Origin: Escherichia phage EC6 | Length of the DNA stretch: 64,000 bases | Strand: one strand, 5' to 3' | Sequence record: JX560968 | Shown here: one piece after another, positions 1-64,000 of the stretch | Layout of the letters: each line of letters begins with the position of its first letter | How positions within the stretch are numbered: the stretch's first letter is position 1 | The notes under the pieces: generated by a model | Told to the model about the DNA's origin: nothing | The model's database searches: none | Seen by the model: the letters and a program-made list of their open reading frames with translations, nothing else | Position numbers and translations under genes: made by a program

Positions 1-676
1 CTACGCAACCTTCACAGGTTTTGTAGCTGAATCTCGTAATCTCTCTGAAGAAGCTGTAAAGAATACTGAGGCGAATGTTTATTCTGCTCAGGAAGCTCTT
101 GAACTTGGTTTAATTAACTCAATCATGTCTCAAGATGATTTCTTAAATTACTTACAAGGTTCTGAAGAGGCTCCTGTAAGTTTAAACGTTAACAATTCAG
201 GTGAAGAAATGACTGAACAAGAAAAGCAAGAACTAGAAGCTTTGCGTCTTCAGGTTGCTCAAATGAAAGCTAAAGAACAGGAAGCTGCTTTGTCAGATTT
301 GACTAATAAGATTTCTGCTTCTGCTGAAGCTTTTGGATTTGATGCAAAAGAAGCTGCAACGACTATTTTAGGTGCTGGTCTTGATAACCCTCTGAGTGTT
401 CTGTTTATGAATGCTATGGAAGGTGCTAACCAGAAACTTAATGAAACTATCGCATCCCATGCTTCTGCAATGGAAGAAAAAGAATCAGAAATTACCAAGC
501 TGAAAGAAACTGCTGGTGCTGTTCTTGAACATTCCAATGCTATGGAAGAAGTGGGTAATGACGGCGAAGCTGATTTGGTTGAAGAAGAAAAAGAACCAGC
601 TAAGAATGCTTCCGAAGACACCGCTGAACAACGCAAACTGGCTCTCCAGAACGCTCTAAAATCTCTTATCAAATAA
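1..676 (+). CDS. prohead protease C-terminal part fused in frame to an acidic scaffold-like domain (5' end outside window)
   Basis: Frame of ORF 125..676 stays open back to position 2; upstream part reads ...EANVYSAQEALELGLIN (S49/ClpP-type peptidase C-terminal signature); downstream part is Ala/Glu-rich and coiled-coil-like; lies directly upstream of decoration and capsid genes. Confidence 0.5.
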   Translation, partial: YATFTGFVAESRNLSEEAVKNTEANVYSAQEALELGLINSIMSQDDFLNYLQGSEEAPVSLNVNNSGEEMTEQEKQELEALRLQVAQMKAKEQEAALSDLTNKISASAEAFGFDAKEAATTILGAGLDNPLSVLFMNAMEGANQKLNETIASHASAMEEKESEITKLKETAGAVLEHSNAMEEVGNDGEADLVEEEKEPAKNASEDTAEQRKLALQNALKSLIK

Positions 677-687
677 GGAACACAATA

Positions 688-1065
688 ATGGCATATCAAG
701 GTTTTACTAAGTTAGGTAAAAGAGAACCTCTGAATGATATCATTCTTTGGGAACAGATTACCCCAACAGGCCACTCTCGTAAAGAGTACACACCGGTTGC
801 TTCAACAGAATACCGTGTAGGTGAAGTTCTGAAAGCAGATGGTACTAAGGTTACAGCAGGGCAAGAAGCTCAGGCTGACTCTGTATGTATCGTTAACTTT
901 TATGCAGACTCACAACTGTCTTATCACGGTCAGTTGAAAGTTGTAGGTATCTACCGCGATGCAGAACTGAAAGACATGCTGACTCTTGAGTCTGGTGTTG
1001 ATGCTGCCGCAGTCAAGACAGCTCTGGCTGCTAAAGGTATTGATTTCGTACCAACTGGCCTGTAA
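688..1065 (+). CDS. head decoration-like protein (putative)
   Basis: 125-aa ORF with strong RBS between scaffold and major capsid genes; position and size typical of decoration proteins. Confidence 0.35.
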   Translation: MAYQGFTKLGKREPLNDIILWEQITPTGHSRKEYTPVASTEYRVGEVLKADGTKVTAGQEAQADSVCIVNFYADSQLSYHGQLKVVGIYRDAELKDMLTLESGVDAAAVKTALAAKGIDFVPTGL

Positions 1066-1098
1066 TAACAATAATAAGACATTCTGGAGAATTTTACA

Positions 1099-2202
1099 AT
1101 GTTGACTAATTCTGAAAAAAGCAGATTTTTCCTTGCTGACCTGACTGGTGAAGTCCAGTCTATCCCAAATACTTATGGGTATATTTCCAACTTAGGTCTG
1201 TTCCGTTCAGCACCAATCACCCAAACTACTTTCCTTATGGACTTGACTGATTGGGATGTTAGCTTGCTTGATGCGGTAGACCGTGATAGCCGTAAAGCAG
1301 AGACTAGCGCACCTGAGCGTGTTCGTCAAATCAGCTTCCCAATGATGTACTTCAAAGAAGTTGAAAGCATCACTCCTGATGAAATTCAGGGTGTACGTCA
1401 GCCAGGCACTGCAAACGAGCTTACTACTGAAGCTGTAGTACGTGCTAAGAAGCTGATGAAGATTCGTACCAAGTTCGATATTACTCGTGAGTTCCTGTTT
1501 ATGCAAGCTCTGAAGGGTAAAGTTGTTGATGCTCGTGGTACTCTGTACGCTGACCTGTACAAGCAGTTCGATGTTGAGAAGAAGACTGTTTACTTCGACC
1601 TTGACAACCCTAATGCTGATATCGACGCTTCTATTGAAGAACTGCGTATGCACATGGAAGATGAAGCTAAGACTGGCACTGTAATCAACGGTGAAGAAAT
1701 TCACGTAGTTGTTGACCGTGTGTTCTTCAGCAAGCTGACTAAACATCCTAAGATTCGTGACGCTTATCTTGCACAGCAGACTCCGCTGGCTTGGCAACAG
1801 ATTACTGGTTCTCTGAGAACTGGTGGTACTGACGGCGTTCAGGCTCACATGAACACTTTCTACTACGGTGGTGTTAAGTTTGTCCAGTACAACGGTAAGT
1901 TCAAGGACAAGCGTGGTAAGGTTCACACTCTGGTGAGTATTGATAGTGTAGCAGCAACTGTTGGTGTAGGTCACGCTTTCCCTAACGTTTCTATGCTGGG
2001 TGAAGCAAACAACATCTTCGAAGTGGCTTATGGTCCATGTCCTAAGATGGGTTATGCAAATACACTTGGTCAGGAACTGTATGTATTCGAATACGAAAAA
2101 GACCGTGACGAAGGTATTGACTTTGAAGCTCACTCTTACATGCTGCCATACTGTACTCGTCCTCAGTTGCTGGTAGATGTTCGTGCTGACGCTAAAGGCT
2201 AA
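1099..2202 (+). CDS. major capsid protein (lambda gpE-like family, putative)
   Basis: 367-aa ORF after protease/scaffold/decoration genes; size and order typical of E-like major capsid proteins. Confidence 0.6.
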   Translation: MLTNSEKSRFFLADLTGEVQSIPNTYGYISNLGLFRSAPITQTTFLMDLTDWDVSLLDAVDRDSRKAETSAPERVRQISFPMMYFKEVESITPDEIQGVRQPGTANELTTEAVVRAKKLMKIRTKFDITREFLFMQALKGKVVDARGTLYADLYKQFDVEKKTVYFDLDNPNADIDASIEELRMHMEDEAKTGTVINGEEIHVVVDRVFFSKLTKHPKIRDAYLAQQTPLAWQQITGSLRTGGTDGVQAHMNTFYYGGVKFVQYNGKFKDKRGKVHTLVSIDSVAATVGVGHAFPNVSMLGEANNIFEVAYGPCPKMGYANTLGQELYVFEYEKDRDEGIDFEAHSYMLPYCTRPQLLVDVRADAKG

Positions 2203-2223
2203 TATTCTTAAGGAGGGTTATGA

Positions 2224-2673
2224 ATGTGTTATACAGGCGACCCAGCCAATAACCCTCTTGATAGAGTAAGAATCCTCTGCACAGACACCAATAATGATGA
2301 AATTCTTATTGAACAGTCTGTGCTAGAGTGGTTCTATCTAGAATCTGGAAAGGATGAAAAGAAAGCAGCCATCAAAGCTCTTAAATATTTACTCTTTCAA
2401 GTAGCCAAGATGGGAGATGAGAAAGTTGGTGGTGTTTATTTACGTAACTCTTCCAGATTCAAATCTCTGAAAGCTGTTTATGACGACCTTGTTAAAAGCT
2501 CTGTTTCAGGACTACCCTATGCAGGTGGTATTAATCAGTGTGATATTGACATGCGTCGTCATAATCCTTGCTCTGTCAAGAAATACACAGAATATGGTGA
2601 TGCTGCCAGATACGAAGGCAGAGATTACTGCAACCGTGTTAATGGCGTATTTATTATCGAGCGAGATGAATAA
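2224..2673 (+). CDS. hypothetical head-tail joining/neck protein
   Basis: ORF with AAGGAGGG RBS 8 nt upstream; between capsid and sheath genes. Confidence 0.3.
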   Translation: MCYTGDPANNPLDRVRILCTDTNNDEILIEQSVLEWFYLESGKDEKKAAIKALKYLLFQVAKMGDEKVGGVYLRNSSRFKSLKAVYDDLVKSSVSGLPYAGGINQCDIDMRRHNPCSVKKYTEYGDAARYEGRDYCNRVNGVFIIERDE

Positions 2674-3155
2674 TGGTTAAAAGGGTTATTCACCCCGCTA
2701 GAGCAAAATTAGTCGGGGCTATGAAGAACTTGCAAACGGCTAATGCTCAAGTTGGGTATTTTCAAGAACAAGGTCAACATAGCTCTGGTTTTTCTTATCC
2801 TGCTTTAATGTATTTACAAGAAGTTATTGGGGTTCCTTCAGCTTCTGGTAAAGTATATCGTAGGTTGTTTGAAATCACTATGATGCTAAACAAACAGACC
2901 TTGTTAGAGCAGACTAAGAAGAATCTATATAAGCAACTTAGCAGTCTCAACACAGACCCTTCAAATACCTTAGAAGCATTTGCAAAGAATACTCAAAAGG
3001 CAATTAAAAGGGGTTTTGGTAATTCTGCTATCCTCCCTCCTAACGCACCTTCCACAGTCAAGAAAAAAGGCTTTAACGCACCTCTTGTTGAGACAGGTGA
3101 CTTAAGAGATAACCTTGCTTATAAAATTTCTACTAAGAAGGGTATTAAGAAATGA
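2673..3155 (+). CDS. hypothetical head-tail joining/neck protein
   Basis: Start overlaps stop of upstream ORF (translational coupling); morphogenesis module. Confidence 0.3.
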   Translation: MVKRVIHPARAKLVGAMKNLQTANAQVGYFQEQGQHSSGFSYPALMYLQEVIGVPSASGKVYRRLFEITMMLNKQTLLEQTKKNLYKQLSSLNTDPSNTLEAFAKNTQKAIKRGFGNSAILPPNAPSTVKKKGFNAPLVETGDLRDNLAYKISTKKGIKK

Positions 3156-3553
3156 GACTCTTAAACAGACACAGCTTTGTAGTAAAGCGTAAAGTCTCTG
3201 AAGACGGTTATTATAATGATGATGGTGATTGGGTAGCTTCACAAGATATTGTAGAGGTTAACTGTAAAGGTAATATCCAGCCGTATATCAAAGGTTCTGT
3301 AAAGAATGGTACACAGATTGCTTTACCGGAAGGTATTAGACTTACTGATACAAGAATCCTGTATACCACATATAAACTTAGAACTTCAGATGATGTAGAG
3401 TGGAATGAGTCTGATATTGTTATGATTGATGGTCATGAGTATGAAGTATTTATGACTATGGATTGGTCACAGCAATTAGCCCATACATCCCATTATGAGT
3501 ATATCATTATTAGAAGGGATAAAATGAATGCAGTTAGAAACAGCAGAACTTGA
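3152..3553 (+). CDS. hypothetical virion assembly protein
   Basis: Overlapping start/stop with neighbours in structural module. Confidence 0.3.
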   Translation: MRLLNRHSFVVKRKVSEDGYYNDDGDWVASQDIVEVNCKGNIQPYIKGSVKNGTQIALPEGIRLTDTRILYTTYKLRTSDDVEWNESDIVMIDGHEYEVFMTMDWSQQLAHTSHYEYIIIRRDKMNAVRNSRT

Positions 3554-4127
3554 AAAAGGTCTAGTTAGAACCTTAGTGGATGTTATTGGTCACAGACTAG
3601 CTCGTGATAAAAATAATAGACCAAATGTAATTAGAGCTTACCCTTCTGATAACTCAAATGACAAAGGTTTAAAACCTGACCAGCCATTTATTACCGTATA
3701 TTGTCAAGACGCTGCAACACCTTATGGTTGGGTTCTTGATAAGTTTGTTGAGGATGATGTAGTTTGCTACAGAATTGCTTTTCAGATTCCAGTATTAATT
3801 ACGGTAAATGGTAAAGGTGCTCACAGTATTATGCTTGAGCTTAAACAACGATTAGAGATGAGTTCAGTCAGAGATTTAATTCTTGAAGAGACAGGAGCTA
3901 CAGTTTTAGACACTGGAGCTATCCCAAATGACTACACTTATCTTAATACAGATTTCGAAAATTCTGCACCTCTTGTTGTAACTCTTGTAAAAAATTCAGT
4001 CCTGAAAGATGAACGTGGAAGTATTATTGAGCGTGTCATTGTTGATGGTGAATTAGTTTACGAAGAAGGACAAGAGCCACCAGAATATACTATCCATCTA
4101 GATGTAGACTCCAAAGGGGTAAAATAA
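3528..4127 (+). CDS. hypothetical tail completion/terminator-like protein
   Basis: 199-aa ORF immediately upstream of sheath gene. Confidence 0.3.
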   Translation: MQLETAELEKGLVRTLVDVIGHRLARDKNNRPNVIRAYPSDNSNDKGLKPDQPFITVYCQDAATPYGWVLDKFVEDDVVCYRIAFQIPVLITVNGKGAHSIMLELKQRLEMSSVRDLILEETGATVLDTGAIPNDYTYLNTDFENSAPLVVTLVKNSVLKDERGSIIERVIVDGELVYEEGQEPPEYTIHLDVDSKGVK

Positions 4128-5480
4128 ATGTGGAATCCAATTGTTAATGTAGATATTACATTGAACACCGCAGGAACTACAAGAGAAGGTTTTGGGCTGC
4201 CACTATTTTTAGCTTCAACAGATAACTTTGAAGAAAGAGTCCGTGGTTACACTTCCTTAACTGAAGTTGCTGAAGATTTCGATGAAAATTCTGCTGCATA
4301 TAAGGCTGCTAAACAACTTTGGAGTCAGACTCCTAAAGTAACTCAGCTTTATATTGGTAGACGTGCTATGCAGTACACTGTATCAATTCCTGATGAGGTT
4401 ACTGAGAGCACCGACTATTCTTTAACTGTAGCTGTGAGCGGTGGAGTTTCTCAGCCATTCCAGTACACTTCACAGTCAGAAGATACTGCTGAGAAGGTGC
4501 TACAGCAGCTTAAAACTCAGATTGAAGCAGAACCTTCTGTAAAAGACCTTGTTACTGTCAATGTAACTGGTGCTGGCGGTTCAGCAACAATGGTAATCAC
4601 CAAAGCTGGTGTCAACGACTTCGTGAAGGTTACTACTACAGCACAAACAGTGTCAATTGCAAGCACAACTGCTGACACAGCATCGACTGCTCTGGCAGCT
4701 ATTGAAGCGTATTCAACTGACTGGTATTTCATTGCAGCAGAAGACAGAACTCAACAGTTTGTCTTAGCAATGGCTTCTGAGATTCAAGCTCGTAAGAAGA
4801 TTTTCTTTACAGCTAACTCCGATGTAGCAGCACTGCAAGGTACAGAATTAGCGAGTGCAAATGATGTTCCAGCACAGCTTGCTAAGAATCAGTACACTCG
4901 TACAGTTTGCTTGTGGCATCACACAGCAGCAGAAGACTATCCAGAAATGGCTTATATTGCTTATGGTGCTCCGTATGATGCAGGTTCAATTGCTTGGGGT
5001 AACGCACAGCTAACTGGCGTAGCTGCTTCTCTACAGCCATCTAATCAGAGACCTCTGACAAGTATTCAGAAGTCAGCTTTAGATGCACGTCACTGTAACT
5101 TTATTGACCTTGATGGTGGTGTTCCAGTGGTTCGTAGAGGGATTACTTCTGGTGGGGAATGGATTGATATCATCCGTGGTGTTGACTGGTTAGAATCAGA
5201 CCTGAAAACTTCTCTGAGAGACTTGCTAATTAACCAGAAGGGTGGTAAGATTACTTATGATGATACTGGTATTACCCGTATTCGTCAAGTCATTGAAACC
5301 TCTCTGCAAAGAGCAGTCAACAGAAACTTCCTGTCATCTTACACAGTTAATGTTCCTAAAGCCTCTCAAGTTGCTTTGGCAGACAAGAAAGCTCGTATCC
5401 TGAAAGATGTTACCTTCGCAGGTATCTTGGCAGGGGCTATCTTGGATGTTGACTTGAAAGGTACAGTGGCTTACGAATAA
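4128..5480 (+). CDS. tail sheath protein (putative)
   Basis: 450-aa ORF followed by a 148-aa tube-sized ORF, chaperone pair and tape measure: canonical contractile-tail order. Confidence 0.5.
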   Translation: MWNPIVNVDITLNTAGTTREGFGLPLFLASTDNFEERVRGYTSLTEVAEDFDENSAAYKAAKQLWSQTPKVTQLYIGRRAMQYTVSIPDEVTESTDYSLTVAVSGGVSQPFQYTSQSEDTAEKVLQQLKTQIEAEPSVKDLVTVNVTGAGGSATMVITKAGVNDFVKVTTTAQTVSIASTTADTASTALAAIEAYSTDWYFIAAEDRTQQFVLAMASEIQARKKIFFTANSDVAALQGTELASANDVPAQLAKNQYTRTVCLWHHTAAEDYPEMAYIAYGAPYDAGSIAWGNAQLTGVAASLQPSNQRPLTSIQKSALDARHCNFIDLDGGVPVVRRGITSGGEWIDIIRGVDWLESDLKTSLRDLLINQKGGKITYDDTGITRIRQVIETSLQRAVNRNFLSSYTVNVPKASQVALADKKARILKDVTFAGILAGAILDVDLKGTVAYE

Positions 5481-5495
5481 TAGAGGTAAATTGGA

Positions 5496-5942
5496 ATGGC
5501 TATGTATCAGCAATATTCCCCTAAAGACGTTGTGTGTAGCTGGAATGGTATTGCCATTGAAGGCTTTGCCCCAGACTCATTCTTACGTCTACAGAGAACA
5601 TCACCACTTGTGACACCAGTTGTAGGTGCAGGTGGTCAGGTTGCTCTGACAAGAAGTGCAGACAAGACAGGTACTATTGAGATTGAGCTAATGCAGACTT
5701 CTCTCTCTAATCAGATGCTTTCTGCAATTCAAGCTAAACAAGACAATATGGAACTTGAAGAAGATATCTCTTCTAACTTCGTAATCTACGACCCATCAGG
5801 CTCTGTTCTGGCAACTGGTATTAATGCTTGGTTGCAGGAATTACCACAGATTGAACTTGGTCGTGACCAGAACTCTAAAACTTGGATTTTTGGTTGTGAG
5901 AAGCTAGACTACACTTCTACAATTCCAGCGTCAAGTGTTTAA
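5496..5942 (+). CDS. tail tube protein (putative)
   Basis: 148-aa ORF between sheath and chaperone genes. Confidence 0.45.
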   Translation: MAMYQQYSPKDVVCSWNGIAIEGFAPDSFLRLQRTSPLVTPVVGAGGQVALTRSADKTGTIEIELMQTSLSNQMLSAIQAKQDNMELEEDISSNFVIYDPSGSVLATGINAWLQELPQIELGRDQNSKTWIFGCEKLDYTSTIPASSV

Positions 5943-5954
5943 TAAATCCTATAA

Positions 5955-5994
5955 GGGGGAGACTTTAAAAGGTCTTCCCCTTTTTGTTTCTTTT
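5955..5994 (+). terminator. rho-independent terminator
   Basis: GGGGGAGAC...GTCTTCCCC stem (9 bp with one G-U) followed by TTTTTGTTTCTTTT. Confidence 0.6.
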
Positions 5995-6014
5995 AAAAGT
6001 ATTAAGGAATCACA

Positions 6015-6413
6015 ATGAAAACAGAATCTAGAGTAATTAACGGTAAGAAAGTAAATATCGTTCTGCTTGGGGCAAGAGATGGTATTAAGATGTCTATGAA
6101 GTTGGGTAAAATTGTTGTTCCAACATTTGCACAGATGCTGTCAAGCCTGACTGATAAAGATAAGAAAGAAGCTCCAATGGTTCCATTTAAAGAACTTGTT
6201 GAAGCTTGTTTTGACAGAATTGAAGAAATTAACCTTGAAGAAATGGCTACCCTGTTATTTCAAGGTGCAACTGTTGATGACTTCCCACTTAATATTGATA
6301 CATACTTCCAAGCAAACTACGGTGAATTTATTGATTACTTAGCATTTGCGCTGGAGGCAAACTTCGGAAGTTTTTTCGAAGCAAGCATTTTCAAAAGCCT
6401 AACTTCTCAGTAA
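6015..6413 (+). CDS. tail assembly chaperone (gpG/E-like)
   Basis: 132-aa acidic ORF immediately upstream of tape measure gene; followed by -1 frame ORF. Confidence 0.5.
   Translation: MKTESRVINGKKVNIVLLGARDGIKMSMKLGKIVVPTFAQMLSSLTDKDKKEAPMVPFKELVEACFDRIEEINLEEMATLLFQGATVDDFPLNIDTYFQANYGEFIDYLAFALEANFGSFFEASIFKSLTSQ
6371..6377 (+). other. putative -1 programmed ribosomal frameshift slippery heptamer T TTT TTC
   Basis: Heptamer X XXY YYZ in frame of ORF 6015..6413, 12 codons before its stop; -1 frame is open from here through ORF 6416..6655. Confidence 0.45.
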
Positions 6414-6415
6414 AC

Positions 6416-6654
6416 ATGGGTAACACTCTACAGACACCACTGACTGATGCTGCTGTAGAGGCAACCTATGAAGAAGCAGACGAGATGAAATTTGTGCTTG
6501 CTATTTATGGTATGGAAGGGTGTAAAGAAACACTTGACCAACTCTTTGCTATGACATTCTCTGATTTATTATCATTGAGACAATTTCTTGAGATTCAGAG
6601 GTCGTATAAAGAGGAAATTGCTTACAACGAACTTAGAAGAGCAGGAAAAATGTA

Positions 6655-6655
<1 letters not shown>
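6416..6655 (+). CDS. tail assembly chaperone frameshift extension (gpGT/E'-like)
   Basis: 79-aa ORF in -1 frame relative to 6015..6413, ends at tape measure start. Confidence 0.45.
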
Positions 6656-12054
<5,399 letters not shown>

Positions 12055-12055
<1 letters not shown>

Positions 12056-13524
12056 TGGCAGGACTAACTACAACAGGATTACAAACTCTAAGATATCAGG
12101 AGATTTTTGATAATATCAAATCAAGACTTCTTAGAGATATTTCACCAAACCTTGACGTTTCTGAAGATAGTCAATTAGGACTCTTCCTAGCTTCAATTGC
12201 AAGGTCTTTAGCAGATACCCATGAGATTCTATCAGAAGTCTATGACGGTGGAACAATTGACAAGGCCGAAGGCTTTAACCTTGATGATATTACAGCTTTA
12301 AATGCTGTATATAGATATGTTGCTCAGGCAACAAGAGGTCAGGTAGAGTTTACTGGAACGACTGGTGCTACCATTCCTTCAACAACAAGACTAAGAAGTA
12401 CTGCCGGAAATATCTTTTATCCAGTTAACAACATTACCCTAACCCCATCATATTGTGTTGAAGCTGTCCTTGAAGTTAACTCTTTACGAACTGATGCAGA
12501 TTATGTTATTATTATTGATAACGTCATTTTCTCATATAAACCAACCTCATCAGACACAATCACCACACTTCTAACAAAATTAGCAGAAGCTATTAATGGT
12601 GGTATTGTAGCAAAGGCAGAAGTCATTAATGATGGAGCATCATTAAGAGTCTATAAAGATGAGGGTGATATCATTGCCAGAACAAACCCTATGGTTGTCA
12701 CTGCGACAACGTTTCTGACCTTTACAAAAATTACAACTATTTCAGATGTAGTAGCTGAAGAGGTGGGTGCTACTCCTGCTTTGGCTGGTACACTTATTGA
12801 GATTGAGACAACTGTTGATGGTCTTGACAGTATTTATAACAGGTATGACTTAACAACTGGTAGAAACGAAGAAACTGACACAGAACTTAGACAGAGATAT
12901 TTAGAATCCTTAGCAGTTACTGGTGTAGGGACTTTAGATGCAATTGTAGCTGCTGTTAAAAGAGTTCAAGGTGTCTCAGATGCTTCAGGTGTTGAAAATG
13001 ATACTGAAGAGACAAACTCAGAAGGTCTTCCACCAAAATCTTTTAAGATTGTCGTAGTTGGTGGTCAAAATGATAATGTAGCTCAGGCAATCTGGGATAC
13101 AAAACCTGCTGGTATTAGGGCTTATGGCTCAATTTTTGGTACAGCCTATGATTTAGGTGGTTTGGCACATAATATCTATTTTAGCAGACCAACACCAAAA
13201 TACGCATTTGTTAAGGTGTCTTACTCACTATATGATGAAGAAAGCTTGACAATCCCTGAAGAGGATATCAGAGACAGTATTGTACAAGGTATTAATGCCT
13301 ACGGAAGAACTCTTAAGGTTGGTAATGACGTTATCCCTAACAGAATCTATGGATATATCTATGACGTAATTAAAGGTATTGAGATTAATGAAGTTAAAGT
13401 AGCATTATCAAACAGTCAATCAGTTCCACCTAGTGACGGACAATATACTACAGCAAGAATTACTGTTGACGGTGACCAATATACTGTTTGGGAAAGCAGC
13501 CAGTATACCATCACTAAGGAGTAA
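12055..13524 (+). CDS. baseplate J-like protein (putative)
   Basis: 489-aa ORF following W-like ORF. Confidence 0.35.
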
Positions 13525-13526
13525 TA

Positions 13527-14381
13527 ATGTTTGAAAAGATTGATAGTGTTTATTACAAAACACTTGATGAACGAACTGTAACACAGTTTAAAGATAAGTT
13601 TATCTACACAAGCATCTTGAAAGCAATCACTGATGAGTTACAAACACTAGAGGATGTTTGCTGGCAGATGCACACAGAGAGAAATATCAGGACATCAGTA
13701 GGTCAACAACTTGATAATATTGGCTCACTGATTAAAGTTCCTAGACCTTTAGGTGCTGATGATGAAACATATAGAGCTATGCTTTATATCCAAATCTTCC
13801 TAAGACGCTCTGACACTACTCCAACATTCTTGCAAAAAGCAATTATGACACTGTATGGTGCAACTTTCTCTCAGATTTTTGAGCATATTACCCCTAAGAC
13901 TGGGGGTATCGTTATCCGTATCAACACTAGGAAAAGTGTTCTAGATGCTGCATATACACTGTCAAAGATTTCTGCAACAACTACTGGCTCCGCTGTTATC
14001 TTAAGAGATGTTACTTTAAAAGGAACTGCTTGGACTCCTGTAGAGGTTGCTGATTCATCACTTGCTATTGTTGATGATAAAGAGAACTGGTTTGTAACTG
14101 ACGCTAACAGAGGTCTTGTCACAAATAACACTGGTGGCTCTCTGGAGTCCAACATAGTAGGGAGCCTTGCAGATGCTGGTGTTATTGATGGTTACTTTAA
14201 GGTTGACAGAACAGCAAACTCACAGAGTGATGATTATATGACTGTAGATAGGTCTAATAACAGTGGATATTTCATCGTTGGTAAAGAAGCTATCGCAGGT
14301 GGTGCATACGGAATCATGGCTGAGGTTGCACAAATTGTCAAAGGCAGAAAAGATAAATCACAACAAGAAGGAAATTCTTAA
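13527..14381 (+). CDS. baseplate/tail fiber attachment protein (putative)
   Basis: 284-aa ORF between J-like and fiber genes. Confidence 0.3.
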
Positions 14382-14683
14382 TGGCAGTTTTAAATTGGTC
14401 TACAAATGAAGTAGATACTGATGGTAATCAGTTAAAAGTTTTACCACCACCGGAAATTCAAGAGACAGGTCTTTTAAAGGGTGAGCCTATGGGTAGACAG
14501 TGGTTCAACTATATTATCAACTACCTGCTGAATAAAGTAAACGGCACTGTCGGTGAAGTTCGCTCATATGCAACTGAGCAACCAGATTTAGTGGCTAATG
14601 GCTGGAATCTGATTAAGTCTGAGACAGGGACTGCATCAACAAGTACAAGAAACCTTTACACATATGAATATGTAGGAGCTTAA
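14381..14683 (+). CDS. hypothetical tail protein
   Basis: 100-aa ORF with overlapping start. Confidence 0.25.
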
Positions 14684-14685
14684 TA

Positions 14686-15861
14686 ATGGCAGTAGGTGAA
14701 ATTCAAATTAGTGCCTTGCCACAAGCGGCCTTACCAGTTGATTTAAGTGATATCTTCCACCTTAAGCAAGGTGTTGAAGATAAAAGATGTACGCTTGAAC
14801 AGTTGTTAGCACCTCACGCATCTCTGAGGAATAACCCTCATGGTGTAACTAAATCACAAGTTGGTCTTGATAATGTTATTAACTCTCTTCAATTAGTTGC
14901 AGCTAATAACTTATCAGACATTGTGAATGTTGCTGAGGCAAGAGCAAATCTACAAATTATGTCGTCAGAGGAAGTGAATAACTTAATTCAGCAACATATT
15001 GACGACAAAAGTAACCCACACAATACAACGAAAGCACAGGTTGGTTTAAGTAATGTTCAGAACTGGACAACATCTAATCTGTACAATGAAGATGCTGATA
15101 AGTATGCTACCGCGAGAGCAGTGAATAATTTATACAAAGCTATCCAAACATCATATCCAGTAGGGACTATTCATCTATCTGTTAACTCTGCTAACCCGTC
15201 CACTTACTTGCTTTGTGGAGGTACTTGGGAGTTAGTTTCTAAAGGTAGGGCGCTTGTTGGTTATGATACAGAAGCTAGACCTGTTGGTTCAACGTTCGGT
15301 TCTCAGACTGTAGCATTAACAAATAATAATTTACCAGCACACACCCACTCTATCTATTTAACAGGTGGTGGTCATACACACTCTGCAAGTGTATCTATCT
15401 CTAGTTTTGATTATGGTTCAAAGAGTACATCAACTTTTGACTACGGTACGAAGGCAACTAACAGTGCTGGTGCTCACACCCACACATTTAGTGGAACGAC
15501 AAGTAATGAGGGTAACCACAACCATAGAGTACCTCTGAGGGGTAATGATAGAAGTGGGTTAAATGCTATTACCGCATCTGCTGATGCTGGGGTTGGTAAT
15601 GCTTCGTATACTGATTTAGCTGGTGCTCACACCCATAGCTTCTCAGGTACAACTGCATCATCTGGTGCTCATAGTCATACTGTTGCAATTGGTGCTCACA
15701 GCCACACTGTTAATATTGGTTCACACAGTCATACGGGCACTGTTACTGTTTCTAGCTCTGAGCATACACACTCAGGGACATCTGGTTCTGTTGGTGGTGG
15801 TCAAGCTTTCAGTGTTGAGCAGCCATCTTTTGTAGTATATGTGTGGCAGAGAACAGCTTAA
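14686..15861 (+). CDS. tail fiber protein with His-x-His-rich C-terminal tip
   Basis: Repeated NPH(G/N)xTK(S/A)QVGL motifs; C-terminal AHTHSFSGTT, AHSHTVAIGAHSHTVNIGSHSHTG repeats (HxH boxes as in metal-binding fiber tips); ends ...AFSVEQPSFVVYVWQRTA. Confidence 0.5.
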   Translation: MAVGEIQISALPQAALPVDLSDIFHLKQGVEDKRCTLEQLLAPHASLRNNPHGVTKSQVGLDNVINSLQLVAANNLSDIVNVAEARANLQIMSSEEVNNLIQQHIDDKSNPHNTTKAQVGLSNVQNWTTSNLYNEDADKYATARAVNNLYKAIQTSYPVGTIHLSVNSANPSTYLLCGGTWELVSKGRALVGYDTEARPVGSTFGSQTVALTNNNLPAHTHSIYLTGGGHTHSASVSISSFDYGSKSTSTFDYGTKATNSAGAHTHTFSGTTSNEGNHNHRVPLRGNDRSGLNAITASADAGVGNASYTDLAGAHTHSFSGTTASSGAHSHTVAIGAHSHTVNIGSHSHTGTVTVSSSEHTHSGTSGSVGGGQAFSVEQPSFVVYVWQRTA

Positions 15862-15870
15862 TTTCTTTAC

Positions 15871-15893
15871 AGGGGCTTTATAGCCCCTTTTAA
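15871..15893 (+). terminator. rho-independent terminator
   Basis: AGGGGCTTTATAGCCCCTTTT hairpin plus T-tract. Confidence 0.55.
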
Positions 15894-15907
15894 GAGGAAA
15901 ATTTATA

Positions 15908-17533
15908 ATGGCAGATTACAAATTGAGTCAATTAAACTCAATCGACACAATTCGTTCAGAAGACCTATTGCACATCAGAGTTAAGAAAAGACCTGAAATG
16001 TTGGGTGACGAAGACCGTAGAATGACCTATCAAGACTTCTTAGCTTCTTTCAAACTAGAAAGGTTTGTTCAGATTGCTGGGAGCACTATGACGGGGGATT
16101 TAGGTATTGTCAAGTTACTTTACGGTGGTAAGGTAGTATTTGACCCTACAGATTCTTCTGAGATTACTCTTGGGGATATTTTAAAGACTTTTAAAATCAA
16201 CTCAAATGGGCTTAAACTCACTATTGCAGATGCCACAAGGTCAGCAACTGTTTATCATACTTTGAATAAACCAAGTCCTAATGAACTTGGCATGAGAACT
16301 AATGAAGAGAATGATGCAAGATATTCAAGGCTTGCTGTTACAAATAACTTCAGTATTAGGCAAGCAATTGTAACTGATGGTGAGCAGTTAACTCTTAAGA
16401 AGGCAACCAATACAGGTGCTTCATATATTCAAGGTAGAGATGCTAATAACCAGCAAACTTGGTATGTTGGACAGGGAAATGCAAACAGTACTAATGTTTA
16501 TTTGTACAATCATGCTACTGGTGCAATGTTAACCCTTGATGCAACAGCAGCATTTAACAAGTCACTTAGAATCGTTGGTCAAGTTCAACCTTCGGATTTC
16601 TCTAACTTAGATGCTAGATACTTCACTCAGACAGTCGCTAATCAGAGATTTGCACAGTTAGCTGGCAATAATACTTTTACAGGTGCTAATACATTTAATA
16701 ACTATATCAGTGTGAACTCTAATGCTGCTGCTATCGTGCTAAAAAATAAGTCTGCTAATGAGTCTTTGTACATCCTAGCAAAAGATGTTGAAAACAATAA
16801 TCTGTGGTTTATTGGTAAAGGTAGTGCAAATGACAATATCACATTTTATGATTACAAGGGCAATACTTCTATTGTATTAAACTCGTCTGGTGCTGCATTC
16901 AGCAAGACTGTAAAAATCACTGGTCAAGTCCAACCTTCAGATTGGACTAACATTGACTCTAGATATATTCCGGCAGCTACTTTGAGCAATCTTGCTAAAA
17001 TTAATGTAGCTAACACATTTACCTCCCAGCAAATTATCCAAGCAAATGGTGAAGCTATTAGGCTAAAAAACTCTTCTGAGAACTCACCATTGTATATCAG
17101 AGCACAGGACAACACTGGTGCTTATAGGTGGTATGTAGGTAATGGCTCGGGGGGTGATGATGTCACCATCCGCAATCACAAGACAGATTGTGAGGTTATC
17201 CTATCTAGTGTCGTTGCTATTAATAAAACATTAAGCATCACTGGTCAAGTTAAACCCTCAGATTTCTCTAACTTAGATGCTAGATATTACACGCAATCTA
17301 CCGCAAACTCTAGGTATATGCTTGCTTACTCTTCTGGCAGTGGTACAGAGGTGGGTGAGAGTGATGGTATTGTTTGGAATGCTAAAACTGGTCTGTATAA
17401 TGTGTATGATAAATCTGGTGGCGCAACACAGCTAGTCTACCATATGTATCAGGGTGCAAGTTCTACACCATCTGCACAGTTTAAGTTTATCTACAGGAAT
17501 GGTGGTAGTTTTTTACAGGACAGCACGAGATAG
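15908..17533 (+). CDS. tail fiber protein with three internal ~110-aa repeats
   Basis: Each repeat ends ITGQV(Q/K)PSD(F/W)(S/T)N(L/I)D(A/S)RY; near-identical DNA copies at 16576-16620 and 17243-17287. Confidence 0.55.
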   Translation: MADYKLSQLNSIDTIRSEDLLHIRVKKRPEMLGDEDRRMTYQDFLASFKLERFVQIAGSTMTGDLGIVKLLYGGKVVFDPTDSSEITLGDILKTFKINSNGLKLTIADATRSATVYHTLNKPSPNELGMRTNEENDARYSRLAVTNNFSIRQAIVTDGEQLTLKKATNTGASYIQGRDANNQQTWYVGQGNANSTNVYLYNHATGAMLTLDATAAFNKSLRIVGQVQPSDFSNLDARYFTQTVANQRFAQLAGNNTFTGANTFNNYISVNSNAAAIVLKNKSANESLYILAKDVENNNLWFIGKGSANDNITFYDYKGNTSIVLNSSGAAFSKTVKITGQVQPSDWTNIDSRYIPAATLSNLAKINVANTFTSQQIIQANGEAIRLKNSSENSPLYIRAQDNTGAYRWYVGNGSGGDDVTIRNHKTDCEVILSSVVAINKTLSITGQVKPSDFSNLDARYYTQSTANSRYMLAYSSGSGTEVGESDGIVWNAKTGLYNVYDKSGGATQLVYHMYQGASSTPSAQFKFIYRNGGSFLQDSTR

Positions 17534-18278
17534 GTATGGTTTTGAGCAGGCATGGGCTAAAATCTATACAGACCAAGATAAACCAACCCCTTCAGAGATT
17601 GGTGCATACACTAAAGCTGAAACTGACCAGAAGATTGCAGAAGCAATCAGTGACTCTACAGACTTGAATAAAATCTATCCAGTAGGTATTGTAACGTGGT
17701 TTAACAGTAATGTTAACCCTAATACAGCACTTCCTGGTCTAACTTGGACGTACCTGAATAATGGTGTTGGTAGAACTATCAGAATTGCAGCAGCAAATGG
17801 TTCAGATGTTGCTACAACTGGTGGTTCAGACTCTGTAACGTTATCTGTTGGTAACTTACCTTCACATACGCATAGCTTCTCTGCTACCACTTCATCATTT
17901 GATTATGGTACTAAGACTTCTAGTACAACTGGTAACCATAACCATAACAGAGGTACTATGGAAATCTCAGGTGCATTTGGTTGGTTCAGAAGTGACAATA
18001 GTTCATTCTACACTGCGAGTGGAGCATTCGTGATGGGGAGCAGTCAGGCTTCGCATGGCTTCACAGGCTCTAACTTCACTTATGGTGCTCCTGTTGATTT
18101 CCACGCGTCAAGAACTTGGACAGGTGCAACCAACACAACAGGTAACCATAGCCATACTGTAGGTATTGGTGCTCACAGCCACACAGTTAGTGGTAACACA
18201 GGTGGTACTGGTTCTGGTTCAGCATTTAGTGTTACTAACCAGTTCTACAAGTTAATGGCTTGGGTAAGAACTGCTTAA
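17454..18278 (+). CDS. tail fiber C-terminal tip domain (separate ORF, or 3' part of 15908 gene after a +1 frame change at T6 run 17509-17514)
   Basis: HxH boxes (SHTHSFSATT, NHNHNRGT, NHSHTVGIGAHSHTVSG) and C-terminus ...AFSVTNQFYKLMAWVRTA paralogous to tip of 14686..15861; no convincing own RBS/start. Confidence 0.45.
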   Translation: MQVLHHLHSLSLSTGMVVVFYRTARDRYGFEQAWAKIYTDQDKPTPSEIGAYTKAETDQKIAEAISDSTDLNKIYPVGIVTWFNSNVNPNTALPGLTWTYLNNGVGRTIRIAAANGSDVATTGGSDSVTLSVGNLPSHTHSFSATTSSFDYGTKTSSTTGNHNHNRGTMEISGAFGWFRSDNSSFYTASGAFVMGSSQASHGFTGSNFTYGAPVDFHASRTWTGATNTTGNHSHTVGIGAHSHTVSGNTGGTGSGSAFSVTNQFYKLMAWVRTA

Positions 18279-18357
18279 TCCCTTGTTGACTGATTGTTAA
18301 GATGGTGTTAATATTCTTTATGGGTATTCTCACCATCTTGGCTGATGAGGTGATTAA

Positions 18358-18555
18358 ATGCCTACAATCCTAGCAATTCTTCTAAAAAATCTAGGTAGCT
18401 TCTTCTGGAAACTCATTTTATCCCTTCTAAGTGAATACATGATTGAGAAAGTGTTCTTTAGACTTGCAAGATACCTTGCGAGTAAAACAGACACACCTAT
18501 TGATGATGAGTTCGTAGATAACTTAGAAAAAGCTTTTAAGGGGGAGAATAAATGA
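18358..18555 (+). CDS. small hydrophobic protein (possible holin-class or fiber-associated)
   Basis: 65 aa, hydrophobic N-terminus, charged C-terminus. Confidence 0.25.
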   Translation: MPTILAILLKNLGSFFWKLILSLLSEYMIEKVFFRLARYLASKTDTPIDDEFVDNLEKAFKGENK

Positions 18556-18923
18556 AGTGGCTAGAGGAAGCTTTTAAAAATAATATTGGTGCAATTGTAG
18601 TTGGTATTTTTAGTGTTATTGGGATGTATACCACCATGCAAGTTTCGGATGGTAAACAAGAAGTGTCTATCACAACAAAGTTACAGCAGTTAGATAATTA
18701 TTCCAAAAGTAATTATTCAGCTATTCGTGATTTACAGTCTGATATGAGGCTGCTTCAGCTAGGGATGGAGAACCAGAAAGTCCAGTTAGAGAATGTTAAG
18801 GGTGAGAACGCAAAACTTACTAAGACTCTTGATAAATTCTCTGATAGTGTAAACAATCTGGCTCAATCAGTATCAGCCCTCCAAGCTATTACTGAAAAGA
18901 ACACAAAGAATACTGAAAAGTAA
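18552..18923 (+). CDS. membrane-anchored coiled-coil protein
   Basis: 123 aa, one N-terminal TM segment (IGAIVVGIFSVIGMY) then coiled coil. Confidence 0.25.
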   Translation: MKWLEEAFKNNIGAIVVGIFSVIGMYTTMQVSDGKQEVSITTKLQQLDNYSKSNYSAIRDLQSDMRLLQLGMENQKVQLENVKGENAKLTKTLDKFSDSVNNLAQSVSALQAITEKNTKNTEK

Positions 18924-18928
18924 AGTTT

Positions 18929-18960
18929 AAGGCTCCTTTTTACGGGAGCCTTTTTGTTTT
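18929..18960. terminator. terminator hairpin at convergence of plus and minus transcription units
   Basis: GGCTCC-TTTTTAC-GGGAGCC hairpin followed by TTTTTGTTTT; next genes are on minus strand. Confidence 0.55.
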
Positions 18961-19858
18961 ATTTACCTACTGACAAAGGTGCTTCAATCTTTCCTGCATG
19001 TTGATAGTTGCTAATACCACCAATAAAGTCACTTGCAGTGAGATGTTTTAAGTCACTTAAAGTGTTAAGTGGGATACCAATCTCAAAAGTTGGTGCATGG
19101 AACTCTTCATTGTTCATCAGTTCATAAACCTGCTTCATGTGGTTCTGATAAATCTGAGTATCTCCAAAGACACCTATCAAATATCGTGGAGTGTATCCAG
19201 TCATCTTACAAAGAACTTCCAGAATAAAACCATAAGATGCAATATTAAACGGAAGTCCTAAAAAGGTGTCTACAGAACGCTGATACCATTGTAAGTCAAC
19301 TTCACCCTCGTTAGTGATATAAATCTGAAACAGAACATGACAAGGTGCTAGAGCCATTGAGTTTGCTGCAATATCTGCTGCATTCCAAGCATTAACAAGC
19401 ATGTAACGGTCTGTGATATCACCCTTCATCTTCGTTACTAAGGTCTCTAACTGGTCTACAACACAACCATTATGACCTTCAAAGTTTCTCCACTGAACTC
19501 CATAGATTCTTCCACCTGCATCTTCTAACCAATCTTGTTCAGAAGAATAATTAGAGCTTAACCAACGTTTAAAATCATCTGACCAGATAGTCCAGCGTTC
19601 CCCATCATTTTCACTCCAAGTACGATAACGGAGTTCACCCAGTTTATTCTCACCGTTCAGGAACCATAAAGCTTCCCCAATAACTTGCCGTGTAAACACC
19701 TGCTTAGATGTTAAGAGCGGGAAACCAGTTCGCATATCAAAACGAAACTGAGGTGGAGCAAATGCAGAGATAACATCTCCAGTTCGTGTAGTACGTAGTT
19801 CACCAACTGATAAAACATGGTTCAGGATATTTTTGTAACTTGAATCTGCTTGTGACAT
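18959..19858 (-). CDS. thyA: thymidylate synthase
   Basis: 299 aa; ThyA signatures incl. ...LAPCHVLFQIY... (active-site Cys), FPLLT, IWSDD. Confidence 0.85.
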   Translation of the reverse strand: MSQADSSYKNILNHVLSVGELRTTRTGDVISAFAPPQFRFDMRTGFPLLTSKQVFTRQVIGEALWFLNGENKLGELRYRTWSENDGERWTIWSDDFKRWLSSNYSSEQDWLEDAGGRIYGVQWRNFEGHNGCVVDQLETLVTKMKGDITDRYMLVNAWNAADIAANSMALAPCHVLFQIYITNEGEVDLQWYQRSVDTFLGLPFNIASYGFILEVLCKMTGYTPRYLIGVFGDTQIYQNHMKQVYELMNNEEFHAPTFEIGIPLNTLSDLKHLTASDFIGGISNYQHAGKIEAPLSVGK

Positions 19859-19859
19859 A

Positions 19860-20405
19860 TCAAAAGTGTCCTTTTACTTGTGGAACATAAATTTCAAAGG
19901 TTGCTTTACCATCCTCTGATGGTTTTGACTGTACCTTTGTAAATACACGACCATCATACAACTTCTCGAAGAAGTTTTCAAAAGGTAAATGCACAGTGAC
20001 CTCTTCAGTAACTTTATGAAAGACTGTATGGAACACTACATCAGCATACGGTAAAGCATTGACAAGGACACCTGCACCACCAATTACAAAGACATCTTCA
20101 TCAATAGAGCTATCAAGATACTTCAAAAATGCTCCAAATGACTCTTTACTGGCTTTAGCATACATTACACCATCTTTGCCAAAGTCTATGCCTAAGTATG
20201 GTACAGAGTTTGTTAAGATGAGGTTTGCACGTTCTGGTAAAGGTTTACTACCCAGAGTCTTAAAAGTCTCATTACCCATTACCACTAAGTTGTTTTTAGT
20301 GAGTCTCTTAAACTCTTGCATGTCCTGTTTATGTCGAGGCCACGGCATACCAGTTGGAGTACCAAACTCACCATTTTCACCACTTGCAAAGATTAATTTA
20401 ATCAT
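19860..20405 (-). CDS. frd: dihydrofolate reductase
   Basis: 181 aa; MIKLIFASGENGEFG...MPWP, VVMGNETF, LPERANLILT motifs; adjacent to thyA. Confidence 0.8.
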   Translation of the reverse strand: MIKLIFASGENGEFGTPTGMPWPRHKQDMQEFKRLTKNNLVVMGNETFKTLGSKPLPERANLILTNSVPYLGIDFGKDGVMYAKASKESFGAFLKYLDSSIDEDVFVIGGAGVLVNALPYADVVFHTVFHKVTEEVTVHLPFENFFEKLYDGRVFTKVQSKPSEDGKATFEIYVPQVKGHF

Positions 20406-20662
20406 TTTGTAAACCCTCTCTTAATGAACCAGTTGATAACAGTCTTCACAGCTTTATTACTATGGTAGATTAAGTGTGGTGTAGGTTGGTATGAACCATA
20501 AGCCCAGAAAGCAATGATTTCACTACACCCTGTACACCTTGTACTCTCTTCAGCAATATGACCGTTGACTATCTCACTCACCTCACCTTGCAAGTCTGTA
20601 CACCCACAATGTGGACAACGTATAGGTGTTCCATCAGACTCATAGCAGTGTTCAATTTTCAT
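20402..20662 (-). CDS. small zinc-ribbon protein
   Basis: CPHCGC...CTGC cysteine pairs. Confidence 0.3.
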   Translation of the reverse strand: MKIEHCYESDGTPIRCPHCGCTDLQGEVSEIVNGHIAEESTRCTGCSEIIAFWAYGSYQPTPHLIYHSNKAVKTVINWFIKRGFTK

Positions 20663-21178
20663 TTATTTAACCTCAAAAACTGGCTCAAGAGCCAATATAA
20701 AGTCTACACAGTCATCTTCTTCATCCAGAATACCATCAAAGTTTTTAGGAACGAAGTCGAAGAGGCTCATAACAAAACAGTCAGAAGTAACCCTAATAGT
20801 TCCTCCCATATTCTCTACAGTCAACACTGTACGACTTTCTTTTACCTCTCGCAGAAGATTGCTCACAAAGTCATCTAAGAAGTACTTCATCAGTGACTTA
20901 AAACCTTTAGGGTAATCTGTACCAGAGTATGTTTCAATCTGAGGTACAAGCTTAACATTTATACTAGTCTTTGTTAAGAACGTGCTAGAGAACATGCTAT
21001 CAGGTAATTTACAAACAATCTTTCCAGTGCCTTCATGCTCAATCTCAACAAAACCAGCTTCATCGCCACACGTAACTATTTTAAAAGATGCTTCATTCTC
21101 ATACTGTGAAGCCATAAACTTTTTAAGCATTTCTTTAAGGAAATCTGCATGAGCATCTTGTAAGTAGATATCAATCAT
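20663..21178 (-). CDS. hypothetical protein
   Basis: 171-aa ORF co-oriented in minus-strand block. Confidence 0.3.
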   Translation of the reverse strand: MIDIYLQDAHADFLKEMLKKFMASQYENEASFKIVTCGDEAGFVEIEHEGTGKIVCKLPDSMFSSTFLTKTSINVKLVPQIETYSGTDYPKGFKSLMKYFLDDFVSNLLREVKESRTVLTVENMGGTIRVTSDCFVMSLFDFVPKNFDGILDEEDDCVDFILALEPVFEVK

Positions 21179-21191
21179 AATTCATCACCTA

Positions 21192-21551
21192 TTATGGGAA
21201 CAGACACTTAATGTCATCGTTTTTGAAAACGAAGCTTGTGTAGTTGTGACCGTCAACATCCAGCCAAACAGCCTGAACATCTACACCATCAAGATTGTGG
21301 TAAAGCTCTTTGATGAAGAGGTCTTTCACAATCTGGCTGCTAGTTGTTTCCAGCTTAATGTTTGAGATTGCTGAACCTACAGCCATATAACCCATTACAC
21401 GTTTCTTCTCAGTATTCTTAATCTTACCATCTTTGTAAGTCATAATGAGATTGGAAAGAATCTTCACACCATAATACTTCTCAAGGTGAGTAGGTGCACC
21501 ATAAAAGCCTAATGCGAAGTTTTCAGAGTGGATAATGTTTTCACGTTTCAT
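21192..21551 (-). CDS. hypothetical protein
   Basis: 119-aa ORF. Confidence 0.3.
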   Translation of the reverse strand: MKRENIIHSENFALGFYGAPTHLEKYYGVKILSNLIMTYKDGKIKNTEKKRVMGYMAVGSAISNIKLETTSSQIVKDLFIKELYHNLDGVDVQAVWLDVDGHNYTSFVFKNDDIKCLFP

Positions 21552-21552
21552 A

Positions 21553-21882
21553 TTAATCTGCCAACCTTAAGTTAAAATTAACACCAAATTTTTCGCATAC
21601 TTCCAACATAAACTCAAGAGAGACATTACCAGTGAGATTGATTATGTTGGATACACGAGCCTGAGAGATACCACAAATTTTAGCAACTTGCTCTTGAGAA
21701 AGACCTCTGGATTTAATCTCTCTCTTAAAACGATGTGCAACGAAATCTCTCATTTCGTCTACATCCATTGGACAAATATAACTCTCCATTTCAGCTTCTC
21801 TGTCAGCCTCCCAATCATCTTGTGGAGCATAAGGGTCAAAAACCTCATTCATCTTTCTTCTTCCGTTTGCGTGAAGTGTCAA
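21553..21882 (-). CDS. helix-turn-helix DNA-binding protein (putative regulator)
   Basis: LSQEQVAKICGISQARVSNII resembles XRE-type HTH. Confidence 0.4.
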   Translation of the reverse strand: MTLHANGRRKMNEVFDPYAPQDDWEADREAEMESYICPMDVDEMRDFVAHRFKREIKSRGLSQEQVAKICGISQARVSNIINLTGNVSLEFMLEVCEKFGVNFNLRLAD

Positions 21883-22057
21883 TCAATGAATCTATGCTTG
21901 TAGCCCTAACCTTTTCACGTTCATCGTTAAGATAATCATCAAGAGCCTTTTCAATCTGTGAATCATCTTGGCAGATAACTGTAAAGACTGTAAAGCCGTC
22001 TGTATCATCAATTATCTTACCATAACCGCTTCTGGGATGTAACTTTTTAAGAGCCAT
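21845..22057 (-). CDS. hypothetical protein
   Basis: 70-aa ORF, overlapping neighbours. Confidence 0.25.
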   Translation of the reverse strand: MALKKLHPRSGYGKIIDDTDGFTVFTVICQDDSQIEKALDDYLNDEREKVRATSIDSLIDTSRKRKKKDE

Positions 22058-22058
22058 A

Positions 22059-22442
22059 TCAAATACCTGTGCAGCTTCTGTTTTCTAAGAAATACTCAAC
22101 GCCATACATAGCTTTTTGCATCAAATCTTCTTTAAACTGGATGCGATGATTGAGCATAGCCTGTACATCAATATCATCATGGTGCTTCTCTTTAATATTT
22201 GCAGATTGCAGGAAATACTCTGCAAGAACACGATACTGATAGTCAGTCACCTTATCAGTCATCTCTGTCAAAGACTCTTCAGAGATTGGTTTAAGTAACT
22301 CACCATTAGCTAAAGCAACACCTTTAACAATCTGGCAAGTGTCTTCTGGAACACCTGATAAGTCCACATTTGGGAGTTCTGTTGCATTGACTGGTAAATT
22401 CATTGCCATAACCATTGCAGCAGCTAATAAAATCTTTTTCAT
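22059..22442 (-). CDS. secreted/periplasmic protein with signal peptide
   Basis: N-terminus MKKILLAAAMVMAMNLPVNA-TE; GAGGT RBS. Confidence 0.4.
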   Translation of the reverse strand: MKKILLAAAMVMAMNLPVNATELPNVDLSGVPEDTCQIVKGVALANGELLKPISEESLTEMTDKVTDYQYRVLAEYFLQSANIKEKHHDDIDVQAMLNHRIQFKEDLMQKAMYGVEYFLENRSCTGI

Positions 22443-22487
22443 AATGACCTCAAAGCTATATTAAATTTTGTATTACGTTGAGTATAA

Positions 22488-22534
22488 AAATAAGCTATAA
22501 CACCTGACTTGTCAACAGATTTTATAGCTTATTT
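22488..22534. repeat. 13-bp perfect inverted repeat (AAATAAGCTATAA / TTATAGCTTATTT) flanking a minus-strand TTGACA element
   Basis: Arms at 22488-22500 and 22522-22534; loop contains TGTCAA (TTGACA on minus strand). Confidence 0.5.
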
Positions 22535-22680
22535 GGCAGATTTTTTATAAGGCTACTGCCATCCTTCCATACCTTACACTACAAGACCCAACAGCACCGA
22601 GCCACACACTACCTCACTTAAAAACCCTCTTAGAAGACTCTTAAGTGATGCTGGTGAGTACCCGTTGGTTTATGCTGCTC

Positions 22681-22708
22681 AGTATACTCACCAAATTATC
22701 TATGTCAA
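22681..22708 (-). promoter_or_regulatory. sigma70-like promoter (TTGACA-N16-TATACT) on minus strand
   Basis: Minus-strand TTGACA at 22708-22703 and TATACT at 22686-22681, just downstream of ligase stop. Confidence 0.35.
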
Positions 22709-22715
22709 CAACTTT

Positions 22716-23855
22716 TTATTCATAATCCCTAATAACTAGCCCAACAGGGAACTGTAAAGAACCCTTACGAGTCATCTTCTGGAACTGAACCGTTAGAGGT
22801 TTCCCGATAAACTCTTCAGGATGCTCAGCAAGATACTGTTTCTTCTCATGAGTAGTCTTCCATGAGACATCTACAAAGACGTTAGGAAGAGTCTCTACAA
22901 CGAACTTGCCATGACCACGCTTATCAGTCTTTACACCAGTCACTTTAAACTCTTCAGTGTGCATCTTCTTGTGCTTAATCAAGAAGTATGAACGGTGACA
23001 ACACTCATAGAAGGAGTCTTCAGAGATTGAACGGTACATTGCACCTTCAAACTTAGCTTCAACCCACTTATCATGAGCTTCATCAAACTCTTCCCAAGAA
23101 TTTACACGACGAGACTTAACAGGAACAACTTTACAGCCGTCTCTGAAGTCATTCAATGGTGAAGTCTCAATGATATCTCTACGCTCAGGCCACGTCTTAG
23201 TACTATCACAGATATCGTACCAGTAAAACTTGAGTAGGTGTCGGTCAGGATTGTCTTCATTTTTAATCATAGAGACAATATCTTCTAAGTCCCACCCATG
23301 AGCATAAATCTCACCATCAAACTCATCAACATCTTTGTGGAGCCTTAACATTGCCATAATGTCAGGTATTAGTTCAGTAGGGATTTTGTAAACAGTATTC
23401 TCACGAGAGTATGCTGTAAATACACTGCCAATGCTCAAGTTCCTTGAAATCCTACAACGTACACCATCAAGTTTCGGTTGAGCATCAGCAGGGAACTTCA
23501 GATACTTTGTATGGCTAACCTTTGCAGCATCATGAGCAAGCTGTACACCTACCTTCTCAGTATTCTGTGCAGACTCTTTTGTGTAAGCATAACCTTTGCG
23601 GTCAACCTGCTTTTTATACTTTGCAGCAACTTCAAAGAGAGCTTGCTGTTCAGCGTTACGCTCATTCTTTTTACCAATGTTTTTAGGTTCTGCTGTATAC
23701 TCTTCAAACATCATCTTGCCATTTTCTTTACCGTAGGTTGTAATAACTTTGTCACCTACAGCAACGCATGACCAGACGTTGAAAGAGCCATCTTTATTTT
23801 GTTTGTACAGTATTGTCATTTTATTCCTCTGAGTGATACCAAGTATTGCAAGCAT
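22716..23855 (-). CDS. ATP-dependent DNA ligase (nucleotidyltransferase family)
   Basis: KLDGVRC (motif I KxDGxR), DGEIYAHG (motif III-like), EGAMYRS, LIKHKK (motif V-like); true start may be the downstream Met. Confidence 0.6.
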   Translation of the reverse strand: MLAILGITQRNKMTILYKQNKDGSFNVWSCVAVGDKVITTYGKENGKMMFEEYTAEPKNIGKKNERNAEQQALFEVAAKYKKQVDRKGYAYTKESAQNTEKVGVQLAHDAAKVSHTKYLKFPADAQPKLDGVRCRISRNLSIGSVFTAYSRENTVYKIPTELIPDIMAMLRLHKDVDEFDGEIYAHGWDLEDIVSMIKNEDNPDRHLLKFYWYDICDSTKTWPERRDIIETSPLNDFRDGCKVVPVKSRRVNSWEEFDEAHDKWVEAKFEGAMYRSISEDSFYECCHRSYFLIKHKKMHTEEFKVTGVKTDKRGHGKFVVETLPNVFVDVSWKTTHEKKQYLAEHPEEFIGKPLTVQFQKMTRKGSLQFPVGLVIRDYE

Positions 23856-24012
23856 TACATGCGTAAAGCTCTAAGTCATTTTTATCTGGTTTATGGAAAC
23901 AGTTTGCTCCGCAGTGGCAACGAAACGGCTTTCCACCAACTGTCAGGATGAAGGATTGAACCTTTCCATCAGGAGTTCGTACAGCATTTTTATGCTTATC
24001 TTCTTTGTTCAT
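23821..24012 (-). CDS. small zinc-ribbon protein, paralog A
   Basis: FRCHCGANCFHKPD...YACNACN; paralogous to 24337..24540. Confidence 0.35.
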   Translation of the reverse strand: MNKEDKHKNAVRTPDGKVQSFILTVGGKPFRCHCGANCFHKPDKNDLELYACNACNTWYHSEE

Positions 24013-24091
24013 TTATCTCTTGCCTCACAAGCTATGCAGCCTTTTGAGTAGAAGGAGTGCCAAGCGTGTACACCAAAGTCTTCTTTGATAA

Positions 24092-24340
24092 TTAAATTGA
24101 ATTTATAGCTTCCATGTGTTTTTCGTAGAAATCTAAACATTTTTCATCTTGCTCCTTTATGTAACTATCATAAAATTCAGGTGATTCTGGTCTTTCGCCA
24201 AAAGAAATAACCTTCAGGTAGTACTTCCCATATGTGGAGTTATCTAACCAAGAGTCAAATAGTAATTTCTTAGTATTAGTCTTTGGAGGGATTACCAAGC
24301 TTTTCTCATACAATTCCTTCATCTCTTGAGTTATCTTCAT
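24092..24340 (-). CDS. hypothetical protein
   Basis: 82-aa ORF between the two paralogs. Confidence 0.3.
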   Translation of the reverse strand: MKITQEMKELYEKSLVIPPKTNTKKLLFDSWLDNSTYGKYYLKVISFGERPESPEFYDSYIKEQDEKCLDFYEKHMEAINSI

Positions 24341-24540
24341 TGCATATCCTTAATCTTACCTAAGAACCTTACACCACAACTATTACACTCGTATATGTCT
24401 AAATTTGTGTTATCAGGTTTATGGAAACAGTTTGACCCACAACGACACCGGAATAGTTTACCATCAACACGGAGAATGAATGTTTCAAGCTCACCATCTT
24501 CTGTAAGAACTGCATTCTTAAATTTATCTTCTACAGTCAT
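24337..24540 (-). CDS. small zinc-ribbon protein, paralog B
   Basis: FRCRCGSNCFHKPD...YECNSCG; shares (E)DK.KNAV...FIL.V.GK.FRC.CG.NCFHKPD with 23821..24012. Confidence 0.35.
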   Translation of the reverse strand: MTVEDKFKNAVLTEDGELETFILRVDGKLFRCRCGSNCFHKPDNTNLDIYECNSCGVRFLGKIKDMQ

Positions 24541-24743
24541 TTTCTCTTACCACCAATCTCTACGTCGATAACTTGAACATCACCAGCAACATCAAACTTA
24601 TGAATGATGCTTCCCACAGTGTAAGTCCAACCCTCTATGCGAACCAACTCACCTTCTCGTGGGACGATTGGATTACGTTGAGCTACGGTTGTAGTGGAGT
24701 GAACAACATCATAACAATAGATATAGTTTACTAGGACTTCCAT
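24537..24743 (-). CDS. hypothetical protein
   Basis: 68-aa ORF. Confidence 0.3.
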   Translation of the reverse strand: MEVLVNYIYCYDVVHSTTTVAQRNPIVPREGELVRIEGWTYTVGSIIHKFDVAGDVQVIDVEIGGKRK

Positions 24744-24752
24744 ATCTTCACC

Positions 24753-25007
24753 TTAAAAGAATAAGTCAGATGCTTTTGGGTTGATTAAACTCATGCAGTT
24801 TTGAAGCATGGCTTCATTGTATCCATCTTGGCAAACTGCGTAGAGTTTATCGAAAGTTTCTTTTGATACGGGGGAGACTGATAACTCTTGGCATACACTA
24901 AGATACCATTCGTAATCTAAGCCTCTGCTCCAAGCGTCAGCGATTATGGCTGTAGCTTTGTCTTTGCTTCTGATAACTTCATCAGACTTTCCAATTTTAC
25001 TGTTCAC
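24753..25007 (-). CDS. hypothetical protein
   Basis: 84-aa ORF. Confidence 0.3.
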   Translation of the reverse strand: MNSKIGKSDEVIRSKDKATAIIADAWSRGLDYEWYLSVCQELSVSPVSKETFDKLYAVCQDGYNEAMLQNCMSLINPKASDLFF

Positions 25008-25169
25008 GATGTTCTACCTCTCTGTACGTTCGTCGATAGTTTATAATAAGCTGTGCTAACTCGTTACTTTTAACATCTGAACGTAGCAGTTGCCAATCAA
25101 AACCTTTACCGACTCTCCCATATAAACTAAATAATTTTACTTTGCGTTTCATTTTGATGTTTCCAATAC

Positions 25170-25382
25170 TCAGAGGTCAATACTAATACGTTCACCCTTA
25201 AGAACACCTGTGCGGTCTCTTGCAATCTTTCCGTCAATGATAATGATATGCGCAGACATTAAGGAATCACGATTAAAACCTTTTACGAACTTACTAGGCA
25301 TCACCACAATAAGCATCTCTTGAATCAACTCTGGAGTGTAGCAGTTGTTGTGAAGTTGCTGAATAACGTCTGAAAGTGTCAT
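25170..25382 (-). CDS. hypothetical protein
   Basis: 70-aa ORF. Confidence 0.3.
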   Translation of the reverse strand: MTLSDVIQQLHNNCYTPELIQEMLIVVMPSKFVKGFNRDSLMSAHIIIIDGKIARDRTGVLKGERISIDL

Positions 25383-25443
25383 ATAACCTCCTATATAAGA
25401 TATTGTATAAGGTACTCTTCCATGAGCACCTTGTCAATACTAA

Positions 25444-26000
25444 TTAGTGTACTTCAAGCCAGCTTTTACCAACCTTACCAGTACCTGTAACAAGCGTTTC
25501 TTTCTTAAGACCTAAGTTTTTAGAAGCTTGCCCATAATACCAGTCAGTAACTGCTTTCACTTCTGCCGTCATACTTTCTGGACATTCCCAACTCGTCTCG
25601 TCGTGATAGGAGCACAATAAACGAGCACCTATAGCTGGTTTGCGACCGTTCAACTTCATCAAACCTTCGTCAATCATACGACGGCAAGCAAGGTTAATTG
25701 CTTCATTCTGAACCTGCGCCTCACTACCCATTAGGGTATAGTTTAATAGTTTATGCGGTGATTTACACCATAACCACGCCCCAGCGACCTGAATGTACCC
25801 ACCCTTAGCGATTGCAGCACTCTTGCCGAAAACCTCTTCTAATGCCTTCTTAGTGGCCTTAAAATCGGCTTCTAAGTTATCAAGTAGTTTCTTAATCTTT
25901 GGTAGACGCATATAGTAGGTCTGCTTAGTTAATGCACCTTCCTCTGTAGAAGCTGCCTTAATGGTCTTGGCAAACTTCTCATCACCTGCACCGAACAATA
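25444..26000 (-). CDS. family A DNA polymerase, exon 2 (C-terminal part incl. motif C)
   Basis: Begins ..LFGAGDEKFAKTIKA (second half of Pol A motif B, cf. T7 ...YGAGDEK) and contains LLCSYHDETSWECP (motif C HDE); track ORF starts at TTG. Confidence 0.7.
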
Positions 26001-26805
26001 CATCTGGTCAATACACTCGCAAGGTGTACCAGTTCTCTTATGAACTTCTCCGCATTTCTACGGAGTGTCGGACTATATCACGCAGTAGTAATACTACCGT
26101 TGCACTTGGGAATGGTCATTAGCTTACCACCCTACTCTACTCAGTTCATACATTAAGTATGCTTTTCGATAGTCTCTGAACGTTTCTCTGTTAGGAACTC
26201 TAAAATACTATTATTTACTAAGGTATGCAATTGCTCTCTTCATGTTCTCTATACTATCTGAGAACAGCCCAAGACCTCTGTTACAGTTGTGACACAGCAT
26301 ACCTCTTACCTGTCCTGTTTTGTGGTCATGGTCAACAACCAGCTTGGCTTTATGTCTTGAACCATCCATGATAAAACCTTCACCACCGCAGATTTGACAC
26401 TTGTGACCACACTTACTTAGTAACTCTTCGACCTCTTCTCTTTCTAAGCCGTAAGTCCTTAAGTAATAGTTCTTTACCCTTCCCTTTTCTCCACAAGCAG
26501 AACTGCAATACGTCTGTCTTGCTGTTCTAGGTGTAAACTGGTTATTGCAGCTTGGACATATTTTCTCTATGACACGACTTGCTGCTCTTCTGTCTACTTC
26601 AAGAACGCAGTTTCTACAACGTTTTTGATTGTACTGATATGGCTTAAACTCTTCGCCACATCTGGAACAAACTCTTTCTTTATAACCTGCCATTGTCTCT
26701 CTCCCATTTCTACTATAGGAGTCCTAACAGAGACTTCGCTGCTGATTACCATATCTTTACAGACTTAGGCTTCCAGCAATTCACAACGTTTTACATGCGC
26801 CACTG
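26001..26805 (-). mobile_element. group I intron (about 805 nt) in DNA polymerase gene, carrying an HNH homing endonuclease ORF
   Basis: Exon 1 ends ...AUCUAUGCGU; intron starts CAGUG-GCGCAU (P1: exon AUGCGU pairs with GCGCAU, U-G at splice site); intron ends ...GACCAGAUG; 3' part has GACUAUCG, GUAGGGU, GAUAUAGUCC elements like T4 td-type introns; joined exons restore ...KAKNGIYA-LLFGAGDEK. Confidence 0.6.
26211..26693 (-). CDS. HNH homing endonuclease (endonuclease VII-like) inside the intron
   Basis: Cys-rich zinc-binding N-terminus and HNH core LVVDHDHKTGQVRGMLCHNCNRGLG. Confidence 0.7.
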   Translation of the reverse strand: MAGYKERVCSRCGEEFKPYQYNQKRCRNCVLEVDRRAASRVIEKICPSCNNQFTPRTARQTYCSSACGEKGRVKNYYLRTYGLEREEVEELLSKCGHKCQICGGEGFIMDGSRHKAKLVVDHDHKTGQVRGMLCHNCNRGLGLFSDSIENMKRAIAYLSK

Positions 26806-28948
26806 ACGCATAGATACCATTCTTAGCCTTCTTACGGCCTTTAGTTATCTCGTGAAGAAGTTCTTCATCCTGAGTTTCTCTACAACGAATAATGTCATCC
26901 TCTTTGTTCAATGCAAAGTAGATGCTGTTAAGCGTATGTGCATCAGTACCTGTATACACCTCATATAAGTCATTATCCATATCGTAACGACAATACTTGT
27001 CAGTCTCTGGATTGAGGTACTTGTCAAGATGTTTGCAGTAGTACCGTCCATCATCCTGTTTAGTGAACTCGACAAACTCTTTACCTTCAGTTACTGCTTT
27101 AGTGAACTCTTTATCACCCATAAAGTTACACAGTAAAACAAGCTGTGCAGAGTTCTGGTCAACTGAAACGATGTTAGTCCCTTCCTCACAAATCCACACC
27201 TCCCTCATAGGTGCTCCATAGACAGCAGCACCAGATGGTACGTTTACAATACCATACTGCGTCATACGTCCAGTTGAAGTACCAAACACCATTGCACCAG
27301 CACTAAGGCGACCATCTGGACGAATCTGGTTCAACCAACCTTTTTCATCATCCTTTGAGTTCTCAATAGTTCTGCGTCGGTGCATCAAAGTATAGTACTT
27401 AGCAATCTTCTGTCCAAGTTCACCTTCAATCGTATCATAAGATGATTCAGTAAGTTTTGGTGAAGTACGGATTAAGCAAGGCTCAAGCAAATCTGTGTAC
27501 TTCTTCACAGACCAGTTATGCTCAATGTACTGTACACCTTCATGTTCAACATAACTCAAACCACACCGCTCAACCATTTCCTGCCACTTAGGATGCTTTG
27601 TAATCATCTTTTTATTGTCTTTGAAACGACAAACTTTGACAGGGTGACCATCTGAGTCTTTCTTGTAGTTCCAGTCATCTGGAATCCAACCAACTGATTT
27701 CAAGTAGTCTTTAACAACTGCTACCTGAGTCATACGAGAAACTTCAAACTCAATTGGTGTATATGGTGCATCAATCAAACCTGTGTAGCGACTTGACTCA
27801 AGTTCAAAGTGGTTAACAACGTGGCTGTTATAGTACTTCACAGTTTTGACTGTTTTTACTGGCTTCCAGTCTTTGCATTTCTTACCAATCTTTGCATTCA
27901 ACTCATTGCAAATTGCACGAGCATCCTTCATTGCTACAAAGCCTTCCTTGTACTCTTCACCAGTTACAGAGTTGGTTGGTGTATAGCAATTTCTCTTTTC
28001 AATGTTAAAAATCTTTGTAGTTGGCTTACCAAATGGCTTGATTTCGTATGTCTGCATCTCACCGTTACGTACCTGCTGACGATACTTTGTCTTAGGATAC
28101 TTGGTAATCCTCTTCAGTCCATCTGCATGACCAAATGTTTCAACATACTCATTCCAAGCTTTTGCAAACTCTTCTCCAGTGACTTTACCTTTGGTCTTAA
28201 TAGTTGGAGGAAGATGTGGTTCAACCTCTGAAGCAAGCTCATTAGTCAACTTGTCAAGTTCCTTTACATGGAACTCCATAAGCTCTTTATCAGCTTTCCA
28301 ACCATTGATAGCTTGTTGACTCATCCAGAAAGATGTTTCTTTAGCTCGCATGTAAGTTTCATAAGTGTCTATACCACACTTCTTAAGCTTGAGATACTCG
28401 TTATCAAGTGCCCGTTTAGTTTTGGCGTTAATACGGATATCTTCTACAACACGAGTGAAGATTTCTGCATTCCACACACCCCAATGTTCAATCTCTGGTT
28501 TACGAACACCAACACGAGCACCCCATGCAGCCAAACCATGAGCACCTTTATAACCCTTTGGAGTTGGTCTATCCATCCACTGAACACGAGACTGGATAAG
28601 AGAATCCTGAAAGAAATTACTCCACGGTTTACACTTTGGATTATCAAAGTTCCATAAATCAGGTGCAATGTGATTGAAAACCCACCAGTCATAACCGAGA
28701 CCGTTGTGGATGCAAAGACGTTTTGCCTTTAACGCAAACTCAATACCTTCACGTAAGCCACCCTTGATGTACTTGGTATACTTGTGACCGAGGATAGGCT
28801 CATCTGTAAAGACCCATACAGGTGGCTCTTCATCATCAGATTTATAGTCTGCGAAAGCCATTACGTGCACTTTAGTGAACTCAAGGAGTAAACCATCAGT
28901 TTCTGTATCACCAACTAAATGTAAGTTTTTAAAATCTACGTTTTCCAT
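26806..28948 (-). CDS. family A DNA polymerase, exon 1 (3'-5' exonuclease and N-terminal polymerase domains)
   Basis: Exo motif LVGDTETDGL (cf. Pol I DTETDSL); ends ...GRKKAKNGIYA (first half of motif B); likely start is ATG at 28948 (GAGGGAG RBS) rather than track start 28978. Confidence 0.75.
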
Positions 28949-28978
28949 TTTTACTCCCTCTAAAATCATTAACCTCAT

Positions 28979-29205
28979 ACATTACTGCAAAAAATTATAA
29001 AAAGCAAGTTGACAATGCACTTGACAAGGTGTTAATCTTTGCGAAGTGGGTTTTTACTTAAAAGGTTACTTAACAGTTTAACTATACAGATACTTTAAAA
29101 CTCTTAAAAGATTATTTAATAGCTTTTAAAAAGCTTTAAAGTATAACGTATAGAATACGTTAAGATAAAAGATTAAAACTTAATAGTTACTTAAAAGAGG
29201 CTTAC
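28979..29205. promoter_or_regulatory. AT-rich divergent control region between minus-strand DNA polymerase and plus-strand gene block
   Basis: Tandem TTGACA elements at 29028-29033 and 29040-29045; palindromes AGCTTTTAAAAAGCT (29121-29135) and TAACGTA-N5-TACGTTA (29144-29162). Confidence 0.35.
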
Positions 29206-29628
29206 ATGCAGAAAATGTTTGCTCACCCAGACATAGCTGACTTTGTTAGAGCTTTGCAGAAGTTGGAAGAACTTGACATTGCTGCTCAACGGGAATATGC
29301 TCACCATCACAGGAGAATGGTTGATATACAACATGAAATAGAGTTGTCTGAAAACTATGAAGATGACTTAAAATGCTCTGTATTTGAGCATATGAAAGAT
29401 GTTGCTACAGCGAGACGCAAAGCTAAAGACACAGTTGCTTTACTAGATTCTCTTAAAAAGAGGTTGCAAAGTGGTACAGACCTGTGTAATCTAGCGTCAC
29501 TGATTAACGATGTTGAAACTTCTTGGGATAGGCACTATTATCCACGTTCTGAAAAGACACTTGACTTTTCTTCATCCGAAAACTTAAAATGTTCTAGAAA
29601 GAAACTTAACCAACTGAGAGAGAAATAA
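29206..29628 (+). CDS. hypothetical protein
   Basis: 140-aa ORF, first gene of plus-strand block. Confidence 0.35.
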   Translation: MQKMFAHPDIADFVRALQKLEELDIAAQREYAHHHRRMVDIQHEIELSENYEDDLKCSVFEHMKDVATARRKAKDTVALLDSLKKRLQSGTDLCNLASLINDVETSWDRHYYPRSEKTLDFSSSENLKCSRKKLNQLREK

Positions 29629-29629
29629 T

Positions 29630-29893
29630 ATGAATATCGATGTAGAAAAGATGCTTGAAGAGAAAGGTGTTGATGAAGCATTCTTAATCAATGCCGTAGA
29701 AAGCATGGCTATGATTCTTCGTGGTAATAACTACACAGAACAGTTTATGCCTGCAAGCTATAACTTGCCTGAAGACAAGTCTGATAACGGTGCTTTTGCA
29801 GAACAGGTTAATATGATGTTGACAGACACTACACTTGCTCTGGCATCTATTGCGGTTGGTGTTGATGCACTTGCTGAGTTCAGTTTTTTATGA
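29630..29893 (+). CDS. hypothetical protein
   Basis: 87-aa ORF. Confidence 0.3.
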   Translation: MNIDVEKMLEEKGVDEAFLINAVESMAMILRGNNYTEQFMPASYNLPEDKSDNGAFAEQVNMMLTDTTLALASIAVGVDALAEFSFL

Positions 29894-29894
29894 A

Positions 29895-30440
29895 ATGCAA
29901 AAGAATGACTATATCAGGATGTCAGACGAAGATAAGGAACTGTTGCTGACTAAGGACACTGATTTCATTATTGATACACTTATCTCATCAACAAGTGCTG
30001 TTATGGCTGTTCTTGAGAAGCGTATGGAAGAGAAACTTTCACGATATGAAAAACTTGATTGGGGCGTAGAAGAATTAAACCCACGAATCAAAGAGATTAT
30101 CCAGCAAACTAAAGAGTCTTTGGAAGAAGCTGTTGAAAATGACTCTGTAGCTGACATTGAACCACTTCAGGTGAAAGTTGCACTGATGATTCCAGCTATC
30201 TCTACGATGATGAATATCGTTGCACTAATCCAACTGTCACAGATGATGGGTGTGAGTATTGAGTTCATTGAGGAAATGACTGGTGGCGTTAGTATGCAAG
30301 CAATCAATGATGTTTTGGTGAACATTGGTGCTTCAATCATTGAAGAGAAACTACGCATTAACTTCGGTGATGATTTTGTGAAGCAAATCTCAGCTATGGC
30401 TGAAAAGAGTCTGCTGAGCAACTGCACTAAGTCTTTATAA
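29895..30440 (+). CDS. hypothetical protein
   Basis: ATG at 29895 overlaps upstream stop (ATGA-type coupling); track ORF 29835 starts further upstream. Confidence 0.3.
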   Translation: MQKNDYIRMSDEDKELLLTKDTDFIIDTLISSTSAVMAVLEKRMEEKLSRYEKLDWGVEELNPRIKEIIQQTKESLEEAVENDSVADIEPLQVKVALMIPAISTMMNIVALIQLSQMMGVSIEFIEEMTGGVSMQAINDVLVNIGASIIEEKLRINFGDDFVKQISAMAEKSLLSNCTKSL

Positions 30441-30447
30441 ATCTTAC

Positions 30448-30473
30448 AAGCCTCCTTAGTTGGGGGCTTTTTA
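30448..30473 (+). terminator. rho-independent terminator
   Basis: AAGCCTCC-TTAGTT-GGGGGCTT hairpin then TTTTT. Confidence 0.5.
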
Positions 30474-30491
30474 GTAATTAAGGGAGATAAA

Positions 30492-31235
30492 ATGAGTAAT
30501 ATTATCGCATTTACTGGAAAGGCACGTTCTGGAAAAGACACCTCATGTTCTATTGTGAAGAACATCTTAGAGGATGAGTATGGCTACAATGTTGCTGTAA
30601 TGGCCTTTGCAGACAACCTTAAACTATCTGCATCAAAGATATTTGACTTGACTTGGAATGACCTGTACGGTGAAACTAAAGAGACTCCACAGGTATTTGA
30701 CTTATCATATTATGAACTGATGTTTAAAGTTACGGAAGCTATGGAGTTCACCTTCAGAGATGAACGTTATCATATGGACTTCAAGCTTATGTCAGAGTTA
30801 ACCGGACGATTAATCATGGAGCTTAAGAAGGTTGCTAAACCTACCATACTAACACGTCTGGGATTTAGTAAAAAGTATAAATTCTCATCAAGACAAATTC
30901 AACAAATTTGGGGTACTGAAGTTGTCCGTAAGGTAATGGGCGACAAGTTCTGGTCTAAAGACCTTGAAAAAAGAATGGTTAGATTCCATGAAATGTGCTC
31001 ACTTAGAAATCAGTATGGTTTTGTCTTAATCAGTGATTTAAGATTTGACTCTGAAGCTGAATGGCTGAGTAGATTTGCACACCAAACTATTGAAGTAAAA
31101 AGAGACAATGTGGACAAAGTTTCATCACATGTTTCAGAAAATGGGATTTCTACAAAATATGAGCGTGACATTATTCATAATAATGGTACTCTTGCAGACC
31201 TTGAGAACAAGCTAAGAGCCATCATTAAAGTTTAA
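30492..31235 (+). CDS. deoxynucleoside monophosphate kinase (T4 gp1-like)
   Basis: N-terminal Walker A IIAFTGKARSGKDT closely resembling T4 gp1; 247 aa. Confidence 0.6.
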   Translation: MSNIIAFTGKARSGKDTSCSIVKNILEDEYGYNVAVMAFADNLKLSASKIFDLTWNDLYGETKETPQVFDLSYYELMFKVTEAMEFTFRDERYHMDFKLMSELTGRLIMELKKVAKPTILTRLGFSKKYKFSSRQIQQIWGTEVVRKVMGDKFWSKDLEKRMVRFHEMCSLRNQYGFVLISDLRFDSEAEWLSRFAHQTIEVKRDNVDKVSSHVSENGISTKYERDIIHNNGTLADLENKLRAIIKV

Positions 31236-31243
31236 AAGAGAGA

Positions 31244-31444
31244 ATGAAGATGAGAGTAAAAGACAATTTTAAAGTTATTGACCACCGTTTAGTGGAACTC
31301 TCATCTCTTTCCAATGAGGTAATGATTGAACGTCTTAAGAGAGTTGAATCACGAAGGAAAGAGATTGCAGATGAAATTCATGAACTGGACAAGATTGAAA
31401 ATGGATTGAAGGCAGAACTACAACGAAGAGGTGCTAATGTCTAA
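31244..31444 (+). CDS. hypothetical coiled-coil protein
   Basis: 66-aa ORF. Confidence 0.3.
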   Translation: MKMRVKDNFKVIDHRLVELSSLSNEVMIERLKRVESRRKEIADEIHELDKIENGLKAELQRRGANV

Positions 31445-33422
31445 AGGTCGTAAATTGAAAGAGGCTGGTCAGTTTGTTGGTCATTGCGCATGTCCACGTT
31501 GTGGTTCATCAGATGCTGGTTCAATCTACCATCATGACGATGATTCTTATTCAATGACTTGCTTTAGCTGTAACAAAGGTTTCCCAGAGTGGGATTTTGA
31601 TAAAGGACAAATCGTGAGCACTTATTCTACTGGTTCAGATAATAAAAACCGTACTTTTCGTGGAATGGATTTAGACGATGTAAAAGAAAACCTAGAAGCG
31701 ATGGACTTGAAAGACAGGAAGATTCCTGCAAAAGTTCTTGAGCGTTTGGGTATTAAGGTTGACATTGACAGTGATGGTGAAATTGACGCGCATTTCTACC
31801 CAACTTACAAACGCAATGAAGATGGCAAGCTAGAGCATGTTGGCTACCGTGTTCGTCACCGTTACCCAGAAGACCATCCAAAAGAGCACCTACGAGGTAA
31901 GTTAAAAGACTTTTCTGGTGGTGTTGGAGACATTAAAGGTGAACTGGCAATGTTCGGTTCATGGATTGCTCCAGAAGGTGGTAACCGTCTATTCATCTGG
32001 GAAGGTGAGATGGAATGTGCGACAGCAATCTATATGACTTCTCTTGCGATTAAGGACAAATCTCGTCGTAAGAATTACTGTCATGTATCTGTTCCGTCAG
32101 GTGCAAACATCAAGTCTATCAAAGATAACTATCAGTACATCACATCATTTGATGAAATTTACTTGTGCTTTGATAACGATGAAGCAGGTGCTAAAGCTAC
32201 CAAAGAGGCTGCTGGTATCTTACCTATTGAGAAAGTTCGTTTATTCCAGTATCCAGAGGGTGTAAAAGACCTTAACGAATGGTGGACAAAGTTCTATAAA
32301 GAGAAAGACACAGTTCTGGAAGGATTTAAGCAGCGTATCTACAACGCACCTCGTTATTGCCCTGCTGGTATCAAGAACTTTGCAGATGGTTTTGAGGCAA
32401 TGAAGAACCGTGGTCAGATTCCATTGATTCCTTTCCCAGAATCTTTCGGGGATTTGAACAGACTGACTTATGGTGGTTACGGTTTAGGCGAGATTACGAC
32501 TATCGCAGCACCATCTTCAGTAGGTAAGTCAGCTTACACTCGTGAGATGATTTATTCAGCTTGGAAAGAAACTGATTATAATATCGGTGTAATTCCTGTA
32601 GAAGATACCTATGAAGAGTTGATGGAGATGCTCTGTGCAATCCACCTAAGCAAGCAGATTTCTGAGATTCCTTATGACGAACGTGATTGGGATGAATTGA
32701 AGGAAGCACACGCAGAGCTATCTAAAGGTCGTCGTATCCATATCGTTGACCATCAAGGGGCAATTGACCAAGATAACCTGCTGGAGTTTGTTGACTATCT
32801 TGTTAATAGCTTAGACTGTAAGATTATTATTCTTGACCCTATTACGTTGGCTCTGTCACGTTCTGATACGGATGAAGAGGAAGTTTTGTCTGAGCTATTG
32901 CGTCGTTGCAAACGCTACCAGTATGCGCAGGTAAACGTATGTCACGTTCGTAAGAGTGCAGGTGGTCAGAAAGCCAACTCTGAAGGTGGAGATATCTCTG
33001 AAGAGGATATTAAGGGTTCTGGTGCATACTTCCAGATTTCTATGAACAACATTCTGTTAATGCGTAACAAGGTTGACCCAGACCCTGTTAAGAAAAACTT
33101 GACAAAAATCAAGTTAACTAAGTGTCGTCGTCATGGTAAGTCAACAGGTATTGCTGGCCATACTTGGTACAATCCAGATACAGGACGTCTCATCAAAGCT
33201 TCTGGATGTGGTGTTGACATTGATGGTGCAGCAGAAAATATTCGGCAACAGTTTGGTATTGGTGAAGCTGAAGACCATTACGATGACTCTTTACCTCATT
33301 ATGAGGATGAAGTGTTTGACCGTGAGACTGGTGAAGTCTATACTGAAGAACAGCGTCAAAGCTCAACGATTCCACCTGTATTAATTGAGGATGCAGATGA
33401 CTGCCCGTTTGAAACTGAGTGA
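31437..33422 (+). CDS. DNA primase-helicase (T7 gp4-like)
   Basis: Zinc-ribbon CPRCGSSD...CFSCN; TOPRIM FIWEGEMECA and LCFDNDEAG; helicase Walker A APSSVGKSAYT; start taken at ATG 31437. Confidence 0.7.
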   Translation: MSKGRKLKEAGQFVGHCACPRCGSSDAGSIYHHDDDSYSMTCFSCNKGFPEWDFDKGQIVSTYSTGSDNKNRTFRGMDLDDVKENLEAMDLKDRKIPAKVLERLGIKVDIDSDGEIDAHFYPTYKRNEDGKLEHVGYRVRHRYPEDHPKEHLRGKLKDFSGGVGDIKGELAMFGSWIAPEGGNRLFIWEGEMECATAIYMTSLAIKDKSRRKNYCHVSVPSGANIKSIKDNYQYITSFDEIYLCFDNDEAGAKATKEAAGILPIEKVRLFQYPEGVKDLNEWWTKFYKEKDTVLEGFKQRIYNAPRYCPAGIKNFADGFEAMKNRGQIPLIPFPESFGDLNRLTYGGYGLGEITTIAAPSSVGKSAYTREMIYSAWKETDYNIGVIPVEDTYEELMEMLCAIHLSKQISEIPYDERDWDELKEAHAELSKGRRIHIVDHQGAIDQDNLLEFVDYLVNSLDCKIIILDPITLALSRSDTDEEEVLSELLRRCKRYQYAQVNVCHVRKSAGGQKANSEGGDISEEDIKGSGAYFQISMNNILLMRNKVDPDPVKKNLTKIKLTKCRRHGKSTGIAGHTWYNPDTGRLIKASGCGVDIDGAAENIRQQFGIGEAEDHYDDSLPHYEDEVFDRETGEVYTEEQRQSSTIPPVLIEDADDCPFETE

Positions 33423-33491
33423 TAGTTATAAAAGAGAGGGGTTCATACCCTTCTTTGAAGAAAAAGTTTAAATGAATTTCAGGAAGAGTGT

Positions 33492-33520
33492 TTGACAAAG
33501 GTTGATAGGTTCTATAGAAT
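33492..33520 (+). promoter_or_regulatory. sigma70-like promoter TTGACA-N17-TAGAAT
   Basis: TTGACA 33492-33497, TAGAAT 33515-33520. Confidence 0.5.
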
Positions 33521-33673
33521 GCTCTACATGAAATGTGATGGAGGCGTTGAGGTAGAAGAAAAGTTCCATCACAGTATAATAACAGTCACTATTACTATAC
33601 CTCGACATAATATTGGTTGGCTGTTTATAATTAAAGAAAATGTGTTTGAATATCAAGTATATCGGAGAATATC

Positions 33674-33823
33674 ATGAAACACTCTAAAGCATTTGAAAAA
33701 GTTTTTGGGGATTCCTTAAAAGCCACTGCTGGTAAACCAGCAAAATACTATGAAGAGAAGCGTGTAAGAACTGGAAAAACTGCACGTAAAGCAGCTTCTA
33801 AAGATAAGCACAACTTCCAGTAA
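33674..33823 (+). CDS. small basic protein (49 aa), not in ORF track
   Basis: ATG with GGAG RBS 9 nt upstream; MKHSKAFEKVFGDSLKATAGKPAKYYEEKRVRTGKTARKAASKDKHNFQ. Confidence 0.3.
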   Translation: MKHSKAFEKVFGDSLKATAGKPAKYYEEKRVRTGKTARKAASKDKHNFQ

Positions 33824-33830
33824 TTAATGT

Positions 33831-33859
33831 TTGACAATAGAGTATCAACAAATTAGAAT
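33831..33859 (+). promoter_or_regulatory. sigma70-like promoter TTGACA-N17-TAGAAT
   Basis: TTGACA 33831-33836, TAGAAT 33854-33859, upstream of 33896 gene. Confidence 0.55.
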
Positions 33860-33895
33860 TGGTACTCTTCATAAATTGAGATAGAGGTTTAAATA

Positions 33896-34753
33896 ATGTC
33901 TAAAGTTGTTAAAATGAAAGCTCCGGTAGAGAAGTACAATGGTACTGAGCGTCAAACTCTGCGTTACCTGTTGAAAGATGTTTGGTTTTATTACCTGAAC
34001 ACTTCACCACGTCCGGCAAAAGGTAAATCCATTGATAAGAAATTCCCAGGAAAAGATTGTAACTACAGTGTTTCAATTCTGGCAGAAGATGGTAACAAAC
34101 TATTTAAAGAGTTTACTAAGTCTAAGAAAAACCCAGAAGGTTGGGATAAAGTTACTACTGAAGCAGTTGATGCAGATGACTTCGAAGAGAAGTTTGGTTG
34201 CAAACCACCATTTGAAGCAGACACTTACCACATCTTGAAAGTAAGTCGTGCAGCAGCTTATAAAGATGGTGCTGTGTGGACAGCTAAACAGTCATTCCCT
34301 GTGATGCTGATTGAAGAAGTAAATGGTAAGCGTGTAGCTGTTAAACAGCCGATGAAGAAAATCAAAGCTCAAGCATCTGACAAACATGAAGATGACAAGA
34401 ACTATGATGTAATTCATCCAGATATTGCAGTTGGTAACGGTTCTTTTGGTAGTGTGATTCTTTCTACTCACTTCTACACTTTTGAGAACAATGTTCTGAC
34501 AAAACCTATTCAGGAACAGTTTATCATTGATACTCTTGTACCTTACACTGGTGGTAACGGTGCTAATGGCGAACCTGAACTGGATGAAGACGAACTGGCT
34601 ATGCTTGGTCTTGATGGTGTTGAAGATAACGGTGAAATCACTGAAGAAGACGCAAAAGACCACAAACCTTCGAATGATTCTGATGATGGTGACGATGAAG
34701 ACTTGCCAGACCCAGATGACGAAGAAGATGAAGACTTCGATACAGAAGACTAA
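33896..34753 (+). CDS. single-stranded DNA-binding protein (putative; acidic C-terminal tail)
   Basis: 285 aa; C-terminus DDGDDEDLPDPDDEEDEDFDTED typical of phage SSBs; strong promoter and RBS; among replication genes. Confidence 0.4.
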   Translation: MSKVVKMKAPVEKYNGTERQTLRYLLKDVWFYYLNTSPRPAKGKSIDKKFPGKDCNYSVSILAEDGNKLFKEFTKSKKNPEGWDKVTTEAVDADDFEEKFGCKPPFEADTYHILKVSRAAAYKDGAVWTAKQSFPVMLIEEVNGKRVAVKQPMKKIKAQASDKHEDDKNYDVIHPDIAVGNGSFGSVILSTHFYTFENNVLTKPIQEQFIIDTLVPYTGGNGANGEPELDEDELAMLGLDGVEDNGEITEEDAKDHKPSNDSDDGDDEDLPDPDDEEDEDFDTED

Positions 34754-34770
34754 TCTCTAAAAGTTACTTT

Positions 34771-34800
34771 AAAGCCCTGTACTTAGTATGGGGCTTTTTC
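34771..34800 (+). terminator. rho-independent terminator
   Basis: AAAGCCC...GGGGCTTT hairpin then TTTTC. Confidence 0.5.
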
Positions 34801-34815
34801 ATATGGAGAGTCACA

Positions 34816-35863
34816 ATGGAGAAGTACACATTAAAAAAACCTTCCCGATTCAGTTACACATGTTTTTATCGACTCTGACAGTATTGCCTATAAAGGGGCT
34901 TGTGTAGTTGAGAAAGCAAAATATAAATACGTCAATAAACTCACAGCAGAAGAGTCTGAACCATTTGATAATGCAAAAGATGCTGCAAGATGGTTAGCAG
35001 ACCAGAGAATCCTTGTGGAAGAGCTTGGCCTAGCATTTGATGAAGATGAATGGGAAAGACAGACTTGGAAAGAAGCTAAGAGTGAAAAAGAAGCTATCAT
35101 GGCTACTCAACAGGTGCTTCAGGAATGGCTTAAGGTTGTTGGTAAAGAAAGAACTTGGGTAGGTTATTTAACAGAGAAAGGTGTGCATAAACATAAAGAC
35201 ATTAAAGGTCTTGAGCACCAATATCAAGGTAACCGCAAAGATGCTGTCACACCAACACACTTAGTTGCTTGTCGTGAATATCTTCTGTCAAGACCAGAGT
35301 TCAAACTAATTCTTGATGGATTTGAAGCTGACTCTATCGTGATTGCTAAAGCTGAAAAGATGGGTAAAAAGGCTGCCTTAATGAGTATTGATAAAGACCT
35401 TCGACAAGCTGAAGGTACTTACTGTATTGATATGACTTATGAAAAGTCGCCTTTGATTTTCATTGCTGATAACAACGTTGGTGAAATTTGGGATTGTCCA
35501 ATAAAATCGACACCAAAAGCTAAGAAGACAGTTGGGGTAGGTTTTAAATTTCTTTGCTATCAAGCCGTGGCTGGTGATAATGCGGATAATTATTTCGGTT
35601 TAAAGGGTGTTGGTAAGGTTACTATAATGAAAGCCCTTGAAGGTAAAACCACTTACAAAGAGTGTCTTGATGCAATTTATGAGCTTTATGCTAAGAAAGA
35701 GTCATACACTTATGTCTCGTGGGATGGTCAAACAATTACCAGAACACCTTTAGAGTTAATGCAGCAACACTTTTTCTTAGCTTATCAGGAAAGAAACAAG
35801 AAAGATGATTTCACTTTTGATAAGTATGGGTGGACACCAAATGTTAACTCAACAAACTCTTAA
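34816..35863 (+). CDS. 5'-3' exonuclease / flap endonuclease (RNase H-like), reading frame interrupted at A7 run 34833-34839
   Basis: ATG 34816 gives MEKYTLKK then stop; +1 frame continues ...VFIDSDSIAYKGAC (FEN N-terminal motif) into track ORF 35015..35863 with H3TH motif AGDNADNYFGLKGVGKVT. Confidence 0.6.
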
Positions 35864-36332
35864 AGAATACCTACACTATGACCCCGAAACAGGGGTCTTT
35901 ACTTGGATTAAGAAGTCTGCTAAGCACACAAAAATTGGTTCTGTTGCAGGTACAAACTTAAAAGGTTACATCCGAATTTACTTGTTTGGTAAAGGGTACT
36001 ATGCGCATTCATTAGCTGTCCTATATATGGATGGTTATCTTCCTGAGTGTGTTGACCACAAGAACCATGTAACTCTAGACAATCGTTGGTTAAATCTGAG
36101 GGCATGTACACTATCAGAGAACCAATGCAATAGGTTGCTTAACAAAAACAATAAATCCGGTGTCAAAGGTGTGTACTACAACAAGAGGTATGGTAAGTGG
36201 TCTACACAGATAACTTTTCAGAAGAGAGTTTACTTCTTCGGCAACTATGACACGATTGAGGAAGCAGCAGAAGTTGTGAATAGAGAACGTCAACGTTTAC
36301 ACAAAGAGTTTGCTAATAAAGGTGATGAATGA
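35841..36332 (+). CDS. free-standing HNH homing endonuclease with AP2 DNA-binding domain
   Basis: HNH core VDHKNHVTLDNRWLNLRACTLSENQCN; AP2-like SGVKGVYYNKRYGKWSTQITFQKRVYFFGNYDTIEEAA. Confidence 0.6.
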   Translation: MLTQQTLKEYLHYDPETGVFTWIKKSAKHTKIGSVAGTNLKGYIRIYLFGKGYYAHSLAVLYMDGYLPECVDHKNHVTLDNRWLNLRACTLSENQCNRLLNKNNKSGVKGVYYNKRYGKWSTQITFQKRVYFFGNYDTIEEAAEVVNRERQRLHKEFANKGDE

Positions 36333-36830
36333 GAAAAATTAAAGGTTTTGGTAATTGCCCTGAGTATGGACATTGGATTTCACTTTGTGGGGAAATTGAC
36401 CCAGCAAAGCATTTTGGTTTTGTCTACCTAGTGTACTGCAAAAAGACTGGGCAGTACTATTTGGGTAAGAAACAGTTTAACAGTGTGACCAAAAGAAAAG
36501 TTGCTGGGAAGACTCGGAAGAAGGTAGTCACTAAGGAGAGTGATTGGATGACTTATGAGACTTCTTCTGAGTATATTAAAAAACGATATTGAGAGCTTTG
36601 GAAAAGAATTTTTTGACTTTTACATTATTCAAACCTACTACACAAAAGGTGGCCTAGTCTATGGTGAAGCAAACCTTCAACATAAATTCGATGTAATGAC
36701 AAAAAGGATTGACTCTAAGCTCAGACTCTTCTACAATGCCAACATTGCAGCAATTAAGTTTATCACTAAAGAAACTTATGAAGATGCTGAAAAAAGAATC
36801 CATAAGGTAATGAAAGCAAATTGTGCTTGA
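36329..36830 (+). CDS. GIY-YIG-like endonuclease, two overlapping ORFs (36329..36592 and 36555..36830) separated by a frame change at A6 run 36578-36583
   Basis: N-terminal GFVYLVYCKKTGQYYLGKK resembles GIY-(10)-YIG motif; second ORF continues in +1 frame. Confidence 0.35.
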
Positions 36831-36851
36831 TAACTATTGAGAGAGAATAAA

Positions 36852-37100
36852 ATGTTTAACAAAAGTAAAGCTGTGAGTCATGTAGCAAAGGTTGACAGCA
36901 AGATTGAAGAACTTGAGCGCATCCTTGCAAATGCCAGAGAGTCAATAATTAAAGAAGTTGAAGCTGTTGAATCTCAAATGCAGCACCTAATGCTTAAACG
37001 CCAAGAGCTACGTGAGCATCTAGAATATATTGAAACACGAGAGCTAAAAGTTAACAGATATTTTAAGGAGTCCGAATGTTTAACTCAAGAGAATCAGTAA
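36852..37100 (+). CDS. hypothetical coiled-coil protein
   Basis: 82 aa from ATG 36852. Confidence 0.3.
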   Translation: MFNKSKAVSHVAKVDSKIEELERILANARESIIKEVEAVESQMQHLMLKRQELREHLEYIETRELKVNRYFKESECLTQENQ

Positions 37101-37831
37101 AAAACTGGAACCTTCGTTGTGGAAACACTCAAAAGCAACCTTACAGTAATGAGTATTGGGAATCTTTAAAATCTCAATCTCTGTGTATGCTTGAAGAAGC
37201 AAAAGAGCTTGTAAAAGCAATTGAAGAGAAAGACCCCATTGAGACACTGGATGCTCAGGCAGATTTGCAATATGTTCTTGACGGTCTGATTTATCTGTCA
37301 CAGCATGACCATAATGGTGCTATGAAAGCTGTTTGCCATAATAATGACCTGAAGTACACAGATGACTATGAAGAAGCTTTAAAACGTCTTGCAGATATTG
37401 AGAAGCGTACTGGTCAAGAGTGTATTATCAGAATGTCAGTGGTTGATGGTAAAGAGTGGTATGCGATTGTCCGTGCAGCCGATGGGAAGATTATGAAGCA
37501 ATCAAATCTCCCTAAAGTACAGCTTGGTGAATACATTGTAGAGCTTGAAAGCCAAGAACTTTTTGTGGTAGTATCTGATACATGCGTTATCTGCAAAGGT
37601 ATTGTAGGTAGCTTAAAGGATTTGGGTGTAGATGGTTTTGTAGAAGTTAATCCAATTACCTCTAAAGCAGATAAAGATTTCTGTAAAGAGAATGGACTAT
37701 GGATTGCAGATATTGTCTACTACGATGGTGAGCAGTTCCATGTAACCTCATACCCGAAACTGAATTATGATGCTAATAACCTGAAGTGCTGGTTAAAAGG
37801 GGTTGGTTATAATGGATTCACAGAACATTAA
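37076..37831 (+). CDS. MazG-like nucleotide pyrophosphohydrolase (putative)
   Basis: EEAKELVKAIEE...LDAQADLQYVLDGL matches the all-alpha NTP-PPase EExxE...D pattern. Confidence 0.35.
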   Translation: MFNSRESVKNWNLRCGNTQKQPYSNEYWESLKSQSLCMLEEAKELVKAIEEKDPIETLDAQADLQYVLDGLIYLSQHDHNGAMKAVCHNNDLKYTDDYEEALKRLADIEKRTGQECIIRMSVVDGKEWYAIVRAADGKIMKQSNLPKVQLGEYIVELESQELFVVVSDTCVICKGIVGSLKDLGVDGFVEVNPITSKADKDFCKENGLWIADIVYYDGEQFHVTSYPKLNYDANNLKCWLKGVGYNGFTEH

Positions 37832-38135
37832 TAAAGAAGGTGTGGCTCAGAAGAGCCACTTCTCAAACTATAATATTTCTATGACGGTGTTTATGTATGA
37901 CCCGTTACTTGAGAAGTATGGTGAGACTCCAGATACACTTCTGGATAATGAACAAGTTTTAAAAGCAGTCCTGTACAAATATGGGATTGATATTGAGAAA
38001 GAGTATTCCTTTGAAATCTGCCAACACAGAAATACTTTTGGTAAGGTTGTGATGGCTCCACTCTTTATGGGTGTAGAAAGGACTGACTACGGTTGGTTAT
38101 ATCTAAAAAGAAACTTGGAGAAATACCGTGTCTAA
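37803..38135 (+). CDS. hypothetical protein
   Basis: 110-aa ORF. Confidence 0.3.
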   Translation: MVIMDSQNINKEGVAQKSHFSNYNISMTVFMYDPLLEKYGETPDTLLDNEQVLKAVLYKYGIDIEKEYSFEICQHRNTFGKVVMAPLFMGVERTDYGWLYLKRNLEKYRV

Positions 38136-38463
38136 AGTAAAAAAGCTATCTTATGATGACATTATCTCAGGTGCTAAGTTAGGTGTTGATAGTATAGGAC
38201 AAGATATCAAGCACGGAGACACAGTTATGTACTGTGATGACCGAAGAGGAAGAAGTGCAATCTTGTTTGGAAGAATTGTTTGCAAGATACGAGGCAATTA
38301 CGTTGTTGCAGACATGTGTGAGAACACTACACAAGAGCTTGAAGCAATTATGAATGGCAACACATCATCGTGGTTCCTGGATTGTATGCACACTTCTTCA
38401 GTCACAAAAGTAAGTGATAAGTTTTACGATATGTGGCAGAATGAGCAAATTTTCAAGATTTAA
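38128..38463 (+). CDS. hypothetical protein
   Basis: 111-aa ORF. Confidence 0.3.
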   Translation: MSKVKKLSYDDIISGAKLGVDSIGQDIKHGDTVMYCDDRRGRSAILFGRIVCKIRGNYVVADMCENTTQELEAIMNGNTSSWFLDCMHTSSVTKVSDKFYDMWQNEQIFKI

Positions 38464-38469
38464 ACTAGG

Positions 38470-38492
38470 GAGCCTCTTCGGAGGCTCTTTTC
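38470..38492 (+). terminator. rho-independent terminator with UUCG tetraloop
   Basis: GAGCCTC-TTCG-GAGGCTC then TTTT. Confidence 0.6.
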
Positions 38493-38509
38493 ACCTGTAG
38501 GATTTAAAA

Positions 38510-40744
38510 ATGATTAAGACAATTAAAAAATCAAACGGTACAGTAGTAAGCTTTGACCCAGAAAGACTGAATAAGTGGGCATCATGGGCAGATAAGCGTG
38601 GTATTATTTGGTCAGAAGTCACTATGGAAGCCATGAAACGTGTCTATGAAGGTTGCACTACAAAAGAGATGCACCAAGCTATGATTGATGTTTGTGTTGA
38701 TAAACAAACTCAAGAGTACTCAGACATGGCTGGACGGCTACTTCTAGGGATTATCTACAAAGAAGCCTTTGGAGGCTTTACTAAGGTTCCTACGCTGGTT
38801 ACCTTCGTTAAAAATATGGAGAGAGCAGGACTTTGGGAGAAGATGGACTATTCTCAGGAAGAGCTTGAATACCTGCAAGGATACATTGTGCACTCAAAAG
38901 ATATCTCTTATGGTTATGCAGTCCTGAAACAGTTCAGAGATAAATATGGAATCCGTGATATTAAAACGGGAAGACTTTTTGAGTCACCACAATTTATGTT
39001 TATGGGTATGGCTATGAAAGCCTTTGAGAAGCAACCAAAGCACCGTAGACTACAAGATGTTATTAAGCTGTACACTTACCTATCTGACCTGAAGATTAAT
39101 GCTCCTACGCCTTATCTGAATGGTTTAAGAGCTACTAAATCAGGTTATGCGTCATGCTGTTTGATTAAAGCGAATGATACTGCTGAATCTCTAGGTATTG
39201 CCGCAAAGGTTGCCTATGACATGACCACAAAGCAAGCTGGTATTGGTATGCTGATGGAGACTCGCACTATTGGTGATGGTATCCGTCAAAATACTATTGA
39301 GCATATGGGTAAACTGCCTTATTACAAGCTTGTACGTTCATCTGTAGAGGCAAACAAACAGAAGAGCCGTGGTGGTTCAGCTAACAACTTCTACACTGCT
39401 CTAGACCCGCAGATTGAAGATTTACTGCGTTTGAAGCACCCTACAACGGTTCCTTCTAAACGTATTAATGAGATGGACTACTCATTCGGTACAAATGATT
39501 ATTTCTGGCAGTGTGTTCAATATGATACAGACTGGTTGCTATTCTCTTACAAGGATGCACCAAAGCTCTATGACATGTTCTACACAGCATCTGCTGATGA
39601 GTTTGCTATGGCAGTTGGTCACGCAGTACATTCAGGTGTTAAGCACAGACGGGTGAAGGCTCGTGAAATTGCTAAACTGTTTATCCAGCAGCGTTATGCA
39701 ACAGGCCGTGTGTACCCATTCTTTACGAATAATGCAAACACACATACACCATTTAAAGAACCTTTGAAGATGTCAAATCTTTGTATGGAAATTGTGTTGC
39801 CAGTGTACGGCTTTGAGAAAGAGACAGACCTTTACAGAGACGCTGCTGTGAAAGAGGATGGTGAGGTAGCTCTTTGCTTCCTAGCTAGTTTGGTTGCAGG
39901 GAGAATTTCAGAAGATGAATACGCTGACGTTGCTTATTATGCTCTTGCAATGGTTGACTCCGTTATTGACCTTATGGATTATCCGTATCCGTCGATGCGC
40001 AACCATGTTCAGAAGCGTCGTTCTGTTGGTATTGGCCTTACAAATGTGGCTCATTACCTTGCAAAAAACTACGTGAACTACTCTTCAAGAGCAGGTAAGA
40101 CGAAGCTTCATGAGCTTGCTGAAATGCACTCTTACTACTTACACGAAGCTTCTTTAAGGCTTGCTAAAGAACGTGGTGTGCCTGAGTATATGCAGTTCAC
40201 TAAGTATCCTGAAGGTTGGGTTCCTCCGAAGACAGCTAACAGGAAGATTGATGAGAAGCATGATGCAAAACTAAGATATGATTGGGATGACTTAGCACAA
40301 CGTATTAAAGAAAATGGTGGAATCCGCAACTCTGTATTAGAAGCTTACATGCCTAATGAGAGTTCTTCACTGGCAACTAATACGACAAACGGCTTGTACC
40401 CAATTCGTGACTTTATTTTAACTAAAAAGTCTGCAACTGGTAACGTGCTGTTTATTGTTCCAGATTATGAAGAGTTGAAGTATGTCTATGAAATTGCTTG
40501 GGGTATTGACACCTTTGACCTGATTGATTGTTATGCAATTGTTCAAAAGTTCACTGGTCAAGCTATCTCTTCAGATTTCTATGTTGACTACGCAAAAGCT
40601 AAGAAGGTATCATTGGCTCAAGCTTTGAAGTACATGATTTATGCCAACTCAGTAGGTATGAAAACCATGTACTACCTTAACAGTCGCATCGGTGTAGGTA
40701 AATCTGCACTGCAAGATGCTTATTGCGAGGGTTGTGGTGTTTAG
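38510..40744 (+). CDS. nrdA: ribonucleotide reductase class Ia large subunit
   Basis: 744 aa; N-terminal ATP-cone; active-site SNLCMEI; C-terminal Cys pair. Confidence 0.85.
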   Translation: MIKTIKKSNGTVVSFDPERLNKWASWADKRGIIWSEVTMEAMKRVYEGCTTKEMHQAMIDVCVDKQTQEYSDMAGRLLLGIIYKEAFGGFTKVPTLVTFVKNMERAGLWEKMDYSQEELEYLQGYIVHSKDISYGYAVLKQFRDKYGIRDIKTGRLFESPQFMFMGMAMKAFEKQPKHRRLQDVIKLYTYLSDLKINAPTPYLNGLRATKSGYASCCLIKANDTAESLGIAAKVAYDMTTKQAGIGMLMETRTIGDGIRQNTIEHMGKLPYYKLVRSSVEANKQKSRGGSANNFYTALDPQIEDLLRLKHPTTVPSKRINEMDYSFGTNDYFWQCVQYDTDWLLFSYKDAPKLYDMFYTASADEFAMAVGHAVHSGVKHRRVKAREIAKLFIQQRYATGRVYPFFTNNANTHTPFKEPLKMSNLCMEIVLPVYGFEKETDLYRDAAVKEDGEVALCFLASLVAGRISEDEYADVAYYALAMVDSVIDLMDYPYPSMRNHVQKRRSVGIGLTNVAHYLAKNYVNYSSRAGKTKLHELAEMHSYYLHEASLRLAKERGVPEYMQFTKYPEGWVPPKTANRKIDEKHDAKLRYDWDDLAQRIKENGGIRNSVLEAYMPNESSSLATNTTNGLYPIRDFILTKKSATGNVLFIVPDYEELKYVYEIAWGIDTFDLIDCYAIVQKFTGQAISSDFYVDYAKAKKVSLAQALKYMIYANSVGMKTMYYLNSRIGVGKSALQDAYCEGCGV

Positions 40745-40799
40745 TTTTAACAACTATGAGGGTCGTAAAAGACCCTCTAAAAATAACTTTGGAGAGACC

Positions 40800-41057
40800 A
40801 TGAAAGATTTAATAGAAAAACATGAGCGACCTATATACTTGCTCCATAAGCCTCGGAAAACGATGTACTATGTGAGTAGCACAGACATGATGATAAAACA
40901 AAATGATGACTCATGGGTTGCTGGTATCTCTTACATCTCTACAGCAGATGGTAAAATCTACGCAAGACCTTATGAGATGTTTAACAAAGAAAACTGGGAA
41001 GTTTTAGACAGAAAACAAGCCTTAGAAATGATAAAGAAAGGAGAAATCACGCTATGA
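40800..41057 (+). CDS. hypothetical protein
   Basis: ATG 40800 with GGAGAGACC RBS; preceded by GAGGGTC-GTAAAA-GACCCTC hairpin. Confidence 0.3.
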   Translation: MKDLIEKHERPIYLLHKPRKTMYYVSSTDMMIKQNDDSWVAGISYISTADGKIYARPYEMFNKENWEVLDRKQALEMIKKGEITL

Positions 41058-42127
41058 TTAACCAGCACCCAATCTTTTTAGGTGGTGAGAGAAAAACTTT
41101 TGACTCACTTAATAAACACTACCCAAAAATCTTTGAGCTTTATAAGCAACAAAAAGCACAAGACTGGTCAGAAGATGAGTTCCCTTTTGAACAATCACGT
41201 CTTGATTTTGAGAGTGTCCCAGCATCAATGTCAGGTGTAATGCTTGAGATTCTTAAGTGGCAATGGGAAGCAGATACCCAAGTTGCTAAGAGCTTGGCAT
41301 TCGCCTTTGCACCATTCATCTCTGATGACATCTATGCAACTGCAATTATGAAGCAGTCTGAGATTGAAAACCTACATGCTCTTACTTACTCAGAGATTGT
41401 AAGGCAATGTATTAAAAATCCTGAAACAATCTTAGATGAGATTAACCAGAATGTTGCTGTGCAAGACCGATTAAAAACTGTGAATCGTGTTCTTGAAGAA
41501 TTACTGGATGAAGGTATAAACTATCGTCTGAGTTATGTGCGTGATTCACTTCTGGACAAAGACCCTTTACACTTCCATAAAGTGATTCTGAAAGGGCTGT
41601 TTGCAGTGACTGCGCTTGAAGGTATATCTTTTATGGCATCCTTTGCATGTACTTTTGCACTTGATGCTCAAGATAAATTTCAGGGTATTGCTCAAGCTGT
41701 CCAGAAAATTATGCTTGACGAAATCCTTCACACTAAAATTGATATTGAAGTTTTAAAAGAAACTTTAAGAGATGATGAGTGGCAGAAAGCTTTTCAACAA
41801 ATTCTTCCAGAGATTAAAGTAATCTTAGATGAAGTAGTTGAAAGTGAAGAGAAATGGTCGTATTATATCTTCTCCGAAGGACGTGCTGTAGTTGGTTTAA
41901 ATACAAAGCTTCTTCATGAGTGGGTTTACTATAATGCTGCCCCACTGTATGATATGTTTGGCATTCAAAGAGACTTTGTAGCTCCTAAAGAACCACCTTT
42001 GAAGTACATGATTAAGAAGATGGAAATTGATAAAGAGCAGAATGCTAATCAGGAGCAACAGAACGGTGCGTACCTATTGAATACTGTTGTAGATGACTTA
42101 AATAGTGGATTTTTAGAGGTTCCTTAA
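41054..42127 (+). CDS. nrdB: ribonucleotide reductase class Ia small subunit
   Basis: 357 aa; ferritin-like motifs incl. VTALEGISFMASFA; directly after nrdA. Confidence 0.75.
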   Translation: MINQHPIFLGGERKTFDSLNKHYPKIFELYKQQKAQDWSEDEFPFEQSRLDFESVPASMSGVMLEILKWQWEADTQVAKSLAFAFAPFISDDIYATAIMKQSEIENLHALTYSEIVRQCIKNPETILDEINQNVAVQDRLKTVNRVLEELLDEGINYRLSYVRDSLLDKDPLHFHKVILKGLFAVTALEGISFMASFACTFALDAQDKFQGIAQAVQKIMLDEILHTKIDIEVLKETLRDDEWQKAFQQILPEIKVILDEVVESEEKWSYYIFSEGRAVVGLNTKLLHEWVYYNAAPLYDMFGIQRDFVAPKEPPLKYMIKKMEIDKEQNANQEQQNGAYLLNTVVDDLNSGFLEVP

Positions 42128-42369
42128 TGACTTATGTAATTTACTCCAAAACTGGATGCCCTCAGTGTGAGACTGCAAAGAATTTTGCAAAAGCTCGTGG
42201 TATTGACCATGTTGTGAGAATGTTAGGGCAGGACTATGAACTATCAGACCTGATTGATATTGCACAGATGCCAGTTCGTCAGATGCCATTCATCATGAAA
42301 ACTGATGGTCAAAATCTAAAACCTGTTGGGACGCTACAGAATTTTATGGCAGAGGTGAATAATGCTTAA
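42127..42369 (+). CDS. glutaredoxin/thioredoxin-like redoxin (NrdC/NrdH-like)
   Basis: 80 aa, N-terminal CPQC active-site motif; adjacent to nrdAB. Confidence 0.55.
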   Translation: MTYVIYSKTGCPQCETAKNFAKARGIDHVVRMLGQDYELSDLIDIAQMPVRQMPFIMKTDGQNLKPVGTLQNFMAEVNNA

Positions 42370-42568
42370 ACGCCTTTGGGAAGGTTTGGTTATTGATGCA
42401 CCAGTTATTGTAATTGGTATGCTTATTGCTAACCTATTTACTGACTTTAAACAAGGTTTGTTGTTTGGAGTCATGTTACTATGGGTTATATTTGAAATTC
42501 TAGAGATACATCTGGGCATCACTGAAAAACTAAGAGAACTCTTTTCTAAGTTTTCTAAAAAGATTTAA
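42362..42568 (+). CDS. small membrane protein
   Basis: 68 aa, two hydrophobic segments. Confidence 0.3.
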   Translation: MLKRLWEGLVIDAPVIVIGMLIANLFTDFKQGLLFGVMLLWVIFEILEIHLGITEKLRELFSKFSKKI

Positions 42569-42575
42569 AATGAAA

Positions 42576-42597
42576 GGGTCTCTTCGGAGACCTTTTT
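42576..42597 (+). terminator. rho-independent terminator with UUCG tetraloop
   Basis: GGGTCTC-TTCG-GAGACC then TTTTT. Confidence 0.6.
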
Positions 42598-42616
42598 AGC
42601 ATGTAAAGGGGCAATA

Positions 42617-43813
42617 ATGAACAAAGTACAAATTATTAAAAAGAATGGCTCACTTGAAGAACCGGATATCAAAAAAGTTTTAGCAGCAGTCACAAAGTCG
42701 GCTAATAGGGTTGGTTATAAAGAGCTTCCACCAGATGTTACTCAAGCTCTTGAGTCAGCATTTATGAGGATTCTGGTAAAATCTACTAAACAGAATAATT
42801 TGCTAATCTCGGTAAATGATATCCACAGTATTGTTGAGGGTGCTTTGGCAGAAGTCAATCATGAGATTTATGAGTCTTACTCAACATATAGAAATTACCG
42901 TAAAGAGGTTGCTCAAAATTGGGATGAGCTTTACCAAAAGACTAAAGACACACTCTTCTTAGGTGACCGTGAAAACGCTAACTTTGACAGTAGTTTAATT
43001 TCTACAAAAGGTTCAATTATTCGTGGTTACCTGACTAAAGAAATCTTTAAACAGTACCATTTAACACCAGAGGAACTTGAAGCCATTGAAAAAGGGTTTA
43101 TCTATATTCATGATTTAAGAGACCTGATTTTTGGTGGTATCAACTGTTGCCTGTTTGACATTGGTAAAGTGCTGAAAGGTGGCTTTGAAATGTCTGGCAT
43201 TGAATACTGTGAACCAAAGTCTGTACTGTCAGCTTTACAGGTTATTGGTGATGTAGTTCTTTCAGCAACTGCACAGCAATTTGGTGGCTTTACTTTAGCA
43301 GAGATTGATAAGGTACTTGTACCGTATGCTAAGAAGTCTCTACGTTACCATGCTGAAAAAGCAACAGCTTATGGTATTCCTAAAGAACATTACCACAACT
43401 ATGTCATGGAGCAGCTACAGATTGAATTAACTCAAGGTTTTCAGTCTCTTGAAATGAAGCTCAATACCGTACCTTGTAGCCGTGGTGATTTTGCATTCAC
43501 AACTTTAACATTTGGTTTACTTGACCCAGACATGTCTAATGAAGACAACCGATTACAATACATGATTGCAAGTACCCTCCTAGATGTTCGTATGAATGGA
43601 CAAGGTAAGAGCAAGAAGCCTGTTGTATTTCCTAAACTGGTTTATATTTATGACCAGAAGAGACACGATGAGAATATCTGTCAAGGACACCTGTACAGTA
43701 AAGCCATTGAGTGTTGCTCTAAAGCAATGTATCCAGATTTCTTAAGTGTATCTGGTCATGGTGCTGTAGCAGAGGCTTTTGAGCGTTCTGGTAAGGTTAT
43801 TTCACCGATGGGT
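42617..43813 (+). CDS. nrdD: anaerobic ribonucleoside-triphosphate reductase, exon 1
   Basis: N-terminal ATP-cone (IIKKNGSLEEPDIKKV); ORF ends ...ISPMG where intron begins with UAA. Confidence 0.75.
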
Positions 43814-44129
43814 TAACAAGCTCTATAGCTCATCTAAAACGTGCCTAAACAGGGAAACTCTACAGATGTAGACAATCCTGTGCTAAATGATGTATGATGT
43901 AAGAAACTATACAACATAGGAGTCTTACATGCCAAATAACTTCGAATATGAGTTTGAATACATCTAAATGCCGAACGACTAACCGTGATGAATGTAGCGG
44001 TGTAGGGTCAAGCGACTCGAAATGGTACGCTACTTAGAAATAAGTAGAAGATATAGTCTGGACTTACTGGCGACAGTAAGCAGCTTGAATAAAGCGGGGT
44101 AAGCTTAGCGAACTTACCTGAACAACAAG
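43814..44129 (+). mobile_element. ORF-less group I intron (about 316 nt) in nrdD
   Basis: Starts UAACAAGCUC right after exon AUGGGU (P1 with intron GCUCAU at 43828-43833); core resembles T4 td-type introns (CUAAACAGGGAAACUCUACAGAUGUAGACAAUCCUGUGCUAAAU; GUAGGGUCAAGCGACUCGAAA; GAUAUAGUCUGG); ends ...CUGAACAACAAG; exon 2 resumes in frame. Confidence 0.7.
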
Positions 44130-45077
44130 TGTAGAGCATTTTTATCACCATACCATAACGAATATGGCGAAGAGTTTTATGTAGGTCGTGCTAACATCGG
44201 TGCTGTTTCTTTGAACTTACCAATGATTTACCAGTATTCTAAAGAGAATGGTTTAGATTTCTGGAAGGAGCTTGATAAGTACCTAGAGATGATTCGCAGC
44301 TTCCACAAGAAACGCTACGAAATGATTGCTAACATGCCAGCAAGTTCTAACCCTCTGGCATTCACACAAGGTGGTCTGTACAAAGGGACTAAGAAACCTA
44401 CTGACAAGGTTGGTTGGGATATCGTGAAGTCCTTCACAGCTTCTTTTGGGGTTACTGCGCTTGATGAACTATCTGTTCTTGCTGAAGGTAAACGACTTCA
44501 TGAAGTTGGAAGTTCTAGTTTTGCATACGATGTTCTGGCATACATTAACATGAAAACTGAAGAGTTTAAGAATGAAGATGGCTTCCTGTATGCAGTATAT
44601 GGCACTCCAGCAGAGTCATTGTGTGGAACTCAGCTAAAACAGTTCAGAGATATGTTTGGCGTTATCAAAGGCGTTTCTGATAAGGAATATTTTACAAACA
44701 GTTTCCATATGAATGTTGCAGCAGATATCTCACCATTTGAGAAGCAGGACTTAGAAGAGCCATTCTTCCATATCTGTAGAGGCGGCAGAATCCAGTATGT
44801 GAGGGTAGCTAACCCAGAAAACTTACCAGCACTTAAAAGTTGTATTACAAGAGGGATGTTGAAAGGCTTTTATCAGGGACTTAACTTTGACTTAGCAATC
44901 TGCGAACATTGTGGCAACAGGCCAAAGGCTGATGTTGAAGAATGTGAGGTTTGCCATTCACATGACATCTCTGTGATTAACAGAGTGTGTGGATATCTTG
45001 GGTGGACTAAGATTAAAGGTGAATCCCGAATGAATGATGCAAAAATTGCTGAGATTCGTGATAGGGTTTCTATGTAA
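44130..45077 (+). CDS. nrdD: anaerobic ribonucleoside-triphosphate reductase, exon 2
   Basis: Begins CRAFLSPYHNEYGEEFYVGRANIGAVSLNLP; C-terminal zinc ribbon CEHCG...CEVCH and glycyl-radical motif RVCGYLG; spliced product about 714 aa. Confidence 0.75.
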   Translation, partial: CRAFLSPYHNEYGEEFYVGRANIGAVSLNLPMIYQYSKENGLDFWKELDKYLEMIRSFHKKRYEMIANMPASSNPLAFTQGGLYKGTKKPTDKVGWDIVKSFTASFGVTALDELSVLAEGKRLHEVGSSSFAYDVLAYINMKTEEFKNEDGFLYAVYGTPAESLCGTQLKQFRDMFGVIKGVSDKEYFTNSFHMNVAADISPFEKQDLEEPFFHICRGGRIQYVRVANPENLPALKSCITRGMLKGFYQGLNFDLAICEHCGNRPKADVEECEVCHSHDISVINRVCGYLGWTKIKGESRMNDAKIAEIRDRVSM

Positions 45078-45087
45078 AACTTGACAA

Positions 45088-45126
45088 GGTGGTGTGAGTC
45101 TTGATAGGCTTACATCACCTTTTTAT
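45088..45126 (+). terminator. rho-independent terminator
   Basis: GGTGGTGTGAG...CTTACATCACC stem (11 bp incl. two G-U) then TTTTTATT. Confidence 0.5.
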
Positions 45127-45230
45127 TGGATGTTAGATATGGCAGAGAGCATCATTGGCCTGTTCATAGGTTCTGTCTTACTGGGGTTCTTTTTAGGACT
45201 CTCTTATTGTGAGTTGAGAGATAAGTTAAA

Positions 45231-45431
45231 ATGTTTAAAATATCAAAAACGTTGATATACATACTTCACATTCTAATCTTCTTCTTTGGAGTTAGCGTTA
45301 TGGTATGGGGTTTTTCAGACCCACAATGGAGTTTCACATATCATGGTCAGATGGATTTATGGTCATGCTTCAAACCATTTTTAGGGTTAGCTATAGCATT
45401 CAGTGCATTGCCAGCTAAGGTGAAATTATGA
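45231..45431 (+). CDS. small membrane protein
   Basis: 66 aa, two hydrophobic segments. Confidence 0.3.
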   Translation: MFKISKTLIYILHILIFFFGVSVMVWGFSDPQWSFTYHGQMDLWSCFKPFLGLAIAFSALPAKVKL

Positions 45432-45537
45432 TTAAGTTGAACAAAAACAGTTAGAGTGGATTAAAGATTACGCCTCAGAGTGTGGCTCTTGCGAAAAGAA
45501 TCACGTAAGATACTCAACATTTCATACGGTCTTCACA

Positions 45538-45822
45538 TTGTACATAGGTGACAACGTTCTAAGTGATTCCGTAGAAGATGGTGTAGCGTTGCCTAAGGAA
45601 TTGCTTGACAAATTAGCTATAGTCACTGGAACTTGGTCTGAAGAAGACGGTCATGAATTATTTGACAATGTTGTCTTCTACAACATTGAAAATATTATGA
45701 ATCCAGAGTACATTATGCTAATGACTTGTGCACAAGACTGTGTGCCATTACAAAACTTCATTAAAGAACACTGTGAAGAATTTATTACTAAACAAGTTCC
45801 TTGTCATGTGGTGTTTGAATGA
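45538..45822 (+). CDS. hypothetical Cys-containing protein (possibly starts at ATG 45428 with a frame change at A5 run 45443-45447)
   Basis: Frame is open upstream to 45433; ATG 45428 overlaps previous stop but is in another frame. Confidence 0.25.
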   Translation: MYIGDNVLSDSVEDGVALPKELLDKLAIVTGTWSEEDGHELFDNVVFYNIENIMNPEYIMLMTCAQDCVPLQNFIKEHCEEFITKQVPCHVVFE

Positions 45823-45857
45823 GTAAAAGGCTTAAATAATATTGGTGAGGTAACTAG

Positions 45858-46342
45858 ATGAATTACATGGAGATTAGACCATTTGACACAGCTAATGGTG
45901 AAGGGGTTCGTGTAAGCCTCTTCGTAGCTGGCTGCAAACATCACTGTGAAGGCTGCTTTAACAGGGAGTCTTGGAAATTTAATGCTGGTAAAGAGTTTAC
46001 TTATGCAAACCTCTATGGCATCATCAAGTTAATGGATGATAATGCTATCAGTGGGCTGTCAATACTTGGTGGGGAGCCTCTGGATGATAGAAACATTCAA
46101 GACGTTACCAATATATGTAAACGTATTAAAACTGTTTACCCAGAAAAATCTATATGGCTTTGGACAGGTTTTCAGTTACACGAAAAATCCACCTCGATGT
46201 GATGAAATATGTTGACGTGGTGATTGATGGTAAGTATGATTCTTCTAAACCAACAGTTAAACCTTATCGTGGTTCTGATAACCAAAACCTCTGGAGAAAA
46301 GAGTATGGATGGCAAGGTGATTGTCAATGGCGAGCAGAATGA
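45858..46342 (+). CDS. nrdG: anaerobic ribonucleotide reductase activating protein (radical SAM), frame interrupted at A5 run 46184-46188
   Basis: N-terminal half has CKHHCEGC (CxxxCxxC) and IWLWTGFQLHE; -1 frame continues KIHLDVMKYVDVVIDGKYD...RGSDNQNLW, matching NrdG C-terminus. Confidence 0.65.
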
Positions 46343-46580
46343 TTATTCTGGTAAGTGGACTTACGACATTAACAAGTTAGATGCTTGGATGATTTATACG
46401 AGAGAAAAATTTGGTGAACGTTCATTATGTGCTCTTGCAACGATGGTGAAGAACGTTACCTTTGTCATAAACGAGTCAGATAAGTTTGGAGACTTCTACA
46501 GGATTCAAAACATCAGAGAAGGTATAACTCCAATCGGTATCACTGAAGAAGAACTTCATAAGTTCTGTATTAAACTTTAA
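46305..46580 (+). CDS. hypothetical protein
   Basis: ATG 46305 with GGAG RBS; 91 aa. Confidence 0.3.
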   Translation: MDGKVIVNGEQNDYSGKWTYDINKLDAWMIYTREKFGERSLCALATMVKNVTFVINESDKFGDFYRIQNIREGITPIGITEEELHKFCIKL

Positions 46581-46595
46581 TGAGAGAGACTAAAA

Positions 46596-46862
46596 ATGGG
46601 AATTTTAGGTAATATGAAAGCTGGCTTTTTGAAGGCACTGGCAAAAGCAGCAGCAATCATTGCTATGACTGGGAAGCAGGTTGGTGTAGATGCTTCAGCA
46701 ATTGCACAAGTTCTTGCAAGCCAAATTGAACAGCAGCCTTACATCCACGTTGGACGTGGTAAAGGTGGTAAAAAACAAGCACATCGACCAACTGGTGCAG
46801 CAGCAATTAAACGTGCAGCTAAAAAAGCTAGTAACCATAAACGTAACAAGAAGGCTAAATAA
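46596..46862 (+). CDS. hypothetical basic protein
   Basis: 88 aa, Lys/Ala-rich C-terminus. Confidence 0.3.
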   Translation: MGILGNMKAGFLKALAKAAAIIAMTGKQVGVDASAIAQVLASQIEQQPYIHVGRGKGGKKQAHRPTGAAAIKRAAKKASNHKRNKKAK

Positions 46863-46864
46863 TC

Positions 46865-47185
46865 ATGAGCAAAGTTTATAACACTCGTAAATTACAGATT
46901 TTCGTACTGTGCCAGTTTATGGCTAAAGAGTATAACTACTACTATTGTGGTACAGGATTCATTAGTGATAATGACGGCTCATATCTACCATTCAAAGAGG
47001 CTGTAAAACTCTTCAATGAAGAGAAAAGCTCTAAGAAAGATATTGAAAAGGTTAAGCTAACCTACAGTAAGAAAGATAAGAAGATTATCTGCCTAGATAA
47101 CTTTGTGAAAGTTACTGGAGAAGCAAAAGAGTTTATGGATGAGAGTGAAATCTCATTCACAAGCATCTTGAAAGTAGCTCAGTAA
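46865..47185 (+). CDS. hypothetical protein
   Basis: 106-aa ORF. Confidence 0.3.
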   Translation: MSKVYNTRKLQIFVLCQFMAKEYNYYYCGTGFISDNDGSYLPFKEAVKLFNEEKSSKKDIEKVKLTYSKKDKKIICLDNFVKVTGEAKEFMDESEISFTSILKVAQ

Positions 47186-47197
47186 ACAGATACTATA

Positions 47198-47230
47198 AGG
47201 GGACTGTAAAGGTTCCCTTTTTATTTTTAT
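47198..47230 (+). terminator. rho-independent terminator
   Basis: AAGGGGAC...GTTCCCTT hairpin then TTTTTATTTTTAT. Confidence 0.5.
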
Positions 47231-47239
47231 GGAGATACT

Positions 47240-47755
47240 ATGTACCTGTCAAACCTGAAACGTTCGGCTGCAATGTCAGTTCTAAGACTCAGCTTTGAGG
47301 AACGTCAAGAGTTCATTGACTCCCACCAATATGACCCTTCCAACTCCAATCACATGATTCTCTGGAATCGTGAGAGTACTCGTGAAAGAGCATTATTCCG
47401 ATATTACCCATACTACACCATAGACAACCTGTATGAATGTTTTGTTGTGAAGAACACCATTACAGTACTCAATAAACTTTGCAGATACACAGGTAGTCAA
47501 TCCTTCACATTAGGCCACCACAAACCTGTTACAAAGGGTGGTGAGCATCACTGTGCAAACTGGTTTATCCAGACTAAACTTGATAATCAGAAGCAAGGAG
47601 ATAGTCTTTTAAGCACCTCTAAGATGACCTATGAAGAGCAAGAGAAATATATCAAAAATAATATGCCAGATGTGCTTGACAACAACTATACAGATTTGGC
47701 AATATCTCTCCTGTTGAAGTTCGAGACAGTTTATAGGGCAACTTATAATGGCTAA
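47240..47755 (+). CDS. HNH-motif nuclease-like protein (putative)
   Basis: LGHHKPVTKGGEHHCANWFIQTKLDNQKQGD resembles an HNH core. Confidence 0.35.
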   Translation: MYLSNLKRSAAMSVLRLSFEERQEFIDSHQYDPSNSNHMILWNRESTRERALFRYYPYYTIDNLYECFVVKNTITVLNKLCRYTGSQSFTLGHHKPVTKGGEHHCANWFIQTKLDNQKQGDSLLSTSKMTYEEQEKYIKNNMPDVLDNNYTDLAISLLLKFETVYRATYNG

Positions 47756-48026
47756 AGAAAAGTGGGAGATTTTACCATTAGTCAGTGAAGGAGGTAATGG
47801 TTGTGAAATGTACATGATACGTGGTCATGTTCCAGAGCCAATTGCACTTGAGATGGTAAACAACTTTACAGATGGTTCTTACAAAGACTTAGGCGAACCA
47901 ACTGTCAAGCAACAATGGGTTAAACCTGTACCAGACAGCACAGGTAACTGTAGTGTACTTTATCACGTTGTAGACCCTGCAAAATGCAAATCTGCAATGG
48001 CAGTAACAAACGTAACTTTTGATTGA
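47748..48026 (+). CDS. hypothetical protein
   Basis: 92-aa ORF. Confidence 0.3.
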   Translation: MAKEKWEILPLVSEGGNGCEMYMIRGHVPEPIALEMVNNFTDGSYKDLGEPTVKQQWVKPVPDSTGNCSVLYHVVDPAKCKSAMAVTNVTFD

Positions 48027-48037
48027 GAGAGAAAACT

Positions 48038-48919
48038 ATGAAAACATCTATCCGTGTTACAGTTCATTCACCAACTAAAGGGACTCATGAAGAAGAGTTT
48101 AACATCGTCCAATTCCCTTCTGGTGAGATTGGTGGACACTTTTCGCCAGAGTTTGTTGATTTTACTGCTTATGCAGCATCATCCATCAACAATGTGATTA
48201 TGATTGTAAAAGGTTATGACAAGGACACATTGTTTGCTGTGGCACTTGCTAAAGAAGCAATTGATGATTTAATTCCTCATGATTATGCTTTAAAGACTGT
48301 CATCTTTTACTACTTACCAAATGCACGATATGACCGTCACATGTTTAAAGGTGACGCAGCAGCTTTAAAGGTTTTTGCTAAACAGATTAATGCAATGGGA
48401 TTTGGCGCAGTCTGTGCAGTTGACCCTCACAGCTATGTACCAGATAACCTGTTTAACTGCTTCCAGAGTATTCCTCAAAAGGAGATTGCAGTTCACTATG
48501 CAAATGACCCACTGGTTGATTACTTAGTAGCCCCAGATGCAGGTGCTGCTAAGAAGGTTGCAGAGACCGCTAAAGAGGTGGATAAACCATATATCACAAT
48601 GTCTAAGGTGCGTAACCTTAAGACTGGTGAAATTACTGGTATGCGAATCCTTGATGATGTTGATTTGACAGATAAAACCGTCATGATTCTGGATGATATC
48701 TGTGATGGTGGTCGAACCTTCATAGAAGCAGCTAAGCATCTCCGTGAAGCAGGTGCAAAACGTGTGGAACTCTATGTAACACATGGTATCTTCTCTAAAG
48801 ATGTTGAAAACCTTCTTGACAATGGCATTGACCACATCTACACTACAAACTCTTTAGGGGAAGCTAAAGACCGTGGCTTAACACATTATAGCCAAGTTAC
48901 TGTAGCAAACCTTGATTAA
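48038..48919 (+). CDS. ribose-phosphate pyrophosphokinase-like protein (Prs-like; candidate ADPR-pyrophosphate synthetase)
   Basis: PRPP-synthetase-type nucleotide-binding loop VMILDDICDGGRT; about 293 aa; directly upstream of NAMPT-like gene. Confidence 0.6.
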   Translation: MKTSIRVTVHSPTKGTHEEEFNIVQFPSGEIGGHFSPEFVDFTAYAASSINNVIMIVKGYDKDTLFAVALAKEAIDDLIPHDYALKTVIFYYLPNARYDRHMFKGDAAALKVFAKQINAMGFGAVCAVDPHSYVPDNLFNCFQSIPQKEIAVHYANDPLVDYLVAPDAGAAKKVAETAKEVDKPYITMSKVRNLKTGEITGMRILDDVDLTDKTVMILDDICDGGRTFIEAAKHLREAGAKRVELYVTHGIFSKDVENLLDNGIDHIYTTNSLGEAKDRGLTHYSQVTVANLD

Positions 48920-48928
48920 AACTTTATA

Positions 48929-48950
48929 GGGGGCTTCAAAGCCCCATTTT
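48929..48950 (+). terminator. hairpin with short U-tract (weak terminator/attenuator) between Prs-like and NAMPT-like genes
   Basis: GGGGC-TTCAAA-GCCCC then ATTTTG. Confidence 0.4.
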
Positions 48951-48965
48951 GAGAGAGATTAAAAG

Positions 48966-50747
48966 ATGACTAAATCACTTTATGCAGTACCAGCAGGTCT
49001 TAATGCAGATGCTTACAAGGCATCACATATATATCAGTATCCAGATGTCACACAGTACCTTATGCTGAACCTGACACCACGTAGTGATAAATGGTTTAAC
49101 AGCCCTTTAGCAATTGATGGTGTAGTAGCTTTTGGTATTCAACGTTTTATTAAAGATTACTTGATAGACCACTGGAATGCCACCTTCTTTGGACGTGACA
49201 AAAAAGAAGTAATTGACGAAATCTTAGAAGTCATGAACGGTGTTCTGGGTAAAGATGCTATTGGTCGAGAACATTGGGAAGCACTTCACGACTTAGGTTA
49301 TCTACCAGTTGAAGTATACGCTGTAGAAGAAGGTACAGTTGTCCCTATGCGTGTACCAATGATTGTCTTCCAGAACACTGTTTCAGGTTTCCATTGGGTA
49401 GCAGGGTATCTAGAAGATGCTTTCTCTGCTGAGATTTGGAAGGCTTGTACCATTGCAACTATTGCATTGCACTACAAACGTATCTGTAAGAAGTGGTCTG
49501 ACCTTACTTGTGATAACGACTTACATTTGCCTTATCAGTGCCATGACTTTGCTATGCGTGGTATGTCCGGCTTTACTGATGACGCATTTAACGCTGTAGG
49601 CCACTTAACCAGCTTTAAAGGTACTGACAGTTTCCCTACTGTGTATACGGCTAAACGAATCTATGGACAGTCCTACCCAATCTCTGATATTGGCAGCTCT
49701 GTACCAGCCACTGAACACTCTGTAATGTGTGCAAACATTGCTTGGGAAGGTGGTAATGAGTTGATTGAAGAAGAAAGACGCTTTAAAGGTGAGTTACAAA
49801 CCTTCCGTCGTTTCTTAACAGAAACTTACCCAACTGGTATTGCAAGTGTTGTTTCAGACACTTATAATTTCTGGAGAACTGTATCAGAAATCTTACCAGC
49901 GCTTCGTAAAGAGATTATGGAACGTGATGGCAAACTGGTCATCCGTCCTGACTCTGGTGACCCTGTACATATTGTCACAGGTTATAAAGCAATCCACTTA
50001 GAGTGTGCTAAAAAGGCTTATTATGAACATCTTAGCAAGCTGGAAGCTAGTGATACAATGCTGAATGCTGTTCTGAACATGAAGCTTGAAAACATCAGCT
50101 ATGGTATTGCTGGATGGCTACTGTCAGAAGGCTACGAAATGGTTGTTGACCGAGAAGACTTTGAAGTTGCTGATACAGTGATGTTGAAAAATGCTTATAT
50201 GGTTGGCTCTGCAAACGTTGTAACACGTCCTGTAGCAGAGATTGATGGAGCTATTAAGACCCTGTACAACATCTTCGGAGGGACTATCAACTCTAAAGGT
50301 TTTAAGGTACTGGATGAGCACATTGGACTTATCTATGGTGACTCTATCACGTTGGAACGTGCAAACGAAATCCTGAAGCGTCTGTATGAAATGGGTTTTG
50401 CAAGCTCTAACGTAGTTTTTGGTGTAGGTTCTTACACTTATCAGTATATGACTCGTGACACCTTTGCATTTGCTGTTAAAGCAACTCTTGCAAGCATCGG
50501 TGGTAAAGAGATTATGCTTGCAAAAGACCCTAAAACAGATAGTGGTGTTAAGAAATCTGCCTTTGGTGGTGTAGCACCTATGTGGGATGGTGATAAGCTG
50601 AAAGCTGTAGATGGCTACGGATTCCAGAGTTTTGCAGATGTACTTGACCACCCAGCTTGTGCTTTACGTTTAGTCTTTAGTGACTCTGAGCAGTTTGGTT
50701 ACACAACTCTTGGTGATATTCGAAATAATATTGACAAGCAGCTTTAA
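48966..50747 (+). CDS. nicotinamide phosphoribosyltransferase-family protein (NAMPT/NadV-like; candidate nicotinamide ADPR transferase)
   Basis: NAMPT signatures IRPDSGDPV, GLIYGDS, NVVFGVGSYTYQ; 593 aa. Confidence 0.65.
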   Translation: MTKSLYAVPAGLNADAYKASHIYQYPDVTQYLMLNLTPRSDKWFNSPLAIDGVVAFGIQRFIKDYLIDHWNATFFGRDKKEVIDEILEVMNGVLGKDAIGREHWEALHDLGYLPVEVYAVEEGTVVPMRVPMIVFQNTVSGFHWVAGYLEDAFSAEIWKACTIATIALHYKRICKKWSDLTCDNDLHLPYQCHDFAMRGMSGFTDDAFNAVGHLTSFKGTDSFPTVYTAKRIYGQSYPISDIGSSVPATEHSVMCANIAWEGGNELIEEERRFKGELQTFRRFLTETYPTGIASVVSDTYNFWRTVSEILPALRKEIMERDGKLVIRPDSGDPVHIVTGYKAIHLECAKKAYYEHLSKLEASDTMLNAVLNMKLENISYGIAGWLLSEGYEMVVDREDFEVADTVMLKNAYMVGSANVVTRPVAEIDGAIKTLYNIFGGTINSKGFKVLDEHIGLIYGDSITLERANEILKRLYEMGFASSNVVFGVGSYTYQYMTRDTFAFAVKATLASIGGKEIMLAKDPKTDSGVKKSAFGGVAPMWDGDKLKAVDGYGFQSFADVLDHPACALRLVFSDSEQFGYTTLGDIRNNIDKQL

Positions 50748-50761
50748 AAGTATATGATAAG

Positions 50762-50784
50762 AGGCTCCTACGGGAGCCTTTTTA
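50762..50784 (+). terminator. rho-independent terminator
   Basis: AGGCTCC-TAC-GGGAGCCT then TTTTAATTT. Confidence 0.6.
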
Positions 50785-50800
50785 ATTTCTGGAGAAGACT

Positions 50801-51136
50801 ATGAAAATCAAAGAGATGAACATTAACATTGTCCTAGAAGAACGCTGGGATAACATCAAGAAGCCTGAAAATGGTCATAAGTTCCTCAACAAAATCTTAG
50901 TAGCAGCTAAAGAAGAACTGACTGGCAAGGTTGCAGCGGCAATCACAATAAAGGTCTGTGTAAAAGGTCTTCCAGATAATCACCAATTTGCACTTGACGA
51001 GTTTAAAGAAAGCTTCTACAATCCAAACAAACAGATGCTTGAAAGTAACTTTGCAGTATCTACAAGTATCGTCCATGACAGAAGCTTTATCCTTTACAAA
51101 AATATGAGAGGTGAGTCATGCAAGCATATTGGATAG
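50801..51136 (+). CDS. hypothetical protein
   Basis: 111-aa ORF. Confidence 0.3.
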   Translation: MKIKEMNINIVLEERWDNIKKPENGHKFLNKILVAAKEELTGKVAAAITIKVCVKGLPDNHQFALDEFKESFYNPNKQMLESNFAVSTSIVHDRSFILYKNMRGESCKHIG

Positions 51137-51294
51137 AAATTTTACTGTCACTTGGTAGTGTAGCAGTATTTGTTTACCTTCTTTGCAAGTACTATGCAGA
51201 GTACAAAAAATGTGACTACTGTAATGGGGAAGGTTATACAAGAGCAGGTTGTTGCCCTATGTGTGGTGGTTCTGGTAAAATGTTTAACAAGTAA
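51118..51294 (+). CDS. small membrane protein with DnaJ-type zinc finger (58 aa), not in ORF track
   Basis: MQAYWIEILLSLGSVAVFVYLLC (TM) followed by CDYCNGEG...CPMCGGSG (CxxCxGxG repeats). Confidence 0.3.
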   Translation: MQAYWIEILLSLGSVAVFVYLLCKYYAEYKKCDYCNGEGYTRAGCCPMCGGSGKMFNK

Positions 51295-51322
51295 TTTAAC
51301 AGTAAACTAAGAGGAAAGTATT

Positions 51323-53690
51323 ATGCGCATGGTAAACGACCACGCAGAAGTGATTAAGAGTTCAACTTCTTTAGAGACGTCTCAGGCACAGATTACAATG
51401 ACACCTGAAATGTTCAGCCTTTTGAGTTCTGGTGTATATACCTTTAAAGAAAGGGCAGTCATTCGTGAACTGTCATGTAACGCAGTAGATGCTCAGAAAG
51501 AAGCTGGAAAAGAGAACATCCCTTTCCATGTGCATTTACCTACTCGTTTTGAGCCTTACTTTGAAGTTCGTGATTTTGGAACTGGATTGACTCATGATAA
51601 AGTTATGAGTTTGTATCTAAACTACGGGGCTTCTACGAAGAATGACTCTAATGACTACATTGGTGCAATGGGTATCGGCTCAAAATCTCCATTTGCAATT
51701 GCTCAGTCATTCACAGTATCTAGCTATGTTGATGGTGTTGTTAATAAGTACTCTGTTTATCTTGAGAATGGTATCCCTCAAGTAACTAAGCTGACTACTA
51801 ACCCAATAAAAGAACCTAATGGTTTAGCTGTACGTGTAGCAGTTGCTGACCATCGTATCTCAAAGTTCTTTGAAGAGGCTGGTCACGTATACTCATACTT
51901 TGCTGTAAAACCAGAAAGTAATATCGAGTATGACGATATATTAGCAGATATGAACGTCATTGCCCGTGAAGAAGGTGTTTATGATGCCATGATTCATAAG
52001 CAAAGCTGGCGTTCTAGTGGTAACAGGACAGAGTTTAATGTGGTGATGGGTAATATTGCCTATCCAGTGAACATGGAAGCATTACTTGGTGATGATTTCT
52101 TCAAAGTATTGCCAGAATTTTTCCGTAGGAGCGTAGACCTTGTAAACATCTACATGCCTATTGGTTCAGTTGCTATTGCAGCTTCTCGTGAAGCATTGCA
52201 GATGAATGACACGACAAAAAACTGTTATCATTGAGGCTACTAAAAAGATAACTGAAGCAATTACAAAGGATGTTATCAAGAAAGTTAACAGTCAACCTAC
52301 ACTTATGGATGCTGCACAGGCTTATGCTGAGTTACGTTTGAACTCACGAGAGATGTTTAATGCTGTGTGTCCAAAGCTAGAGTGGGGTGGTGTTAAGCTT
52401 GATTCTCTGGAAGAAGAATTACTAAACATTCGTCGTGGAATTATCTACGCAGAAGACGGCTCAGTTATCTATGAACGTGATGGTAAAGGTAATATTAAGG
52501 TTGATAGGAACGGAAACAATATCCCTAAAGTAGATTATCTTTATAATCCAGTTGCTTATGTTAAGTTCAACTCTTTAGAAAGTAAGATTCGTGCAACAGC
52601 ACTTTCCTACACTCAAGAGGCAAGTATGTTCAATATCTTTGGCGCAATGCGTAAAAGTCAAATTGAACAGTTTTTGTTTGTTATAAACGACCGTCGCAAT
52701 AAAAATGGTACTGAGAAGACTGTAGGACGCAATCAGATTCTGCGTGGTGCATGTCGAGACTATGCCAGTGAGTCTAGTCTGTTTCACAGATACAACGGTA
52801 TCGTCTTTGTATTCTCGACTGAAAAAGAGTTAGACAACCTAATCAATCTGCACAAACTTGATAAAAGCTTGTTAAAGATTGTGAAGATGTCTGATAAGGA
52901 ACATCATTATCAGCGTAAAGAAGCTGTAAGAGGTGTTGTAAAACTTTGGAAAGCTGTTCCAGCAGAAGGTGTAGCTTCATACAAAGAGGTGTCAGAGGAC
53001 TTAGATACGATTGAAGAACCTCAGCTTTACATTAAGGCAATTGGTGACACAGTTGATGGTGAATGTTTTTGCTCATCTCCAGAAGATGTAGCTAAGTCAG
53101 TTGCTAATGTTACAGGTAAGACAGTCTATGTTTTCCGAAAAGCAAATTGGAAAAAGATACCAGAAGATTGGATTGAAGTAGATGAGAAACTCTTGAACGA
53201 CAGCTTAACTGATGTTCACTGGATTAACCATAACAGATATATGACGCGTATCTATATGAATGGTGTCCTTGACCTTACAAGCAGTTGGATTATTGCCAGA
53301 AACTTTACATTCAATAACAGGAAGATTTCTCGTGGTTATTGCTATTCACGGGATACAAACAAAACTATCTTCCTAGAAGGAAATGAAGAGGCTGTAGAGG
53401 CAATGTTCGGTAAAATCCAATACGTTGCTGCACCGTTTGCATACACTTATACTATTAGTAGATTGCAAACTTTGAAAGAATGTCTTGACAACGATACAAA
53501 GCTGTACAAGAAAATCAAGAAAGCTGGTGACCGTATGGTCATTAAGGTGACAAACTACCTTTCAAAAAGAAAACAAGAAAACTTCTTGCTTTCTCATTTA
53601 GATTGGAATAAAGTGTCACCCATCGAAGTGAGTAAGTTCTTGGGCTTTGATGTGAAGTGTGTTCCAGAAGGGACTACAATTTACGATTAA
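51323..53690 (+). CDS. rIIA: rIIA-like protein with GHKL ATPase N-terminal domain; two overlapping ORFs (51323..52234, 52206..53690) joined by a frame change at A6 run 52216-52221
   Basis: Bergerat-fold motifs ELSCNAVDA, RDFGTGL, GAMGIGSKS; combined about 797 aa; followed by rIIB-like gene as in T4. Confidence 0.5.
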
Positions 53691-53769
53691 AGTATTTGAC
53701 AAGGGGCTTTGAAGCCCCTTAAAATAGCATCACAAAATGATTTATTAACTAACAAGAGAGAGTAATAAG

Positions 53770-54879
53770 ATGACTACTAAAACTAAAGCACAGATTGACG
53801 CAGAAATTTACAAACTGGTTAAAGAAGGTAAGCTGACTAAAACAGCTATTGCACAGAAATTTAATACTTCAACCCGTTCAGTCGGTCGTGCTGTAGAGCG
53901 TCATGAAGCAACCTTAAAAGGGAATAAGAAGGCAACTTCTACACCAGCTACGAAGACTTTGAAACAAGTTGCTAAGACCTTTAAGAAGAAAGCTGGAAAA
54001 CCAGTTGAAAAGGTAGTTAAAGACGCTGTACAGAAAGCTCCAGTAAATAAACTGCACGAAGCTATGCAGAAAGATGACAAGATTGAGTACATGATTACTG
54101 GTGACTCTGTAATTATGACTTACGGTTCAGAATCTGAAATTGTTGAGTCTACTCATCCGAACTATCAAGAGATTGTAGTTCATGTTGTGAAAGGTGAGTT
54201 CAAGAAAGCTTTCGAACTGATGAACATTCGTAAATCTATCGAAAACTTCACTCAGGGTGCTATCACAATCAAAGGTGACAAGTTATTCTACGGTGCTGTT
54301 GAGATGCGTTCTACTCTGGTTGACCGTATTCTTCACATGATGAAGACTGGTGATAAAGGTTTTGAACGACTTGTAATGTTCTTCGAAAAACTGATGGAAA
54401 ACCCATCTAAAGACTCTGTAGAACAACTTTGGGGATTTGTATCTCACCTTGATGTTGAAATTGATGAAGAAGGCTACATCATTGGTTGGAAGAAAGTCTC
54501 TACTCGTGAAGGCAAGCTGGTTGACTCTCACACCTACAAAGTACCTAATGATTTGGGTAACATTGTAGAAATGCCACGTTGGATGGTTGATAACAACCGT
54601 AACGTGACTTGCTCTCAGGGTCTTCATGTTGGTGCTTGGGATTATGTCCGTTGCTTCTCAGGTGATACAATTCTGAAGGTTCGTGTCCATCCACGAGATG
54701 TTGTATCTGTTCCGACTGATTACAACGATATGAAGATGCGTTCATCCCGTTATGAAGTTGCAGCAATCGTTGATAATCAACGTAAAGTGTTGAAAGCATG
54801 GGACGGTAAGACTGACGCTTTGCATGTCATCGTTGGCACTGCTGGTGAACTCATCTCTCAACGTAAACGTGAAATCTAA
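53770..54879 (+). CDS. rIIB: rIIB-like protein
   Basis: 369 aa directly after rIIA-like gene; C-terminal region incl. VHPRDVVSVPTDYNDMKMR recalled as rIIB-like (from memory, unverified). Confidence 0.45.
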   Translation: MTTKTKAQIDAEIYKLVKEGKLTKTAIAQKFNTSTRSVGRAVERHEATLKGNKKATSTPATKTLKQVAKTFKKKAGKPVEKVVKDAVQKAPVNKLHEAMQKDDKIEYMITGDSVIMTYGSESEIVESTHPNYQEIVVHVVKGEFKKAFELMNIRKSIENFTQGAITIKGDKLFYGAVEMRSTLVDRILHMMKTGDKGFERLVMFFEKLMENPSKDSVEQLWGFVSHLDVEIDEEGYIIGWKKVSTREGKLVDSHTYKVPNDLGNIVEMPRWMVDNNRNVTCSQGLHVGAWDYVRCFSGDTILKVRVHPRDVVSVPTDYNDMKMRSSRYEVAAIVDNQRKVLKAWDGKTDALHVIVGTAGELISQRKREI

Positions 54880-54896
54880 TAAGTAATTTCTTAAAA

Positions 54897-54918
54897 GGCT
54901 GCTTCGGCGGCCTTTTTT
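54897..54918 (+). terminator. rho-independent terminator with UUCG tetraloop
   Basis: GGCTGC-TTCG-GCGGCC then TTTTTTATTT. Confidence 0.55.
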
Positions 54919-54979
54919 ATTTGTATTTTGTGCAGAGTGCTGTATAATTGTTGTCACGATAAACTAAACAGGAGAACCA

Positions 54980-55528
54980 ATGAAGAAGTTGATTCTAGGT
55001 TTGTGCTTAATGTTTACAGCACACTTATCTTATGCAGTTGACTGCCCAGAGCTATCAATTAGTCAAAAAGTAAACATGTTAAAAGCTTACCAGTATGGTG
55101 AGAATAATATGGGTAAAGGTTGGGGTATCACTCTAGCTGCTATAGCCTTACAAGAGTCAGAGTTAGGTCTGAAGGTAGAGAATAAAAAGACCCATGACTA
55201 TGGTATCTTCCAGAATCACTTGAAGACTGTTGTAAAGCGTAACAAAATCAGTCCTAATGTGGCTAAAAAGAAACTCTTAAAAGATTTTGACTATGCTGCA
55301 AAGGAAACACACAAAGAGCTTGAGTTTTGGACGAAGGTACATGGTCAACCAAAGTCAAAGAAGACTTTACAAAAAGTTTTAGCATCATATAATGCTGGGT
55401 ATTCGTACAAAATTCCTAAAGCTAAGAAATACTCTCAGGATGTCTATAACAATATGAAAGTTATCGCTCAATGTGAATTTGCAACAAACATTTCTAAGGT
55501 AAATCATGAAAAAATTAAGAAAGTCTGA
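54980..55528 (+). CDS. secreted lytic transglycosylase-like protein (SLT domain; candidate endolysin)
   Basis: Signal peptide MKKLILGLCLMFTAHLSYA; SLT-like AIALQESELG...DYGIFQ. Confidence 0.45.
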   Translation: MKKLILGLCLMFTAHLSYAVDCPELSISQKVNMLKAYQYGENNMGKGWGITLAAIALQESELGLKVENKKTHDYGIFQNHLKTVVKRNKISPNVAKKKLLKDFDYAAKETHKELEFWTKVHGQPKSKKTLQKVLASYNAGYSYKIPKAKKYSQDVYNNMKVIAQCEFATNISKVNHEKIKKV

Positions 55529-56201
55529 TGAAGTACTGTGTCATGCTTATGACTTGCATCCTCATGAGTTAGGTCTTGATTCCTGTGTATGGACTCCAGA
55601 ACAGTGCAGAGATTTTGAAGATACTGCAAGAGAAGTTGTATGTTCACTTGAAGAGTTCCACACGCCAGAAACAATTGTGAACGTTGTGGACAAAGAGACT
55701 GGACAATCTATAGGTGTAAGACGTGACAGTTTAGTTATAGTCAATAAAGACCTTGTAGAAAAAGGTAACCTCATCTTAGCAGATATTGATGGTGTTCTTA
55801 CAAATTTTAATCACGAAGACTGCTCAACGGAACTGATTGATGGGTCATTTTCACAGTACACTAATTTGCTTGACTCTGTAAGTGCAAAACCAACGTATGT
55901 TTTCAATATTATTGATGCAATTGCTAACCATGCTGCCATTGGACTCTTGACAGCGAGGGGTGAATCTCAGAGAATACCTACTGAGATGTTTTTAAGGCAT
56001 TACATAGAGCATGATTACATGCTTTTCATGCGTGGTTTTGGAACTAACTCTATAAGTGCAGAAAGTTTAAAAGTTAGGATGATTCAGTCTTGCATTCTTC
56101 CTTACTTTAATATAGTATGCTTTATAGAAGATACAGAGAAGAATGTTCAGAAGGTAAACAGAATCCTTCCACACATTAAAACCATGTTAGTTAAACATTG
56201 A
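55506..56201 (+). CDS. HAD-superfamily hydrolase-like protein (putative)
   Basis: LILADIDGVLTNF resembles HAD motif I DxDG. Confidence 0.3.
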   Translation: MKKLRKSDEVLCHAYDLHPHELGLDSCVWTPEQCRDFEDTAREVVCSLEEFHTPETIVNVVDKETGQSIGVRRDSLVIVNKDLVEKGNLILADIDGVLTNFNHEDCSTELIDGSFSQYTNLLDSVSAKPTYVFNIIDAIANHAAIGLLTARGESQRIPTEMFLRHYIEHDYMLFMRGFGTNSISAESLKVRMIQSCILPYFNIVCFIEDTEKNVQKVNRILPHIKTMLVKH

Positions 56202-56212
56202 GAGAAAAACTT

Positions 56213-56677
56213 ATGAACAATATCATTACGGTAGCACTGGACGATACGACAAACAAATCTGTAGTAGTTCGTAAATTGATTCAAGGTAACTTTGAAGGTA
56301 AAATTTTTCGTGCTGTCAATGTAAAAGCTGATGGCAGCATTCGTGAATATCGTGCATTGTTGAATGTTAAAAAGCACGTAAAAGGTGCTGGTTCAACGAC
56401 TGCACACAAAGAAAACCTGATGACTATTTATGATATGGGTAAGGCTTCAGAGTTAGGTGCTGAAGGTATCGTTAAAGAAGGTGCTCCGTATCGCTCTTTC
56501 AATCTGGAAACTACTCTTATGCTTTCCTTTACAAGTGGTTCTAAAACAATCACTTACCTCTTTACTGATGCTGCAACGGTATCTGCTATTAAGGATGGCA
56601 CTGTCAAAGCTGGCGTAGTTGCTGCTGCAAAAGCTTCTTCGATGGCTGCGAATATCCTTGCTAAAGTCCTCAGTTAA
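56213..56677 (+). CDS. hypothetical protein
   Basis: ATG 56213; 154 aa. Confidence 0.3.
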   Translation: MNNIITVALDDTTNKSVVVRKLIQGNFEGKIFRAVNVKADGSIREYRALLNVKKHVKGAGSTTAHKENLMTIYDMGKASELGAEGIVKEGAPYRSFNLETTLMLSFTSGSKTITYLFTDAATVSAIKDGTVKAGVVAAAKASSMAANILAKVLS

Positions 56678-56688
56678 GGTTAAGATAC

Positions 56689-56710
56689 AGGCTCCTTCGG
56701 GAGCCTTTTT
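56689..56710 (+). terminator. rho-independent terminator with UUCG tetraloop
   Basis: AGGCTCC-TTCG-GGAGCCT then TTTTTC. Confidence 0.6.
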
Positions 56711-56729
56711 CATTTCAGGAGATTGTTAA

Positions 56730-57077
56730 ATGACATTTAAAGAGTTCTGCCAAGATACTTTCATAATTGTTTTCTTAGTTGGAGCAGGTGTCTGGGGAGG
56801 ATACTCTTACAGAGACTACCAAGTTGCTGAAGCTGAGCTAAATAATGAGAAACTAATAAGTGTTGCTAAAGATGCTTATCAGGAAGGTTTAGCCACACTC
56901 AGCACCAATTACAAAAATGATTTGAAAGACGTGCTTGCTAAGAATAAGCACACAAAAGAGGTACTAACATATGAAAAGACTAAGCCAGAGTTTTATAATG
57001 TTTGTGTTACTGATAATTATGTCAGGGTGTTCAACGAACAAAGTGAACAGTACATTCAAAAACTCCCAAGTAAGTGA
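56730..57077 (+). CDS. i-spanin-like protein (Rz-like)
   Basis: N-terminal TM FIIVFLVGAGVWGGY then coiled-coil periplasmic domain; overlapped by a lipoprotein ORF in another frame. Confidence 0.4.
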   Translation: MTFKEFCQDTFIIVFLVGAGVWGGYSYRDYQVAEAELNNEKLISVAKDAYQEGLATLSTNYKNDLKDVLAKNKHTKEVLTYEKTKPEFYNVCVTDNYVRVFNEQSEQYIQKLPSK

Positions 57078-57240
57078 GAGTGACAAGTACACTCAAGAAG
57101 AGTCAAGATTCACTGTCAAAGGTAATACTGGTAGTGATGTGGCAGCAGCCCTTGAGTTTTATCGTGATGGTTTTTACCAGTGCACAATCAAAGCTAATAA
57201 CCTTATTGACATGATTTTATTAGGGAACAAACAGCAATGA
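56971..57240 (+). CDS. o-spanin-like lipoprotein (Rz1-like), overlapping 3' end of i-spanin gene
   Basis: Signal peptide with lipobox-like IMSGC (MKRLSQSFIMFVLLIIMSGCS); AGAGG RBS; starts inside 56730..57077. Confidence 0.4.
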   Translation: MKRLSQSFIMFVLLIIMSGCSTNKVNSTFKNSQVSESDKYTQEESRFTVKGNTGSDVAAALEFYRDGFYQCTIKANNLIDMILLGNKQQ

Positions 57241-57506
57241 CAGAGAATGAAGACACTTTCTATGTAGAAGGGTACTTACTGCTACCACGACCAAAAGAAA
57301 CTTATATGCGGGTTGATTTCTCACCAACCATTATGGATAATGTGATGTGTCATATCTTTATGCAAGGTGTCACAGCACAGCTTAATCATGTTGGTAAAGA
57401 GTGCAAAATAAAGGTTGACACTCATCCAGAAATCAAAGAGAATCACTACACATGGTTCTTACCAGACTCTAAAGAAATCTTAGCAATTCTTAAAACGAGG
57501 AAATGA
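57237..57506 (+). CDS. hypothetical protein
   Basis: 89-aa ORF. Confidence 0.3.
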   Translation: MTENEDTFYVEGYLLLPRPKETYMRVDFSPTIMDNVMCHIFMQGVTAQLNHVGKECKIKVDTHPEIKENHYTWFLPDSKEILAILKTRK

Positions 57507-57817
57507 TTATGCAATTCCAGCCAACAAATCGTGGATTTTCTTATGCAGAATTTAAAGATGCTAAAGGAGAGATTTGTACTTTACAAGAAAGTTCATCATA
57601 TGAACCATGTATCTGGTTAGGTGCTAAAGAGGTCTCTGTTCAGTACCTAGATGGTGGCTGGAAAACACTTGATATCCCAGCATTAGTAGGCAAAGATTTT
57701 GTAGGTAACCAAAGAATGAAACTCAACCAAGAACAGGTGAAAGAGTTGTTACCGTACCTTCAATACTTTGCTGAAAATGGTGAATTACCAACAGAGGAAC
57801 TTACAAATGCAGATTAA
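57503..57817 (+). CDS. hypothetical protein
   Basis: 104-aa ORF. Confidence 0.3.
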   Translation: MIMQFQPTNRGFSYAEFKDAKGEICTLQESSSYEPCIWLGAKEVSVQYLDGGWKTLDIPALVGKDFVGNQRMKLNQEQVKELLPYLQYFAENGELPTEELTNAD

Positions 57818-58130
57818 TGGAAGAGACTTTGTAGCCGTTTACTACGAGAAAGATAAAGAAGTTGGCGTAGCACAAGTATCTTATGGTAATGGTAAGTGGT
57901 TGTATGGGACAATCGCAGTAGTCGGGGCAAGAAGTGATACAAAAACTTTTAAAGATTGTGTTGACCTTCTTGAAGAATCCATCCACAATCATTGGTGTCT
58001 GATATGGATGACTGACAACGAAGTGGTAGAACGCTTCAAAAAGATTGGTATCAACATTGATAGCATTGAGCATGTTGATTTATATGAACTAACCGAAAAG
58101 GTAAGCTATGAAAGCTCTAGAGGTAATTGA
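57807..58130 (+). CDS. hypothetical protein
   Basis: ATG 57807 overlapping upstream stop. Confidence 0.3.
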   Translation: MQINGRDFVAVYYEKDKEVGVAQVSYGNGKWLYGTIAVVGARSDTKTFKDCVDLLEESIHNHWCLIWMTDNEVVERFKKIGINIDSIEHVDLYELTEKVSYESSRGN

Positions 58131-58335
58131 TAAAGACACTGGAGAAGTCACATCAGCATGTGTTTTCGTTAGTAACGACACAGTGATACCATTTTACAAT
58201 CTCGATAGTTTTAGCTTTACAGGGATAACTCCAGAAGAATACTTTGAAGACCTTACCTTTGCCAGAATTTCTATAGATACATTCTATAAATGCTTCTATG
58301 ATGAAGGTAAAGAATTACGAGAAACTGAACTATAA
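58108..58335 (+). CDS. hypothetical protein
   Basis: 75-aa ORF. Confidence 0.3.
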   Translation: MKALEVIDKDTGEVTSACVFVSNDTVIPFYNLDSFSFTGITPEEYFEDLTFARISIDTFYKCFYDEGKELRETEL

Positions 58336-58347
58336 GGTGTATATTAT

Positions 58348-58548
58348 ATGGCTGACTTCTGCAAAGACTGTTCTATCGAAATGTTCGGACGTGATACAGG
58401 TGACTTAAAAGGTCTTATCACTGAAGATGACTTTAAAGCTGGCTATGCAATGCCAGTAATCTGTGAAGGTTGTGGATGTATCTGGGTAGACCACGAAGGA
58501 CAACGTGTAAAACCTTCAGAAGACAAAGAATCTTGGGAGAGATGTTAA
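58348..58548 (+). CDS. small zinc-ribbon protein
   Basis: CKDC...CEGCGC cysteine pairs. Confidence 0.3.
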   Translation: MADFCKDCSIEMFGRDTGDLKGLITEDDFKAGYAMPVICEGCGCIWVDHEGQRVKPSEDKESWERC

Positions 58549-59334
58549 ATGGGTATTGTAAAAATAATCAATGGTGATATCTTTTCCGCCTTTGATAAAG
58601 GTAAGTTTGACATCATTGGTCACGGCTGCAACTGTATGAACTTAATGGGTGCAGGTATCGCTGACAAGATTTCTAAACTTTACCCAAAAGCATATGAGAC
58701 CGATACAGAAGTTTATTTGTATGCAGGTGGCATAGGCCACAAACCCTGTGAAAATTTACTAGGTAATTTCTCTGTAGCACGTTTAGAACAAGGCCGTATA
58801 GCTAACCTTTACACTCAGCTTAAGACTGGTAAAGATGCCCGATATAGTGCTTTAGAGTCATCTTTGAAACAGCTTAACAGATACTGTGAAGTCAATCAGT
58901 TGAAGAAAGTTGGGTTACCTATGATTGGTGCAGGTATCGGTGGGCTAGACCCTCAAGCAGTCACCGTTATCATTAATCAGGTGATGAAGAGTGTAGATGT
59001 GTATCTGTATGTCTACGAAGGAGAGATGTACCACAAGTTACGCTCAGGTTGGAAGAACTACTGTGAACCAGAATACTTTGCAGGTGTAGTAGTATTCACG
59101 GATGATGCAGTTACCCTCTTCAGACGAAGAAAAGGTAAGATACATCAAAGTAACCCTCCGGTTGAAAAGATGTCTCTAAGTAACGCTCTAGTTACCCACC
59201 TGTCGAAGAGCAATCACAGGATTGCAGTAACATTTGGCAGTGATGCAGATACATATATCTATGCAAGAACTGATGAGGATGTTGAGGAAATTTTCTCTTC
59301 ACAGGAAGTTACCTTCTTAGACGCAAAGAACTAA
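58549..59334 (+). CDS. macro-domain-like protein (ADP-ribose binding/processing, putative)
   Basis: N-terminus INGDIF...FDIIGHGCNCMNLMGAGIADKI aligns by eye with macro motif GDIT...DAIVNAANxxLLGGGGVDGAI. Confidence 0.45.
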   Translation: MGIVKIINGDIFSAFDKGKFDIIGHGCNCMNLMGAGIADKISKLYPKAYETDTEVYLYAGGIGHKPCENLLGNFSVARLEQGRIANLYTQLKTGKDARYSALESSLKQLNRYCEVNQLKKVGLPMIGAGIGGLDPQAVTVIINQVMKSVDVYLYVYEGEMYHKLRSGWKNYCEPEYFAGVVVFTDDAVTLFRRRKGKIHQSNPPVEKMSLSNALVTHLSKSNHRIAVTFGSDADTYIYARTDEDVEEIFSSQEVTFLDAKN

Positions 59335-59365
59335 GATACTCTGTAGAATATTCACAATAGACTAA

Positions 59366-59411
59366 GCCTTTCTTATCTGGGAAATCTTTCAGGTAAGGAG
59401 GGCTTTTTCAT
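59366..59411 (+). terminator. imperfect long hairpin with U-tract (terminator-like)
   Basis: AGCCTTTCTTATCTGG...CAGGTAAGGAGGGCT then TTTTTCATTTC. Confidence 0.35.
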
Positions 59412-59592
59412 TTCAGGATTGTGCAGGTAGAGTTCTGTAGAGAAATCTGTAGAGAAAATTTTGAACTCCAAAGAGAAAATTCATTTTCAAACTGTGCAGG
59501 TAATCTCCAAAGAGCTTTTTCATTTTCAAAACGTGCAGATAAAAATCAGGTCGGGCAAGAAAAATCATTTTAGAATTGTGCAGGTAGGTGGG
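59404..59592 (+). repeat. array of four ~26-nt direct repeats (consensus TCATTTTCAAAAnTGTGCAGGTA)
   Basis: Copies at 59404-59430, 59477-59503, 59516-59543, 59560-59590 with 40-70 nt spacing; extra AGAGAAA sub-repeats. Confidence 0.6.
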
Positions 59593-59763
59593 TGTAGGTG
59601 GGGATGTCGCCATTTCTCACAAGGCTACCACATCTGGAAATAAAAGTCAACAGAAAAATTTGTAGCGGATTGAAAAATAATTCTTGATTGTAGTTCTGTT
59701 TTGTGGTAGTCGCGTGCGCCCGTTTCATTACAGTTTTTTGCAAAAATATTTTTAAAATTTTTC

Positions 59764-59859
59764 TTGACTCCTCGAACGGGTTTTTATAGTATTTGCATCA
59801 GACGGGGAGGGAGTGACCTTCCCCACTAAATAACTAACCTTAAACTAGGAGATTCAAAA
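59764..59859 (+). promoter_or_regulatory. promoter + 5' stem-loop + SD cassette (type I variant)
   Basis: TTGACT-N17-TAGTAT, then GGGGAGGGAGTGACCTTCCCC hairpin, then AACTAGGAGATTCAAAAATG. Confidence 0.55.
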
Positions 59860-60240
59860 ATGGCTTATCGTGCACCTAAATTCATCAATAAAGACAACTT
59901 CCGCAACGCACTGGAAAAATCACTTGATGAGAACTTTACAGGTCAGATTATTATTGTTCACGCATATAATTTTAAGTATGATATTAACGGGAATAAAATC
60001 AATCATTACACGGCAACAATGGTAGATGGTACACTATCAAGTGAAAAAGCCGTACTGAATGCACTTGCAGGACGTGGCAAAAACCTGATAAAATGCAATA
60101 AGAGACGTTATCAAGGCGGCGCATATGGTTATGATGATGCTGTTTACCATCTTGAAAATATGGGCTATCAGGTGGAAAAAGCCGGAATATCTCAAATAAT
60201 TGGCAGTGATGGATATGTGACAATTTTCAAAATTAAATAA
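59860..60240 (+). CDS. early hypothetical protein
   Basis: 126 aa; own promoter/stem-loop cassette and AGGAGA RBS. Confidence 0.45.
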   Translation: MAYRAPKFINKDNFRNALEKSLDENFTGQIIIVHAYNFKYDINGNKINHYTATMVDGTLSSEKAVLNALAGRGKNLIKCNKRRYQGGAYGYDDAVYHLENMGYQVEKAGISQIIGSDGYVTIFKIK

Positions 60241-60247
60241 AAAGTAC

Positions 60248-60329
60248 TTTACAAGGGGCTTATAGTTCGATAAAGTAAGCCCCAGATAAAGAGCTTTACC
60301 ACTAAATCCTTAAACTAGGAGATTCAAAA
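60248..60329 (+). promoter_or_regulatory. promoter-hairpin-SD cassette (type II)
   Basis: TTTACA-N17-TAAAGT with GGGGCTTA...TAAGCCCC hairpin spanning spacer and -10; then CCTTAAACTAGGAGATTCAAAAATG. Confidence 0.5.
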
Positions 60330-60842
60330 ATGAAAACTGTAGACGCTACCTTTGAAGTTGTAAAAGAAAAATTTTCCATCATTTACGAAGCGGTTAACTG
60401 CTACGAAGCAAGTCATAGCCTTGATAATTGGGAATTTACAGATAATCATCAAGGTGGTGTTACTGTTAAAAATCCTAACTATCAGCGTAATGAGTTTAAA
60501 TATGCAATCCCTTTACATTACAGCCTGAAACAGCTTTCGAGTGACTATGCAAAACAAGGACGGGCAAATCCATCAAAAGAGGCTTATATCAGCTTACAGG
60601 AAGAACTAGAAAGGGATTTGGAGGCTTCAGAGTATAATATCTCTGCAAAAGTTGTGGATGTAAACGGGAAAACGGTTTTAGACAGCTTTTACATTGGTTA
60701 CGCTTTCGATTGGTGCTACAGTGACGGCGATGATTTAGATGAAAGACTAAAAGAGGAAGTGAACAACGCAGACGCAGAATCTGAAGTATTAGAACGCTTG
60801 GAAGCCTTAAAAGATTCAGTGATGAATATCTTTAAAAATTAA
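60330..60842 (+). CDS. early acidic hypothetical protein
   Basis: 170 aa, acidic C-terminal half (DGDDLDERLKEEVNNADAESE). Confidence 0.45.
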   Translation: MKTVDATFEVVKEKFSIIYEAVNCYEASHSLDNWEFTDNHQGGVTVKNPNYQRNEFKYAIPLHYSLKQLSSDYAKQGRANPSKEAYISLQEELERDLEASEYNISAKVVDVNGKTVLDSFYIGYAFDWCYSDGDDLDERLKEEVNNADAESEVLERLEALKDSVMNIFKN

Positions 60843-60858
60843 ATTAAGAGGGAACACC

Positions 60859-61191
60859 ATGTTAATGATGGGTATCACTGCAATCATCGCCATTATAGCA
60901 CTTTATAAGGCTTACAGCGCCTATAATCTGGCAAGTAAGGCAATCACGCAACAGGTTAACAATAATCTCGTGATGAGCTTTCTCGAGCGTTTAAGCGATG
61001 AGCAATTGAAACGGTTAGAAATGAGCTTCAGATTTCAATCAAAAACTTATCAAATCAGCGACATTTTCAAAGAGGATTTTCAGCTTGTCGATGATTATAA
61101 CGCACTGATAAATGCTTTAAATATCAGTGACTTAAAAGACTACTATGCTGTAATTGTTCAAGAAATGAGCAAACGAAAAAATTCCTCTTGA
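60859..61191 (+). CDS. early membrane-anchored hypothetical protein
   Basis: 110 aa, N-terminal TM MLMMGITAIIAIIALY. Confidence 0.4.
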   Translation: MLMMGITAIIAIIALYKAYSAYNLASKAITQQVNNNLVMSFLERLSDEQLKRLEMSFRFQSKTYQISDIFKEDFQLVDDYNALINALNISDLKDYYAVIVQEMSKRKNSS

Positions 61192-61281
61192 TTTTGGTTT
61201 TTAAAGCAAGTAAATTACTAATCAACGGGGAGGGGATGACCTTCCCCACTAAGTAAAACCCTTAAACTAGGAGATTCTAAA
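61188..61281 (+). promoter_or_regulatory. promoter + 5' stem-loop + SD cassette (type I)
   Basis: TTGATT-N17-TAAATT, ACTAATCAACGGGGAGGGGATGACCTTCCCCACTAAGTAAAACCCTTAAACTAGGAGATTCTAAAATG. Confidence 0.55.
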
Positions 61282-61554
61282 ATGTATACTACTAACAACG
61301 GTCGCACCTTAAACGTAACCCTTCGCCACTATGTGAACGGTGTAATGCACTTCGAAGATTTACAAGCTGAACAACATATTCTGAATTGGCAACTTGCAGG
61401 ATTCCAAAAAACTGCTACCGGATACGGGAAAAAGATTCCAACTAGTTGGAAAGTATACTACGAAGGACGTTTGCGCAGAATTTATCAGGATGTTTACAGC
61501 AATAGCGCAACAAGTTACATCATGGTAAAAGGTAAAAAATTGCACTTAGTGTAA
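61282..61554 (+). CDS. early hypothetical protein
   Basis: 90 aa. Confidence 0.4.
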   Translation: MYTTNNGRTLNVTLRHYVNGVMHFEDLQAEQHILNWQLAGFQKTATGYGKKIPTSWKVYYEGRLRRIYQDVYSNSATSYIMVKGKKLHLV

Positions 61555-61559
61555 AGTAC

Positions 61560-61641
61560 TTTACAAGGGGCTTATAGTTCGATAAAGTAAGCCCCAGATA
61601 AAGAGCTTTACCGCATTAACCTTAAACTAGGAGATTCAAAA
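61560..61641 (+). promoter_or_regulatory. promoter-hairpin-SD cassette (type II)
   Basis: Near-identical copy of 60248..60329. Confidence 0.5.
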
Positions 61642-62046
61642 ATGGCTATCAATAAACGCGAATTATCAATTTTAAAAGCACGTTTGACCGTTAACCGGAT
61701 TAATGTTATTACGTCATCAGCACCAGACGAGACACTGCAAAACATTATTGGGAAGATTCAAAGTGTTATCTTAGACGTTGAAAGCGTAAAAAACTCACTG
61801 ACTGACGTTGCAGCAGGTATCACCTTAAACGGTGCACAATATGAAATGGCTGACATGTTAGGCAAATCTAAGGTAATGAATAAAGAGCTTGATTTGAAAA
61901 TGTTCAGATTCGCCGTAAAAGTATGGTTATCCGTCGATTATGACGCAAATTTTGCAATCGCTGACTTTTTCGCAACATGGTTACAACGTAATTTGACAAA
62001 TCACGATTTTCGTGATATCTGCGATGCAATTTATGCAGAACTTTAA
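61642..62046 (+). CDS. early hypothetical protein
   Basis: 134 aa. Confidence 0.4.
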   Translation: MAINKRELSILKARLTVNRINVITSSAPDETLQNIIGKIQSVILDVESVKNSLTDVAAGITLNGAQYEMADMLGKSKVMNKELDLKMFRFAVKVWLSVDYDANFAIADFFATWLQRNLTNHDFRDICDAIYAEL

Positions 62047-62061
62047 AAAAAAAAACTTTTG

Positions 62062-62156
62062 TTGACACTGGTTTTTAAATAGATTAAATTGTCAATCAAC
62101 GGGGAGGGAATGACCTCCCCCACTAAGTAAAACCCTTAAACTAGGAGATTCAAAAA
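62062..62156 (+). promoter_or_regulatory. promoter + 5' stem-loop + SD cassette (type I)
   Basis: TTGACA-N17-TAAATT; hairpin GGGGAGGGAATGACCTCCCCC (compensatory T-to-C change gives a perfect stem). Confidence 0.55.
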
Positions 62157-62357
62157 ATGGCTATTATTAACGGTTTAAATATTGAGACTACTCACATCAA
62201 AGACATTAAAGTTGGCGATATAGTCCTTTTTCACGGCGTAGAAAAAACCGTCACCGCAAAGGATATCAAAGAGGATTCATTCATGGGCCGGTCTCTCTTC
62301 GGTGATTCGTATTGCTTAGGTTACCGTGCAGTTTTAAAAGTTGTCAAAAATAACTAA
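62157..62357 (+). CDS. early hypothetical protein
   Basis: 66 aa. Confidence 0.35.
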   Translation: MAIINGLNIETTHIKDIKVGDIVLFHGVEKTVTAKDIKEDSFMGRSLFGDSYCLGYRAVLKVVKNN

Positions 62358-62365
62358 TAAAGTAC

Positions 62366-62447
62366 TTTACAAGGGGCTTATAGTTCGATAAAGTAAGCCC
62401 CAGATAAAGAGCTTTACCACTAAATCCTTAAACTAGGAGATTCAAAA
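62366..62447 (+). promoter_or_regulatory. promoter-hairpin-SD cassette (type II)
   Basis: Third near-identical copy (TTTACAAGGGGCTTATAGTTCGATAAAGTAAGCCCC...). Confidence 0.5.
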
Positions 62448-62990
62448 ATGAAATGCTTTCACGGTACTACTCAAGAAAACTTCACCAACCTGATTAATAA
62501 CGGCGATAAGCCATCAGGTGCATGGAATTGTTCGGATATGGACGGCAATTTTTACGTGTATCCAGAAAATAAAATCTATGGCGACGATGCGGAAGAGATA
62601 GCATCCGAAGGTATCCAGCAAGCTCTGGGCAATGCCACTATCACCGCAGCTTTCCAGATGAAAACTCAAAACATTGTTATCTTGGAACTTGATATTCCAG
62701 AAGACGAGTTAAATGATGATTATTCTTGCGATAATATGTCTGGCGTGGCAAGTTTTACGGAATATTTCGATTTAAACTGGATTAAAAAGGTTTACACCAC
62801 TGAATTTAATGCCATGTTTTCACCATTTTGTCTGCCTTCACTGGATAACCCGAATTTAAACTATATTGATGAGTCTCTGGAACTCCTCGCTAAAAGCGTT
62901 CAACAGTCCGACAGTATTCAGGTTTTTTGTGACATCATGGACACACTGACGGAAAACATCATAGAAAGAGATTTGAAGGGCTTTTTCTGA
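62448..62990 (+). CDS. early acidic hypothetical protein
   Basis: 180 aa, Asp/Glu-rich. Confidence 0.4.
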   Translation: MKCFHGTTQENFTNLINNGDKPSGAWNCSDMDGNFYVYPENKIYGDDAEEIASEGIQQALGNATITAAFQMKTQNIVILELDIPEDELNDDYSCDNMSGVASFTEYFDLNWIKKVYTTEFNAMFSPFCLPSLDNPNLNYIDESLELLAKSVQQSDSIQVFCDIMDTLTENIIERDLKGFF

Positions 62991-63022
62991 AAACCTATAC
63001 AATCACCTTATAAACACTATTC

Positions 63023-63043
63023 AGCCCCTTGCAGGGGCTTTTA
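63023..63043 (+). terminator. rho-independent terminator
   Basis: AGCCCCT-TGC-AGGGGCT then TTTT. Confidence 0.45.
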
Positions 63044-63056
63044 AAGGGCTTTAATC

Positions 63057-63290
63057 ATGCTTACAACCGTTTACCTTATCCTTTCCATCTGTAATGGACA
63101 TTCATGTGATTTTAAAGGTCTCGAGGAGTTTACAGGGAGTAAAGAAAATGCTATTCAGGTTTGCCAGATAGCAAGACAAGACTACCCCGCCAGTGATGAT
63201 ATTCAATGTTACTTTAAGACAGAAGACAGCGACGGCGTTTATTTTGACAGCGTTGATGGTCAATATGAAATTATCATTGATAAAGACTAG
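63057..63290 (+). CDS. early hypothetical protein with hydrophobic N-terminus
   Basis: 77 aa; MLTTVYLILSICNG. Confidence 0.35.
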   Translation: MLTTVYLILSICNGHSCDFKGLEEFTGSKENAIQVCQIARQDYPASDDIQCYFKTEDSDGVYFDSVDGQYEIIIDKD

Positions 63291-63380
63291 ACAAGCCGGA
63301 TAAAAGTCTGTAAATTACTAATCAACGGGGAGGGGATGAACTTCCCCACTAAGTAAAACCCTTAAACTAGGAGATTCAAA
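63288..63380 (+). promoter_or_regulatory. promoter + 5' stem-loop + SD cassette (type I)
   Basis: TAGACA-N17-TAAATT overlapping upstream stop; GGGGAGGGGATGAACTTCCCC hairpin. Confidence 0.5.
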
Positions 63381-63722
63381 ATGGCTTATGTAACTGTAAT
63401 TACTGATAAAGCTGATTCATCTTGGCCAACTCAAGTAAGCGATAAGATGACACCTATGCAGTGCCTAAAATACTTTGAGCAATGGAATAAAGGAGAAGGT
63501 GTCAGCCCCTTTCAAGTGATGCAGGTTATCCATGTAAGCGATAAAGGGATTAAAACAGTTTTAAACAGTGAACACTATACAACACGATTTGAAACGAGAT
63601 GTAAAACGATGAAACTGTTACGCGAATCCGGTTATTCTCATATTGCCGCGCTAATCTGGGATGACTTGCTAAAAAATCAGCGTATCAGCTACGTAAAACC
63701 TGAAAAAATATTCATCAGTTAA
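63381..63722 (+). CDS. early hypothetical protein
   Basis: 113 aa. Confidence 0.4.
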   Translation: MAYVTVITDKADSSWPTQVSDKMTPMQCLKYFEQWNKGEGVSPFQVMQVIHVSDKGIKTVLNSEHYTTRFETRCKTMKLLRESGYSHIAALIWDDLLKNQRISYVKPEKIFIS

Positions 63723-63754
63723 TCAATAACTTACAAAAAACTTCTAAAAAAGTG

Positions 63755-63783
63755 TTGACAATACCCCTTGACATTGGTAACTT
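63755..63783 (+). promoter_or_regulatory. sigma70-like promoter TTGACA-N17-TAACTT
   Basis: TTGACA 63755-63760; second overlapping TTGACA at 63768-63773. Confidence 0.35.
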
Positions 63784-63852
63784 TGTTCGAGGGGGTTTAT
63801 CTTAAAGGGATTCACTTAAAAGATTTCTTTAAAGATAAACTTAAAAAATTGC

Positions 63853-63946
63853 TTGCAATCAGATATCAAAACAAGTAAATTACTAATCAACGGGGAGGGA
63901 ATGACCTTCCCCACTAAGTAAAACCCTTAAACTAGGAGATTCTAAA
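63853..63946 (+). promoter_or_regulatory. promoter + 5' stem-loop + SD cassette (type I)
   Basis: TTGCAA-N17-TAAATT; GGGGAGGGAATGACCTTCCCC hairpin; AGGAGATTCTAAAATG. Confidence 0.5.
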
Positions 63947-64000
63947 ATGAACAAATTTCAAGCTATCAACTATATTCGTTCCGTCAATGTCATGTCTAAA
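63947..64000 (+). CDS. early hypothetical protein (3' end outside window)
   Basis: ATG after type I cassette; reads MNKFQAINYIRSVNVMSK to window end. Confidence 0.35.
   Translation, partial: MNKFQAINYIRSVNVMSK

Follow-up and report, generated by a model that had tools for sequence, protein, structure and literature searches.

A variable HNH-AP2 endonuclease gene and a conserved SegE-type GIY-YIG gene downstream of the FEN gene in Escherichia phage EC6

Background

Two reading frames of endonuclease type follow the FEN gene in Escherichia phage EC6 (sequence record JX560968), and the question which this locus raises is whether both are selfish elements, and whether the second of them is already in decay. 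The first-pass annotation of this DNA had described the pair as a homing endonuclease islet, consisting of a free-standing HNH-AP2 gene overlapping FEN at its 3′ end, and a GIY-YIG-like remnant broken by a frame change. Here we follow up both genes in a stretch of 64,000 nucleotides of the EC6 sequence, referred to below as the window.

Both genes are already known, as they are annotated in dozens of FelixO1-like genomes and constitute an ordinary Felixounavirus feature. In FelixO1 they are ORF106 (NP_944978, HNH endonuclease) and ORF107 (NP_944980, 'NAD synthetase'), which are found at the same locus and in the same order (FEN-HNH-GIY-hypothetical-MazG) as in the window, and annotated orthologues of the pair are present in VpaE1, pinkbiff, Mushroom, Moogle and Sf14, under the names 'HNH homing endonuclease' and 'GIY-YIG homing endonuclease'. 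The FelixO1 genome is reported to contain six copies of HNH endonucleases (PMC3185647), and insertions and deletions of endonucleases have been described as the main difference among FelixO1-like phages (PMC3728262). Genes combining HNH and AP2 domains are known from phages, cyanobacteria and protists, and have been described as homing endonuclease genes (Magnani et al. 2004, cited in PMC10448857). What the present analysis adds is that the supposed remnant is probably the product of a sequencing error, and that the GIY-YIG gene has the character of a conserved, core-like gene.

Results

Genome and gene order

The window shares 94-96% nucleotide identity with VpaE1, FSL SP-012 and LF110P4, and represents a Felixounavirus (FelixO1-like) genome. 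The region 35000-37900 matched 256 phage records, the best at 95-96% nucleotide identity and nearly all from Felixounavirus (FelixO1, VpaE1, FSL SP-010/012, LF110P4), and a 24-kb query taken from the window gave the same picture. No near-identical public contig was found for the window, the best matches in IMG/VR and INPHARED being ~96% identical. The genes at the locus are, in order, a hypothetical gene, FEN, the HNH endonuclease, the gene annotated as either 'NAD synthetase' or 'GIY-YIG homing endonuclease', a second hypothetical gene, the MazG-like pyrophosphatase and nrdA (Table 1).

Table 1. Features at the FEN-HNH-GIY-YIG locus, and frame splits in other genes of the window
Feature	Position	Strand	Evidence
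FEN / 5′-3′ exonuclease gene (FelixO1 gene 6 homologue, 'exodeoxyribonuclease')	34816..35863	+	phrog_107 exonuclease, 3.4e-57
HNH_3 + AP2 endonuclease gene, free-standing, 163 aa, allele A	35841..36332	+	Pfam and phrog_99
HNH_3 nuclease domain (aa 53-95)	35997..36125	+	Pfam profile, allele alignment
AP2-type DNA-binding domain (aa 106-144)	36156..36272	+	Pfam profile, below gathering score
Hairpin GACCCCGAAACAGGGGTC within 5′ end of HNH ORF	35880..35897	+	Allele comparison
Putative mosaic or recombination tract around HNH insertion	35300..36500		Identity drop versus Pr103Blw
SegE-type GIY-YIG nuclease gene, catalytic domain only	36329..36830	+	PF19835, synteny, conservation
Extra C following A6 run, private to the window sequence	36584..36584	+	Alignment to relatives
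Frame split, 'minor tail'/hypothetical gene	29883 and 30407		
Frame split, small ORF	33466		
Frame split, ORF at 45442			
Frame split, nrdG	46183		
Frame split, rIIA	52222		

Further endonuclease and intron signals were seen elsewhere in the window. The ORF between the two DNA polymerase pieces (26214-26696, minus strand), which had been listed as an intron-borne HNH gene, is present but is of Endonuclease_7 type (5.9e-20), and the accompanying group I intron signal is sub-threshold (22.9 bits). The ORF at 47240, listed as HNH-like, belongs to phrog_3500 (unknown function) and has an HH…N…N-like motif with a weak match to an HNH family (phrog_2214, E=3e-4). An ORF-less group I intron is located in nrdD (43756-44080, 53.6 bits, Rfam). 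The earlier tally of at least four endonuclease-type selfish genes is roughly right as a count, but not all of these genes are demonstrably selfish.

Sequence and domains of the HNH-AP2 gene

The HNH reading frame opens with an ATG at 35841 and overlaps the 3′ end of FEN by 23 nt (FEN stop codon at 35861-35863), and its own TGA stop codon at the other end overlaps the start codon of the GIY-YIG gene (ATGA). The predicted protein matched Pfam HNH_3 (PF13392) with 41.6 bits (curated cut-off 24.8) and phrog_99 'HNH endonuclease' at 6.5e-69, and matched AP2 (PF00847) at E=3.7e-5 with 24.4 bits, which is below the cut-off of 33.3. Of the two domains assigned earlier to this ORF, HNH was recovered above the cut-off and AP2 below it, and both profiles were also matched by all six sampled alleles of the gene (best AP2 E=2.7e-7), while the Sf14 orthologue is annotated with InterPro AP2/ERF. 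Residues D72-H73, N85, N94 and N97 are invariant across the three alleles described below, the catalytic His and Asn of the ββα-Me fold being kept. A PDB sequence search with the HNH protein returned nothing meaningful. The dN/dS ratio within allele A is 0.04-0.05, which suggests that a functional protein is encoded.

A hairpin, GACCCCGAAACAGGGGTC, lies near the 5′ end of the ORF, within a 66-nt stretch that is ~95% identical between alleles A and B, compared with ~60% for the remainder of the gene. Promoter and terminator scans around both genes gave counts, including that of terminator-like structures, which did not exceed those in shuffled sequences, and any function of the hairpin would be hypothetical.

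Distribution and alleles of the HNH gene

An HNH gene occupies the FEN/GIY junction in ~87 of ~290 Ounavirinae records (counted as matches of the FelixO1 protein at E<=1e-40, of which all those listed adjoin the exonuclease gene), and elsewhere FEN abuts the GIY-YIG gene directly. Examples of such empty sites are Pr103Blw, mistaenkt and Erwinia phage M7, where FEN overlaps the GIY-YIG gene by ~8-11 nt. Nucleotide alignment of occupied and empty sites shows an insertion of ~500 bp which also replaces the sequence on either side: the FEN C-terminus is exchanged over its last ~8 codons (…WEPCMNED-stop becoming …WTPNVNSTNS-stop), and the GIY-YIG gene has its first 2-3 codons replaced (MKIK becoming MRKIK).

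The HNH genes fall into three deep alleles, which share 52-58% amino acid identity with one another. The window, VpaE1 and Sf14 carry allele A (19 records at >=80% amino acid identity), the window protein being 94% identical to that of VpaE1 and 92% to that of Sf14; allele B is carried by FelixO1 (40 records), whose protein is 57% identical to that of the window; and allele C is found in wV8 and Moogle. The first 22 amino acids are the same in all three. At the nucleotide level, alleles A and B are ~95% identical over the first 66 nt and then drop to ~60%, while their flanks are 96-99% identical. Within allele A and within the genus, the body of the HNH gene has a dS of 0.55 against VpaE1, compared with 0.17-0.19 for the flanks, and is therefore about threefold more diverged. 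Similarly, comparison of the window with the HNH-less Pr103Blw gave 95-99% identity elsewhere but 71-81% over approximately 35300-36500.

The alleles are not confined to one genus, as Felixounavirus and Mooglevirus both contain A as well as C, with a between-genus nucleotide identity of 84% for allele A and 78% for allele C, versus 81-82% for the flanking genes. With regard to the neighbouring FEN gene, the FEN 3′ allele of the window type is also present in phages without an HNH gene, and allele C accompanies the other FEN allele. We therefore rejected strict co-conversion, in which the divergent FEN 3′ allele would be linked to the presence of HNH, as this linkage is incomplete. Finally, the HNH genes at the same locus in FG1m, D1-2 and GE_vB_B1 are split, each giving a match in two pieces.

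Identity and conservation of the GIY-YIG gene

Downstream of the HNH gene, the ORFs 36329-36592 and 36555-36830 (both + strand) lie in different frames and match consecutive positions of the PF19835 SegE_GIY-YIG profile (11-69 and 67-123; E=9.6e-14 and 2.3e-8; 52.1 and 34.7 bits), as well as consecutive parts of phrog_447. The GIY-YIG-like frame with a frame change noted in the first-pass annotation is thus present, and profile searches gave matches for HNH and GIY-YIG above the cut-off and for AP2 below it. Deletion of the base at 36584 restores a protein of 166 aa, which has the same length as and is nearly identical to the intact proteins of SP-012, VpaE1 and FelixO1 (94% amino acid identity with FelixO1; 94-99% with FelixO1 and the annotated orthologues). 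The repaired protein matched PF19835 at 4e-27 with 95.3 bits (cut-off 25), over positions 11-123 of 123.

Its profile match and catalytic residues place this protein in the SegE-type GIY-YIG family. When it is aligned with T4 SegE and with the Erwinia, cyanophage and Vibrio homologues, residues Y33, Y44, G46, E113 and N136 are invariant, and correspond to the GIY, YIG, Glu and Asn positions, with Lys or Arg as the residue following YIG-G. T4 SegE, a free-standing GIY-YIG homing endonuclease and the type member of PF19835, shares the GIY, YIG, Glu and Asn, but in pairwise comparison it aligns with the window protein over the GIY-YIG motif only (BLASTP E=0.74), and hence the assignment to the SegE family is based on the Pfam profile together with the multiple alignment. 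The two proteins also differ in architecture: the window protein ends ~30 aa past the catalytic Asn, without the C-terminal DNA-binding extension of ~80 aa seen in SegE, and has instead an N-terminal extension and an internal insert rich in Lys and Arg. The Ounavirinae and cyanophage proteins consist of the catalytic domain only, whereas T4 SegE and a 326-aa protein of Vibrio phage K571 have a C-terminal extension. A PDB sequence search with the GIY-YIG protein returned nothing meaningful.

In contrast to the HNH gene, the GIY-YIG gene was found at the same position in every sampled genus of the Ounavirinae. The order FEN-GIY-hypothetical-MazG is kept in Felixounavirus (VpaE1, FelixO1, pinkbiff, Pr103Blw, wV8), Suspvirus (mistaenkt), Mooglevirus (Moogle, Sf14) and Kolesnikvirus (Erwinia phage M7). 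A tblastn search with the repaired protein found it in ~296 records at >=60% amino acid identity, versus 288 records with the FEN 3′ end. Compared with Erwinia phage M7, the GIY-YIG protein is 61% identical and the most conserved of six neighbours (FEN 55%, MazG 39%, others 19-47%), and its dN/dS of 0.03-0.06 is similar to that of FEN and lower than that of MazG. More distant homologues (28-38% amino acid identity in the sampled matches), which bear the erroneous label 'NAD synthetase', are found in ~400 records of cyanomyoviruses.

The frame break in the GIY-YIG gene

Alignment with VpaE1, FelixO1 and pinkbiff showed that the GIY-YIG gene of the window differs by exactly one extra base, a C following an A6 run. 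The 41-mer centred on this C was absent from all 50,697 phage records searched, and a 27-base pattern spanning it was found in no IMG/VR contig, while the intact 40-mer was present in 150 phage records and the intact pattern in 14 IMG/VR contigs.

This is not the only such break in the window. A comparison of the whole window with three relatives identified 14 isolated single-base indels private to the window, of which 10 or 11 lie in or beside A/T runs of at least 5, although such runs make up 2.7% of window positions; as a control, the relatives differ mutually by 3-4 such indels, mostly intergenic. Four of the private insertions (29883, 34841, 36584 and 52222) have in common a strand-symmetric change from A6 to A6C. 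In the FEN gene, the single extra C, which follows an A7 run at 34840/34841 and is lacking in all relatives examined, breaks the frame after codon 8, upstream of the conserved Asp-rich N-terminus, while the SP-012 FEN protein is covered by tblastn over residues 9-348 at 98.8% identity. A tblastn search of all SP-012 proteins against the window revealed the other frame splits listed in Table 1, and at least seven conserved genes other than GIY-YIG are broken likewise at A/T homopolymers, including FEN, nrdG and rIIA. For FEN, rIIA and the gene split at 29883 and 30407, both sides of the breaks are 98-99% identical to SP-012. Identity around the other breaks is lower, and falls to 75-82% in places within nrdG and the small ORF at 33466.

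As single-base breaks associated with homopolymers are also found in FEN, nrdG, rIIA and other conserved genes, an error in sequencing or assembly is the most likely cause of the frame break at 36584. The alternative put forward in the first-pass annotation, a homing endonuclease which has been inactivated by a frameshift and is decaying in EC6, has in its favour that the sequence, taken at face value, has a broken frame, and that the split HNH genes of FG1m, D1-2 and GE_vB_B1 indicate that endonucleases do become inactivated in this group. We nevertheless consider it quite improbable, since the gene differs by one private base and shows no further decay, with both halves matching the profile and the repaired protein nearly identical to its intact relatives; the frameshift allele was absent from the phage and IMG/VR sequences searched; the gene is syntenic and under strong purifying selection across the subfamily; and it is unlikely that a phage with equivalent breaks in FEN, nrdG and rIIA at once would be viable. 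Some detail does speak against a simple artefact, in that two of the three + strand events with a C added after A6 (36584 and 52222) are not simple changes in homopolymer length. The form common to the four private insertions could be read as real extra bases that programmed +1 recoding would skip at A6-7C sites (FEN, GIY-YIG, rIIA and, as the complementary pattern, the ORF at 29883). The A6C sites are, however, found in no relative, the remaining private indels are ordinary deletions in A/T runs, no known recoding signal was identified, and a systematic base-calling or polishing artefact is a simpler source of the common pattern, and we rejected programmed frameshifting as unparsimonious and extremely unlikely.

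Discussion

The sequence comparisons suggest different histories for the two neighbours. Our explanation, in which we have considerable confidence as a whole, is that the HNH gene encodes a functional-looking, free-standing HNH (ββα-Me) nuclease fused to a probable AP2 DNA-binding domain, and that the GIY-YIG gene is a functional-looking, fixed and vertically inherited gene of the Ounavirinae, maintained by purifying selection rather than a decaying relic. The idea of an islet of selfish genes accordingly applies to one half of the locus: presence and absence in relatives is sporadic for the HNH gene, but the GIY-YIG gene is found at the locus in all relatives sampled, despite its matches to an endonuclease profile.

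Its patchy and multi-allelic distribution supports the view that the HNH gene is a variable element, as is expected of a homing endonuclease, and agrees with its earlier designation as a free-standing homing-type endonuclease. It resembles the known HNH and AP2 family in having an N-terminal HNH and a probable C-terminal AP2 domain, and in being free-standing, with conserved genes of DNA metabolism on either side and an apparent sequence-exchange boundary at its site. HNH genes of the T5 group ('nicking homing endonuclease', F-Tfl family, names which are annotation-level only) encode proteins with 33-45% amino acid identity to the window protein. Recombinational exchange around phage endonuclease genes has been described in general (PMC10448857), and the elevated dS of the HNH body, the divergent alleles within near-identical flanks and the drop in identity versus Pr103Blw all point to such exchange at the FEN/GIY site. 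In our explanation, the HNH gene was inserted exactly between FEN and the downstream gene and is translationally coupled on both sides. In the mechanism that we propose, its product may, in a mixed infection, nick or cut the FEN/GIY junction in a related phage which lacks HNH, and recombinational repair from the HNH-containing genome would then copy the HNH gene together with flanking markers. The cleavage activity and target site assumed here are both inferred, as would be any recent and active homing.

The gene could also be an old, vertically inherited accessory gene which is no longer mobile, and is kept as a balanced presence/absence polymorphism by a function beneficial to the phage. The occurrence of alleles A and C in two genera each is compatible with this, as within-allele divergence is similar to that of the flanking genes, so that long vertical inheritance fits these data as well as mobility does. 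The FEN 3′ allele is likewise not strictly tied to the presence of HNH, and Barth et al. (2023, PMC10448857) point out that homing is not inferable from sequence alone and that domestication occurs. The low dN/dS of the HNH gene fits as well, but purifying selection is expected of an active homing endonuclease too. The threefold higher synonymous divergence of the HNH body compared with its flanks, the occurrence of divergent alleles inside near-identical flanks, and the sharp drop in identity around the insertion in comparison with an HNH-less relative speak against this alternative, as all of them indicate recombinational exchange at the site, and we regard it as unlikely.

The GIY-YIG gene fails two hallmarks of homing endonucleases, namely a sporadic distribution and a separate DNA-binding domain of the kind that gives T4 SegE and I-TevI their long recognition sites; where T4 SegE is sporadic, the gene of the window is fixed at one locus across the subfamily. 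It may tentatively be viewed as a domesticated nuclease rather than a homing endonuclease, a suggestion to which we give somewhat less than even weight. With regard to its cellular role, our best guess is a nuclease kept for the benefit of the phage, which could for example cut the DNA of competitors or the host.

Conclusions

The frame breaks in the window sequence, those of FEN, nrdG and rIIA among them, should not be given a biological meaning, and 'NAD synthetase' is an erroneous label which has spread through annotations of this GIY-YIG family. The FEN/GIY junction, with an empty site and three divergent HNH alleles, offers a clean natural system for experiments on HNH-AP2 homing. If the adjacent GIY-YIG gene is indeed domesticated, it would have a housekeeping or competitive role in these phages, such as the degradation of DNA from the host or rival phages, or the processing of DNA together with the adjacent FEN.

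Frame breaks and the 5' end of the HNH gene

Compared with its relatives, the window carries private single-base indels in A/T homopolymers at 29883, 30407, 33466, 34841, 45125, 45442, 46183, 52222 and 56205, among others, which break FEN, nrdG, rIIA and several small ORFs, and four of the window-private indels take the same strand-symmetric form, A6 to A6C. The source sequence appears error-prone, and any frame break in the window should therefore be treated with suspicion. Among the relatives, the FelixO1-type HNH gene (allele B) at the FEN/GIY-YIG junction matches as two pieces in Salmonella phages FG1m, D1-2 and GE_vB_B1, with two HNH CDSs annotated there in FG1m; this may reflect either real inactivation of the HNH gene or sequencing errors in these records.

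Over its first 66 nt (35841-35906), the HNH gene is ~95% identical between the window version (allele A) and allele B, vs ~60% for the remainder, and the first 22 amino acids are identical in alleles A, B and C (the last from wV8 and Moogle). This conserved stretch with its hairpin could mark a boundary of recombination or act as a regulatory element or a terminator; terminator-like elements were no more numerous than expected by chance.

Features at the HNH gene and at other loci (window coordinates unless stated)
Feature	Position	Strand	Remarks
DNA polymerase, two pieces	25447-28948	minus	769-nt spacer between pieces
DNA polymerase spacer	25999-26767	minus	769 nt
Endonuclease_7-type (His-Me finger) ORF in spacer	26214-26696	minus	Pfam 5.9e-20
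GC-rich hairpin GACCCCGAAACAGGGGTC, then TTT	35880-35897	+	within conserved first 66 nt of HNH gene
nrdD exons	about 42617-43813 and 44223-45074	+	
Group I intron without ORF	43756-44080	+	Rfam RF00028, 53.6 bits; interrupts nrdD
phrog_3500 ORF (unknown function)	47240-47755	+	phrog match 1.5e-90
P-SSM2 short-form GIY-YIG homologue	2444-2881		coordinates in P-SSM2 sequence

Endonuclease-type genes at other loci

Near the spacer of the split DNA polymerase, the only group I intron signal was sub-threshold (26665-26778, 22.9 bits, E=0.004); for FelixO1, a single polymerase gene has been reported. The HNH-like character which the first-pass annotation gave to the phrog_3500 ORF is plausible, but its support is weak: the ORF shows the motif GHHKP..GGEHHCANW..LDNQ and no more than a weak HNH match (phrog_2214, E=3e-4). 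The FSL SP-012 counterpart is 96% identical.

A homologue search with the window GIY-YIG protein showed that short-form homologues (PF19835 / phrog_447) occur widely among T4-like cyanophages (~400 cyanomyovirus records). The 'NAD synthetase' annotation that they carry there seems to be a propagated misannotation of what is a GIY-YIG nuclease domain.

At nrdD, the gap corresponding to the window's intron holds a homing-endonuclease ORF in FSL SP-012; VpaE1 has an uninterrupted nrdD, with a MobE-like endonuclease next to it downstream. Because the three phages differ in this content, the presence of intron and of endonuclease at the nrdD locus is polymorphic among them.

Follow-up and report, generated by a model that had tools for sequence, protein, structure and literature searches.

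A predicted self-splicing group I intron of the T4 td/sunY type, with its HNH endonuclease gene deleted, in nrdD of the Felix O1-like Escherichia phage EC6

Positions 43814-44129 of the window (the 64,000-nucleotide stretch of Escherichia phage EC6, record JX560968, that was analysed) hold what is, with a probability of about 0.93, an intact group I intron of the T4 td/sunY type, predicted to be self-splicing and interrupting the nrdD gene of this Felix O1-like myovirus of the genus Felixounavirus. A preliminary description of the DNA had proposed an ORF-less T4 td/nrdD-type group I intron with boundaries at 43814 and 44129, and this proposal is upheld by five independent lines of support: a match to a group I covariance model above its gathering score, intron-less alleles with the identical junction, gap-free alignment of the spliced protein to a solved NrdD, a full set of helices with compensatory changes, and sequence likeness to the td and T4-type nrdD introns. 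The element also forms a P1 helix with a U·G pair at the splice site, ends in an omega G accompanied by a P10 helix, and covaries in its core. Its membership of subgroup IA is indicated by the helices P7.1 and P7.2 between P7 and the 3′ strand of P3, and by the P9.1/P9.2 extension. Absent from the preliminary description were the origin of the element by deletion from an HNH-bearing intron, the existing annotation of that intron in at least one relative, and the difference between its insertion site and that of the T4 nrdD intron. The gene is organized as follows.

42617..43813, + strand: nrdD exon 1, 399 codons, with the ATP-cone and the N-terminal half of NrdD (from the ORF list and from Pfam on the spliced product)
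43814..44129, + strand: group I intron, 316 nt, td/sunY-like, IA-type with P7.1/P7.2 and without P2; matches RF00028 and is absent from intron-less alleles
44130..45077, + strand: nrdD exon 2, 315 codons and a stop; its first codon is Cys400

Exon boundaries and the spliced product

Exon 1 ends, as had been claimed, in the residues ...ISPMG, its last codon GGT (43811-43813) being followed immediately by an in-frame TAA (43814-43816). The intron thus opens with an in-frame UAA and closes with G44129, the omega G, and the end point of exon 1 is the same as the junction in Felix O1. The claim that the next 316 nt contain no ORF also stands, since stops occur in all six frames and the longest remnant is a stub of 12 codons.

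Joining 43813 to 44130 (...CCGAUGGGU/UGUAGAGCA..., where a slash, here and below, marks a junction) yields a single open frame of 714 codons, with the insertion placed between Gly399 and Cys400 (PMG/CR). Exon 2 resumes in frame at 44130 with CRAFLSPYH..., in agreement with the preliminary description, and the 714-aa product has the length of Felix O1 NrdD. Both exons are open and full length in EC6. Pfam matches of the spliced product are strong for NRDD (E 2e-114) and for the ATP-cone (E 7e-12), and marginal for Gly_radical (21.8 bits for a cut-off of 22.2); exon 2 contains the RVCGYLG glycyl-radical motif and a Cys-rich CxxC...CxxC segment that had been read earlier as a zinc ribbon.

Alignment of the spliced protein to homologs, a check that had been suggested at the outset, shows that NrdD of EC6 is colinear over its whole length with class III reductases of known structure, ...PMGCRAFL... 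lying opposite ...PMGCRSFL... of PDB 9d3x with zero gap at the junction. The intron-less alleles share this junction. Cys400 is aligned with Cys290 of T4-like NrdD. In class III reductases this residue is the finger-loop cysteine that forms the thiyl radical. The earliest in-frame starts in exon 2 are codon 28 (TTG at 44211) and codon 32 (ATG at 44223), neither of which is preceded by a Shine-Dalgarno sequence, and unspliced exon 2 therefore cannot encode Cys400.

Guide sequence, helices and covariation

Comparison with Rfam, also among the checks proposed, gives a match to the group I intron family RF00028 at 53.6 bits (E 8.6e-11), which exceeds the family's gathering score of 50 and covers the full model (1-253). 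The alignment runs from 43756 to 44080, with P1 misplaced into the exon and its end at P9, the boundaries of the intron being fixed by other evidence. The margin of just 3.6 bits is explained by the model's poor handling of P1, of the absence of P2 and of the long insert in P6. Two ORF-less relatives, in phages BPSELC-1 and RPN213, reach 56.1 and 60.4 bits, respectively. The ORF-bearing introns of BPS17L1 and Vibrio phage 355E48.1 and the td intron of RB3 have no RF00028 match at the gathering threshold, because large P6 inserts lower the score, and this result is not evidence against their being introns. The minimum free energy (MFE) of the EC6 intron sequence alone corresponds to z = -3.89 relative to shuffled sequences. 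RF00028 is the only Rfam family that reaches its gathering score in the 64-kb window. A tRNA scan of the same window found no tRNA genes, and Felix O1-like genomes reportedly carry about 22-25 tRNAs, which places the tRNA cluster outside the window.

The elements of the predicted RNA structure are listed below.

43807..43813, + strand: 5′ strand of P1 (exon GAUGGGU), 7 bp with 43828-43834, no mismatch
43820..43834, + strand: internal guide sequence, composed of GCUCUAUA (43820-27, P10 strand) followed by GCUCAUC (43828-34, P1 strand)
43840-45, + strand: 5′ strand of P3; then P4, 43849-54 with 43876-81, and the P5 hairpin, 43859-63 with 43868-72 (from the helix table and RNAalifold)
43882..43971, + strand: P6, 43882-83 with 43970-71, and P6a, 43889-95 with 43958-64, the loop of which formerly housed the HNH gene
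43977..44058, + strand: catalytic core, with P7, 43977-81 with 44054-58, pseudoknotted with P3
43982-85 with 43998-44001, + strand: P7.1; 44005-09 with 44014-18: P7.2 (core helices)
44024-29, + strand: 3′ strand of P3; then P8, 44030-35 with 44042-47, and J8/7, AAGAUA (core)
44063..44129, + strand: peripheral 3′ domain, with P9, 44063-69 with 44074-80, and P9.1, 44083-86 with 44092-95
44098-103 with 44113-18, + strand: P9.2, then the tail UGAACAACAAG ending in the omega G (within 44063..44129)

The guide sequence is one continuous strand that pairs with both exons. The P1 pairing noticed earlier between exon AUGGGU and intron GCUCAU is confirmed and in fact spans 7 bp, with the wobble pair U43813·G43828 at the splice site. 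Contiguous with it, P10 is formed over 8 bp by GCUCUAUA and the first eight bases of exon 2, UGUAGAGC (44130-37). An equivalent of P1 is kept in six homologous introns, with covariation in Aeromonas phage phiA047 (GGCU with GGUC) and in T4 nrdD (GAGU with GCUC). In the Vibrio phage homolog, a different 8-bp P10 (GAUUGGCA with UGCCGAUC) fits the exon 2 of that phage, which constitutes full covariation.

Helices were located by script, with td/sunY as the guide, in EC6 and in the introns of RPN213, phi92, phiA047, Vibrio phage 355E48.1, RB3 (td) and SP1 (nrdD). The helix table was hand-picked for each sequence because MAFFT alone misaligned the variable stems P8, P9.1 and P9.2, and RNAalifold, applied to a MAFFT alignment made without such guidance, served as a cross-check. 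Fourteen helices (P1, P10, P3-P6, P6a, P7-P7.2, P8 and P9-P9.2) occur in canonical order and with zero mismatches in EC6 and the six homologs. Nine of these (P3, P6a, P7.1, P7.2, P8, P9, P9.1, P9.2 and P10) differ in sequence across members yet stay complementary. For example, P7.1 (ACCG with CGGU) and P7.2 (GGGUC with GACUC) both covary in the family, with pairs such as GCUG with CAGC and GAAUAG with CUAUUC. The 3′ domain extends beyond the end of the Rfam model, yet it is homologous to the P9 to P9.2 region of td.

Of the 64 pairs that RNAalifold predicts, 36 show one or more double compensatory changes, and its fold includes P1, P3-P6a, P7.1, P7.2, P8, P9 and P9.2; the MFE fold of the single EC6 sequence recovers P10, P3-P6a, P7.1, P7.2, P8, P9, P9.1 and P9.2. 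P7 is absent from both nested folds because of its pseudoknot with P3. This helix (GACUA with UAGUC) and the joining strands are invariant across the seven members, and P7 therefore gives no covariation support.

Given this structure, a conventional splicing mechanism is proposed. The guide sequence (43820-43834) would form P1, including the U43813·G pair, with the last bases of exon 1 and P10 with the first bases of exon 2, and an external guanosine bound in P7 would attack the 5′ splice site. The freed 3′-OH of exon 1 would then attack after the omega G44129, producing ligated exons and an mRNA for the 714-aa NrdD. The UAA at intron positions 1-3 would serve, like its counterpart in T4 td, to stop ribosomes at the splice site.

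Relatives, loss of the endonuclease and distribution

Likeness to T4 introns had been inferred earlier from four quoted sequence blocks, each of which is indeed present once, at 43845-88, 44002-22, 44050-61 and 44096-124. An ungapped likeness to td holds for the second, third and fourth blocks (20/21, 11/12 and 25/29 positions), whereas the first is interrupted by an indel in the P5 loop. The broader claim of T4-type likeness is well founded, with about 71% identity to td in the 3′ half (over 160 nt) and 87.5% identity to the T4-type nrdD intron in parts. The td intron of T4 (the I-TevI intron, subgroup IA2) shares with the EC6 intron the P3-P9 core, P7.1/P7.2 and the P9-P9.1-P9.2 arrangement; the blocks GUAGGGUCAAG(C/U)GACUCGAAA and GAUAUAGUCUG are nearly identical in the two, and J3/4, J6/7, J8/7 and P7 of EC6 are identical to those of the functional td intron. 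P3, P6a, P8 and P9 differ in sequence between the two and stay complementary. Both introns place an in-frame UAA after ...GGGU, and in both the location for an ORF is the P6a loop. Unlike the EC6 intron, that of td lies in the thymidylate synthase gene, has a P2 hairpin and is associated with a GIY-YIG rather than an HNH endonuclease.

The T4 nrdD intron (sunY, with I-TevII), seen here in the T4-like phage SP1 (locus L010, 1488-2532), resembles the EC6 intron in its host gene and in its lack of P2. The guide is GCUCAUG in SP1 and GCUCAUC in EC6, and the respective targets are UAUGAGU and GAUGGGU. Over the 5′ part and the J6/7-P7-P7.1 segment, the T4-type nrdD intron and that of EC6 are up to 87.5-97.7% identical, whereas P7.2, P8 and P9.2 differ and the ORF of the T4-type intron is in the P9 region, not in P6a. 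The T4-type intron splits codon 180, equivalent to residue 280 of EC6 and 120 codons upstream of the EC6 site, and thus represents a separate insertion into the same gene. The nearly shared guide and target hint that a single intron lineage may have moved ectopically inside nrdD.

Much closer relatives are the HNH-bearing nrdD introns of the Felixounavirus phages BPS17L1, Mushroom, FSL SP-010, UAB_Phi87 and Bas63 (JohannRWettstein), which are the same element at the same site. These introns measure 742 nt, with a 154-aa HNH_3 protein encoded in P6a, and their RNA parts are 96.6-100% identical to EC6 by BLAST; a value of 76% from a global MAFFT alignment of the 316-nt EC6 intron with the 742-nt Bas63 intron is spurious, and the BLAST value of 96.6% was used. 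Homologous introns at the exact Gly/Cys boundary (SMG/CRS, YMG/CRS) occur in phi92 and nepoznato (Stephanstirmvirinae) and in Vibrio phage 355E48.1, which belong to different phage families. In P10 and P3 these introns covary with the exons that flank them, and the core segments that match EC6 are about 70-73% identical. The intron of phi92 (L013, 1391-1669) is ORF-less, and those of nepoznato (L012, 931-1700) and of the Vibrio phage carry an ORF in P6a.

Two side observations concern these comparisons. The annotation of nrdD in Vibrio phage 355E48.1 (L008, 1224-4184) consists of three fragments, of which the first two are separated by the homologous HNH-bearing intron; the second gap (about 3834-3950) may be another intron or a frameshift. 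In Aeromonas phage phiA047 (L011, 1422-1685), a family member of 264 nt with no ORF separates two CDSs annotated as 'hypothetical protein', and its exon 1 ends in ...QLMA and not at the nrdD motif.

The P6a loop of the EC6 intron retains the two ends of the endonuclease gene.

43918..43967, + strand: remnant of the HNH gene, with an AGGAG ribosome-binding site at 43918-22 and the stub ATG CCA/AAT AAC ... ATC TAA at 43929-67

Aligned with BPS17L1 (742-nt intron, 154-aa HNH ORF), the EC6 intron is short by 426 nt, or 142 codons, in frame, with the deletion junction between 43934 and 43935 and a 12-codon stub left behind. The same origin is seen in alignments to Mushroom and Bas63. The HNH ORF of the 742-nt relatives matches Pfam HNH_3 (E 2.6e-10), whereas no ORF longer than 12 codons, and hence no homing endonuclease, is encoded in the EC6 intron. 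The EC6 copy descends from a mobile intron and is not autonomously mobile. It derives from a mobile intron of 742 nt whose P6a loop encoded an HNH homing endonuclease of 154 aa, and the in-frame 426-nt deletion (codons 3-144) would have retained splicing and abolished its own homing.

This deletion is not the only one of its kind. RPN213 has a different and larger deletion, leaving an intron of 292 nt, and the homologous intron of phi92, judged against nepoznato, lost its ORF by an independent deletion with other end points (GGGGGUACUG/UUACG). The separate deletions in the EC6 form, RPN213 and phi92 establish that endonuclease loss has happened repeatedly. Among the 92 intron-bearing records, the HNH gene is kept in 61 and about 31 are ORF-less.

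These records come from a search with a 951-nt query around the intron, which matched 298 phage records, nearly all of them Felixounavirus, with identities reaching 97.7%. Of these 298 exon-matching records, 92 (about a third) carry the intron, and Felix O1 and some 200 others have an uninterrupted nrdD with exactly the same junction. The Felix O1 gene is an uninterrupted 2145 nt, and its match to the query measures 635 nt, which is 951 minus 316. The intron-less phages Felix O1, wV8, adrianh, warpig and Z31 read CC(N)ATGGGT/TG(Y)AGAGC at the site. A few matching records bear other host names: several named 'Campylobacter phage' (MG065664, MG065668 and similar) and 'Staphylococcus phage SA1' contain a Felixounavirus nrdD at 94-96% identity and are probably mixed or mislabelled assemblies.

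Horizontal spread of the intron is indicated by its presence/absence polymorphism, by a conservation exceeding that of the exons and by an exon tract linked to its presence. Most carriers have an intron that is 98.7-100% identical to that of EC6 (95.5-100% over all compared carriers) and an exon 1 that is 86-95% identical. Several compared phages share the ORF-less form at 98.7-99.7% identity; FGS030, for example, has the same deletion junction and a 99.7% identical intron next to an exon 1 that is 85.9% identical to that of EC6. The linked tract forms the start of exon 2.

44130..44189, + strand: intron-linked exon tract, about 60 nt, with almost entirely synonymous differences between intron-plus and intron-minus alleles

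From +1 to +60 of exon 2, intron-plus and intron-minus alleles diverge by 18-19%, compared with 3-5% in the neighbouring bins and 3-4% among intron-plus alleles. One change in the tract, TGT rather than TGC, completes P10. The tract is consistent with co-conversion during homing, with selection for an uncleavable target, or with both. The EC6 copy itself could spread only by ordinary recombination, or through an endonuclease supplied by a co-infecting phage. A more far-reaching scenario combines two proposals: that the 316-nt form may still be spreading among divergent Felixounaviruses, through the HNH endonuclease of co-infecting intron-bearing phages acting in trans or through co-conversion, and that the guide shared with the T4 nrdD intron could be the trace of an intron transposed ectopically inside nrdD, whether through reverse splicing or through illegitimate homing into AUG(G/A)GU. 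This scenario is speculative and rather unlikely.

Competing readings, annotation and significance

Two published papers on phages of the Felix O1 type speak of a 'split nrdD interrupted by a homing endonuclease' and do not use the word intron, and most GenBank records show two separate CDSs. Such descriptions would suit a split gene, in which a deleted endonuclease insertion has left two separately translated ORFs that assemble into an active enzyme, as in the precedent of the mobE-split NrdA of Aeromonas phage Aeh1. The insert of EC6 nevertheless has a complete group I core with covariation, and its edges match P1/P10 and the intron-less alleles to the nucleotide. Moreover, a separately translated C-terminal piece would lose Cys400 and finger-loop residues, there being no start before codon 28 and no Shine-Dalgarno sequence. 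A split gene is thus an extremely improbable explanation. Another reading accepts the intron and holds that it, or the whole nrdDG module, is decaying to a pseudogene, with no functional NrdD made. The deletion of the endonuclease gene could be seen in this light, as could the D1-2 record, which gives nrdD as a misc_feature 'similar to', and the state of nrdG. However, no helix of the EC6 intron contains a mismatch, its joining strands and P7 are those of functional td as noted above, both exons are open and full length, and several compared phages retain the ORF-less form at 98.7-99.7% identity.

The nrdG evidence can be read in two ways. This downstream activase gene (45858-46345) has an apparent -1 frameshift, with five A's at 46183-46187 in place of six in Felix O1, which results in a 114-aa ORF and a C-terminal piece in another frame. 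All 12 of the closest relatives listed span one base more than EC6 in this region. Loss of a single base in a homopolymer is a typical sequencing error, and the A5 run is most likely such an error, the alternative being a real inactivation of the NrdD activase. Should the frameshift prove genuine, nrdDG may be a decaying system in which splicing is under relaxed selection. Taken together with the state of the intron and exons, a dead intron or nrdD pseudogene is very improbable, and an intact intron predicted to self-splice is the preferred reading.

The HNH-bearing form of this element has already been recognised. The record of Bas63, from the BASEL collection, contains a joined nrdD CDS, so that the HNH form is annotated there as an intron, and the S5 table of the BASEL paper gives one intron for Bas63; the phi92 record annotates the homologous site as a 'spliced variant'. 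A literature search found no paper that calls the Felixounavirus insert a group I intron, describes its structure or tests its splicing. The EC6 copy is a useful finding that will not surprise a specialist, and it involves no new mechanism.

The annotation pattern was judged from the records inspected and from the feature names listed for matches, in which nrdD almost always appears, for both forms of the intron, as two CDSs or as a pseudogene-like feature. The records inspected mostly have two CDSs, and D1-2 has a misc_feature. The exon-2 CDS in such annotations starts at an arbitrary internal codon and drops the catalytic cysteine. Recognition of the intron replaces two 'ribonucleotide reductase' CDSs, or a pseudogene-like feature, by a single NrdD of 714 aa.

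At one and the same site, the Felixounavirus genomes present the three stages in the life cycle of a homing endonuclease, namely an empty site, an intron with an HNH gene and an intron from which the gene has been deleted, the last having arisen at least two independent times. Together with the intron-linked exon tract and the same-site introns in unrelated phage families, they constitute a natural system for the study of intron gain, endonuclease loss and trans-mobilisation.

Follow-up and report, generated by a model that had tools for sequence, protein, structure and literature searches.

Felix O1-like NrdG and the window

The closest described counterparts of the gene considered here are the NrdG proteins of Felixounavirus phages (Meda AXY86272.1; Felix O1 NP_945003.1), encoded downstream of nrdD. 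The NrdG proteins of phage T4 and Escherichia coli (protein family TIGR02491) are more distant relatives. Phage T4 can dispense with both nrdD and nrdG during aerobic growth.

The window, by which we mean the whole 64,000-nucleotide stretch of DNA that was analysed, derives from a Felix O1-like phage (Felixounavirus). Over a stretch of 24 kb, it is approximately 95% identical to many GenBank Felixounavirus genomes, none of which is a near-identical record. The genes nrdA, nrdB, that for glutaredoxin, nrdD, three small ORFs, nrdG, prs and nadV follow one another in the same order as in these relatives, and class Ia NrdA, NrdB and glutaredoxin are all intact. The gene for NrdD, the enzyme activated by NrdG, is in two parts:

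42617-43814, plus strand: nrdD exon 1
43815-44129, plus strand: group I intron in nrdD (Rfam RF00028, 53.6 bits at 43756-44080), with no homing-endonuclease ORF
44130-45077, plus strand: nrdD exon 2, which joins exon 1 in frame to give a protein of 714 aa

The exon boundaries were set by aligning the window with phage dune, whose nrdD is uninterrupted, and the joined protein is approximately 98% identical to dune NrdD. As the exons join in frame and match the dune protein, the partner enzyme of NrdG is intact. We also considered whether the two-part nrdD might represent another frameshift; this reading was rejected, because the interruption is a group I intron (RF00028) and the flanking exons are in frame with each other. 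At the same site, the insert of CRP22, Meda and SWJM-02 is longer and includes an HNH endonuclease gene.

A one-base length difference splits nrdG

As written, the window lacks the uninterrupted frame of approximately 155-160 codons expected of an NrdG, and such a frame is regained only upon addition of one A. The sequence instead contains the following elements:

45858-46202, plus strand: N-terminal nrdG frame, 114 aa and a TGA stop (Fer4_12, E = 2.6e-34; TIGR02491, 151 bits)
46183-46187, plus strand: A5 run in nrdG; A6 in 20 of 21 aligned relatives and A7 in one (C600M2)
46187-46342, plus strand: C-terminal 51 codons of nrdG and a stop, in the -1 frame (IHLDVMKYVDVVIDGKYD...RGSDNQNLW...RAE), with Fer4_12 and TIGR02491 matches

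The earlier note, written from the letters of the sequence, had described an N-terminal ORF bearing CKHHCEGC and ending in FQLHEKSTSM, and exactly this ORF is seen at 45858-46202. It includes VAGCKHHCEGC, with the CX3CX2C motif of the radical-SAM [4Fe-4S]/SAM cluster (C26-K-H-H-C30-E-G-C33) near its N-terminus, as well as a GGEP motif, and terminates in FQLHEKSTSM directly before the stop. Around position 46180 its triplets read TTT CAG TTA CAC GAA AAA TCC ACC TCG ATG TGA, so that the nrdG frame is broken after codon 110. The note had placed the A5 run at 46184-46188, and here a small correction is required, since the run lies one base further to the left. From 46187, the -1 frame reads IHLDVMKYVDVVIDGKYDSSKPTVKPYRGSDNQNLW...RAE, with the stop at 46340-46342; that this frame continues with the conserved NrdG C-terminus, as had also been proposed, is borne out by a match to TIGR02491 positions 117-153.

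The two pieces fit together when viewed through the family models. On Fer4_12 (Pfam; model length 137), the N-terminal half covers positions 1-98 and the C-terminal half positions 104-136; on TIGR02491 (the NCBIfam NrdG equivalog; model length 154), the N-terminal half covers positions 1-111, followed by the C-terminal match given above. As both halves match the same models in consecutive register, the split is not a chance pattern of ORFs, and the suggestion that nrdG is divided by a -1 frame change at an A run holds. With one A added, the restored 161-aa NrdG scores 197.6 bits against a TIGR02491 cutoff of 126.1 and matches positions 1-153 of 154, compared with 151 bits for the N-terminal fragment alone. 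A comparison with solved structures matched only the PFL-activating enzyme, over the N-terminal 80 residues only.

The restored product resembles Felixounavirus NrdG in its length of 161 aa and in its CX3CX2C motif, and the restored gene differs from Meda nrdG by one nucleotide and one amino acid. As it stands in the window, in contrast, the gene has A5 rather than A6 and its ORF ends at 114 aa. The nrdG split is thus a single-base difference in length, A5 in the window versus A6 in the relatives.

The A run in related phages

The earlier note had proposed an alignment with NrdG orthologs as a check, and this alignment shows A5 to be private to the window. The four closest relatives that were aligned (Meda, pSJ21, EcoM_D4 and CRP22) each carry A6, and their nrdG is annotated as an intact gene of 486 nt; Meda and pSJ21 nrdG differ from that of the window by one substitution and the A gap. 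In GenBank phage searches, all matches listed (40, 30 and 60, the 60 being drawn from across the full ranking of 205 records) were one base longer than the query, C600M2 being two bases longer. None of the 205 GenBank phage records was 100% identical over the 101 nt around the A run. Moreover, a degenerate DNA pattern with A5 had no match in viral, genome and metagenome contig collections, and its A6 version matched 15 viral contigs.

The C-terminal part of nrdG (46187-46342) is without a single nucleotide difference from Meda. Compared with most relatives, the 50 codons following the break show no amino-acid difference, despite 4-10 synonymous nucleotide differences.

Disrupted versions of nrdG occur in other Felixounavirus records, sporadically and without being conserved. 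Escherichia phage C600M2 (OK040807.1, 119-605) has A7 at the identical run and a split nrdG annotation, and in Salmonella phage ST11 (121-604) the nrdG annotation is split slightly downstream of the A run. In SWJM-02 (21557-22279), nrdG lacks one base close to its 3' end and is fused to the next ORF as a result.

Frame changes in other conserved genes of the window

When the annotated proteins of CRP22 were compared with the translated window, frame changes also appeared in several other conserved genes. We defined a private indel as one whose length is not divisible by three and which is present in one genome only, with all others agreeing, and compared the window with CRP22, SWJM-02, REP8, dune and shorter loci over the range of 26-60 kb. 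The window has ten private indels in this range, seven of them in conserved coding sequence; a further, eighth indel lies at 30403, in a gp68-like gene. The genes broken are the gp68-like, gp72-like, gp77-like and gp91-like genes, those for the 5'-3' exonuclease and rIIA, and nrdG:

29883, minus strand: gp68-like gene ("minor tail protein"), T6 run; A6 with an extra C
30403: second indel in the gp68-like gene, A4/A5 run
33461: gp72-like gene, A5/A6 run
34840: 5'-3' exonuclease gene (34817-35863), lesion at 34833-34841, broken at codon 8-9
36584: gp77-like gene, A6 run with an extra C
45442 (45442-45447): gp91-like hypothetical gene of 131 aa (CRP22 gp91, Meda_014), ORF 45428-45822, just upstream of nrdG
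46183: nrdG, A6 to A5
52222 (52216-52222): rIIA (51323-53690), extra C after A6, leaving ORFs of 303 and 494 aa

In the 5'-3' exonuclease gene, the window has TTAAAAAAACCTT at 34833-34841 versus TTAACAAAACTT in the relatives; the ATG-started frame stops after 22 codons, and residues 9-348, in another frame, are 98.5% identical to CRP22. The gp91-like gene is frameshifted at codon 5, with A5 in place of the A6 found in all 18 relatives, and its sole remaining ORF encodes 94 aa from a TTG start (45538-45822). The extra C at 52222 in rIIA is missing from all ten relatives that cover the site.

All ten private indels of the window are located at or beside homopolymer runs of at least five; such runs, taken with 6 nt on either side, occupy 7.4% of positions. 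Three of the coding-sequence changes are deletions from A6 to A5. The insertions (n = 4) are, without exception, an extra C directly after A6 or A7, one of them on the minus strand, and this recurrent addition looks like a systematic signature that is technical rather than mutational. By comparison, CRP22, REP8 and dune have four, two and three private indels, respectively, all of them intergenic according to the annotation tables. SWJM-02 has seven, some in coding sequence; these coding indels, including the nrdG fusion, indicate that imperfect public genomes of this group exist.

Selection on the private changes of the window

The base substitutions private to the window number 176 synonymous and 45 nonsynonymous, and none creates a nonsense codon. 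The resulting nonsynonymous/synonymous ratio of 0.26 falls within the values for four relatives (0.19-0.28). Given this normal ratio and the lack of nonsense codons, the base substitutions are reliable and have been under selection. The idea that the sequence is generally noisy was consequently rejected; the problem is specific to homopolymer indels.

We also counted private changes in the codons that follow the seven frameshifts, read in the ancestral frame. There, 29 changes were synonymous and eight nonsynonymous, which argues that the shifted segments remained under purifying selection in their old frame during the private history of this lineage. It follows that the indels are either not real or extremely recent. 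An old pseudogene was thereby rejected: the same counts show no nonsynonymous excess and no relaxed selection downstream, and the C-terminal part of nrdG is the same as in Meda.

The earlier note had held a true pseudogene to be unlikely on the ground that NrdG is an essential partner of NrdD. The conclusion stands for an old pseudogene, as nothing downstream of the break has decayed. The argument offered for it is weak, because class Ia NrdA and NrdB as well as glutaredoxin are encoded intact in the window and because nrdD and nrdG are dispensable in aerobically grown T4; in general, this phage does not depend on NrdG. The actual case lies in the comparison, i.e. in an A5 private to the window, at least seven other private homopolymer indels and the lack of decay out of frame.

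Sequencing error or recent mutation

Taken together, these observations point to a sequencing or assembly artefact as the source of the nrdG split, with a probability that we put at about 0.75. The missing A is private to this sequence, lies in a homopolymer and is one of a set of similar indels, and these indels are most likely errors rather than mutations, judging from the comparisons above. We suggest that this Felix O1-like phage has an otherwise intact nrdG in which A6 was read as A5, a one-base undercall introduced most likely by sequencing, base-calling or assembly. The real phage would then most likely encode a normal NrdG of 161 aa, the predicted radical-SAM activase that would install the glycyl radical on NrdD, the product of the intron-containing gene just upstream.

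The single-base length changes and insertions at A/T/G runs of at least five resemble the homopolymer errors of 454, Ion Torrent and Nanopore-type sequencing. As in homopolymer assembly errors, in addition, the distribution of the indels between coding and non-coding sequence roughly follows coding density, and the substitutions are normal. The extra C after A6, on the other hand, differs from a plain miscall of run length.

The same picture at this single site would arise from a real, very recent slippage mutation, homopolymers being natural hotspots of mutation and slippage. According to this main alternative, which we regard as unlikely while taking it seriously, this isolate lost one A of the A6 run through replication slippage, for example while it was propagated aerobically in the laboratory, and nrdG is a fresh pseudogene; NrdD would not be activated, and the phage would depend on class Ia NrdAB. 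In its favour, the intact NrdA, NrdB and glutaredoxin of the window can supply dNTPs aerobically. The alternative also has parallels in the A7 and split annotation of C600M2 at the identical run and in the nrdG genes of ST11 and SWJM-02, disrupted or fused at other positions, but these disruptions in public records could likewise be sequencing errors. A further point in favour of a mutation comes from the region of the structural genes (1-26 kb), in which no coding frameshift was seen even though approximately one third of the A/T runs of the window are found there. If errors fell evenly over the runs, the chance of finding none in this part would be approximately 0.055, a weak hint that dispensable early genes were hit preferentially, as they would be by real mutations.

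The mutational alternative, however, would need a single viable phage to have acquired approximately eight frameshifts, all recent and independent, among them those in the 5'-3' exonuclease gene and rIIA, with no decay downstream of any of them. Moreover, replication slippage poorly explains the repeated addition of a C after A6, and the well-assembled genomes of CRP22, REP8 and dune have no private coding indels at all. Error is much the simpler explanation compared with approximately eight recent mutations. We consider it highly improbable that A5 and the other breaks are all real in a viable phage in which low-level -1 slippage yields enough NrdG, or which tolerates being without nrdG, rIIA and the flap exonuclease at once.

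Should A5 nevertheless be real, it would represent a fresh loss-of-function allele of an accessory gene of anaerobic dNTP supply, of interest at the level of the isolate and involving no new mechanism. The nrdG split is not new biology. Its bearing is on annotation quality: at least eight frame breaks associated with homopolymers are present in the sequence and need to be compared with the reads before annotation, and labelling nrdG, rIIA, the 5'-3' exonuclease gene and four hypothetical genes as pseudogenes or split genes would require confirmation at the level of reads.

Programmed recoding and a two-piece NrdG

Two functional readings of the split, a recoded and a two-piece NrdG, are even jointly very unlikely, and nothing points to programmed frameshifting or to a two-piece NrdG that is conserved. 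In the first, full-length NrdG would be produced from the A5 sequence either by transcriptional slippage on the A run or by tRNA-Lys slipping into the -1 frame on GAA-AAA-U. A -1 slip after GAA AAA would indeed yield exactly the ancestral protein, since tRNA-Lys could re-pair with AAA and ATC CAC would be read next, and a modest hairpin starts shortly 3' of the A run. The A-rich context, together with a long product restored by a -1 shift, is reminiscent of E. coli dnaX (A AAA AAG) and of the G/GT sites of phage tail chaperones. Unlike these systems, however, the window lacks an in-phase slippery heptamer and a conserved stimulator, and the site is not conserved among relatives. The 0-frame sequence CAC GAA AAA TCC offers no in-phase X XXY YYZ heptamer, such that only the Lys codon in the A site can re-pair.

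The downstream fold is not distinguishable from those of shuffled sequences: that of 46175-46270 has a minimum free energy of -17.7 kcal/mol (z = -0.86), and 42 of 200 shuffled sequences fold as well. The runs known to give efficient transcriptional slippage have roughly eight or more A/T, a length of which A5 falls far short. In addition, the relatives, with A6 and one continuous ORF, have no need of recoding, and seven other such breaks occur at unrelated sites in the window. Neither recoding nor a split NrdG turned up in a full-text literature search on nrdG, frameshift and phage. We thus consider recoding at this site exceedingly improbable.

That the N-terminal fragment of 114 aa assembles into an active enzyme with a C-terminal fragment translated on its own, for example from ATG 46154 or the GTG/ATG at 46199-46204, is barely credible: a 62-aa ORF with an ATG start does span the C-terminal part (46154-46342), but no evident Shine-Dalgarno-like sequence precedes 46154, the break falls inside the single Fer4_12/NrdG domain (model position approximately 112-116 of 154), no relative is split here except C600M2, whose indel at the identical run is of opposite sign, and the exact 114-aa product has no record in the gene collection.

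Other interrupted and repeated sequences in the window

The DNA polymerase gene (25447-28948, minus strand) matches CRP22 as two pieces, which lie in different frames approximately 800 nt apart. The intervening sequence varies among relatives: CRP22 and dune have an HNH ORF beside one continuous polymerase gene, and SWJM-02 and REP8 have two separately annotated polymerase ORFs. Rather than a frameshift, the interruption probably represents an intron or an intein-like insertion.

Towards the end of the window (60200-64000), a series of short ORFs is found, each following a repeated intergenic unit of approximately 100 nt (…GGGGAGGGGATGACCTTCCCCACTAAATCCTTAAACTAGGAGATTC…ATG). Repeats of this kind are typical of the early region of Felix O1-like phages, and their length differs between relatives.

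Follow-up and report, generated by a model that had tools for sequence, protein, structure and literature searches.

The adjacent Prs-like and NAMPT-like genes of Escherichia phage EC6 (record JX560968; the window, i.e., the whole stretch analyzed, comprises 64,000 nt) are very probably the working NARP1 operon of this Felix O1-like phage, and on sequence evidence we put the probability of this reading at roughly 93%. The first-pass annotation had proposed NARP1, composed of an ADPR-pyrophosphate synthetase (Adps) and a nicotinamide ADPR-transferase (Namat), over a Prs paired with NadV. This proposal is supported by the orthology of both proteins (77% and 97% identity) and synteny with genes 79–80 of phage Bas63, by the listing of the phage wV8 proteins in the discovery paper, and by the clamp signature of Namat. 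The system is already known, since it was described in a sister phage and the allele itself is present in the tables of the discovery paper. NARP1 is a significant recent discovery, in which phages rebuild NAD+ from the debris left by immune NADases via a previously unknown metabolite, ADPR-PP. The locus studied here is the orthologue of the operon in which it was found, and the practical value of its recognition lies in correct annotation, because public records still name these genes Prs and NAMPT.

Both reading frames anticipated from the sequence were confirmed; Table 1 lists them with the predicted signals around them. The first-pass annotation had opened the locus at 48023, which is the TTG of the maximal ORF, and had given the ORF itself from 48038. 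The ATG at 48038 was retained as the real adps start because the stop codon of the upstream gene (48024–48026) and the ribosome-binding stretch GAGAGAGA precede it, and the Bas63 annotation agrees. The two genes are adjacent on the same strand with a gap of 46 nt, well within the distance of 10 genes at which Prs-family and Nampt-family genes are assigned to NARP1 (bioRxiv 10.1101/2024.02.11.579819). The hairpin in the gap, 3' of which lies the ribosome-binding stretch GAGAGAGA of namat, may act as a partial terminator or may stabilize the RNA. The terminator closing the transcription unit was matched in stability by none of 200 shuffled sequences. The two small upstream genes are probably co-transcribed with adps and namat since both sit between the upstream terminator and adps. 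Neither was accepted as a NARP1 partner: the 92-aa gene is absent as a conserved gene in Erwinia phage Coenus, and the 53% identical counterpart of the 171-aa HNH-like protein, found at the same position in Coenus, is explained by synteny alone, the subfamily being collinear.

Table 1. Features of the NARP1 region and the distant macro-domain gene (positions in the window)
Feature	Position	Strand	Product or sequence	Basis
Upstream terminator	47197–47219			Terminator scan
Small upstream gene	47240–47755	+	phrog_3500, weak HNH-like, 171 aa	PHROG match
Small upstream gene	47748–48026	+	phrog_4726, 92 aa	PHROG match
adps	48038–48919	+	ADPR-pyrophosphate synthetase, Prs-family pyrophosphokinase, 293 aa	Orthology, motifs
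Hairpin in the adps/namat gap	48930–48945	+	GC hairpin GGGGGCTTCAAAGCCCC, then AUUUUG	Fold −12.7 kcal/mol, z = −2.2
namat	48966–50747	+	Nicotinamide ADPR-transferase, NAMPT family, 593 aa	Orthology, motifs
Intrinsic terminator	50759–50782	+	AAGAGGCTCC-TACG-GGAGCCTTTT and T-run	Terminator scan; fold −18.1 kcal/mol, z = −3.3
Macro-domain gene	58549–59334	+	Macro-domain protein, 261 aa	Pfam Macro (1.2e-7)

The window represents a Felixounavirus collinear with Bas63 (JohannRWettstein) at 92–95% nucleotide identity. It was in Bas63 that NARP1 was defined genetically by Osterman et al.: removal of genes 79–80 sensitized the phage to SIR2-HerA approximately 20-fold and abolished the formation of ADPR-PP, which was detected in Bas63-infected cells, and the protection was independent of the host pncC and nadR (bioRxiv 10.1101/2024.02.11.579819). 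The two phages share the genus, the gene order, the lengths of both proteins (293 and 593 aa), the clamp loop, the SCH motif, and the flanking genes nrdG (upstream) and rIIA/rIIB (downstream); they differ in an extra 345-nt gene, bas63_0081, which directly follows namat only in Bas63. In Tables S1 and S2 of the same paper, the Adps proteins of wV8 and Barry are given as Namat-associated and their Namat proteins as 'Adps-associated', a label that the Bas63 proteins likewise carry (bioRxiv 10.1101/2024.02.11.579819). Adps of the window is 99.7% identical to that of wV8, and the N-terminus of the window protein recurs unchanged at the start of both wV8 and Barry Adps. Literature searches returned neither a Felixounavirus-specific NARP1 study nor a solved Adps structure, and the latter is described as unresolved in PMC12774641.

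The catalytic-loop lysine of Adps was located at K190 (nt 48605–48607), in alignment with K192 of Gary Adps and K194 of E. coli Prs; the catalytic lysine is K162 in SPbetaL1 Adps and K197 in B. subtilis Prs. For Gary Adps, the K192A mutant was made and inactivation abolished the anti-defence activity (bioRxiv 10.64898/2026.01.28.702374). The ATP/catalytic motifs NARYDR (aa 95–100) and DPH (aa 129–131) are conserved, and the ribose-phosphate loop VMILDDICDGGRT noticed earlier was found at aa 215–227 (nt 48680–48718). The first-pass annotation had asked for a profile-HMM comparison with bona fide Prs, and its outcome favors NARP1. Pfam Pribosyltran (8e-12) and Pribosyl_synth (4e-10) matched Adps with scores that, like those of the Pfam matches for Namat and the macro-domain protein, lie far beyond chance, and among the NCBIfam models it passed only the broad Prs subfamily TIGR01251 (125.8 bits, cut-off 113), remaining below the cut-off of every Prs equivalog (best score 105.9 bits, cut-off 296). 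For reference, the scores of E. coli Prs were 422.7 with TIGR01251 and 532.6 with NF002320, also a subfamily model. The window protein scored 120 bits against the validated Gary Adps and 63 bits (29% identity) against E. coli Prs, and in pairwise scores, taken without a full tree, phage Adps proteins reached 112–191 bits among themselves and 63–76 bits to E. coli Prs. On these comparisons, the Prs-like protein appears to belong to the phage Adps clade and not to cellular Prs. Further differences from the E. coli enzyme are the ribose-phosphate loop, DGG(R/A) in the window Adps versus DTGG in Prs, and the C-terminal tail of Prs (approximately 20 aa in the alignment), which Adps lacks.

The 77% identity to Bas63 gp79 extends over all 293 residues without gaps, with approximately 63% amino acid identity in the N-terminal half (residues 1–180). 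The 5' part of adps (approximately 460 nt) is a divergent allele with only 65–75% nucleotide identity to Bas63. Positive selection on this part was rejected: dS was approximately 1.5 (saturated) and omega 0.16, and it is therefore best seen as an old allele brought in by recombination. The conserved motifs and purifying selection (omega 0.16) suggest that the divergent allele is functional. Two deeply diverged N-terminal alleles of Adps thus occur within a single genus, one of the window/wV8 type and one of the Bas63/Felix O1 type.

Namat is 97% identical to Bas63 gp80 over its full length, without gaps. Pfam assigned it to NAPRTase (1e-34), with NAMPT_N falling just below the threshold (24.9 bits, cut-off 25), and the signatures reported before, IRPDSGDPV (aa 326–334), GLIYGDS (aa 454–460) and NVVFGVGSY (aa 482–490), were all found. 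The Nampt-like catalytic core is retained (D15, Y17, F195, R198, D221, the catalytic H251, and R327 and D329 of IRPDSGD); in SPbetaL1 Namat, the counterparts of F195, D221, R327 and H251 are F189, D215, R306 and the catalytic His (PMC12774641). The selectivity-clamp (SCH) motif reads GSYTYQYMTRD (aa 488–498, nt 50427–50459) and follows the Namat signature GS-X-Φ1-X-Φ2-X-Φ3-TRD with aromatic X residues; its Φ3, usually Asn or Val (PMC12774641), is an atypical Met shared with Bas63. The SCL loop TPRSDKWFNSPLA (aa 37–49, with TPR-S-D-K42-W43) is identical to that of Bas63. Adenine stacking in the SCL relies on Arg at position 3, or on Lys/Tyr there with the next, fourth residue doing the stacking, the latter mode being described for Bas63 (PMC12774641); the Lys-Trp of the window corresponds to this fourth-residue stacking, in contrast to Arg40 of SPbetaL1.

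The best PDB chain for Namat was 9w5x (491 aa) with 430 bits, whereas human and other NAMPT-family chains gave 141–175 bits. Through residue numbering, 9w5w/9w5x were identified as Namat of Bacillus phage SPbetaL1, the NARP1 of which was studied biochemically by Osterman et al. and the Namat of which was crystallized in PMC12774641. The window shares with SPbetaL1 the two-gene Adps–Namat operon, the catalytic residues and the GS-X-Φ-X-Φ-X-Φ-TRD motif, and differs in S190, A362 and F392 of SPbetaL1 Namat, which are replaced by Ala, Ser and Tyr.

The chemistry and the anti-defence phenotype expected of the locus follow published work on orthologues. A host NADase (SIR2-HerA/Nezha, DSR, type I Thoeris, SEFIR or similar) would split NAD+ into ADP-ribose and nicotinamide; Adps would then move pyrophosphate from ATP onto the 1'' position of ADPR, and Namat would join the resulting ADPR-PP with nicotinamide directly into NAD+, with neither an NMN intermediate nor an NMN adenylyltransferase being needed. 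Published assays demonstrated these reactions with enzymes from SPbetaL1, Gary, DyoEdafos and Paenibacillus foliorum, none of which is a Felixounavirus. The Bas63 phenotype suggests that Felix O1-like therapeutic and typing phages should resist NAD+ depletion of the SIR2, DSR and Thoeris type.

The macro-domain protein that the first-pass annotation had placed about 8 kb downstream is indeed present, and its hinted link with NARP1 raised the question of a three-enzyme pathway acting in trans. In such a NARP1-AP, the macro protein would serve as Adpp, converting ADPR-1''-phosphate produced by aRES, a RES-domain NAD+ phosphorylase (bioRxiv 10.64898/2026.01.28.702374), into ADPR for Adps and Namat. 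The protein consists of a TARG1/DarG/Poa1p-class macrodomain (aa 1–157) and a C-terminal beta-rich domain, and the full-length homologues detected were all from Ounavirinae-type phages. The protein belongs to PHROG 335, as does the biochemically validated Gary Adpp, and its macrodomain aligns over the full length with Adpps of NARP1 operons (24–37% identity; BLASTP 1e-13). Its invariant His25 corresponds in the alignment to Adpp H24, a mutation target, and together these matches show homology to the Adpp family; H23 of Poa1p, another mutagenesis target, is presumably the same residue. Vibrio phage Gary offers the closest comparison: its Adps is 38% identical to that of the window (K192 corresponding to K190), H243 of its Namat corresponds to H251, and its macro protein is 27% identical (H24 corresponding to H25). 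Two differences stand out, namely the gene order Adps–Adpp–Namat in Gary, with macro between the other two, and the additional C-terminal domain of approximately 100 aa in the window protein. Among Felixounavirus-type records, a NARP1-region match was present in 256 and a full-length macro match in 256, the two sets being counted separately.

The macro gene is nevertheless outside the NARP1 operon, 7.8 kb and approximately 17 genes downstream, on the far side of rIIA/B, PNK and the spanin genes, and in a separate transcription unit, far from the two-gene distance within which NARP1-AP is recognized. The macro family includes both Adpp, the ADPR-1''-phosphate phosphatase by which NARP1 is extended, and T4 AdfM; it was found in 2804 phage records versus 1258 for Adps, and T4-like phages, which carry its members, to our knowledge have no NARP1. 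The link with NARP1 is tentative; the family of the gene occurs in many phages devoid of NARP1. The macrodomain also scored higher with RB3 Tk.4 (84 bits, 34% identity), the orthologue of the anti-DarTG2 protein AdfM of T4, than with Gary Adpp (53 bits). Its similarity to proteins of the AdfM type is thus no lower than that to Adpp, and the protein is somewhat closer to AdfM. T4 AdfM (Tk.4; bioRxiv 10.1101/2025.11.20.689424) and the window macrodomain have the DarG/TARG1-class fold in common, the window protein adding the C-terminal domain. The protein is a candidate Adpp-like accessory enzyme or a candidate AdfM-like anti-DarTG2 factor. A macro gene right after namat in Erwinia Ounavirinae, which would have linked it to NARP1, was considered and rejected, as the 153-aa gene following Coenus namat is unrelated; in vEam_W_25, as in the window, the macro gene is located behind the spanins.

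Participation of the macro protein as Adpp in trans therefore appears rather unlikely. We hold equally tentative the broader idea that Felixounaviruses possess a dispersed three-enzyme NARP1, in which the macro protein might additionally remove, in the manner of AdfM, the ADP-ribosylation that DarT2 places on DNA and its C-terminal domain would bind a partner. If true, an Adpp-type phosphatase would let Adps and Namat overcome aRES too. Such a dispersed arrangement would have been missed by the published NARP1-AP surveys because they counted macro genes only within two genes of NARP1; Table S1 of the survey has no Escherichia, Salmonella or Felix entries, and no mention of Bas63, nor aRES data for it, was found in the NARP1-AP preprint text and the supplements examined (bioRxiv 10.64898/2026.01.28.702374).

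Conventional salvage, in which a true PRPP synthetase and a NadV-type NAMPT would form NMN for conversion into NAD+ by the host NadR/PncC as a general boost of supply, is very improbable. All relatives are annotated as Prs and NAMPT in databases, Pfam, PHROG and NCBIfam give both proteins these names, and the window pair shares the folds and the pyrophosphoryl- and phosphoribosyl-transfer chemistry of E. coli Prs and NAMPT/NadV. However, the counter-defence of Bas63 required neither pncC nor nadR and was accompanied by accumulation of ADPR-PP. In assays of the SPbetaL1 enzymes, Adps was offered ADPR or R5P and Namat was offered ADPR-PP or PRPP, and the PRPP/NMN reactions predicted for the pair were judged by the authors not to be those performed. 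The adenine-clamp motif of the window Namat, absent from NAMPT, and the scores of Adps below all Prs equivalog cut-offs also argue against salvage. Because some PRPP-dependent formation of NMN persists in Namat enzymes in vitro, at roughly half the rate of human NAMPT, a minor salvage role is conceivable. NARP2 of Vibrio phage KVP40 (Nampt and a bifunctional Nmnat) likewise directs a NAMPT-family enzyme against NAD+ depletion; it needs PRPP and Nmnat, whereas the NAMPT-like protein of the window is paired with Adps and bears the ADPR-PP clamp. By annotation, no Nmnat is present in positions 1–86000 of the collinear Bas63 record (87100 nt), which speaks against both salvage and NARP2.

Least probable of all is an inactive or decaying NARP1 copy, for although rIIA (at about 52222) and nrdG (at about 46183) are each broken by a one-base homopolymer indel in an A-run when compared with Bas63 (either sequencing errors or gene decay somewhere in the genome), the two NARP1 reading frames are uninterrupted over their full length, retain all catalytic residues, and are under purifying selection (omega 0.05–0.16).

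As a separate observation, Namat carries a lineage-specific insertion of 76 aa (aa 351–426, nt 50016–50243), which, together with a further insertion of approximately 15 aa, distinguishes it from SPbetaL1 Namat.

The two open reading frames singled out in the first-pass annotation, one Prs-like (adps) and one NAMPT-like (namat), were both confirmed on the + strand. The quoted PRPP-synthetase-type loop, VMILDDICDGGRT, was found at aa 215-227 of the Adps protein, and the NAMPT-family motifs of Namat were all located (IRPDSGDPV, aa 326-334; GLIYGDS, 454-460; NVVFGVGSY, 482-490). Pfam assigned Pribosyltran and Pribosyl_synth to Adps, NAPRTase to Namat, with a match to NAMPT_N below threshold, and Macro to the product of the macro-domain gene. 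The true start of adps is the ATG at 48038, preceded by the stop codon of the upstream gene (48024-48026) and a Shine-Dalgarno-like GAGAGAGA; the Bas63 annotation agrees.

Features of the NARP1 region and other segments of the window
Feature	Coordinates	Strand	Product	Remarks
Terminator-like hairpin	47197-47219
Small gene	47240-47755		171 aa	phrog_3500, weakly HNH-like
Small gene	47748-48026		92 aa	phrog_4726
adps	48038-48919	+	293 aa	77% identity to Bas63 gp79, ungapped; maximal ORF opens with TTG at 48023
adps island	48038-48500			first ~460 nt of adps
Hairpin	48930-48945			modest, GC, GGGGGCTTCAAAGCCCC, then short U-run AUUUUG; in the 46-nt adps-namat gap
namat	48966-50747	+	593 aa	97% identity to Bas63 gp80
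Namat insertion, ~15 aa	~49737-49796			aa 258-277
Namat insertion, 76 aa	50016-50243			aa 351-426
Strong intrinsic terminator	50759-50782			3' of namat
Segment upstream of macro gene	57513-58343
Macro gene	58549-59334		261 aa	97% identity to Bas63 gp95
Leader cassettes	59755-63947			59.7-64 kb

The proposal that this pair forms NARP1, the two-enzyme pathway rebuilding NAD+ from ADPR and nicotinamide, was supported: the genes are orthologous to the type operon of phage Bas63 (JohannRWettstein of the BASEL collection, MZ501086), and the diagnostic residues are kept. Megablast placed the window in the genus Felixounavirus, and it was in a phage of this genus that NARP1 was first found (Osterman et al., bioRxiv 10.1101/2024.02.11.579819). 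The window and Bas63 are collinear with 92-95% nucleotide identity. Over the NARP1 region, nucleotide identity reached 96% to Barry and NRG857CP1 and 95.5% to wV8 (megablast); 256 records matched this region, nearly all of them Felix O1-like phages of Escherichia, Salmonella, Shigella and Citrobacter. All annotated relatives carry the genes under the names 'ribose-phosphate pyrophosphokinase' and 'nicotinamide/nicotinate phosphoribosyltransferase'.

Removal of 'operon 79-80' from Bas63 lowered plating on SIR2-HerA hosts ~20-fold, NAD+ recovery was seen with the wild-type phage only, protection was independent of host pncC and nadR, and ADPR-PP (m/z 720.010) was detected only when the operon was present (10.1101/2024.02.11.579819). 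The enzymology used the homologues from Bacillus phage SPbetaL1, of which Adps converted ADPR and ATP to ADPR-PP and Namat converted ADPR-PP and nicotinamide to NAD+ (10.1101/2024.02.11.579819). The supplementary tables of that study include wV8, Barry, Felix O1 and Bas63, with Adps given as Namat-associated and Namat as 'Adps-associated'. The Adps alleles of the window and wV8 share 99.7% identity, and comparison with these tables showed an N-terminal start common to the window, wV8 and Barry. Since the wV8/Barry-type allele stands in the tables of the discovery paper, the locus has already been catalogued as NARP1. Altogether, sequence comparison supports a known system: this is NARP1 in textbook form, an orthologue of the type operon.

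Namat is told from Nampt by an adenine 'selectivity clamp', composed of the SCH motif GS-X-Φ1-X-Φ2-X-Φ3-TRD, with aromatic X, and the SCL loop giving the stacking residue, which in Bas63 is the fourth residue of the loop (PMC12774641). The window Namat carries the SCH motif as GSYTYQYMTRD (aa 488-498), its SCL, TPRSDK42W43, is the same as in Bas63, and all the core residues are kept (D15, Y17, F195, R198, D221, H251, R327, D329). Its top PDB match was chain 9w5x (430 bits), taken as SPbetaL1 Namat by residue numbering, versus 141-175 bits for human and other NAMPT-family chains. No Nmnat is annotated in positions 1-86000 of the 87,100-nt Bas63 record, and to the extent that annotation can show it, NARP2, the Nampt-Nmnat pathway, is excluded. 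Namat contains two insertions that the crystallised SPbetaL1 protein does not have and that go without discussion in the structural paper (PMC12774641). Both are kept in the Namat of Erwinia phage Coenus, a protein with 46% overall identity, and Vibrio phage Gary has shorter versions.

In L-INS-i and MAFFT alignments, K190 of the window Adps stood opposite K192 of Gary Adps and K194 of E. coli Prs. A K192A Adps mutant was made in the Gary system, where knocking out any of three genes abolished anti-defence (bioRxiv 10.64898/2026.01.28.702374). NARYDR, DPH and PDxG are also kept, so the machinery for pyrophosphoryl transfer is intact. Among themselves, phage Adps proteins scored 112-191 bits, and just 63-76 bits against E. 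coli Prs. Among NCBIfam models the window Adps passed only the broad subfamily TIGR01251 (125.8 bits; cut-off 113) and fell far below every Prs equivalog cut-off, whereas E. coli Prs scored 423-533 bits on TIGR01251 and NF002320. Unlike Prs, which reads DDMIDTGG, phage Adps have the loop DD[IL][CS]DGG, and they lack the tail found at the C-terminus of E. coli Prs. We found no Adps structure in the literature; one or other of these differences may open the pocket for the AMP moiety.

The beginning of adps forms a sharp-edged island with 65-75% nucleotide identity to Bas63, while the flanks show 93-98%. Adps alleles in Felixounavirus database records fall into two classes, 153 records at ≥90% identity and 94 at 60-80% (~77%), and the island looks like an ancient allele acquired via recombination exchange. 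Diversifying selection was rejected given saturated synonymous sites (dS ~1.5) and an omega of 0.16.

The transcription unit likely comprises four genes, the two small genes, adps and namat. The hairpin between the latter two could act as a partial terminator, tuning the Adps:Namat ratio, or could instead serve RNA stability. The 171-aa protein occupies the same position in Coenus (53% identity), and the 92-aa protein is not conserved in that phage. Conservation of the 171-aa gene was discounted as a sign of a NARP1 role because collinearity is subfamily-wide.

The macro-domain gene noted ~8 kb downstream is real and its product is homologous to Adpp, but it belongs to a separate transcription unit, ~17 genes from NARP1. 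Adpp, a macro-domain ADPR-1''-phosphate phosphatase, is encoded in the operon in 15% of NARP1 phages and there lets NARP1 beat aRES, a RES-domain NAD+ phosphorylase (bioRxiv 10.64898/2026.01.28.702374). The macro family occurs in 2804 phage records, T4-like phages among them, versus 1258 with Adps, and RB3 Tk.4 is closer to the window protein (34% identity, 84 bits) than Gary Adpp is (27%, 53 bits); Adpp and Tk.4 share 39% identity. T4 Tk.4 is AdfM, an anti-DarTG2 factor by genetics (bioRxiv 10.1101/2025.11.20.689424), and an AdfM-like role is given somewhat less than an even chance. An Adpp-like role is rather unlikely, although the window protein and Adpp share PHROG 335, the match to Gary Adpp (BLASTP 1e-13) spans the full macrodomain, and His25 corresponds to Adpp H24, a mutation target, and presumably to Poa1p H23. 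The Adpp survey covered just two genes either side of NARP1 and included no Felixounavirus (bioRxiv 10.64898/2026.01.28.702374). The remainder of this rough split goes to both roles or others. The protein is thus a candidate anti-defence enzyme, either accessory or acting independently; a dispersed NARP1-AP (NARP1 plus Adpp) or a dual-function macro-domain protein may be involved. Compared with Bas63, the segment just upstream has undergone rearrangement or replacement, with ~280 nt unmatched and differing neighbouring small ORFs, and is a variable slot beside a candidate anti-defence gene.

Both rIIA (51323-52234 and 52206-53690) and nrdG (45858-46202 and 46154-46342), each one ORF in Bas63, are broken by a single-base indel by an A-run (~52222 and ~46183, respectively), representing either homopolymer sequencing errors or genuine frameshifts. 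The window is without the 345-nt gene bas63_0081, which in Bas63 directly follows the namat terminator (~50798), and without the homing endonuclease gene bas63_0068 that interrupts Bas63 nrdD (~43936). The repeated leader cassettes in its last part, ~110 nt each, belong to two families, with at least 8 copies in total. Each cassette combines a promoter-like TTGA...TAAATT with a GC-rich hairpin and a common CCTTAAACTAGGAGATTCAAAAATG RBS and start, and is followed by a small gene; the cassettes probably coordinate expression of the small-gene block.

Follow-up and report, generated by a model that had tools for sequence, protein, structure and literature searches.

In the 64,000-nucleotide stretch of Escherichia phage EC6 DNA analyzed here (sequence record JX560968; hereafter, the window), an rIIA-like gene is read as two overlapping open reading frames (ORFs) that meet at a run of six adenines. 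This arrangement raises the question of whether the phage makes two proteins, makes one protein by recoding, carries a mutated rIIA, or has an intact gene that was broken only in the sequence record. The coordinates on which the original prediction was based agree exactly with the sequence and the ORF list: ORF1 (51323..52234; 303 aa) and ORF2 (52206..53690; 494 aa) are both on the + strand and overlap by 29 nt, with the A6 run at 52216-52221, and the frame of ORF2 is +1 relative to that of ORF1.

A 4-kb query around the site grouped the window DNA with Felixounavirus, the Felix O1-like myoviruses of Escherichia and Salmonella. Of the 275 phage records that it matched, 209 aligned to most of the query at 90-97% identity, and almost all of these 209 are from Felixounavirus; with a 25-kb query, the top identity in the phage collection was ~95%. 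In three relatives (NBEco005, JH2, and vB_EcoM_H12), a single 2367-nt CDS of 788 aa, annotated as 'rIIA lysis inhibitor', is preceded by the gene for NAMPT (nadV) and two small genes and followed 80 nt on by rIIB. The corresponding interval of the window (51323..53690, + strand) is 2368 nt long, one base above the relatives, and forms one open 788-codon frame when base 52222 is left out. An rIIB-like gene had been claimed downstream and is indeed present: the intact 369-aa gene at 53770..54879 (+ strand), 80 nt 3′ of rIIA, matches the PHROG 609 profile ('RIIB lysis inhibitor') at E 3e-89 and shares 98% identity with the rIIB annotated in NBEco005. The locus is the already known rIIA-rIIB pair of Felix O1-like phages.

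Identity of the two ORFs

Both ORFs match the same protein family profile, PHROG 612 'RIIA lysis inhibitor', with ORF1 covering positions 1-287 of 725 (E 1e-131) and ORF2 covering positions 286-716 (E 6e-50), such that the second match is collinear with, and abuts, the first. A search of 5.8 billion proteins returned 19 homologues of ORF2. Full-length proteins, 772-791 aa long, make up 17 of them; these cover 95-100% of ORF2 and align to it through their C-terminal ~490 residues. The two shorter homologues are a 354-aa protein found on short contigs only and the product of an rIIA-rIIB deletion; no stand-alone protein family for ORF2, related or otherwise, was found among the 19. With base 52222 removed, the gene encodes 788 aa at 97-99% identity to annotated Felixounavirus rIIA, and residues 23-317 of this repaired protein align by tblastn to T4 rIIA (31.6% identity, E 2e-30) in one alignment running across the junction. 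An uninterrupted ORF of ~725-790 codons is absent from the window as read and present in all relatives and in the repaired window.

Judged by these sequence comparisons, ORF1 and ORF2 together make up a single 788-codon rIIA, as its N- and C-terminal parts, and they fit as such when aligned to full-length rIIA homologues. The original prediction had assigned ORF2 to the rIIA C-terminal region without verification and had expected the fused product to be of rIIA size, and both expectations hold. Codons 1-300 of ORF1 represent the N-terminal GHKL-ATPase module of rIIA, its last three codons (C-Y-H) and stop being out-of-frame read-through. Likewise, the first five codons of ORF2 (MTRQK) are a fortuitous out-of-frame start, with rIIA codons 301-788 beginning at 52223.

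The assignment of ORF1 as a GHKL ATPase is upheld by several lines of evidence. A Pfam scan of ORF1 and ORF2 returned nothing above threshold, with HATPase_c at a sub-threshold E of 0.12 over residues 45-99 of the window protein. In homologues of ORF1 that are 70-80% identical to it, HATPase_c_3 was detected over residues 45-162 at 25.8-27.6 bits, above the gathering score of 25. In a 13-sequence alignment, the residues of the N-box (E49/N53/D56), the DxGxG motif (D84/G86/G88), and the GxxGxG motif (G114/G117/G119) are invariant. An AlphaFold2 model of ORF1 (mean pLDDT 67.5, pTM 0.67) retrieved Hsp90, GRP94, TRAP1, HtpG, GyrB, and ParE by Foldseek at E values of 3e-10 to 2e-8; a sequence search of the PDB gave no meaningful match. 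Residues 280-303, which follow the GHKL module, have pLDDT values below 50, and the break at residue 300 lies inside this stretch. The architecture of rIIA is an N-terminal GHKL (Bergerat-fold) ATPase module of ~300 residues joined to a C-terminal region of ~490 residues.

The inserted base at 52222

The stretch at 52210-52225 reads CACGACAAAAAACTGT, with AAAAAA at 52216-52221 (+ strand; codons ACA AAA AAC in the ORF1 frame). Alignment to three and then five relatives showed ACAAAAAA[C]TGTT in the window versus ACAAAAAATGTT in the relatives, and the window therefore has an extra C at 52222, directly 3′ of an A6 run whose length does not vary among the relatives examined. The original prediction had placed the joint of the two ORFs at this run; the location stands, as the site adjoins A6, but the run itself is unaltered and the lesion is the inserted base. 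The split stems from the inserted C at 52222, which shifts the + strand frame by +1, and not from the length of the A-run.

The extra C is private to the window sequence. It is absent from all 208 GenBank records matched by a 101-nt query centered on the site; none of these is 100% identical to the query, and the best 24 of the 208 align at 99.0% over a record span of 100 nt, so that a single gap is the sole difference. An exact 34-mer including the C had no match in IMG/VR. With a gapped pattern accepting any 5-8 bases at the tract, 18 IMG/VR and nine metagenome contigs were recovered, and all 27 have A6. Among the copies of the tract retrieved from GenBank, IMG/VR, and metagenome contigs, 35 have A6; a single Logan contig has A7.

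Codon differences between the window and three relatives were compared on the two sides of the shift. The C-terminal 489 codons, in the repaired frame, have 44-58 synonymous and 5-8 non-synonymous codon differences, and the N-terminal part of rIIA has 12-41 synonymous and 2-3 non-synonymous differences. The region 3′ of the shift, read in the repaired frame, shows strong purifying selection up to the present. With so few non-synonymous differences there is no sign of decay downstream, and it follows that the frameshift is either unreal or very recent.

Private indels in the window and the origin of the split

Base-level alignment of the window to five relatives (NBEco005, JH2, CRP22, P219, and Felix O1) identified ten 1-nt indels, rIIA included, that distinguish the window from all five. 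All ten are in or beside runs of at least four identical bases; positions in or next to such runs make up 8.8% of the window, and the probability of placing all ten there by chance is P ~3e-11. Two lie outside genes: a T6 shortened to T5 in an intergenic region at 5981, and a G4 lengthened to G5 in a terminator stem at 48933. The other eight fall in seven conserved genes, namely rIIA and six more. The 266-aa 'minor tail protein' gene is broken by an extra G before T6 at 29883 (+ strand; A6 then C on the other strand) and also has an A5 shortened to A4 at about 30407. An extra C directly after A6, as in rIIA, breaks the 165-aa 'NAD synthetase' gene at 36584 (+ strand). On the same strand, A6 is shortened to A5 at 33457..33461, breaking a conserved 93-aa gene, and at 46183..46187, breaking nrdG (161 aa). 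Two more genes on the + strand are hit within their first 10 codons. In codon 9 of the 5′-3′ exonuclease gene, an A7 run is followed by one C too many (34833..34841), and the homologous frame lacks any start codon upstream of 35015, leaving 66 N-terminal residues missing. The other, a conserved 131-aa gene, has an A-run 1 nt short in codon 5-6 (45439..45447, at 45443), and a stop follows at codon 9.

In a tblastn comparison with the annotated proteins of NBEco005 as queries, abutting frame changes were found in five genes of the window ('minor tail protein' at 29883, the 93-aa gene at 33461, 'NAD synthetase' at 36584, NrdG at 46183, and rIIA at 52222) and in none of NBEco005, JH2, CRP22, P219, and Felix O1. 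Three of the other sites are as private as that in rIIA when the whole phage collection is considered, the variants at 29883, 36584, and 46183 being absent from 107, 186, and 202 records, respectively. Moreover, in four of the five insertions the added base reads, on one of the two strands, as a C immediately 3′ of an A-run. Such insertions point to a systematic process and not to Streisinger-type slippage, which would alter the length of the run.

Since the C is unique, nine further private homopolymer indels are present, six more genes are broken, and the C-terminal part of rIIA has not decayed, the split of rIIA was judged most likely to be a homopolymer-associated sequencing or assembly error. 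The extra C would then have arisen in base calling or in building the consensus, with errors of this type clustering at homopolymers; in terms of flow chemistry, it could be an over-call in the flow that follows a long A signal. The real phage would most probably have an intact rIIA. Flow-based sequencers are reported to read long homopolymers too short, to call a base in zero flows, and to introduce frameshifts into assemblies (PMC3623719, PMC2323236). That the private indels are errors and not mutations is inferred, as is the sequencing chemistry behind them, and their A-run-plus-C form is not tied to any specific platform. Classic 454 'carry-forward' was considered for the A-run-plus-C insertions and was rejected, as no C-run follows the insertion. 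The two ORFs are best annotated as one rIIA, or as a frameshifted gene pending resequencing. With at least seven genes of the window affected, other 'split gene' or 'recoding' findings from the same window need the same check.

The main alternative, unlikely though conceivable, is that the C is a genuine and very recent frameshift, in which case the sequenced stock would have lost rIIA function, fully or in part (a null or leaky mutant), while the phage was being isolated or propagated. Such a phage would be akin to the classical frameshift mutants of T4 rII; plaque picking may have favored it, or it may have been neutral on a host without a matching defense, and residual full-length protein could come from +1 slippage of tRNA-Lys or from loss of one A by the polymerase on A6. 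Deletion of one A from the run does restore the frame, at the cost of a single N300T change (TTKTVIIEA), and the absence of decay 3′ of the shift fits a very recent event. T4 rIIA is dispensable on ordinary laboratory hosts, and because rII is nonessential on permissive hosts, a real null allele would be viable. In the Felixounavirus Bas63, a PhageMaP study found rIIA/B to be needed only against the defense system qatABCD (PMC11482910, preprint); the main text of that study lists no individual values for the exonuclease or tail gene. In T4, frameshifts at a hot spot in rIIA, an A6 run, revert ~10,000-fold faster than a point mutation does (bioRxiv 10.1101/2025.10.21.683753), which likewise favors a real mutation at such a run. 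In EC6, however, the inserted base is a C and the run keeps its length, which is not the product of slippage, and the C at 52222 is common to no other sequence in GenBank, IMG/VR, or metagenomes. A recent rIIA mutation would also leave the nine other private homopolymer indels to be accounted for, together with the six more conserved genes that are broken, including the exonuclease and an annotated tail protein. Seven broken conserved genes, among them a replication/recombination nuclease and that tail protein, would be unlikely in a viable isolate. If the C is real, EC6 would count as a naturally occurring rIIA mutant among the Felix O1-like phages and would be modestly interesting for studies of rII versus abortive infection.

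The distribution of the private indels was also considered for signs of selection. Nine of the ten are between 29.6 and 53.7 kb, with none in the structural module, a clustering that could weakly hint at selection on real mutations. The clustering has P ~1e-3 against the density of runs of at least 5, and ~0.03 when only + strand A-runs are counted; seven of the events are at + strand A-runs, which are themselves enriched in the 29.6-53.7 kb region. After this drop from ~1e-3 to ~0.03, the clustering was not taken as a sign of selection on dispensable genes but was kept as a weak caveat.

A frameshift at this very tract is also seen in an independent Logan assembly, SRR10816084 (L014), where the run is A7 and the second ORF again begins 'MTRQK...'; this assembly also has a deletion joining rIIA to rIIB. 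The quality of this contig is uncertain too, with two other 1-nt deletions in neighboring genes. In addition, the GenBank record ULIM9 has rIIA split by an A5 shortened to A4 at another A-run. Hits on the A-runs of rIIA recur, whether real or artefactual. It could be proposed that the A6 conserved in Felixounavirus (rIIA codons 298-300) is a frameshift-prone switch like the A6 contingency locus of T4 rIIA, with the A6-plus-C of the window and the A7 of SRR10816084 as two independent 'off' alleles, an idea that we regard as distinctly improbable. Were it true, the adjacent A-run would permit fast reversion or leaky expression, and the phage would toggle rII according to the defense systems of its host.

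Recoding, gene fission, and comparison with known systems

The same A6 could in principle be a site of programmed ribosomal frameshifting or transcriptional slippage, such that a short GHKL protein and a full-length fusion would be made in a set ratio. This is very unlikely. The sequence does contain a textbook slippery heptamer, A_AAA_AAC, in the phase of ORF1, and a shift on the A-run into the frame of ORF2 would give a near-native protein. However, this heptamer promotes -1 frameshifting, whereas ORF2 is in the +1 (-2) frame and the -1 frame stops within ~10 codons. For the 100 nt downstream, the folding energy is -11.1 kcal/mol, while shuffled sequences average -16.0 (z = +1.67), a weaker structure than in the shuffles. 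Nor is the two-frame arrangement conserved, since every relative examined reads through the same A6 in one ORF. Six other genes of the window are broken alike. Programmed frameshifting was rejected on the direction of the motif, the lack of downstream structure, and the lack of conservation. Natural gene fission, in which the GHKL module and the C-terminal region would each work as a separate protein and ORF2 would be translated from its own ATG at 52206, is hardly credible: an ATG is available and the break lies in the low-confidence stretch of the model (residues 280-303), a possible linker, but 17 of the 19 homologues of ORF2 are full-length fusions of 772-791 aa, the relatives also have the ATG at 52206 (out of frame there), no Shine-Dalgarno-like motif was seen by eye upstream of it, and the alignment to T4 rIIA over residues 23-317 is continuous through the junction.

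A homopolymer-associated error, the preferred explanation, has its closest parallel in 454, Ion Torrent, and other homopolymer-sensitive sequencing. As in such data, the private 1-nt indels of the window are confined to runs of at least 4, and the window has what would be under-called long runs, a non-run base right after a long run (which would be an 'over-call of zero'), and frameshifted genes. The A-run-plus-C form is consistent with the published error descriptions (PMC3623719, PMC2323236) but is undocumented there, and it differs from the classic error of homopolymer length.

A second parallel is the A6 contingency locus of T4 rIIA, known from the Benzer hot spots; phage contingency loci are homopolymers of 6 or more that give reversible frameshifts. 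In both phages an A6 is found inside rIIA and a frameshift is located at that run; in the window, in contrast, the run keeps its length and it is a C that has been added, and the likeness is one of runs within the same gene, without demonstrated homology of their positions.

The closest counterparts of the gene itself are the rIIA genes of Felix O1-like phages (JH2 YP_009219465.1, NBEco005 QIQ68436.1, and Felix O1 NP_944777.1), which occupy the same genomic position as that of the window, after nadV and two small genes and before rIIB. Their products are 788 aa long, equal to that of the window once one base is removed, and the 97-99% amino acid identity extends over the full length. Only the window has the extra C at 52222, and with it ORFs of 303 and 494 aa; every relative is without it. 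The T4 rIIA protein ('protector from prophage-induced early lysis'), at 725 aa, is ~60 aa shorter than Felixounavirus rIIA and shares PHROG 612 (profile length 725) with both ORFs of the window, although its relationship to the C-terminal region is detectable by profile only and not by pairwise BLAST. The phenotype associated with the T4 rIIA family is rapid-lysis plaques on loss of the gene, and protection against abortive-infection systems of the Rex type or others. T4 and the window have in common an rIIA with an N-terminal GHKL module and an rIIB gene immediately 3′ of it.

Private single-nucleotide indels in the window

Besides the rIIA site, where an extra C at 52222 follows the A6 tract (52216-52221), the window carries nine single-nucleotide indels that distinguish it from all five aligned relatives, every one of them at a homopolymer (5981, 29883, 30407, 33461, 34833-34841, 36584, 45443, 46183, and 48933). 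The form seen at rIIA, an A-run followed by an extra C, recurs in three of the nine. Genes broken by these further indels include those for a "minor tail protein" and an "NAD synthetase"-like protein, a 93-aa gene, a 131-aa gene, and nrdG, as well as the 5′-3′ exonuclease gene, which is broken at codon 9.

Inserted and repeated elements

A 175-aa ORF (35805-36332, plus strand) located between the exonuclease and NAD-synthetase-like genes is probably a mobile endonuclease insertion; the corresponding position is empty in NBEco005 and is occupied by an annotated HNH endonuclease in CRP22 and Felix O1. The nrdD gene (exons at 42617-43825 and 44130-45074) is interrupted by a group I intron at 43756-44080 on the plus strand (Rfam RF00028, 53.6 bits, E 9e-11), and among relatives this site is found without an insert, with a similar insert, or with an insert bearing an HNH homing endonuclease. 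An insert of ~800 nt (26001-26807, minus strand) splits the DNA polymerase gene and contains a Cys-rich ORF of 160 aa (26211-26693, minus strand), the equivalent of which in JH2 is annotated as endonuclease VII and flanked by two DNA polymerase CDSs.

Within 60200-63950, many small early genes are preceded by a repeated leader of ~100 nt, ending in CCACTAAATCCTTAAACTAGGAGATTCAAAAATG; an A11 run lies near 62052 in the same region.

rIIA changes in other assemblies

Two CDSs are annotated for rIIA in the GenBank record of phage vB_EcoM_ULIM9 (OQ850288.1), the split resulting from an A5-to-A4 change at rIIA nt ~1498, in an A-run other than that of the window. In an independent Felixounavirus assembly, L014 (Logan SRR10816084 contig _502), the rIIA tract that is A6 in the window is A7 (~10010). 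Neighboring genes of this contig contain two further single-nucleotide deletions (~4767 and ~12382), and its quality is therefore uncertain. At ~10429, a deletion fuses rIIA codon ~437 to rIIB codon ~239, giving a product of 274 aa (P0017), reminiscent of the rIIA-rIIB fusion deletion r1589 of T4.
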